A stretch of 23,418 nucleotides of DNA from Candidatus Baldrarchaeum yapensis (lineage in GTDB: Archaea > Asgardarchaeota > Baldrarchaeia > Baldrarchaeales > Baldrarchaeaceae), in assembly GCA_016840465.1 (NCBI GenBank), contig JAEOSH010000033.1:1-23418 (forward strand), written 5' to 3'. The position numbers and the translations under genes are program-made. Below are positions 1 through 23,418 of the stretch, piece after piece. The notes beneath the pieces are model-generated. The model was not told the DNA's origin. It did no database searches and worked only from the letters and a program-made list of their open reading frames with translations. The stretch's first letter is position 1. Each line of letters starts with the position of its first letter.

Positions 1-64
1 CCGCCCGGTCATCAGCACGGGCACCACGATCGATGTTCCCAGCCGGGTTTATAAAAGTTGGGGT

Positions 65-114
65 TTCCATGATGGTTGAAAGTATCGGCAATATTCATCC
101 TAGTGAATAGTCCA
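65..114 (+). repeat. Left copy of a 50-bp inverted repeat (partner at 23369-23418)
   Basis: TTCCATGATGGTTGAAAGTATCGGCAATATTCATCCTAGTGAAT(A)GTCCA equals the reverse complement of 23369-23418 at 49/50 positions (mismatch 109 vs 23374). The partner is cut by the window end, so the true length may be greater. Confidence 0.95.
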
Positions 115-535
115 TATTTACGCTTGGGGAGGCATTTAAGATTATGCGAAGAGCAATATTCGAGATGACCATCAGCAACGTGGACACATCTCTCGTAGTA
201 AAGATCAAAAGAATAGTAGCCGCCCTACTTAAGGAAAAGAGCACAATAGGCGGAATACCGGATGATGTTATGCCGAACAGCCTGAAGATCGATCGCAAAC
301 GTTTTCTTTTCATATATGGCAAGTTCTGGACAAGACTTACAATCTAGGGGCCACCATAGTGCTCCTAGGGGGCTTGATTCTCGTGCAGAAGTTCGCAGGC
401 ATCATTCCCGGTGATGTATATTTTTACTCCGAGATTGCGTATGCACTTGCTTTTCTTTTCGGATTCTTTATGTCCCTATATGCAGCAGCTAAGAGAAGAT
501 CCACGAAGGCTCCCGAGGTTTCCACACTTATCTGA
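69..535 (+). pseudogene. Probable decayed gene for a small membrane protein with a C-terminal hydrophobic hairpin
   Basis: ATG at 69/72 is in frame with ORF 144-347 but interrupted by TAG at 108-110 (TGG in the other repeat copy). A one-base shift at about 342-346 continues into LGATIVLLGGLILVQKFAG...YALAFLFGFFMSLYAAAKRR, ending at TGA 533-535. No family recognised. Confidence 0.45.
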
Positions 536-1724
536 TACCGTCAGTATCACTTTCATATTTTTTGAAAAACGCGTAAAAGAGCAAGATTGCGGCCGTGTAA
601 TTTAGCGCGCAGATGTAAAAAGGCAACGCCAACGACACGTGCTCCATTAAGAACCCTCCTAGGCTTGGGGATATTGCGTTGGGGATATTCCACGCAGATC
701 CCACGATTCCAGATGCGGATCCCCGCTCCTCCGGCTCGGTCAGATTCATTAATAAAGCTGAGAGAAGCGGGTTCGACATGTTCATGAGCAGAGTCCTGAC
801 AATGTAAACTATAGCGACAATTGTTGGATCCGGCAACAGTGGGATCGTTGCGAGTAGCATTGTTGCAGTGCCCTGAGTAAGGACGATGCTGTTGACGAGA
901 CCGATTTTCCTTGCAAGCAAGGGAGCACAGAGGTAGCTTACGGATAGAGTTATGTTTGATACGAAGAAGACCACGCTAATGAGTCCAAGCCCCACGTCGA
1001 ATTTCAGCTTGTACCAAAGGTTAAAGAGCGGAATTATGAATCCGGCTCCGAACCCTATCAGAACGTTCACTACGACGAACTTTGATATAACATCCATAGA
1101 TTTCTGAGGTAGTAACTTTTCTCTGCGCTCTTTAAGCTTTCCTTCACTAACACTTGCCCCTAGAAGAGTTGCCGATGCAAATAGAAAAACCGTCATGACA
1201 AATAACGGTTTGTACGATTCCACTCTCCCAAATCCAAACGAATAGTAAAGAATATCTGGTAGGGCGCCAAGAAGCGTGCCTATACTTGTCAGAATTCCTG
1301 AAATGAAGGCAGAAAAGCTATACACCCTGTCCAATATGTCCCCTGGACTCTTATCAGCAATGAGGGCGCTCCAAGACGTGTAGTATATTCCGGATCCGAT
1401 GCCACCAATAAGAGACGCCGCCGAAATGAGCATAATATCCGTCGTTACAGCGAATATCAGGAATGAAAACGTGCAAAGTGCGCATCCGACCACCACCATC
1501 AACCGCTTTCCGTACTTGTCTGCGAGTATTCCGGAAATTATCCCTAAAATTGATGAGGATATCATGGAAAGCATTGCGAGTATTCCTATAAGCGTTGGTG
1601 TGAAGCCCAGATCGTAGAGATAGATATTTAGAAATACTGATGTACATCCGTACGAGAAAGAACCGAGTGCGGAGACCATGATCAAAATTTTGACCTCGGA
1701 AGGGATGCCGCTATATTGAGCCAT
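528..1724 (-). CDS. Major facilitator superfamily (MFS) transporter
   Basis: About 12 hydrophobic segments and MFS motif A (GILADKYGKR), repeated in the second half (PLLARKIG). The ORF is open to 1793, but ATG 1724 (MAQYSG) is the more likely start. Confidence 0.92.
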   Translation of the reverse strand: MAQYSGIPSEVKILIMVSALGSFSYGCTSVFLNIYLYDLGFTPTLIGILAMLSMISSSILGIISGILADKYGKRLMVVVGCALCTFSFLIFAVTTDIMLISAASLIGGIGSGIYYTSWSALIADKSPGDILDRVYSFSAFISGILTSIGTLLGALPDILYYSFGFGRVESYKPLFVMTVFLFASATLLGASVSEGKLKERREKLLPQKSMDVISKFVVVNVLIGFGAGFIIPLFNLWYKLKFDVGLGLISVVFFVSNITLSVSYLCAPLLARKIGLVNSIVLTQGTATMLLATIPLLPDPTIVAIVYIVRTLLMNMSNPLLSALLMNLTEPEERGSASGIVGSAWNIPNAISPSLGGFLMEHVSLALPFYICALNYTAAILLFYAFFKKYESDTDGIR

Positions 1725-2017
1725 GGCCAGCACTGCTCCGGAACGATGAGTTGTAAAGAAACGTCGATGGAATGTCTCGTGCGCTAATAACATGAGTTTT
1801 TAAAATTTGAGTGCATTACGTAACATTAAGGTTATCATCATTACCATTCCTATCGGCTTGTGACTAATTCGAAAAGAACCCGGCATTTTTCATAATCCTA
1901 TCCTATCCGCAAGTTTTAGGATAAAGTACGCGATTTGCATGTCTGTAGGCGCCGCACAGCAAGTGATCGAGAAATAATACCGAAAAAGCTAAAAACTTGG
2001 TGGTCGTAGAGGAGCAT

Positions 2018-2860
2018 ATGAAGATCGTGTTTTCAAAGAAATGCTTAGAGTACGGCGATCCACTTCACCCGGAGAACCCCGAAAGAGTCAGGTTAGCCTA
2101 CGAATATCTTAAGGACAGAAACTATGAGTTTATAGAGGCTAAGCCAGCATCAGAGGAAGATCTTCTGCTCGTGCATACACCCGCCCACATAGAGAGAATA
2201 AAGAGGGGCAACTTCTGGGATCCAGACACTCCGGCCTACAAGAACATTTACGAATATGCACTTCTGTCGGTAGGAGGAGCAATAATAGCCTCCAGAGAGC
2301 TGGCGTTTTCATTAATGCGCCCACCGGGTCATCATGCCGGTAGAGATGGGCTTGCGCTAGGCGCCCCCACCTTGGGATTCTGTTATTTCAACAATATTGC
2401 AATTGCTGTCAAGAAGTTGAGTAAGAAGACGCTAATACTTGATATCGATACACATCATGGCAATGGAACCCAGGAGATTTTCCAAGGATCCGAGGACGTC
2501 ATTTACGTCTCATTACACACTCGGGGAATATATCCCGGAACCGGGCTCTGGAGCGAGGGCAACTGCTACAATTACCCGCTTCCGTTTGGAACGACGGATG
2601 AATTGTACCTTAAAACCCTTGAAAAGGCCCTCAGCAGTATAGATTTGAGCGAGATAGAAATAGTTGCCGTATCGGCAGGTTTTGATACCCTCAGGGGAGA
2701 CCTTGGCGGAATGAAATTGAGCGTGGAGTGCTACAGGGAGATCGGAAGGAAGATAGGAGAACTAGGGCTCCCGGTTTTCGCAGTTCTCGAGGGAGGATAT
2801 ACAAGGAGGCTCGGCGAGTGCATAGATAATTTCATTCAGGGAATAGAAGAGGCAAGGTGA
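2018..2860 (+). CDS. Zn-dependent histone deacetylase-family protein (HDAC/AcuC/APAH-like amidohydrolase)
   Basis: Motifs RPPGHHA, GFCYFNN, DIDTHHGNGTQ, SAGFD and LEGGY are all present. ATG 2018 follows GAGGAG; the ORF track starts at TTG 1997. Confidence 0.93.
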   Translation: MKIVFSKKCLEYGDPLHPENPERVRLAYEYLKDRNYEFIEAKPASEEDLLLVHTPAHIERIKRGNFWDPDTPAYKNIYEYALLSVGGAIIASRELAFSLMRPPGHHAGRDGLALGAPTLGFCYFNNIAIAVKKLSKKTLILDIDTHHGNGTQEIFQGSEDVIYVSLHTRGIYPGTGLWSEGNCYNYPLPFGTTDELYLKTLEKALSSIDLSEIEIVAVSAGFDTLRGDLGGMKLSVECYREIGRKIGELGLPVFAVLEGGYTRRLGECIDNFIQGIEEAR

Positions 2861-2869
2861 CAGTAAGAC

Positions 2870-3502
2870 TCAAGATTTTCCCAGACACTCCTCAATTTTT
2901 CCTTTCAACTTTTTCAATCCCCTCATTTTCCGTAATATGTATGCATCCTCCTTAAACTCTTGCTCAATCCTCGCAATAAGATCATTAATATATTCGAAAA
3001 CATCGACGTTAAGCAGATTACGGAGATACTCCCAATCTATTTTATCGATATGAAGGTACATTAGGTGGAGTGCGTCTTCAACATCCTTCTGCGAGCCCAG
3101 TATTCGTAATTTTGTAGCAATCAACTCTTCAAGTGGCGATATGGCAATTTCTTCTCCTCTGATATTAATAAATCTGCGCCTTCTTATTGTGGAGATATCG
3201 ATATCCGAACTGGCTATTTTAAAATCAATGAATCTTCCACCCTCGAGTAGCACGGTAAAATGACTTCTTTCTTCAAAAGCCACCATAACATCGTTTTTAT
3301 CGATAGTATATCCTGCGGATGTCAGTTCATCGACGACTTCCATTAGAGCGTTTGCATCTTCCACCTCTAACAAGATGTCTATATCTAATGTAGTGCGCTG
3401 GACGCCCAACAGAATTGCAGCAATACCCCCCACAACAGCATACCTCATTCCTTTCTTGCTCAACACTCTGCAGACATTAATAAGATGATCTACCATGTTC
3501 AT
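2870..3502 (-). CDS. Nucleotidyltransferase-fold protein (DUF6036/AbiEii-like)
   Basis: YAVVGGIAAILLG...RTTLDIDI gives the GG and DxD NTase motifs; C-terminal KL...QKDVED helix. Confidence 0.75.
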   Translation of the reverse strand: MNMVDHLINVCRVLSKKGMRYAVVGGIAAILLGVQRTTLDIDILLEVEDANALMEVVDELTSAGYTIDKNDVMVAFEERSHFTVLLEGGRFIDFKIASSDIDISTIRRRRFINIRGEEIAISPLEELIATKLRILGSQKDVEDALHLMYLHIDKIDWEYLRNLLNVDVFEYINDLIARIEQEFKEDAYILRKMRGLKKLKGKIEECLGKS

Positions 3503-3705
3503 CGGTTCAAGCCTCCCCCGAGGATCTTCTTCCTGAAGATCTTCCTAATAATCTTTCGGAACATGGCTGACTCTACAATTTTCTGTGAAATCTGGTCTTT
3601 ATCATATCCGTAATATTTTGTGAGAACCTCTATTGCTATTTTTAGCAATTTATCGGCCTCTTCGAGTCTCCTGATCCCCTGCTCAATAAATTCTCTTTCA
3701 TCCAT
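3499..3705 (-). CDS. Small helical basic protein, putative partner or antitoxin of the downstream nucleotidyltransferase
   Basis: 68 aa from ATG 3705 (MDEREF), 11 nt after the radical SAM stop. Its stop overlaps the NTase start by 4 nt. The ORF-track start at 3756 overlaps the upstream gene and is unlikely. Confidence 0.6.
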   Translation of the reverse strand: MDEREFIEQGIRRLEEADKLLKIAIEVLTKYYGYDKDQISQKIVESAMFRKIIRKIFRKKILGGGLNR

Positions 3706-3716
3706 GAGAAGCACGC

Positions 3717-4532
3717 TCAGTAACAGAAATCGCACATGATACCATATTTTTGACATAGAAGGGAAATTTTCTTTTTCAGGTTTCCGAAGTACTCGCGGTC
3801 ATCTCCGAAGAGTATCCTTCTATACTTCTCAAGAAGGTGAGGGTAGTGGTCTCTCAGGGAGGAAGCGATAGTCTCCCAGTTGCCGTACTTAATTCTAAGC
3901 TTATCGACCATTATTTCCCTCACGCCAACATCCTTCATTGTTTTAACGAAATCCTCGAGATCGTGATCGCTGAGAAAGGGTAGCACCGGTCCGAAGAATA
4001 CATAGGTTGGTATGTTCTCGTCACTTAGAGTCTTTAATGCATCCAACCTCTTGCTTACTGGAGCCGCGCCTGGCTCGAACACCATTCTCACACGCTCATC
4101 AAGTGTCACGATCGTGAAGCCGACCTCGACCTCGTTGAATCGTTTAAGCACATCTACATCACGTACGACGAGTGATGATTTAGTCAATATCGATACAGGG
4201 AAATTCTTCCTTGCAAGAATCTCCAGAATTGTGCGCGTAATTCCATATTTTTCCTCAATTGGTTGATAAGGATCCGTCACGCTACTCAGCAACACGATCC
4301 CCCTCTTTGCGGACCTCAGGTCTTTCATTAGGACTCTTGGCGCGTTTATCTTCACATAAACGAAAGAGCCCCATTCGCTGGGGCCTCTGTTATGAAACTT
4401 TGCCATGAACCTCGCGTAACAGTATCGGCACCCGTGCATACACCCAACATAGGGGTTTATGGCATAATCTACTCCGTAAATCTTACTCCTACTCAGGACA
4501 GTCTTGCATGGGATCTCCTTCACTTCGACCAA
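3717..4532 (-). CDS. Radical SAM protein, spore photoproduct lyase (SplB)-like family
   Basis: INPYVGCMHGCRYCYAR carries CxxxCxxC; also SSVTDPYQPIE, ILTKS and FEPGA motifs typical of SplB-like proteins. Confidence 0.88.
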   Translation of the reverse strand: MVEVKEIPCKTVLSRSKIYGVDYAINPYVGCMHGCRYCYARFMAKFHNRGPSEWGSFVYVKINAPRVLMKDLRSAKRGIVLLSSVTDPYQPIEEKYGITRTILEILARKNFPVSILTKSSLVVRDVDVLKRFNEVEVGFTIVTLDERVRMVFEPGAAPVSKRLDALKTLSDENIPTYVFFGPVLPFLSDHDLEDFVKTMKDVGVREIMVDKLRIKYGNWETIASSLRDHYPHLLEKYRRILFGDDREYFGNLKKKISLLCQKYGIMCDFCY

Positions 4533-4544
4533 TAAGACCCACCG

Positions 4545-5270
4545 TCACCCCTTTCTAAGTCTCCTGTATGCCTCCATTGCCGCCGTGTAGGTCTCTCGCA
4601 TCTCCTCCTCCGATGTCACACCAACCGCCGCGCTGTCAACATACTTGTACACAAACTCAAACGCCTCCCCAGGTTTTAACTTTCCGGCGGCCAAGGGCTT
4701 TATCGCAATGATTTTCCTGGAGGACTTCGTGATCGCTTCTATAGTTTTCTCGAAAGATGGTTCCATTGCGTAACCGATTTTGTTGAGTGGTGCCAGTATG
4801 ACCTCGACCGGAGCGTTCTCCCGCTCTATCCACTCTATAGTGATGCCCGGCTCGTGCGTTGCAACGCCCGGCACCGCTCCGAAGTCCTCGATTATCTTCA
4901 CGGTCTTCGAAATTATCTCAAGGTCCCTGACATCTGCAACCTCGGCATGTATCGCGACGACCTCCGTCTCCACGAGTTTATTCAGCCACTCCAATCTTCT
5001 TTTCAGATCCAGCCCCACAAGATCAGTACTATATACAACAAATGGCTTCTCTCCGTACCTCTTAACCGCCTCGGCGAGCGCCTCCACAGTTTTAACTGCG
5101 AGAAGCTGTACTGCCTTTACTCCGAGTTCGAAACTCTTTATGAAGAGGCGGGTCATGTTCTCAGGTTGCTGATAAAACTGCCTGTAGTAAATGAACGCCT
5201 TGTAGCCAAATTGCCCCGCCCCTATGAAGGGACTCGTCCCCATGAGCAGAGTCGGGATCTTCACTTTCAT
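4545..5270 (-). CDS. Uncharacterised archaeal TIM-barrel protein, aldo/keto-reductase-like
   Basis: GTSPFIG, PGVATH, PLNKIG and AIKPLAAG resemble AKR-fold motifs. ATG 5270 follows AGGTGA; the ORF is open to 5303. Confidence 0.65.
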   Translation of the reverse strand: MKVKIPTLLMGTSPFIGAGQFGYKAFIYYRQFYQQPENMTRLFIKSFELGVKAVQLLAVKTVEALAEAVKRYGEKPFVVYSTDLVGLDLKRRLEWLNKLVETEVVAIHAEVADVRDLEIISKTVKIIEDFGAVPGVATHEPGITIEWIERENAPVEVILAPLNKIGYAMEPSFEKTIEAITKSSRKIIAIKPLAAGKLKPGEAFEFVYKYVDSAAVGVTSEEEMRETYTAAMEAYRRLRKG

Positions 5271-5330
5271 TGCATTCACCTTAACATCTGAACCTGCGCC
5301 CACGTATATATCTGCATTTATAACGGTGAA

Positions 5331-5810
5331 TTATATATCCGTCGCCTCAAGCTTAAGGAAGATCTCCTTAGGGTTTTGCGCTCTCGTTTTCAGGAACCAT
5401 AGGAGGAACGACGGCAATGGTACAAGGCGCTTTCAGGATCATACTCCTTCTTCGATAGCACTAGCACACCTCGGCGAGGCTCCACCCTTTCCCTCCACTT
5501 CACCTCTATCATTTCCCGATCCATCATAAAGTCAGTTTCCGAGTCTCTCTTGACAAAGTACACACTCCCCGCAGAGCTCAGCACGTTGAAAGTTACAAGT
5601 TCGGTCATCCTGCTCTCATCCACGACCTTTCTGCCAACAACGTATCTTTCCAGAATCCTGACGATAAAGGGATCCGTGAGGTAGACCTTCTTCTCCTTCC
5701 TCAGGAGAGGTACCATCTTGCCGGGCTCCGCCTAATATAAAAAGTCGAGGTACATGAGCATCCGCAAAGTTTCCAGAGTTGGAGAACTCGCCAGAAGCCC
5801 ATAATCTCCA
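5331..5810 (-). pseudogene. C-terminal remnant of an archaeal AAA+ ATPase (DUF4143-type with nuclease-like tail)
   Basis: ...SSPTLETLRMLMYLDFLY*AEPGKMVPLLRKEKKVYLTDP...ETDF...IEVKW. In-frame TAG at 5732-5734 and a frameshift near 5440 into KRLVPLPSFLLWFL, stop at 5331-5333. No Walker A region remains. Confidence 0.7.
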
Positions 5811-6113
5811 TCACAATTCGAATACGCAATAGAAAAGATACCAAATTTATCTCAATTGGTGACAGGAAGAGCAATGGATTGGGGAAACTCAGGAGGAATT
5901 TCTTTCCGAAACGTCCACAAAATCCCAGGTTCAATGATTCTGACACTAAAGTACCGAGACGTATTCGGAGAAGAGGTCTTCGCGATCAATGTAAATACTC
6001 TCTTTGCCTCACTCCGCTGGGATCTTGTGGGTGATACTAAGTGATATGATCCCCTGAAGTTCGACGTAATCGTCAAAATAACCATCTGCGAGAGGAGAAT
6101 TGAGGATTCTTAA
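5805..6113 (+). pseudogene. Possible gene remnant of unknown family
   Basis: ORF 5856-6044 continues in the same frame past TGA 6042-6044 (YDPLKFDVIVKITICERRIEDS*) and has no convincing start. It lies next to the ATPase remnant. Confidence 0.3.
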
Positions 6114-6517
6114 TGGGAATTTTCGAGAACAATTATTAATCCGGTGGATTTCCACTCTTTACTGTGCAAAATTGCTTATACGAACAAGATCGACAGGAAC
6201 ATCATCTTTGTGCATATAGACAGAAGATTGCTAAGAATGGTGTTTTTTGTCTAAGGGAGAAGATGGAAGAATCGGCCTGAAAGCTGATATATTTAAGATA
6301 GGCATCTGGTGTTCTTATATGCATGATTGGCCCCCGATGGGCCGCCGAGGGGAAAGCCTGTGCGGGTTCCCAAAATACCCTTAGTTTCCAAAAGAAAATG
6401 CACGGGCAACCACAACGAGAACACCGTAGATGAACAACAGTAAGAAAAAATAAAGGTAGTGTCGGGAAGCAGGTTACGAGCATGAGATCAAGAAGGAAAG
6501 GGTGAGAATTTACCTTA

Positions 6518-6748
6518 TTAGGTAGTTATTTCCTTAACTACGTCTTCTTTCAATGCTGCCATCAAATCTGGTGGAATGGACACATTTCTTCCCTCGTCCT
6601 TCCATAGTTCCCTTCTGAGGAGGTCGCGAATTGCGACTCGTATCGCCTCGCTCCTGTTAGGGTACAATTTCTTAACTTTGACGAGTATCTCGAGTCCCTC
6701 GAGGTAGGCGTCGGGGATCTTGACTGATATTAACTTCATCCCCATCAT
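6518..6748 (-). CDS. Ribbon-helix-helix (CopG/Arc/MetJ) transcription factor, CdrS-like
   Basis: MKLISVKIPDAYLEGLEILV...YPNRSEAIRVAIRDLL: alternating beta ribbon followed by the PNRSEAIR helix typical of archaeal CdrS-type RHH proteins. Confidence 0.85.
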   Translation of the reverse strand: MMGMKLISVKIPDAYLEGLEILVKVKKLYPNRSEAIRVAIRDLLRRELWKDEGRNVSIPPDLMAALKEDVVKEITT

Positions 6749-7127
6749 ATCACCCGGATAGCACTAAGAACGTACGCTAATAAATATTATGCAATGATGA
6801 CGTATACACCGATTAGATGGCGCCATATGTGAGGTTGTAGTACGTTATAATAACTTGTGCGACTATGATTAATTTCATAATGTAACAAAAACCTAAGTTT
6901 TGTCGTTTCTCGATGATGCAAGACATTTGTCAACGAATAATATTCGAATTTCAGAGAATTCTTTTTGAATTTTTCCGTTCATGGTCACCTCTCTGATTAA
7001 CATCACAATTATACTACAATATTATAAGGAGAGTTGGCCCGTGGTGTGATGCATCAACCACTACATGTCAATGATATCTCAAAAAGAAGTCATTCAAAGT
7101 TCAGTGAATGACCATAGGTGCACTACA

Positions 7128-7186
7128 CGTGTCAGCGCCGAGCCTTCTTCATCCGACTGTCTGCTCCTACGTGGCTCATCATCCGA
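7128..7186 (-). ncRNA. Box C/D methylation guide sRNA
   Basis: The minus strand reads ATGATGA (C, 7182-7176), GCCACGTAGGAG (12-nt guide), CAGA (D', 7163-7160), 7-nt spacer, ATGAAGA (C', 7152-7146), AGGCTCGGCG (10-nt guide), CTGA (D, 7135-7132). This is canonical archaeal order and spacing in an intergenic position. Exact ends are approximate. Confidence 0.8.
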
Positions 7187-7198
7187 GTTACTGTCTCT

Positions 7199-7714
7199 TC
7201 ATTTGAATTTATACGATATGACCATAGTGGCTACTGTTGCAACGGTTAGAGCTATCAGGGCAGTCATCATGGGATCAAATAAGTTGGCACACGTTCCAGT
7301 AAATAAGATTAATGGAAGGAAAAAGATGCAATTTCCGGCCATTGCAGCGAGGTATATGTGGCTACGGCGCAACCCCATTAGCGTCATCACGGGGACAGCT
7401 ATGTAGAGCCAGACCACTGTTGAAAACATTACCATGGCGAGCAGTGTTCCGTGACGACCGAGCATCTTCTCGAGTTTCACCCGCTGTTTCTCAAAGAATT
7501 CCCTTAACCTCTTTACTTTCATTGCTATCAGGTAAAAGGGAATATGAGCCGCTGTTATTGCCACGATGAGAGATAAGAACCACAACATGAGGACCTGTAT
7601 CAGGTTCAGCGGCCCCGTAACCGCAATCGAGATAGCGGATAGTGTTATTACCGAGAATTGAGTCATTAGCATCAAGAAGAGTATCGCAACCATAAGTCCA
7701 TCCATTAAGAACAT
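7199..7714 (-). CDS. Small integral membrane protein (about 4 TM segments; small multidrug export/VTT-like)
   Basis: Four hydrophobic segments around a basic loop (KVKRLREFFEKQRVKLEKMLGRHG). GGAGG precedes the second ATG. Family call is tentative. Confidence 0.7.
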   Translation of the reverse strand: MFLMDGLMVAILFLMLMTQFSVITLSAISIAVTGPLNLIQVLMLWFLSLIVAITAAHIPFYLIAMKVKRLREFFEKQRVKLEKMLGRHGTLLAMVMFSTVVWLYIAVPVMTLMGLRRSHIYLAAMAGNCIFFLPLILFTGTCANLFDPMMTALIALTVATVATMVISYKFK

Positions 7715-7946
7715 CCTCCATGCCTTCAGATATTCTCTTAGAATGTGATGTTCTATTTAACTGGTTGTATGGCTCGAAAAATATCCACGTGCCATATGTA
7801 TGTTTCTTACAGATTTTCCGTAGTCTCCGGCAATTATCGATGCACGCGGTGCCCGAGTGTCGGAACTGTGAATTTAAGAGACCCCGGACCGAAGGTTTTT
7901 AATCCTAGCGATTCAACATACAAACAAATCATAGTGGTGAGATATT

Positions 7947-9104
7947 ATGCGGAAAGTGGCAATTGTCGGTGTCGGGCACTCAAAGTTCGGGGACAGAAAT
8001 GATGTTACGTTCTCAGAATTGGCATGGGAGTCCATGAAACCGGCACTGGAGGATGCAGGACTTACGCCAAAGGACATAGAGATGCTAGTTGTCGGCAACA
8101 CCGGAATGTGGTCAGAGGAAGGATTGCCTGCTGTCGTAATCGCTGATTATGCGGGAATGAGCGATGCTGCACTCATAAGGGTTGAAGCCGCATGCGCAAC
8201 CAGCAGTGCTGCGCTCAGAACTGCATATCATGCAATAGCGTCCGGTGAAGTTGACATTGCAATGGCTGTTGGTATAGAGAAAATGAGAGAGGTGGATACT
8301 CCGATCGTGGTTGAGCTTATCGGACGAGCGGGTTACTACTACTGGGAGTTTGAGAACTTCGGGTTCACATTTCCCGCGTACTATGCGCTTCATGCAACTG
8401 CCCATATGGCAAAGTATGGAACCACCGAGGAACAGCTTGCCATGGTTGCAGTAAAGAATCACAAGTATGCGGTTAATAACGAGTATGCTCAATTCAGAAG
8501 AGAGATAACTGTCGAAGATGTGCTCAAGTCGAGACCAATAGCCTGGCCTCTCAAGCTACTGGACTGTTGCCCCATCACCGATGGATCTGCAACCGCGATA
8601 CTGGCAGCAGAAGAAGTTGCAAAGAAGTTGACAGATACTCCCATCTGGATTGCTGCATGTGAGGCCGCTGGTGGCACAGCAAATCTCAGCAAGCGAGACA
8701 GTTATGTTGGACTAAGGGCAGCTGTTCTCGCCGCTCAAAAGGCGTACAAGAAGGCCAAGGTGGGACCAGATCAGATAGACGTCGCGAATGTGCATGATTG
8801 TTTCACGATCGCAGAAATAATGGCATATGAGGATCTCGGCTTCTGCAAGAAGGGTGAAGGAGGAAAGTTCATAGAGGAGGGTCAGTCCTACATTGGTGGA
8901 AAGATTCCAGTGAACGTTGACGGCGGCTTAAAGGCGAAGGGGCACCCCATAGGGGCCACAGGCACGTCGATGATCTTCCACCTGGTAGAGCAGCTAAGAG
9001 GAGAAGCACCAAACCAGGCGGACATAAAGCATGGGTACGCGCTTGCTCATAACGTTGGTGGAACTGGTCATTACTGCTATGTGACGATATTGAAGAGGGA
9101 TTGA
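7947..9104 (+). CDS. Archaeal thiolase (acetyl-CoA C-acetyltransferase, SCP2/HDCF type)
   Basis: Catalytic Cys in EAACATS, plus VHDCFTIAE and KGHPIGATG motifs; followed by a DUF35 gene. Confidence 0.93.
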   Translation: MRKVAIVGVGHSKFGDRNDVTFSELAWESMKPALEDAGLTPKDIEMLVVGNTGMWSEEGLPAVVIADYAGMSDAALIRVEAACATSSAALRTAYHAIASGEVDIAMAVGIEKMREVDTPIVVELIGRAGYYYWEFENFGFTFPAYYALHATAHMAKYGTTEEQLAMVAVKNHKYAVNNEYAQFRREITVEDVLKSRPIAWPLKLLDCCPITDGSATAILAAEEVAKKLTDTPIWIAACEAAGGTANLSKRDSYVGLRAAVLAAQKAYKKAKVGPDQIDVANVHDCFTIAEIMAYEDLGFCKKGEGGKFIEEGQSYIGGKIPVNVDGGLKAKGHPIGATGTSMIFHLVEQLRGEAPNQADIKHGYALAHNVGGTGHYCYVTILKRD

Positions 9105-9105
9105 G

Positions 9106-9573
9106 GTGATGGCGATGGCAGAAAAGGAAAAGCCCCCAACTTTCAGGTCTAGGCCTCTCACGCTGATTTACAATTTGCCATACGGTAAGGTTGCGAAGTT
9201 CTGGGAGGCATTAAAGGAGGGAAAAGTTATAACGACGAAGTGCAAGAAGTGTGGCAAAGTCTACTTCCCGCCGCAGATGGACTGCCCGCAATGCATGACT
9301 TCCGACATGGAGTGGATAGAACTCAGTGATGAGGCCGTGCTGGAGGCCTTCTCAATAGTCGTAGTTAGGCCTGCGTCATTTGAGAAGTACAACCCGTACA
9401 TTCTCGCGATAGGAAGACTCGTGCGCGAGGATGTAAAGATATCAACGTGGTTACTTGACGTAGATCCTATGGAGGCGGCGAAGGGCAAGGTTAAAGTTGG
9501 TATGAAACTGAAACTCGTGGTGAGAGAAGTAGATCCCGGAAGGCCGCTATACTACTTTGTTCCTGCCGAATAA
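9106..9573 (+). CDS. DUF35 (ChsH2-like) Zn-ribbon/OB-fold thiolase partner
   Basis: CKKCGKVYFPPQMDCPQC zinc ribbon followed by an OB fold; starts 1 nt after the thiolase stop with GAGGTG upstream. Confidence 0.92.
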   Translation: MMAMAEKEKPPTFRSRPLTLIYNLPYGKVAKFWEALKEGKVITTKCKKCGKVYFPPQMDCPQCMTSDMEWIELSDEAVLEAFSIVVVRPASFEKYNPYILAIGRLVREDVKISTWLLDVDPMEAAKGKVKVGMKLKLVVREVDPGRPLYYFVPAE

Positions 9574-9604
9574 TTCCTATTCACAACTTATCTTTATTTG
9601 CGAT

Positions 9605-9618
9605 CAAAAAGATTTTTG
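9605..9618. terminator. Possible bidirectional terminator between convergent genes
   Basis: CAAAAA-GA-TTTTTG provides a T-tract on both strands in the 63-nt gap between DUF35 and the glycyl radical enzyme. Confidence 0.3.
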
Positions 9619-9636
9619 GCAGTGTTTGTTCGCTCT

Positions 9637-12021
9637 TTAAAGCTTACGCATGTATCGCCGGATTATCTGATCCTGAACCTCTTTTGTCAATTCAACGAAG
9701 TAGGCGCTCCATCCCGCCACTCTCACGACGAGATCTCTATACCTTTCGGGGTTCTTCTGAGCCTCTATCAGTGTATTTACGTCCACGACGTTGAAGTGCA
9801 TGTGCATTCCGCCCATCTCAAAGTACGTCTTTATGAGCGCGGCGAGTTTTTCGGTACCTTCGTCTCCCGCAAACAGGTCTGGAGTTATCGTGACAGTGTA
9901 TGACACTCCATTGGGATACATGCTGAAATCTATTTTCGTAACGGATCTCATGGACGCCGTCAGACCCTTTCTCTCCGATCCGGATGCGGGGCTGACGCCG
10001 TTGCTGAGAGGCTCACCCGCCCTTCTTCCACTCGGCAGTGCTCCGACGAACCTTCCGAAGGGGACAAACGTTGTCATAGGATAAGCGCCGGGTATGAAGA
10101 TTCCCCCTCTGACGTTCCTGTGTTTCATAACCTCCTCACTATAAATCTTCGCGACCAACTTCGCATATTTATCCGCCTCATCGTCATCATTTCCGTATTT
10201 CGGACCTTCATTGAGAAGCATTTGCCTGAGATCCTCACGGTCCTTGAAGTTCGTCTTCAGTGCCTCCACTAACTCTTCCATGGTGATCTTCTTCTCCTTA
10301 AAGACGAATTTTTCTATCGCGGCCAGCGAATCAGCAACGTCGGCGAGGCCTACCATTTGCACTCCTATGAAGTTGTACTTTGCAGATCCGAGCGTGATGT
10401 CCTTTCCCTGTTCGAGAGGCCCGTCAACGCATAACGACAGTAGTGGTGTGGGTTTCACGACTTGATTTGCTATCTCTAGGCAGTTGCATCCCACACACAT
10501 ATGCTTCACGAAATATGCCACCTGTTTTCGGAAGGCTTCTATCACGTCGTCCATGGACTTGAAATTGCGAGGATCTCCCGTTTCCGGCCCCAGTTTTCTC
10601 CTCAACATAACGCTATACCCATTATGTAGCGCTAAATCGAGGCACAGCGCTATGTTGAAGAGCGCAGCATCGGAAGATGTGAAACTGTTGCCAAAGGGGG
10701 CGAATTCTACACATCCTATTGTCGAATAGTTTCTTGCTTCCTTTTCCGGAACTCCCAGCCTCGTCAGGGCCTTTATTATAACCTCATCGCCGAAAAGCGC
10801 AATATTGTTGACTCCCGACTTTATATACTCTGCTAGATACTTCAGAAACTCTGGTGACGTGTTCTTGTGCACCCTCACGTGAATATTGGGCTGACGCATC
10901 CGTACAAGCATCGCTGCATCCAAGAAAACGTAAGTCAGTTCGTTGACCGCGTCGTTTCCATTCTCATCCGTACCGCCAAGTGTTATCGACATGTTTGTTG
11001 GCTGTCCGGCAAAATACTCCATCACCATGCTGTTAAACAGAGGCACTAACTCGTTCGCCTTTATCAGAAAGCATGCAACGAGTTCCACCGCCTTATCTCT
11101 GTCCAGTATTCCTCGTTCCATATCCCTCACGTAATACGGATAGAGATACTGATCCACCCTGCCCATCGAAATTGCCTGCTCGTAATTCTCCTGATGCAAC
11201 GCAACCTGTGTCAGCCATACAAATTGCAACGCTTCATGAAACGTCTCGGGGGGATTCTCGGGGATCCTTTTACATATTCTCGAAATCTCTAATAATTCCT
11301 CCTTTCTTCTCTCGTCTTTTTCGGAATCTGCCAGCTCCTCCGCCTTTGCAGCATATCGCTTTCCGAACCTGATGACCGCCTCCGCTGCTATCCGTGCCGC
11401 CTTGTAGAACTGGGCCTTCTCGATATCCTCCGGCCCGCATTCCTCCATTTCTTCAAACTTTCTGATCTTTTCGCTCACAAGTTCGAGTATTCCCTTGAAG
11501 CCCGTTTTGAGAAGGCGGGGGTAGTTTATTGCGACATGGGAGATGCCCGCAATCTCGGTAAGCACAAATATGCTCGCAAGCCAGAAGAGTTCATTCGTCT
11601 TCCTGGGCATTATCGATGTTCCGTAGGCTTGGAGATTTCTGTTCATCCAGTACGGTGCAATTTCCTCCTTCAGGATTTTCGCGTCCTCATCAGTTATATC
11701 CAAGGGACATAGTTTTCTGTTTCTGACCGCGGGAACCTCGGGCAGAATGCTCAGTCCTATTCCCTCGGGATATACAATTGCGCCTGGAGGGTCGCTCACC
11801 ATGGTCCCGACTATCAGTTCGTCCGGCAGAATGTTAACTGAGATTTTGTCCAGCACGTTGGCGAGGGCGAGCGCTTGTCTGATCACCATTGGCTGCCCTT
11901 CGGTCTTCTTCATGGACTCGGTGTAGTACTTCGCCCTCTCTATGCATATCTTCGGCTTCTTCGATAACATTCTTTCTCTTAATCTTCTTATCCGCTCGAT
12001 GTTCACCACGGCTACCACCAT
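9637..12021 (-). CDS. pflD: Glycyl radical enzyme, Archaeoglobus PFL2 (PflD)-type; substrate unknown
   Basis: C-terminal glycyl loop VRVAGWSAYF and single-Cys loop GCVEF. TEIAGISHVA, HQENYEQAISMGR, PFGNSFTSSDAAL and YPMTT match my recollection of A. fulgidus PFL2. Confidence 0.9.
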   Translation of the reverse strand: MVVAVVNIERIRRLRERMLSKKPKICIERAKYYTESMKKTEGQPMVIRQALALANVLDKISVNILPDELIVGTMVSDPPGAIVYPEGIGLSILPEVPAVRNRKLCPLDITDEDAKILKEEIAPYWMNRNLQAYGTSIMPRKTNELFWLASIFVLTEIAGISHVAINYPRLLKTGFKGILELVSEKIRKFEEMEECGPEDIEKAQFYKAARIAAEAVIRFGKRYAAKAEELADSEKDERRKEELLEISRICKRIPENPPETFHEALQFVWLTQVALHQENYEQAISMGRVDQYLYPYYVRDMERGILDRDKAVELVACFLIKANELVPLFNSMVMEYFAGQPTNMSITLGGTDENGNDAVNELTYVFLDAAMLVRMRQPNIHVRVHKNTSPEFLKYLAEYIKSGVNNIALFGDEVIIKALTRLGVPEKEARNYSTIGCVEFAPFGNSFTSSDAALFNIALCLDLALHNGYSVMLRRKLGPETGDPRNFKSMDDVIEAFRKQVAYFVKHMCVGCNCLEIANQVVKPTPLLSLCVDGPLEQGKDITLGSAKYNFIGVQMVGLADVADSLAAIEKFVFKEKKITMEELVEALKTNFKDREDLRQMLLNEGPKYGNDDDEADKYAKLVAKIYSEEVMKHRNVRGGIFIPGAYPMTTFVPFGRFVGALPSGRRAGEPLSNGVSPASGSERKGLTASMRSVTKIDFSMYPNGVSYTVTITPDLFAGDEGTEKLAALIKTYFEMGGMHMHFNVVDVNTLIEAQKNPERYRDLVVRVAGWSAYFVELTKEVQDQIIRRYMRKL

Positions 12022-12166
12022 ACCCCCATCTCAATATCATGGTAATCGTTTTCCCGCAAAAACCATCCGATCACACACTTCTGATTCTTGACCTTTGCCA
12101 CGAGCAACAACATACACCGCCCTGGTACTCTGAAAGAGATGCCGCCAGCGCTCCGGTTTCGACTCC

Positions 12167-12625
12167 TTATCGTTCCTTTCCGACCATTAGTTGCATTAAT
12201 TCCTCGTGACTCTTTAAGAGTTGATGGCTAAAACCGTGTTTTTTGAGAAAACGCTTAAAACTATCGTCTAAAGTGAGGAGGATCGCGCCACGCGTTGCGG
12301 CGGATGCATACGCAAAAGCATCGAATATATCAGTCCAACCGGATCTTATCACCTGATACGCCACTTCTACGTCTTCACTTGTTGGGGGAAGGATTCTTAC
12401 ATCAATACCAGTAGCTAATGATTCTAAACCCTCTTTAGCATCCTTTGGTATGTTATCTAGGCCCTGTTTTCGCGCTTGCTTAAACATTACACCGCAAACT
12501 TCAGCGAATAGCACCATTGGAAAACAGAGTTCCACATTCCTCGAAATATCAAGAATGTCATCCATGCTTACCCCTTTAACGTCGATTCCCAAAAACGGGA
12601 GTACATAGGAGGTATCAAGTACCAC
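12167..12625 (-). CDS. vapC: VapC-type PIN-domain toxin
   Basis: VVLDTS, FAEVC, DIFDAFAYA and LLTLD give the PIN acidic tetrad. The likely GTG start at 12625 overlaps the antitoxin stop; the ORF is open to 12664. Confidence 0.85.
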   Translation of the reverse strand: MVLDTSYVLPFLGIDVKGVSMDDILDISRNVELCFPMVLFAEVCGVMFKQARKQGLDNIPKDAKEGLESLATGIDVRILPPTSEDVEVAYQVIRSGWTDIFDAFAYASAATRGAILLTLDDSFKRFLKKHGFSHQLLKSHEELMQLMVGKER

Positions 12626-12857
12626 CGCCTTCGAGGACTTCTCTCGAGATCTCCTCCCCGACACTTTCTATCTCCTCCACGCTCACACTCGCCCACATTC
12701 TTCGCTTACGTAAGAATTTTTTAATGGGTTTCAGTATCAGCGTGTCGTCCCTAATTTCCAGTATCAGTTTATCGCCTTCTTTCAAATCGAGTTTTTCGAC
12801 TACGTGCTTCGGCAAGTAAACCGCATTTTTCTTACCGATCTGAATAATCTGACTCAT
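12615..12857 (-). CDS. AbrB/MazE/SpoVT-family antitoxin (VapB)
   Basis: MSQIIQIGKKNAVYLPKHVVEKLDLKEGDKLILEI is a classic AbrB fold, 80 aa. ATG 12857 follows GGTGA and a TATA box. Confidence 0.88.
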   Translation of the reverse strand: MSQIIQIGKKNAVYLPKHVVEKLDLKEGDKLILEIRDDTLILKPIKKFLRKRRMWASVSVEEIESVGEEISREVLEGGGT

Positions 12858-12888
12858 CCGATTCACCAGATTTAACTCGCAGTGAGAG

Positions 12889-12896
12889 TATAAAAA
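12889..12896 (-). promoter_or_regulatory. TATA box of the abrB-vapC operon
   Basis: TTTTTATA on the minus strand, 32-39 nt upstream of ATG 12857. Confidence 0.45.
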
Positions 12897-12918
12897 TCTA
12901 TACTGAGTGGCAAAAAAA

Positions 12919-13174
12919 TTCCCGAAAATGTTACTTCTCACTTCGATCAGCACGCCATCATCAATCGGTAGCAATATTTCAAGATGGTATGCTAGAATAG
13001 CTTCTGCGAGGTTCTTCGGCAAATTATTGTTTGCATGATGACTATTGCAGTAATTGCCTCTTGTAATATTAATAAAATCATTCAGGGCATTTTTCTTCGC
13101 GAAAAGTGATTATTCGATTGTATTTTGGTCCTAAAACAAAATTCCGGAAGTCGTTGGGGCAATTATTTCCCGAA
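12919..13174. promoter_or_regulatory. Four TTCSSGAA palindromes, candidate operator sites
   Basis: TTCCCGAA 12919-12926, TTCGCGAA 13096-13103, TTCCGGAA 13142-13149 and TTCCCGAA 13167-13174; the last overlaps the BRE. Confidence 0.45.
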
Positions 13175-13185
13175 AGGTTTATAAG
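13171..13185 (+). promoter_or_regulatory. BRE-TATA promoter of the ABC/chelatase operon
   Basis: CGAAAG-G-TTTATAAG, 36-50 nt upstream of ATG 13221; AGGTG Shine-Dalgarno at 13209-13213. Confidence 0.62.
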
Positions 13186-13220
13186 CGCCACCGTTGTGAG
13201 GTTCCCCTAGGTGTTACTAA

Positions 13221-14306
13221 ATGTTCAAAAAGTGTTACAGAAGTGCGATGACCCGCCTTGAGGGAGTACTCATAATTGCCCTCATCGCCGTGAGCGTTGT
13301 GGCCGGTTACGCATGGTATATGGCGACGATGGCCCCTACGGTCTCTGCACGTCAGACAATTACGATTGTGGACAGTGCTGGAAGATACGTTACAGTTCCA
13401 TGGCCGGTTAAGCGCGTGGTTGCGCTGACAACTGATGCGGCGATGACTATTGTTGCCTTAGGAGCTAAGGATGTTATAGTTGGAATAACCAAGTATGCGG
13501 CCAGCGAGCCATGGGCCCCAAACGTAACGGTGGTGGGATCGAGTTTCAGTCCGAACATAGAGGCCATAGTTTCCGTGAAGCCCGATATTGTCATAACGTA
13601 TGTGAGGTGGCCGAAGCCTGAGGATCTTGAGGAGAAACTTGAGCCTTTCGGCATAAAGGTTGTTCGTCTCGATCTTTATAAGATTGAGACGCTGTTCTCC
13701 GAAGTAAAGCTACTGGGGCTTTTGCTCAACAGGACAGAGGAGACAGAAGCTCTGATAAACTACTGGAAGGGCGTTTACGAGAACATTACTAGTCGCGTGA
13801 GCGAATTGGCGCCGGAGAACAAGGTCAAGGTGTACTTTGAGACCTACACGGACTTCAAGGCGGTGGGTCCTGGTAGCGGGTGGGATCAGATTCTCAGGCT
13901 TGCCGGGGGCATAAACATTTACGCCGATGCTCCTGTCACGTATCCCGTTGTGACGTCTGAGGACGTGATAAATGAGAATCCTGAGGTGATACTCAAGGCC
14001 GTCTCGACCAGCAAGTTCGATCCCTACAATGCGACCGATGATACTCCACTGAAGCAGATCTGGGAGAGTATCGTTAACAGGTCCGGATGGAACCAGATAG
14101 ATGCCGTGAAAAACGGGCGTGTTTACATAATCTGCGCGGGTCTGCTCCATGATTCCTTTGGTCTCGTGGTGGAGCTTGCCTACATAGCAAAATTACTCTA
14201 CCCGAGCCTGTTTGCGGATCTGGATCCCAAAGAACTCCATAGACACTTCTTAGAGGACAATCTGGGGATCCCGTATGCTGGCATCTGGATATACCCGCAT
14301 GAGTAA
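13221..14306 (+). CDS. ABC transporter substrate-binding protein, cobalamin/siderophore/heme (BtuF/FecB-like) class
   Basis: TIVDSAGRYVTVPWPVKRVVAL, PNIEAIVSVKPDIVI, E..INENPEVI and W.QIDAVKNGRVY motifs; N-terminal membrane anchor. Confidence 0.9.
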   Translation: MFKKCYRSAMTRLEGVLIIALIAVSVVAGYAWYMATMAPTVSARQTITIVDSAGRYVTVPWPVKRVVALTTDAAMTIVALGAKDVIVGITKYAASEPWAPNVTVVGSSFSPNIEAIVSVKPDIVITYVRWPKPEDLEEKLEPFGIKVVRLDLYKIETLFSEVKLLGLLLNRTEETEALINYWKGVYENITSRVSELAPENKVKVYFETYTDFKAVGPGSGWDQILRLAGGINIYADAPVTYPVVTSEDVINENPEVILKAVSTSKFDPYNATDDTPLKQIWESIVNRSGWNQIDAVKNGRVYIICAGLLHDSFGLVVELAYIAKLLYPSLFADLDPKELHRHFLEDNLGIPYAGIWIYPHE

Positions 14307-15309
14307 GAGGCGAGTGTTCGTACTCATGTTACTCGTCCTAGCCCTCCCTCTCATTGTTTTTATTTCCATGAGTGTGGGGGTCCTGCCAGTTAGTCCTCTC
14401 GGTCTCATACTGGCCAGTTTAAGTCCAAATCATGAGGTCAACCCGGTGGCGTGGGCGGTCATTTGGTACCTGCGACTTCCAAGAGCACTTATGGCGGTGA
14501 TGGCCGGTGCGGTCTTAGCGATAGCAGGGGTGGTGCTTCAGGGTTCTTTGAGAAACCCCCTAGTCAGTCCGTTTACTCTTGGTGTGAGTTCCGGTGCGTC
14601 TTTCGGTGCGGCACTCGCAATAGTCCTCGGGGTAGGGATCGTCGGAATGGGAGCCTACTTGATCATGGCAAACGCGTTCGTATTTGCACTTCTGGCAACG
14701 TTCATAACGTTGGGGATTGCGCGTCTCAGGGGGATGACCGCCGAGTCCGTAATATTAGCCGGTATTGCCGTGATGTACATGTTTTCTGCGGGGGTGACCC
14801 TTCTTCAGTACGTGGCGCGGGAGTGGGAGTTAACCGAGTTGGTGTACTGGCTCATGGGGGATCTAAGTAAGGCTAGTTGGCACAGGCTCAGGTACACGGT
14901 TTTAGCGGTTATCGTCTGCATTCCGCTTTTCAAATTTGCATGGGATCTCAACGTGCTCATGATGGGTGATGATGCCGCCAAAAGCCTAGGGACGGATCCA
15001 TCCATGACGAGAGTTGCATGCGCGTGTCTGAGCGCATTGGCGGTATCCATAGTTGTCTGTATGACGGGGCCAATAGGCTTTATAGGCCTAATGGCGCCCC
15101 ATCTCGCAAGATTGGTTGTGGGATCCGACCACAGGTTTTTGATGCCAACTTCCGCCCTTATTGGGGCACTTCTCCTATCCACAGCGGACCTCGTTGCGAG
15201 AACCATCATGATGCCGCTCGAACTCCCGGTAGGAGTTGTGACGGCATTTTTCGGGGTTCCTCTCTTCGTCCATTTACTGCTTAGGACGAGGCGAGAGATA
15301 TGGCGGTGA
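14299..15309 (+). CDS. ABC transporter permease, FecCD/BtuC family
   Basis: LRLPRALMA, LQGSLRNPLVSPFTLGVSSGA and GPIGFIGLMAPHLAR. Likely ATG 14299; the ORF is open from 14275. Confidence 0.93.
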   Translation: MSKRRVFVLMLLVLALPLIVFISMSVGVLPVSPLGLILASLSPNHEVNPVAWAVIWYLRLPRALMAVMAGAVLAIAGVVLQGSLRNPLVSPFTLGVSSGASFGAALAIVLGVGIVGMGAYLIMANAFVFALLATFITLGIARLRGMTAESVILAGIAVMYMFSAGVTLLQYVAREWELTELVYWLMGDLSKASWHRLRYTVLAVIVCIPLFKFAWDLNVLMMGDDAAKSLGTDPSMTRVACACLSALAVSIVVCMTGPIGFIGLMAPHLARLVVGSDHRFLMPTSALIGALLLSTADLVARTIMMPLELPVGVVTAFFGVPLFVHLLLRTRREIWR

Positions 15310-16073
15310 AAATTGTGGTGAGGGATATTACCGTAAGTTATGGTAGCATTCGGGCGTTAGACGGTGTCAGTGTCGAGTTAGAAAGTGGCAAGATAACGTC
15401 CATAGTGGGTCCCAACGGGGCTGGCAAAACCACGTTACTGAAATGTATCAACGGTATAGTGAGGCCGAGTGCCGGCGTGGTGTTCCTAGATGGCATGGAT
15501 ATCCGGAAAATAAAGCAGATCAAGCTTGCGAGACGGATGGGACATGTTCCCCAACTGCCGCCACTACACCTTCCGCTTACCGTATTTGAAACGGTGGCCC
15601 TCGGAAGACGCCCCTATGTGAGTTGGGTGTTGAGCAAGAAAGACATAAGGACCGTTGAGGAGGCCATGAAGGCTGTAGGCATAGAACATCTTTCGGATCG
15701 CTATTTCGACGAGTTGAGTGGCGGAGAGAGGCAAAAAGTACTGATAGCCATGGCGTTAGCCCAAGAGCCGGAGGTTCTGCTTCTGGATGAGCCCACCAGC
15801 AATCTCGATATAAGACATCAGTTAGAGATACTCAACCTCATTCGGCGTTTGGCCCGTGAAAAGAATCTGACCGTGGTGATGGCGATACACGATCTTAACT
15901 TGGCCTCCAGGTTCTCGGACATTATGATAATGCTTAAGGATGGACGCATATTCGCCATCGGATCGCCACGTGAAGTTCTCACTCCGGAGAACATTAGAGA
16001 GGTTTACGGTGTGGAGGTTACCATTCTGACGAATCCGCATCTGCTAGTTGTGCCTATTGGGGTGGTACCATGA
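15300..16073 (+). CDS. ABC transporter ATP-binding subunit (FecE/BtuD-like)
   Basis: Walker A GPNGAGKTT, signature LSGGERQ, Walker B LLLDEP and H-loop AIHD. Confidence 0.95.
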   Translation: MAVKIVVRDITVSYGSIRALDGVSVELESGKITSIVGPNGAGKTTLLKCINGIVRPSAGVVFLDGMDIRKIKQIKLARRMGHVPQLPPLHLPLTVFETVALGRRPYVSWVLSKKDIRTVEEAMKAVGIEHLSDRYFDELSGGERQKVLIAMALAQEPEVLLLDEPTSNLDIRHQLEILNLIRRLAREKNLTVVMAIHDLNLASRFSDIMIMLKDGRIFAIGSPREVLTPENIREVYGVEVTILTNPHLLVVPIGVVP

Positions 16074-18454
16074 GGCTAACCTTCATAATCGGTTATGGCG
16101 GCTTCACCATAGGTGTGCTTTCCAAGCTGTTGGCCGAGAAGGCGAGAGATTTCGGATTCGAATACATTGTTGTAAGCGATAAGGTCTGCTCGGAGCATGT
16201 TGATTTTATAAGGCGTTCGGACGCTGTTTTTATCTACTCTAATGAACTCCCCGAGGACGTGGAGGATGCTATAAAGAAGGGTAATGCGAAACTCGTGATA
16301 GCCCTCTCCGATTCATGTTCTCATCTGACCAAAGCCAGTCCGGTTGTTGTTTCGAAGGCTTGGACTTTTTACAAGACCGGTGGCGAGGAGAATCTCAGAG
16401 CCCTTATACATCTCATATTGAGAGAGGTGGGCCTGTCTGTCGAGGTGCCAGAGTTAAAAGAGGTGCCATGGCACGGTATACTCCATCCCGATTTGGGGTT
16501 CTTCAACTCAACTCGAGAATACCTAAAAGCTTACCCATATGCTGATAGACCGCTGGTTGGCCTCCTGTTTTATAGAAATCAGGCCATATATGGTCAGTTA
16601 GGCTACATAAGAGCGTTGGTAATGGCCCTTGAGGGGGAGGGGCTGGGCGTCGTACCCGTTTTCACATACGGCTTCAAAGATGCTCTCCTTAACACTCCCA
16701 CCGCTGAGGATACCATAAGGGAGTTTTTCCTTATCGATGGAAAATCCGTGGTGGATATTGTTATAAACCTGACCTCTTTCTTCCTCCTCGACCACGGTCG
16801 TCGGGTCAAGAACTCCTCGGAGCGGTTTAAGGTAGCATCCGGCGTTCAGTTACTCAAGAAACTCGGTGTGCCAATAATAAGCGCCGTGGTTTCATTCCAC
16901 CAAAGCGTAGAAGAATGGCTCAGAGACGAAAGAGGCGTGGACTATCTGACTCAGGTTTATCGGATCATAATGCCCGAGGTGGACGGTCTAATAGAGCCTA
17001 TATTCGTGGCCGGCTCGAAAGTAAGTCCGGATGGCGTCAGGGTTTACGAGGCTTTTGAGGAGCATGCAAAATATTTGGCTCGCAGAATTAAAAGGTGGAT
17101 AAAACTCAGGCGCAAGAGGCCGGAAGAACGTAGAATTGCTATAATTCTCATAAACCCGCCGTGTAAGGGTCTCGAGGCAAGTTTGGCTGTTGGTCTCGGA
17201 CTAGACGTACCGGAAAGTGTGACAAGACTGCTACACAGGTTAAAAGAGTTGGGTTATAACGTGGGCGACCGCCTACCGAAGGATGGAAAAGAGTTCGTGA
17301 GGATGTTCATGGAAAGAAAGGCCATCAGTGAGTTTAGATGGACCTCTGTGGACGACATCGTTAGAAGCGGTGGCGCTGTTGCCTTTGTTGACGCTGACAC
17401 TTACATGCGTTGGTTTGAGGAACTTCCGTCAAATGTTAAGGAGAAAATGATTGCTGATTGGGGGCACCCACTTGATGTTTTGAGCGGAAGGGTGTCAAGG
17501 GAGCTTGTGGGCATGGTTTATGGCGGGAAGTTCGTTATACCCGGTATTCTCTTTGGTAATGTGTTCATAACCCCGCAACCCAAATACGGATGCGCGGGGC
17601 CAGTGTGTGATGGACGAGTATGCCGGATACTTCATGACCCCTCCATTGCGCCACCTCATCAGTGGTTAGCTGTTTATCGCTGGATAACACGTGTCTTCAA
17701 GGCCGATCTCGTGATACACTTCGGCACGCATGGCGCGTTGGAGTTCAGACCCGGAAAGGGCGTTGGCCTATCGCCATCCTGCTGGCCCGAAATAAGTATT
17801 GATGACGTTCCCCACCTCTACGTCTATGTGGTTTCAAACCCGATGGAGGGCGTTATAGCTAAACGGAGAAGCTATGCTGTCCTTGTAGATCACATGTACC
17901 CGCCAATGTGCAAGGCAGATGCACTGGATGAAATTGATACTCTCCTGAACCAGTATACTCATGCTAAGCAGTTAGGCGAGACGACAAGAGCCCAGGTTAT
18001 CTACGAGAAACTCTTGAAGGTGGCTAGAGAGAATAACATACCGCTGACGGAAGATGAACCGGATAAGACTGTGGAGGAAATTCACAGGTATGTGAGCGCT
18101 GTAAGGAATACGCAGATAGAGGCCGGCCTTCACGTCTTCGGACACCCACCTGAAGATCCAGATGTATTGGCGGAGCACGTAGCCACCATCATGGCCTTTG
18201 ACTCATATAACTGTCCATCCATAAGGCGCGTCTTAGCCGAGGTGCTAGGCCTCAACTACGATGACCTTAGGAGGAATTCAGATAGGTTGAACCAGTTAGG
18301 ACTCACGAATGGAGAGACTCTCGATCTGCTCCACAGGTTAGCCGTCCGTATGATAAAACGTCTTCTCGTCACCGATATAAATCCCCAGCGGCTCACATCA
18401 GATGTTATTCTTAAAATCCTAAAGGAGGAGTTGGAGGAGGTGCTTAAGTGTTAA
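16070..18454 (+). CDS. cobN: CobN/ChlH-family metal chelatase large subunit, N-terminal part
   Basis: GLGLDVPES, HFGTHGALEFRPGKG, EGVIAKRR, DHMYPP and GLHVFG are CobN/ChlH motifs. The protein ends before the PGPSG...LPTGRN block. Confidence 0.9.
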   Translation: MRLTFIIGYGGFTIGVLSKLLAEKARDFGFEYIVVSDKVCSEHVDFIRRSDAVFIYSNELPEDVEDAIKKGNAKLVIALSDSCSHLTKASPVVVSKAWTFYKTGGEENLRALIHLILREVGLSVEVPELKEVPWHGILHPDLGFFNSTREYLKAYPYADRPLVGLLFYRNQAIYGQLGYIRALVMALEGEGLGVVPVFTYGFKDALLNTPTAEDTIREFFLIDGKSVVDIVINLTSFFLLDHGRRVKNSSERFKVASGVQLLKKLGVPIISAVVSFHQSVEEWLRDERGVDYLTQVYRIIMPEVDGLIEPIFVAGSKVSPDGVRVYEAFEEHAKYLARRIKRWIKLRRKRPEERRIAIILINPPCKGLEASLAVGLGLDVPESVTRLLHRLKELGYNVGDRLPKDGKEFVRMFMERKAISEFRWTSVDDIVRSGGAVAFVDADTYMRWFEELPSNVKEKMIADWGHPLDVLSGRVSRELVGMVYGGKFVIPGILFGNVFITPQPKYGCAGPVCDGRVCRILHDPSIAPPHQWLAVYRWITRVFKADLVIHFGTHGALEFRPGKGVGLSPSCWPEISIDDVPHLYVYVVSNPMEGVIAKRRSYAVLVDHMYPPMCKADALDEIDTLLNQYTHAKQLGETTRAQVIYEKLLKVARENNIPLTEDEPDKTVEEIHRYVSAVRNTQIEAGLHVFGHPPEDPDVLAEHVATIMAFDSYNCPSIRRVLAEVLGLNYDDLRRNSDRLNQLGLTNGETLDLLHRLAVRMIKRLLVTDINPQRLTSDVILKILKEELEEVLKC

Positions 18455-19959
18455 GGACTTCGTTAAAACCGAGAGTTGAGAAGGTCGACGAGTTAGTAAA
18501 AGTTTTTAAAGTTGCGCTTGAGGTAGCTAAGCGGGTTAAGGATTGCAAATGCGAATTAGATGGGCTTTTGGCAGGTTTTAACGGCGCTTATATAGAGCCT
18601 GGGCCTTCCGGGGCGCTTACTAGGGGGAAAATAGATGTACTTCCCACAGGCAGGAACTTTTACGCTGTGAACCCGATGGCGATACCTACACCGGCTGCGT
18701 GGAAAGTAGGGATTGAAACGGCAGAGAAACTTATTAGGCACTATCTTGAGCGACATGGTCGGTACCCGGAGACCGTAGGTCAGGTTCTCTGGAGCATAGA
18801 TGGTTATAAGGCGGATGGGGAGCAGCTCGCTCAGATCCTTTACCTGTTTGGCACGAGACCTGTCTGGGCGTCCGATGGGTCCGTAAGAGGGATAGAGGTA
18901 ATTCCGCTTAAGGAGTTAGGGAGACCTAGAATAGATGTTGTGGTGAGGATAAGCGGTATCCTGAGAGATACTCTCCCTAATTACATCTATCTCATAGATG
19001 ATGCCGTCTCTAAAGTTGTCGCGTTAGATGAGCCACCTGAGATGAATTTTGTGAGAAAACACTACTTAGAACGTCTTGAGGAGCTTAAAAAACTTGGTGT
19101 GGGGCGCGAGGAGGAGGCCAGATGCAGGGTTTGGTGCAGTCCTCCGGGCACCTATGGGACGGGCGTGAACTACGCTGTTGAGGCATCAGCTTGGCGTTCA
19201 GGGGAAGATCTTGCCAAAGTATGGGTTCAGTGGAGTTGCTACATGTACACTCGTAACTCCTTTGGCAAGCCGAGCCCGGAAGCCCTCATAATGAGTTTAA
19301 AGACTGTTGATCTGGTCACAAGAAACCACATTAGTGATGAACATGATCCTTTCAACTGTTGTTGTTACTTCGCCTATCATGGTGGATTTTATAACACTGT
19401 CAAAAATCTGACGGGCAGAGAGGTAGAGGTAGTGGTAGTAGACACCAGAGACGTGAGTTTCACTGATGTGCGGACGATAAAGAACGAAATTGAAAGAATT
19501 GTTAGAGCTAAGCTCTTAAATCCAGCATGGATTGAGCGCATGAAAAGACATGGGTACCGCGGCGCTAGCGAATTTTCGAGGAAAATACTCCACCTGTATG
19601 GCTGGTCCGCCACGACTAATATGGTGGCTGACTGGGTATTTGACGAGATAGCTAAAACTTACGTCCTTGACGATGAGATGCGCCAGTGGTTTGAGCAGAA
19701 TAACATCTGGGCCCTAGAAGAGATAGCCAGGCGGCTTATAGAGGCGGCCGAGAGGGGATTATGGAAAACCTCAGCAGAGTTGCTTAAGAGGCTTAAAGAG
19801 GCTTATGCCGAAATAGAGGGCGTATTAGAGGAGACTATGGTGGGAGTGGGCGAGAGCGAAATCCAGGGTGGTACCATCAGGCTAATTTCGCCTGATGAGG
19901 TGGAAGTATGGAAGAAAAAGCTATCTGAGGTGGAAAGAGCGTGGAAGAGAGTAAAATAA
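18448..19959 (+). CDS. cobN: CobN/ChlH-family metal chelatase large subunit, C-terminal part
   Basis: [45 protein letters not shown] and [19 protein letters not shown] start with GGAGGTG 5 nt upstream; overlaps the N-part stop by 7 nt. Confidence 0.88.
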
Positions 19960-21911
19960 GCCAGGTTATGGAACGTAAGTTAATATTTCCCTTTACGGCT
20001 ATAGTGGGACAGGAGAAGGCGAAGCTGGCACTTCTTTGTTGTGCCGTTGATCCGACCATAGGGGGCGTCCTTCTTAGCGGAGAGAAGGGAACGGGCAAGT
20101 CAACTCTCGTGAGAGCCCTCTCGCAGGTATTACCCGAGATAGATGTCGTGAAGGGGTGTCCGTTTAACTGTAACCCGTACAATCCGCTAGAGATGTGTGA
20201 TAACTGCTATTATAGATTGCATTCTGGTGATAAATTGGAAGTTGTCAAGAGAAGAATGAGAGTTGTCGACCTACCGCTCAGCATTACCGTCGATAGGTTA
20301 GTAGGGACGCTTGACATCCGCAGAGTGCTTAAGGAAGGTATTAAGGCGCTTCAGCCGGGCCTACTAGCGGAGGCTAATAGGAACATACTTTACATAGACG
20401 AGGTCAATCTGCTTGACGATTACGTGGCTGATGTGCTCCTAGATGCCGCGGCGATGGGATGGAACATCATCGAGCGTGAGGGCATCTCGTTTAGGCACCC
20501 GGCACGCTTCATTCTGGTGGGCAGCATGAACCCCGAGGAGGGCGAACTCAGGCCGCAATTGCTGGATAGATTTGGTCTCTTTGTTAAGATAGAGCCCGTA
20601 AAGGATCTGGATGCAAGGGCAGAAATCGTGCGACGTGTTGAGGAATTTTATGCAGACCCTATTTCCTTTTATCGGCGATACGAGGATCGGGAGAGGGCTC
20701 TTAGGGATTCCATCATAAGGGCCAGAGAAATTCTCCGAGAGGTCGTTTTGGAGGATGATCTACTCAAACTACTGATAGAGACAATCATAAAGATGGGAAT
20801 AGGAACCCACAGAGCAGAAATAGTAACGGTAAAAACGGCTAAAGCCATAGCGGCTCTAAACGGTCGGAAAAAGGTGACGCTTGAGGATCTAGAGAAAGCC
20901 ATGGAACTCGCGCTTCCACATCGTTTAAAATCTAAGCCCTTCCAGCCACTTCCAAGGTCTTCTGAGATTCCGAGACCGTCTCCACCGAAACACGAGCATA
21001 AACATCATGACCATGGAGAAAATGCACATTCGGGGAGTCAGGCTTCACAGAAGCCAGAAAAGGGTCAGAATTCTCAAGGCAACTTCAATAATTGGTCGGT
21101 AGGCAATAGGGATCTTGTGTTCAGGGCCACTGACGTGGACGTGGATACGAGTTCTCTTGCACCCATAATAGGCGGTGGTGGATTTCCAAAAGGAAGAGGT
21201 TCAAGGGCTCATAGGCTTACAGTTATAGGCCATCCACACGGTTATCCGATTTCTTATACCCTCCCCAGAAAGCCCGATGAGTTGCACGATATCGACCTAG
21301 TAGCGAGCATAAACGCTGCTGCCATGCGCCTAAGGAGGCTTCCACTCGTTGTGGATGAAGAAGATATAAGGGTGAGGGTGAGAAAGTGCAGAGCACCGAG
21401 GCTTATAGCCATAGTTCTTGATTCAAGCGGCAGCATGGGCATATTAAAACGAATGAGCATCGCTAAGGGGATAGCCCAGAGACTTATCGAGGAATCTTAT
21501 GTGAGGCGTGACTTCATAACTCTTATTACCTTCAGGGGTCAGCAGGCCGAACTGACGGTCCCACCCACGAAGAGGTACGAGGATGTACTAAGGGCTTTGG
21601 ATGAATTGCCCACCGGGGGTCGTACCCCTTTACCAGCAGCGCTTCAGTCACTGTTAACGGTGGCGAGAATTTTCAGAATGAAGCATAGAGATGCGGCCGT
21701 AAAGGCTATTCTCATTACTGATGGCAAGGCCAATGTGCCACTTAATAGAAGTGTAGAGGAGGACATACGCGCCTTGGTCGGAGCTTTAACGAGAAACAAT
21801 ATAAAGCTCGAAATCTATGATACGAGGCCGCCATCGGACTTTGAACTGGCGCCATCCTACATAAACCTCATAGCCGAGCTTAGTGGGGCCAGCGTCCATC
21901 GTTACAATTAG
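19941..21911 (+). CDS. chlD: ChlD/BchD-type chelatase subunit: AAA+ (ChlI-like) domain, Pro/His-rich linker, vWA domain
   Basis: GEKGTGKS (Walker A), LYIDEVNLL (Walker B), [17 protein letters not shown]; vWA MIDAS DSSGS, TGGRTPL and ITDG. Alternative start ATG 19968. Confidence 0.9.
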
Positions 21912-21926
21912 GTCGAGGGAGTTTCT

Positions 21927-22883
21927 TTGGACGTTACGATCCTTCTTACGGGCTACGCCTATGCGGCCCTTATCATGGCGGTTTCATGTTTCTTTGGAGT
22001 TTTAATAGCCACTTTCTTAATGGAGGCAGAAGTGGCGGATAAAATCGGACGCGTCCTTATACCCCTGATAAGAGCGTCTCACCTGCCCGAGGAACTTTCG
22101 CTACCGGCAATTATGAGTCTGCTTGACAACAAGACTGCGCATTTGGTGGTGTCCTCTCTCAGGAAGGAGGAGAAAATCGGTGACTCTGTGGTCATAACAT
22201 ATAACTTGGTGACGAGGCCATTCACCACCGTTTCTATGCTAATTCGAACATCGTTGCCTGTGGCATTGGCGGCCCTAGGCCTATATGTGGGGCTATTCTA
22301 CGTAAGTCTGGTGATCGCCGCGGCGTTCATGTGCATGGTAGCGGGCACCATTTACGGACGCATTAAGCTAAAGCTTGTATCATCACTCCAGTTTAAAATA
22401 CCGATAAGCACTATCGATAAGCCCTCAAGAAGGGGGGCGTTTAGAGCTGCATTCAAAAAAGCCACAGCCATGGTGAGATTTGTCATGAAGAGATACCTTC
22501 TAGTGCTGGCCTTCATGATCTTCCTCACGTTAATCGGGTTTTTCGATTGGCTTGGTAGCATGATCGGCGCCTACACGAGAATGCTCGGGTTCTCTCCCGA
22601 GTTTGCCCTCCTACTTTCGGTTCGCTCGGTGGCGCCTACGGTAGGAATACTGATGGCCGGAGAAATGCTGAGAGTCGGTATGATAAGCGTGAGGGAGGCG
22701 CTTCTCGCCCTCATAATCGGAAGACTCATATTCCTGATAATCTTCGACTACCCGCGGCACGCTTTCCCCTTCTACTCCTCCATATATCCGTTAAAGTTGG
22801 CGGCCAAACTGGTCCTGATAGGCATTGTAGTTAACGCACTGGCCACTCCGATACTGGTAATCATCATTCTCCTCCTTACATGA
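21927..22883 (+). CDS. Polytopic membrane protein, nucleoside-recognition (Gate) domain-like
   Basis: 318 aa in two hydrophobic halves joined by a basic loop; 15 nt after chlD and co-oriented, so probably the last operon gene. Family call is tentative. Confidence 0.7.
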   Translation: MDVTILLTGYAYAALIMAVSCFFGVLIATFLMEAEVADKIGRVLIPLIRASHLPEELSLPAIMSLLDNKTAHLVVSSLRKEEKIGDSVVITYNLVTRPFTTVSMLIRTSLPVALAALGLYVGLFYVSLVIAAAFMCMVAGTIYGRIKLKLVSSLQFKIPISTIDKPSRRGAFRAAFKKATAMVRFVMKRYLLVLAFMIFLTLIGFFDWLGSMIGAYTRMLGFSPEFALLLSVRSVAPTVGILMAGEMLRVGMISVREALLALIIGRLIFLIIFDYPRHAFPFYSSIYPLKLAAKLVLIGIVVNALATPILVIIILLLT

Positions 22884-22979
22884 TAATTTTTGCAACTAAC
22901 TTTTAACAACCATACACTTGCATATAAGCCTCATATATAGCTTCAATCATCACCACTTTTGGAATCTTTTGAAATTATG

Positions 22980-23368
22980 TCATTTTTGTTCGATCTCACT
23001 TGCAAGAGAGAGTATCCTTCTCCTCTCATCTTCGCTCAGAGATGCCATATAGCCGGGCCCTATAATGTTCGGTACAATTCCGGCAAAACTCATAATATCG
23101 AAAGTCAACAGGTTTGAAATTTCAAGAGTCCTCATTGTTGCCACAGTTACGGCATCGGTATAACTGAATCCCTTCCTTTTGATGTTCTCCTTAAAAATGT
23201 CAAAAGCCTCCTTCTCAATGTTTTCATCCGCACAGATGATGTGCAAAATCCTGGACTCTATGAAGGGGTTCAGCGGTATCCGGCGACATTCTGTATTTAA
23301 GGATAGTCAGCACCTCATCGACAATATGGTTAGTTACTATTGGCCACCCCTACTTACCCTCGGTTACG
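22980..23368 (-). pseudogene. vapC: Disrupted VapC/PIN-domain gene lacking its N-terminus
   Basis: EGK*GWPIVTNHIVDEVLTILKYR with TAG at 23350-23352, a one-base shift at about 23265-23270, then FIESRILHII...GFSYTDAVTVATMRTLEISNLLTFD. The N-terminal DT motif is replaced by the repeat copy. Confidence 0.78.
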
Positions 23369-23418
23369 TGGACCATTCACTAGGATGAATATTGCCGATA
23401 CTTTCAACCATCATGGAA
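23369..23418 (-). repeat. Right copy of the inverted repeat (partner at 65-114), truncated by the window end
   Basis: Its reverse complement matches 65-114 at 49/50 nt. Confidence 0.95.

Follow-up and report, generated by a model that had tools for sequence, protein, structure and literature searches.

An unannotated Asgard box C/D guide RNA with complementarity to leucine tRNA in both guides and a permuted form in a sister genus

On the minus strand of a contig of Candidatus Baldrarchaeum yapensis, positions 7182..7132 of the window (the whole stretch of DNA analysed, 23,418 nucleotides) constitute, judging from the sequence, a real and unannotated gene for a small box C/D guide RNA in a Baldrarchaeia-type Asgard host. 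We consider it probable that the product is a double-guide archaeal box C/D sRNA with both guides aimed at leucine tRNA, most likely at its unfolded precursor. The box architecture, its conservation, the complementarity to tRNA-Leu and the presence of the protein genes are observed in the genomes and are laid out below.

Architecture, genomic setting and conservation

Read on the minus strand from 7186 to 7128, the sequence is cucgg-AUGAUGA-GCCACGUAGGAG-CAGA-CAGUCGG-AUGAAGA-AGGCUCGGCG-CUGA-cacg, in which 7182..7132 comprises the full succession of C box, D' guide, D' box, loop, C' box, D guide and D box (Table 1). The complete C-D'-C'-D architecture claimed in the first-pass annotation is thereby borne out, and the guide sequences and complements given there are correct. 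The terminal boxes are an RUGAUGA-type C box and a CUGA D box, as is characteristic of archaeal box C/D sRNAs, and the internal D' and C' boxes retain the GA dinucleotides of a kink-loop and are joined by a short connecting loop, again as in this class. The D' spacer has a typical length, whereas the D spacer (11 nt in the homologues introduced below) is short compared with the usual ~12 nt.

Position 7186 is the 13th base past the UGA stop codon (7201-7199) of a same-strand gene for a hydrophobic protein with no Pfam family, exactly the distance first reported from a "membrane-protein gene"; the C box begins 16 nt past the same stop. The TATA-like element in the last codons of this gene could possibly be the sRNA's own promoter, and it shows no clear conservation in the syntenic homologue; the downstream U5 run is a possible archaeal terminator. 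The further neighbours, a ribbon-helix-helix (CopG) gene at 6518-6748 (-) and a thiolase gene at 7947-9104 (+), have no evident link to the sRNA. Just downstream, on the opposite strand, a weak sn2317-like Rfam match (18.5 bits, E 1, 7066-7113, +) was taken as chance.

Table 1. Features of the sRNA locus (window coordinates) and of its permuted homologues. L107 is the metagenome contig with the syntenic homologue; g2 is the sister genus.
Feature	Position	Strand	Remarks
C box AUGAUGA	7176..7182	-	from the sequence; same in L107
D' guide GCCACGUAGGAG, 12 nt	7164..7175	-	12/12 identical in L107
D' box CAGA	7160..7163	-	CUGA variant with GA kept; same variant in L107; g2 equivalent AAGA
D'-C' loop CAGUCGG, 7 nt	7153..7159	-	unconserved, CCGU in L107
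C' box AUGAAGA	7146..7152	-	RUGAUGA variant; same in L107; g2 equivalent AUGAUCU
D guide AGGCUCGGCG, 10 nt	7136..7145	-	first 8 nt same in L107; g2 core GCUCGGCC
D box CUGA	7132..7135	-	kept in every homologue
TATA-like TATAAATT	7206..7213	-	within the last codons of the upstream ORF, centre ~27 nt before the C box; possible promoter
U5 run	7081..7085	-	~47 nt past the D box; possible terminator
Upstream gene, 171-aa hydrophobic protein	7199..7714	-	syntenic neighbour, separate from the RNA
g2 sRNA	G003:C8 ~3440-3520 (L042)	-	permuted form
g2 sRNA	G004:C258 ~1620-1700 (L038)	-	permuted form
g2 sRNA, metagenome loci	L106, L108-L111, L113, L115, L118		permuted form

A strict motif scan (exact RUGAUGA and CUGA, internal boxes with GA, spacers of 9-13 nt) found 8 elements in the 2.27-Mb genome, compared with 0, 0 and 0 in three composition-preserving shuffles. 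For the 7 elements other than the present one, the same target routine returned host 23S rRNA targets of 9-12 bp, which served as a positive control, and one of these sRNAs has paired 23S sites 37 nt apart. The proteins of the box C/D RNP are encoded as well: fibrillarin (349 bits), an adjoining Nop5 (258 bits) and two L7Ae-family genes. At gathering score no Rfam family matches the element. In E-value mode the top matches at the exact place and strand are all archaeal C/D families, sR5 (24 bits, E 0.0017) being followed by sR2, sR23 and sR7, but the sR5 score lies below the 40-bit cut-off of that family and the likeness is confined to the boxes. Such a sub-threshold result is expected for a new guide RNA that has just the boxes in common with known ones. 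Folding of the locus with its flanks gave no structure signal (z 0.45) and no bulge-helix-bulge; a fold signal is not expected for C/D sRNAs. The element is a new member, with an Asgard host, of a well-described RNA class.

A homologue in the same gene context and with the same order of modules was found. In metagenome contig L107, the orthologue of the upstream protein is 62% identical and an sRNA stands at the same spot behind the gene, reading AUGAUGA GCCACGUAGGAG CAGA CCGU AUGAAGA AGGCUCGGGCU CUGA. From the C box through the D' guide to the D' box, 23 of 23 positions agree with the host, and the unusual C' box and nucleotides 1-8 of the D guide are identical too; the loop, both flanks and the final D guide bases differ, and the flanks do not align. 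Since boxes and guides have been kept despite 62% protein identity and a diverged loop and flanks, they are under purifying selection. The D guide of L107 is 11 nt long, with an indel beside the D box, and forms 7 bp with tRNA-Leu. Beyond this contig, BLAST of the locus against 40 relatives gave no match, and a search for the host-order pattern in 400 Asgard genomes returned just the locus itself.

Complementarity of the two guides to tRNA-Leu

The host stable RNAs scanned for guide targets comprised 41 tRNA matches, the full 23S rRNA and 16S rRNA positions 1-383 and ~650 to the end. The assembly lacks a 16S rRNA segment of about 270 nt (~384-650) and a few tRNAs. Within this set, the tRNA-Leu genes are the only RNAs matched by both guides. 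Positions 2-9 of the D guide form 8 Watson-Crick base pairs with GCCGAGCC, corresponding to G10-C17, in four of the five tRNA-Leu genes, a comparison that includes the intron-containing UAA and CAA genes; the fifth gene reads GCCGAGCU and gives 7 Watson-Crick pairs and a final G:U. The D-arm as a whole reads GCCGAGCC-A/C-GG in four genes and GCCGAGCUAGG in one. The suggestion in the first-pass annotation that the D guide may target the D-arm of a class II tRNA thus holds for tRNA-Leu, but 8 of the 10 guide bases pair, not all ten, and the host does not have the GCCGAGCCUGG that the annotation ascribes to such tRNAs. The fifth guide base upstream of the D box (N+5) lies opposite G13 of tRNA-Leu, in a C-G pair.

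The D' guide, to which the first-pass annotation had assigned no target, offers a somewhat longer match: its positions 3-11 form 9 contiguous Watson-Crick pairs with CCUACGUGG of tRNA-Leu(CAA), which attains the 9 or more complementary nucleotides in a host tRNA or rRNA that the first-pass annotation had set for a target, and 8 Watson-Crick pairs and one G:U with the other four tRNA-Leu genes (CCUGCGUGG). The complementary segment runs from the 3' strand of the variable stem across the three-nucleotide linker into the T-stem, of which it takes in the first four bases. At N+5, in an A-U pair, lies the U that directly follows the variable stem, three nucleotides ahead of G49 (Sprinzl region 46/47). 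At positions 1, 2 and 12 the D' guide is conserved yet unpaired with tRNA-Leu. Both target sites sit in helices of the folded tRNA, from which it follows that the RNP must meet unfolded or nascent tRNA.

For an archaeal guide, matches of 8 and 9 bp fall in the lowest part of the usual range. With shuffled guides, a D match of at least 8 bp arises with p ~0.40 and is therefore not significant alone; a D' match of at least 9 bp has p 0.09, and in 56 of 4000 trials the two arms matched a single RNA jointly (p 0.014). Taken by themselves, the host matches would lend moderate support to tRNA-Leu as the shared target, each single match being weak. Exact complements of the whole D guide (the 10-mer) occur 7 times elsewhere in the genome, approximately the chance number and never in a tRNA or rRNA, and the sole occurrence of an exact complement of the D' 12-mer is the locus itself.

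Two of the host genes, at C51:24506-24612 (-) and C67:69828-69940 (-), are tRNA-Leu(UAA) and tRNA-Leu(CAA), respectively, and ARAGORN mislabels both; the former has a D-loop insert, and in the latter the anticodon stem is interrupted by a 28-nt insert at a non-canonical position. The CCG motif of the D-arm might point to ac4C guidance as with snR4/snR45, an idea that was considered but that we do not claim here.

Ribosomal RNA is largely excluded as a target, as in a scan of all of contig C59 and of the 5' 16S piece on C78 neither guide has a match of at least 8 bp (full 23S rRNA, 16S rRNA 1-383 and ~650 to the end), and the variable-arm guides have no such match in six other Asgard 16S sequences. 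The 16S site CCACCGAGCCU of other Asgards was considered and rejected, the host reading CCACCAAGCCG there. The host 16S gene is split over contig ends, C78:19575-19958 (~1-383) and C59:1-838 (~650 to the end); C59 also carries the 23S gene, and a covariance-model search of the genome returned the C59 part of the 16S gene only. In the sister genus, 16S rRNA is absent from all four MAGs.

Permuted homologues in a sister genus

The core of the variable-arm guide (the D' guide of the host) between C- and D-type boxes recurs in just two other archaeal genomes, the Baldrarchaeota MAGs G003 and G004 of a sister genus (g2), to which nine further metagenome contigs can be added, with seven distinct variants in all. 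The 5' half of these RNAs reads (G/A)CCC G AUGAUCU (C/U)GCUCGGCC(AU/GU/UU/AA) CUGA followed by 13-15 AU-rich nucleotides, and the 3' half AUGAUGA AC(UC/CU)ACGCAGGAG AAGA GGG(C/U/A). A TTTATT element is conserved ~30 nt upstream, and the ends can form a 4-bp terminal stem that covaries (G-C, G:U, A-U) as GCCC/GGGC, GCCC/GGGU and ACCC/GGGU. Two other MAGs of the same genus, G001 and G002 (84% and 91% complete), have no homologue detectable by pattern or BLAST. Since g2 lacks a homologue of the upstream protein, synteny is unusable there. At G001:C8 ~12920-12965 (L103 ~1410-1455), the reverse complement reads GCCGAUGAAGA...CUGG...GCCGAUGG, with C/D-like boxes. Outside the archaea, 33 bacterial pattern matches were rejected as coding sequence or chance, many of them representing one conserved Lachnospiraceae coding stretch.

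The pairing of the g2 guides was assessed for G003, G004 and 6 distinct metagenome variants with the genus' own tRNA-Leu genes (L050, L051, L054), which share with the host the D-arm GUGGCCGAGCC and the stretch GGCCUGCGUGGGU. Positions 3-13 of the variable-arm guides form 10 Watson-Crick pairs and 1 G:U with GGCCUGCGUGGGU, and the same U as in the host is at N+5. Between the lineages, positions 6, 10 and 11 of the variable-arm guide vary, and as the changes are by C/U only and opposite purines, the pairing is kept. The D-arm guides form 8-9 Watson-Crick pairs and 1-2 G:U pairs with GUGGCCGAGC, which spans G7/U8-C16 of tRNA-Leu; the D-arm guides of host and g2 have a core in common, beyond which that of the host reaches to C17 and those of g2, in the opposite direction, to G9/U8, and both extensions fit tRNA-Leu. 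For both g2 guides, tRNA-Leu is the best match among the g2 tRNAs fetched. When the G003 guides were shuffled and compared with the host stable RNAs, a variable-arm match arose with p 0.011 and joint matches of the two arms to a single RNA with p 0.003, values to be read in the knowledge that the host and g2 lineages are not statistically independent.

The lineages also differ in the order of the two modules. In the host and L107 the order is [AUGAUGA-variable-arm guide-CAGA]-[AUGAAGA-D-arm guide-CUGA], and in g2 it is [AUGAUCU-D-arm guide-CUGA]-[AUGAUGA-variable-arm guide-AAGA]. The canonical box pair, formed by the C box of the variable-arm module and the D box of the D-arm module, is terminal in the host and encloses a loop of 13-15 nt in g2; the degenerate pair, formed by the C box of the D-arm module and the D box of the variable-arm module, encloses a loop of 4-7 nt in the host and L107 and is terminal in g2. 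As the modules are reversed (A-B versus B-A) and the box partners unchanged, the two forms are related by circular permutation.

Proposed function and relation to known guide RNAs

The assembly of an RNP on this sRNA, methylation of its substrate, a tether role for one arm and action on the precursor are what we infer from these data and from knowledge of the class. L7Ae would bind two motifs, the C/D kink-turn at the end of the RNA and the C'/D' kink-loop inside it, and two fibrillarins would be brought in by a Nop5 dimer. Upon pairing of guide and substrate, a 2'-O-methyl group would be placed on the ribose opposite the guide base that lies fifth upstream from the D or D' box. The D' guide would engage the variable arm on its 3' side together with the 5' strand of the T-stem, with the conserved U in methylation register, and the D guide the 5' strand of the D-stem and the beginning of the D-loop (G10-C17), with G13 in register. 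The methylation at about G13 predicted by the first-pass annotation therefore stands as far as the host register goes, but the site is not conserved, as N+5 of the D-arm guide drifts from G13 in the host to C12 in L107 (assuming a like tRNA-Leu) and C11 in g2. Given that only the D-arm register drifts, that of the variable-arm guide being constant throughout, the conserved methylation site is probably the variable-arm U. The D-arm pairing may mainly capture tRNA-Leu and hold it open, methylation of the D-stem being optional. We regard tRNA-Leu as the target of the family, more confidently where the variable-arm guide is concerned than in the case of the D-arm guide.

A bolder version of this proposal, which we hold to be possible though doubtful, is that the conserved role of the sRNA is not a pair of methylations but a two-point grip on nascent class II tRNA-Leu, in which the D-arm guide would be purely a tether or chaperone and the other arm would methylate the fixed U, the permutation being tolerated on the supposition that the mature RNA is circular or topologically equivalent. 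In Thermococcus, C/D sRNAs are circularised by a Pab1020-type RNA ligase. A search of the host genome gave no clear ligase of this type, the PF09414 matches being marginal (28 bits). These matches, at C1:74932-75450 and C84:40014-40499, lie inside ORFs of ~620 aa that are probably DNA ligases.

The irregularities of the D-arm guide could also mean that the sRNA is a single-guide RNA in which the variable-arm guide alone works and the D guide is an orphan or decaying, functionless arm in the host lineage. The short and variable D spacer (10 nt in the host, 11 in L107), the indel by the D box and the pairing of just 8 bp in the host and 7 bp in L107 are compatible with such decay, as is the observation that ~80% of the tRNA-targeting sRNAs of Pyrobaculum have one orphan guide (PMC6009581). 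We nevertheless find it unlikely, given that nucleotides 1-8 of the D guide are the same in the host and L107 despite saturated flanks, and that g2 keeps 10 bp with the same D-arm site.

Alternatively, the D guide may have as its substrate the anticodon loop of tRNA-Gly(GCC) (U33-C41, with N+5 at G37), only the D' guide serving tRNA-Leu. The host gene (C10:3049-3123) carries GCCGAGCC at nucleotides 34-41, in the anticodon loop and stem, with an additional G:U at guide position 1, and anticodon loops, which are single-stranded, are the best-documented tRNA targets of C/D guides (PMC7994747, PMC6313347). This assignment is quite improbable. One reason is the behaviour of the g2 guides (GCUCGGCC), which in a manual alignment form just 7 bp with tRNA-Gly of the host (the g2 tRNAs fetched being without tRNA-Gly(GCC)), compared with 8-10 bp with tRNA-Leu. 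In addition, the reviews consulted do not list position 37 among the tRNA sites that receive C/D-guided 2'-O-methylation, and the fit of both arms to tRNA-Leu would have to be a coincidence (p 0.014 and 0.003).

Finally, the notion that intergenic DNA merely resembles a set of C/D boxes by chance and contains no RNA gene, to which the lack of an Rfam match at gathering score and the absent fold signal might be thought to point, is very improbable and already contradicted by conservation, in view of the 8 scan matches with none in shuffles, an element almost perfectly kept where its flanks diverge, and g2 homologues that have a promoter-like element of their own and a covarying terminal stem.

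Assuming, then, that the sRNA is a double-guide RNA for tRNA-Leu, its closest counterparts are found in Pyrobaculum, whose sRNAs target many tRNA positions and in which both guides on one tRNA are rare but do exist (PMC6009581). The families sR46, sR61, sR123 and sR126 (Lui et al. 2018, PMC6009581) share the ~50-nt double-guide build, the N+5 rule and the complementarity of two guides to two sites of one tRNA. The present element differs from them in belonging to an Asgard phylum, in its sites (the D-stem and D-loop, and the variable arm and T-stem, of class II tRNA-Leu) and, in the host, in its non-consensus internal boxes CAGA and AUGAAGA and its 10-nt D spacer. The experimentally shown tRNA-directed C/D RNPs are of the same RNP type and likewise have a tRNA substrate, but their sites are in the anticodon loop or stem or in the T-loop, whereas the D-arm and the junction of variable arm and T-stem are predicted here; in the reviews consulted, neither of these two is listed as an experimentally shown C/D site. 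In the literature searched there was no description of C/D sRNAs for Asgard archaea, and a search on Um47 and Gm13-type modifications found nothing relevant.

Permutation has precedents as well. In Pyrobaculum, sR57 is a circularly permuted counterpart of sR56 whose target has moved by 2 nt owing to indels, and the route proposed for it is circularisation with subsequent re-insertion (PMC6009581); sRNA24 of Nanoarchaeum equitans is both permuted and circular (PMC3491384). As in these cases, the same two modules are found in reversed order in two lineages, and, as in the "target migration" of Lui et al., guide indels shift the N+5 target by 1-2 nt. Unlike sR56 and sR57, which are paralogues of one genome, the present RNAs are orthologues from two genera of one taxonomic order. 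In contrast to both sR56/sR57 and sRNA24, the host and g2 forms both keep the canonical box order, and in g2 the degenerate box pair is now terminal and closed by the covarying 4-bp stem.

What is new here is modest: an Asgard host, the pair of tRNA-Leu sites, a possible tether arm and an orthologous permutation. Its practical yield is likewise modest, consisting of an annotation, two predicted modification sites and a test case for the second guide as a tether. For the biology of the Asgard archaea, it would mean the gain of a conserved tRNA-directed box C/D guide, from which two unusual tRNA-Leu sites, one in the D-stem and one at the variable-arm junction, are predicted to be ribose-methylated or at least bound by the RNP. 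For the RNA family, it offers a clean orthologous case of circular permutation and target migration in a guide RNA, previously known from Pyrobaculum paralogues and one Nanoarchaeum gene (PMC6009581; PMC3491384).

Follow-up and report, generated by a model that had tools for sequence, protein, structure and literature searches.

Positions 13221-22883 of the window, as we call the whole 23,418-nt stretch of Candidatus Baldrarchaeum yapensis DNA that was analysed, carry an operon that joins a FecCD-type importer to a CobN-like chelatase and its motor. We conclude from gene content that this system is no cobaltochelatase of a biosynthetic pathway. The substrate of the chelatase is probably imported, and the operon appears to be nickel-controlled through predicted NikR sites. 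Our tentative proposal, which we take as a serious possibility, is a nickel-starvation system for the import of a chelated metal, probably as a metallo-tetrapyrrole, from which the metal would then be stripped.

The seven ORFs are co-oriented on the plus strand in the order substrate-binding protein (SBP), FecCD permease, ABC ATPase, cobN-N, cobN-C, chlD-type gene and Gate gene. Their junctions consist of overlaps of 32, 10, 4, 7 and 19 nt and a single 15-nt gap. An importer-chelatase operon of this composition had been proposed in an earlier note on the same DNA and was borne out by Pfam matches for genes 1-6 and by remote evidence for gene 7. The note had also put the overlaps or gaps at 15 nt or less; this is true for the gaps, but one overlap exceeds the value given there. 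As it had claimed, no tetrapyrrole synthesis gene was detected elsewhere in the window by family searches of the remaining ORFs, which include genes for an MFS transporter, a deacetylase, a radical SAM protein, a PFL-like glycyl radical enzyme, a thiolase and a PIN/MazE pair.

The first gene (13221-14306) encodes a cluster A-2 SBP of the BtuF/FhuD/FepB type that is anchored in the membrane at its N terminus (Peripla_BP_2, 1e-31). It is followed by a FecCD/BtuC-type permease (14275-15309; PF01032, 9.4e-85) and the importer ATPase (15300-16073; ABC_tran, 2.9e-35), and the parts of a type II ABC importer (BtuCD/FecCD with a cluster A-2 SBP) are all within the operon. The best NCBIfam matches of the ATPase were corrinoid, haem and Fe-dicitrate ATPases, every one under its cut-off. 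Among solved structures, the best relatives of the SBP were siderophore-type cluster A-2 proteins (4mo9 and YiuA, 6b2x), with BtuF and haem binders ranking lower. This kinship argues against a tetrapyrrole cargo and for the import of nickel or cobalt as a small metallophore complex, from which CobN/ChlD would use ATP to free or pass on the metal. FecCD-type importers of Ni-histidine complexes are known in Helicobacter, and NikR-type control sites would suit such a cargo. However, all CobN/ChlH/HmuS proteins that have been characterised are tetrapyrrole binders, and the window CobN conserves the gating loop as well as the residues of the tetrapyrrole cavity. We consider a non-tetrapyrrole cargo unlikely.

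The large chelatase subunit is encoded in two pieces, an N-terminal half with head, neck and domains III-IV (16070-18454) and a C-terminal half with domains V-VI (18448-19959), the latter with a GTG start after GGAGGAGG. They cover positions 1-664 and 676-1088, respectively, of the 1090 positions of the CobN-Mg_chel profile (PF02514; E 9e-176 and 9e-180). The split is genuine, because the same break recurs with both halves intact in other genomes, at locus L011 (793+507 aa) and in Thermodesulfatator (L050; 803+493 aa). Free-standing C-terminal halves that start at the identical point were found at loci L048, L052, L056, L057 and L059. The window halves keep the HFGTHG, ALEF and NPMEG motifs, which are conserved across clades and align with sites in ChlH that were mutated for the structures 6yt0, 6ytn and 6ytj. 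The His of GTHG and the Glu of ALEF are thus retained in the N-terminal half, as are residues equivalent to ChlH E625 and E660, the latter an active-site Glu.

In the tree, the window CobN falls in a separate clade of anaerobes (clade A) that is defined by six conserved active-site cysteines. A clade-specific insertion of five residues, CX4CX4C (GCAGPVCDGRVC; 17588-17623, plus strand), was located by alignment in the active-site gating loop. In HmuS and ChlH, this loop lies over the tetrapyrrole. Almost every clade A sequence has the insertion and clade B lacks it throughout; outside clade A, a single outlier has it, namely the second of two CobN-like genes in a Bacteroides MAG (L104). The third Cys of the insertion aligns with HmuS F502 and the next His with H506, which is kept. 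A Cys triad conserved in clade A (CCC; 19357-19365, plus strand) replaces the acidic DSDDY motif of canonical CobN: the motif aligned here reads DSDDY in clade C, DLDHYY in clade B and N-C-C-C-Y in the window. The middle Cys of the triad (C305) aligns with D1100 of Brucella CobN, which has been named as one residue of the active site that contains Co2+ (bioRxiv 10.64898/2026.07.21.739949).

The sixth gene (19941-21911) encodes a ChlI/ChlD-type motor with an intact AAA+ domain (BchI-like, 7.7e-125), a His-rich linker and a VWA domain. It has Walker A (GEKGTGKS), Walker B (DE) and MIDAS (DSSGS) motifs and Pfam matches to AAA_lid_2, Mg_chelatase and VWA_2, and it stays under the TIGR02442 and TIGR02031 cut-offs. 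No separate chlI gene was found in the genome.

By its full-length profile match, the window CobN belongs to the CobN/ChlH/HmuS superfamily of class I large subunits. In the tree it falls in a distinct Cys-rich clade, and it is farther from HmuS than from CobN or ChlH; both points had been missed in the earlier note. Its best solved match was M. tuberculosis CobN (353 bits), and HmuS, the sole proven dechelatase, was the most distant solved relative (213 bits), which counts against metal removal. The two CobN-like genes of the Bacteroides MAG lie outside the window's four-sequence subclade in this tree, which contains no named HmuS sequence. The alignment with HmuS was limited to HmuS residues 271-686 and 933-1366, and the haem site of the HmuS head and neck (Met-79, His-254) had no alignable counterpart in the window CobN. 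A harvest of haem iron, with haem imported and its iron removed in the cytoplasm, would follow the precedent of HmuS/BtuS, and the SBP is weakly similar to IsdE and haem binders. Moreover, no ORF with at least two CxxCH motifs, i.e. no candidate multi-haem c-type cytochrome, was found in the window genome, which would leave haem no use other than as a source of iron. Apart from the distance to HmuS, the unalignable head-domain region and the replacement of F502 by Cys, this explanation conflicts with the predicted nickel-type operator and with the promoters of all versions of the operon, none of which has convincing Fur boxes. We judge it very improbable.

Searches of the window genome (96% complete, 2.27 Mb) found no ALAD, TP_methylase, CbiX or CobS. 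Sixteen of the 22 proteins of an Asgard corrin cluster had no homologue in this genome, and the homologues of the Asgard cbi/hem cluster comprised only transporter parts and one aminotransferase. ALAD and TP_methylase were also absent from the closed genome of a relative with the same operon (G026). The window genome thus has neither the late-insertion corrin pathway that the earlier note had set against its own proposal nor any other tetrapyrrole pathway. These inventories argue that the chelatase is not biosynthetic and that its substrate would come from outside. It is hardly credible that the chelatase is a conventional cobaltochelatase serving a de novo corrin pathway of the late-insertion type and just happens to lie beside a B12 importer. 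Automatic family names do read cobaltochelatase, and two Asgard genomes (G014 and G002) have a ChlD-CobN-importer cluster that adjoins ALAD and five or six TP_methylase genes. However, the CobN of G014 and G002 is in a different, canonical clade with a DSDDY-type motif, and the window proteins remained under every equivalog cut-off, including those for aerobic CobN (NF004646, 663 and 627 bits versus 1468; TIGR02257, 353 and 441 bits versus 822).

A salvage chelatase working in the forward direction would import a metal-free macrocycle (e.g. a cobalt-free corrinoid or a porphyrin), receive the metal through the Gate protein and insert Co or Ni, which would yield a cofactor that the cell can use. 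Among characterised proteins, cobaltochelatases are the nearest homologues, the His/Glu/Glu residues of catalysis are retained, the predicted Gate fold resembles the FeoB membrane domain, and transporters for both 'substrates' in one operon suit insertion. The genome also depends on cobamides, which are salvaged via a separate BtuFCD-CobD-CbiB-CbiZ locus on contig C59 that the earlier note had missed. The same locus speaks against forward salvage, as a dedicated corrinoid importer is already present elsewhere in the genome. Furthermore, no full-size CobQ/CbiP or CbiA amidase that could finish a hydrogenobyrinate-type intermediate was found in the window genome (only weak GATase_3 matches in frames of 220-240 aa), there is no F430-dependent enzyme (MCR is absent from the window genome and from G026), and the Asp that ligates Co2+ is swapped for Cys. 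The predicted operator is of the NikR type and not B12-linked, and a B12 riboswitch preceded the chelatase-importer operon at none of the nine bacterial loci scanned; those of Acetobacterium are on neighbouring operons only. We regard forward salvage as an improbable function of the operon.

In G026, the operon has the order SBP-permease-ATPase-CobN-ChlD, with identities of 54-65% for the chelatase subunits and 30-41% for the importer. The importer-chelatase linkage is conserved: Asgard genomes show it in two different gene orders, and it is widespread in anaerobic bacteria and methanogens. The system is thus not confined to this archaeon, which the earlier note had missed. Clade A CobN, and that of no other clade, recurrently adjoins FecCD importers (and TonB receptors in bacteria) and Gate proteins. 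Since this linkage is conserved, the chelatase probably works on an imported substrate with Gate as a recurrent partner, which partly upholds the interpretation in the earlier note. The operon offers a testable role for the puzzling 'CobN' genes of anaerobes.

The evidence that gene 7 (21927-22883) encodes a Gate-superfamily membrane transporter, a two-repeat helical protein, is remote in kind. The gene gave zero Pfam matches even at E 10. Its language-model neighbours were PF07670 clusters (0.97), and its homologues at two other loci (L050 and L054) exceed the Pfam Gate cut-off. The predicted fold (pLDDT 86.8) resembles M. jannaschii MJ1556/MJ0880 (TM 0.80-0.85) and, less closely, the FeoB membrane domain (TM about 0.58), with CNT transporters weakly similar. 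A profile of the gene 7 family matched 38 of 40 Methanococci genomes. Gate homologues were found next to clade A cobN in Asgard archaea, ANME-1, Thermodesulfobacteriota, other Deltaproteobacteria and Methanococci, and a homologue with 54% identity adjoins nikR.

The predicted operon promoter contains a TATA-like box (13178-13185, plus strand; context AAAGGTTTATAA), as read from the sequence. A motif search placed a NikR-type double half-site, GTGTTAC-N14-GTGTTAC, over the ATG of the first gene (13211-13238, plus strand), and these are the only two copies of GTGTTAC in the window. They form a direct repeat and not the canonical palindrome and agree with the inverted consensus at 11 of 14 positions, which speaks against NikR control. 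The NikR half-site consensus has been published (PMC545781), where the motif was predicted by comparative genomics. At N13/14 spacing, perfect pairs of half-sites occur just twice in the window genome: at the operon and in front of a nickel/cobalt transporter (CbiM-PDGLE-CbiQ-CbiO) on contig C3, whose operon seems to share the TATA context (AAAGGTTTATA). A NikR gene is present on contig C89, and G026 also has one. In the 3.08 Mb of G026, a single perfect GTGTTAC-N13-GTAACAC, the canonical palindrome, lies directly against a TATA box, 19 nt upstream of the gene for the orthologous SBP; a reversed control pattern likewise occurred once per genome in the G026 search, so that this genome-wide rarity is weaker than arithmetic implies. 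Two NikR-type sites lie between the split cobN and the Gate gene at L011, and none was found before the bacterial or Methanococci versions. The link to nickel and NikR had been overlooked in the earlier note.

Four TTCSSGAA palindromes upstream of the operon (12919, 13096, 13142 and 13167; span 12919-13174) may be the operator of a second regulator. By genome motif count, they are the sole cluster of at least three sites within 300 bp in 2.27 Mb (254 sites in total, 0.11 per kb). They are absent upstream of the orthologous operons at L045 and L011.

We hypothesize that NikR would occupy the two half-sites that span the ATG of the first gene when nickel is replete. When nickel is scarce, the anchored SBP and the FecCD/ATPase importer would, judging from their families, carry a chelated metal to the cytoplasm, most likely as a metallo-tetrapyrrole, for instance one with nickel, like F430 or a Ni-porphyrin. 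The two-piece CobN-like subunit, whose active site keeps the class I His/Glu/Glu core and is lined by the six cysteines, would bind this cargo, and the AAA+/VWA motor would spend ATP on deforming it. The useful direction would be to strip the metal, which would pass to the thiolate site, much as HmuS takes iron out of haem, because no tetrapyrrole is made, there is no F430 enzyme and nickel is needed for [NiFe] hydrogenases, whose large subunits are present in the window genome and in G026. More speculatively, the Gate protein might dispose of the emptied ligand or move the free ion. Against stripping, the catalytic residues required for insertion are all kept, and the forward reaction is therefore chemically as feasible as removal.

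Compared with known systems, the operon shares with the class I cobaltochelatases (CobN-CobS-CobT or CobN-ChlI-ChlD) the PF02514 family, the three catalytic motifs and an AAA+/VWA motor partner. Unlike the aerobic enzyme, it lacks a corrin pathway, its large subunit is split, it has CCC instead of DSDDY and the additional gating-loop cysteines, it scores under the NCBIfam equivalog cut-offs, its genes stand together with those of a FecCD importer and a predicted Gate transporter, and the whole is preceded by a predicted operator of the nickel type. HmuS/BtuS of Bacteroidota (PDB 9d26) likewise represent a CobN homologue inside an uptake operon (hmu) of hosts that do not make the tetrapyrrole. 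Salvage of a metalloporphyrin had been proposed for HmuS since 2003, and it was later shown to remove iron from haem, i.e. a CobN homologue can act as a dechelatase (PMC12583661). However, HmuS is extracytoplasmic, uses a reductant and membranes instead of a ChlI/D motor and has TonB-type partners. The metal signal predicted for the window operon is nickel and not iron, and in place of the hmu partners HmuY/R/T/U/V the operon has an ABC importer and the ChlD motor.

The NikR regulon (NikMNQO-type ECF transporters; GTGTTAC-N13/14-GTAACAC, Rodionov et al. 2004) is similar in having half-sites before the operon, its orthologues and CbiM/CbiQ/CbiO. It differs in that no known nickel transporter is among the operon genes, which encode a FecCD importer together with a class I chelatase, and in that the half-sites in the window are direct, not inverted. 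Methanogen CobN homologues (M. marburgensis CobN1, MTBMA_c10550-70; the MJ0871/MJ0880 neighbourhood) also have FecCD, ChlI/D and Gate neighbours, and the Cys-rich clade of the window CobN includes Methanosarcina, Methanothrix (Methanosaeta), ANME-1 and Methanococci. These methanogens make their own F430 and B12, and their chelatases could serve biosynthesis; the window archaeon cannot make either, which removes the biosynthetic reading of its chelatase. In M. marburgensis, CobN1, compared here as a CobN homologue and not as an established orthologue, was about 300-fold up under nickel limitation only (PMC12350162). Under the same limitation only, a transporter beside 'cobaltochelatase subunit-like' genes, likewise not an established orthologue, was about 35-fold up, and an uncharacterised 105 kDa protein that flanks 'cobaltochelatase subunit-like' genes was about 300-fold up (PMC12350162).

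We searched the host assembly (G000; 2.27 Mb, 96% complete, encoding topoisomerase VI), in which the window is a complete 23.4-kb contig (C58), for the genes of tetrapyrrole synthesis. In a phylum-level search, the relatives of this assembly behaved as a single archaeal phylum. Genome-wide, no ALAD, tetrapyrrole methylase family, CbiX or CobS gene was found, and the full late-insertion corrin pathway, which the earlier note had named as the ground for an ordinary cobaltochelatase, is not present. As an independent check, the 22 proteins of a 19-kb hem/cbi cluster from another Asgard genome (G002) were compared against the assembly; the only homologues were ECF-transporter parts, one aminotransferase and one weak match. 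The single-contig genome G026 (3.08 Mb), which belongs to the same phylum, carries the orthologous SBP-permease-ATPase-CobN-ChlD operon (54-65% identity in the chelatase subunits and 30-41% in the importer). ALAD and TP_methylase are likewise missing from this closed genome, so the absence of the pathway is not an artefact of an incomplete bin. We conclude that the 'ordinary cobaltochelatase' reading, and with it biosynthetic cobalt insertion as the function of the operon, is excluded, and that the substrate of the chelatase must come from outside the cell.

PF00590 (TP_methylase) had zero matches in the whole of G000 and also in G026. Both genomes therefore lack a recognisable diphthine synthase (Dph5), an unusual situation among archaea. 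A corrinoid salvage locus of the classical archaeal type (BtuF-BtuC-BtuD, a CobD-type aminotransferase, CbiB and CbiZ) lies elsewhere in the host assembly, at C59:18003-23389 (L008), where it is cut by the contig end. The host also encodes a second, unsplit CobN of 1254 aa (C12:6947-12805; L009), divergent from a ChlD-like gene (666 aa; divergent ChlD) and flanked by a nitroreductase-family gene and an MFS-PhoU_div fusion. This CobN belongs to an Asgard-specific clade and has DLDHYYEF where others have DSDDY or CCC; like the window's CobN, it sits in a host without tetrapyrrole synthesis. A third ChlD-like gene is found on contig C81, and the assembly has no separate chlI gene.

ORF calling returned seven same-strand genes at 13221-22883, exactly the coordinates of the operon in the earlier note. 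On the forward strand they encode a binding protein of the Peripla_BP_2 family, a permease of the FecCD type, an ABC-type ATPase, the two halves of CobN, which jointly span the CobN-Mg_chel profile at positions 1-664 and 676-1088, a ChlI-ChlD-type protein with AAA+ and VWA domains (19941-21911) and, as gene 7, a 318-aa membrane protein of putative Gate type without a Pfam match. The junctions are overlaps of 4-32 nt plus a single 15-nt gap. The C-terminal cobN half starts with a GTG preceded by GGAGGAGG. An identical break with two intact halves is present in a relative (L011; 793+507 aa) and in Thermodesulfatator (L050; 803+493 aa), and free-standing C-halves with the same start point occur in L048, L052, L056, L057 and L059. 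From the start codon, the shared break and these C-halves it follows that the split is genuine and not an assembly error.

The ChlD motor has intact Walker A/B and MIDAS motifs. At its residues 73-90 (gene at 19941-21911) the AAA+ module contains a four-cysteine insert, CPFNC...CDNC, which is kept in the ChlD-like proteins of all three CobN clades described below and looks like a zinc-ribbon-like element. It had been proposed that a -1 frameshift in chlD yields a ChlI-sized product. The heptamer T_TTA_AAA (20924-20930), however, was missing from all five homologous chlD genes compared (those of L011, G026, Kuenenia and ANME-1 and the C12 paralogue), leaving the frameshift without conservation support. 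The His-rich ChlD linker was discarded as a nickel signature; it is not conserved and was found only in the window and ANME-1.

To the solved structures, the cobN-C half aligned with 353 bits for Mycobacterium tuberculosis CobN, 305 for Brucella CobN, 292 for ChlH and 213 for HmuS. A maximum-likelihood tree of 74 CobN C-terminal regions resolved three groups. In clade A, the window sequence forms a subclade with L011, G026 and L048 (100% support), which shares one supported grouping with a 99%-supported clade of strict anaerobes (Sporomusa, Acetobacterium, Kuenenia, Thermodesulfobacteriota, Methanosarcina, Methanothrix (Methanosaeta), ANME-1 and Methanothermococcus). The members of clade B, among them the C12 paralogue, are Asgard-specific. 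Clade C contains the canonical CobNs of Actinobacteria, Chloroflexi, Bacteroidota and Proteobacteria, as well as the Asgard CobNs of G014 and G002 that adjoin cbi genes. In these two genomes (family f4; G002 contig C11), a ChlD-CobN-importer cluster adjoins ALAD and five or six TP_methylase genes. We rejected this adjacency as evidence for a biosynthetic role, since that CobN falls in the canonical clade and not in the window's.

In the alignments, clade A is defined by six cysteines. Three are in the motif G-C-x-G-x-x-C-D-G-x-V-C (17588-17623, forward strand), which includes a 5-residue insertion ahead of the conserved ILHDP; the insertion occurred in no clade B member and, in clade C, in one Bacteroides MAG outlier only. 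The other three form a CCC triad (19357-19365, forward strand) that replaces DSDDY of canonical CobN and DLDHYY of clade B. When aligned residue by residue, both motifs fall in the catalytic cavity. The middle cysteine of the triad corresponds to D1100 of Brucella CobN, which together with H554 and E593 is part of an active site with two Co2+ ions in the cryo-EM structure (bioRxiv 10.64898/2026.07.21.739949). The third cysteine of the insertion corresponds to HmuS F502 and the histidine after it to H506, two residues that are said to close over the haem edge (PMC12583661). The equivalents of ChlH E625 and E660 and the histidine of GTHG are kept. According to these alignments, the class I core has thus been retained and hard carboxylate ligands exchanged for soft thiolates. 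In strict anaerobes, a thiolate-lined site of this kind would fit either an Fe-S cluster or the handling of Ni, Co or Fe(II). With the class I core in place, the forward reaction, salvage of the imported substrate via metal insertion, is a live rival to metal removal at the thiolates.

Importer linkage recurs within clade A. The Thermodesulfatator locus (TonB receptor, SBP, permease, ATPase, CobN-N, CobN-C, ChlI, ChlD, Gate) has the same architecture as the window plus an outer-membrane receptor, and the Kuenenia locus encodes TonB receptor, SBP, permease, ATPase, CobN, ChlD, ExbB, ExbD and TonB. Variant importer-chelatase loci were found in Sporomusa, Acetobacterium, Desulfobacterales, Thermodesulfobacterium, ANME-1 and others. 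Two genomes of one genus, G026 and G073, are closed; G026 has the operon and in G073 it was not found, so it is accessory and prone to gain or loss. In the relative with split cobN and Gate (L011:13669-14895 and L013), short fragments resembling Oxidored_nitro and NifH were seen 3-4 kb downstream; they are 47-48% identical to the NifH-like gene of a nitrogenase-like L-N-B reductase on host contig C57 and could be what is left of a nitrogenase-like operon next to the chelatase. Nothing comparable lies near the G026 operon, and a link between the operon and this reductase was set aside.

A search of 5.8 billion proteins returned just five relatives of gene 7, and a profile built from these was used for a wider search. 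Homologues adjoin clade A cobN in five loci (L011, L050, L054, L061 and L069) and were found beside clade B or C cobN in none of ~80 loci. They are present in 38 of 40 Methanococci genomes, where in 7 of 20 fetched loci FecCD importers and/or CobN/ChlI/ChlD lie no more than 10 kb from the homologue, one of these loci having the arrangement Gate-ChlD-ChlI / CobN-Gate. The predicted fold of gene 7 (pLDDT 86.8) matches the uncharacterised MJ1556 and MJ0880 (TM 0.80-0.85), and the closest characterised protein is the FeoB membrane domain (TM ~0.58). Foldseek against the PDB gave weak matches (E 0.01 or worse) to CNT, DASS and TRAP transporters, concentrative nucleoside transporters being among the weak fold matches. 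The fold model thus indicates that gene 7 is a transporter.

Several observations connect the operon with nickel. NikR is encoded in the host (RHH and NikR_C domains), and a 54%-identical homologue of gene 7 sits divergently next to nikR. The half-site GTGTTAC occurs in the window in two copies only, 21 nt apart, which bracket the ATG of the first gene. Two perfect half-sites at a spacing of N13/14 in any orientation occur twice in the whole host assembly (expected ~0.07). One occurrence is at the window operon, with direct rather than inverted half-sites. The other, GTAACAC-N14-GTGTTAC on contig C3, lies 19 nt before CbiM-PDGLE-CbiQ-CbiO, a nickel/cobalt ECF transporter whose AAAGGTTTATA promoter context is shared with the window operon. 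The orthologous operon of G026, which also encodes NikR, has the canonical perfect palindrome GTGTTAC-N13-GTAACAC, abutting a TTTTATAA box 19 nt upstream of the SBP start codon and occurring only there in the closed genome; the reversed control CACAATG-N13/14-CATTGTG is likewise found once each in G026 and G073, which weakens the argument from rarity. In L011, two sites separate split cobN from the Gate gene, one everted and perfect, the other inverted with a single mismatch. A one-mismatch NikR-type site in G014 (L046:7612-7639) lies 19 nt before an SBP start; this importer belongs to the canonical-clade cluster of Asgard family f4, not to clade A. No NikR-type sites were found in the Methanococci or bacterial loci scanned. 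The NikR consensus and its everted variant were derived by comparative prediction in delta-proteobacteria (Rodionov et al. 2004, PMC545781).

In Methanothermobacter marburgensis, CobN1 rises ~300-fold under nickel limitation only, for which no explanation was given (Nature 2025, PMC12350162). Nickel limitation also raised the 'predicted transporter' MTBMA_c10530 ~35-fold and the 105-kDa protein c10580 ~300-fold (PMC12350162), the two genes flanking three 'cobaltochelatase subunit-like' genes (PMC12350162; PMC3087415). This induction is an experimental hint from genes that may be orthologous to those of the window. The promoters of 18 loci and the window had no convincing Fur boxes (7-1-7 consensus, up to 3 mismatches), which leaves iron control without support; we consider haem-iron harvest less likely. 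An Rfam scan of nine bacterial versions found no cobalamin riboswitch ahead of the chelatase-importer operon; the only such riboswitches belonged to operons next to the copy in Acetobacterium.

The stretch upstream of the operon, at 12919-13174, contains four TTCSSGAA palindromes, the sole cluster of at least three sites per 300 bp in the whole host genome. None were found upstream of the orthologous operons, suggesting that a second, lineage-specific regulator probably acts here. Further upstream, on the opposite strand, are a PFL-like glycyl radical enzyme of 794 aa (9637-12021) and a radical SAM protein (3717-4532) that may be its activase. A thiolase/DUF35 pair is located at 7947-9573.

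Both the host and G026 encode several [NiFe] hydrogenase large subunits and lack MCR, and they thus need nickel but not F430. Given this need, a NikR-repressed scavenging system is the most economical reading of the operon; what we show is gene content, gene absences, signatures and sequence motifs, and we infer its regulation, its cargo, the direction of the reaction and the role of the Gate protein. The SBP is of cluster A-2, a family that binds chelates and not free ions, and would capture a tightly chelated metal, which the FecCD importer would carry into the cytoplasm. A non-tetrapyrrole nickelophore, as another chelate, is a live rival for the cargo. In the scavenging system, the split, Cys-lined CobN would bind the imported chelate, the ChlD motor would drive its distortion, and the metal would pass to the thiolates, which is chelation in reverse. 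The Gate protein could then remove the empty ligand or move the ion. A more general and rather doubtful proposition is that many strict anaerobes (Asgard archaea, methanogens, ANME, sulfate reducers, acetogens and anammox bacteria) pirate nickel tetrapyrroles or other tight nickel chelates from their environment, with an ATP-driven, Cys-lined class I 'chelatase' run in reverse to strip the metal; the lining would possibly be Fe-S or Ni-thiolate. If true, trace metals would be acquired by a new route and archaeal CobN homologues would have the function long sought for them, and nickel harvest would bear on the trace-metal limits of methanogenesis, methane oxidation and hydrogen metabolism in sulfidic sediments.

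Taken together, we rate the operon as an uptake-coupled chelatase or dechelatase of class I. The window serves as a natural control: neither its host nor the closed-genome relative makes a tetrapyrrole or uses F430, so biosynthetic readings are excluded and uptake-coupled metal handling is left. With the six cysteines that define the clade, the nickel-type operators and the importer and Gate genes that recur beside it, the question becomes testable in cultivable carriers of the module, namely Sporomusa, Acetobacterium, Methanococcus and Methanosarcina. In the literature searched, we found no description of the six-Cys clade, of its constant pairing with FecCD importers and Gate proteins, of NikR-type operators on the module or of the module in hosts without tetrapyrrole synthesis. 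A role in metalloporphyrin salvage for CobN-like proteins encoded in uptake loci was proposed by Rodionov et al. 2003 (cited in PMC6460266). The HmuS study (EMBO J 2025, PMC12583661) called the role of archaeal CobN homologues unclear; HmuS itself is a proven dechelatase (PMC12583661) and provides the precedent for the metal removal proposed here.
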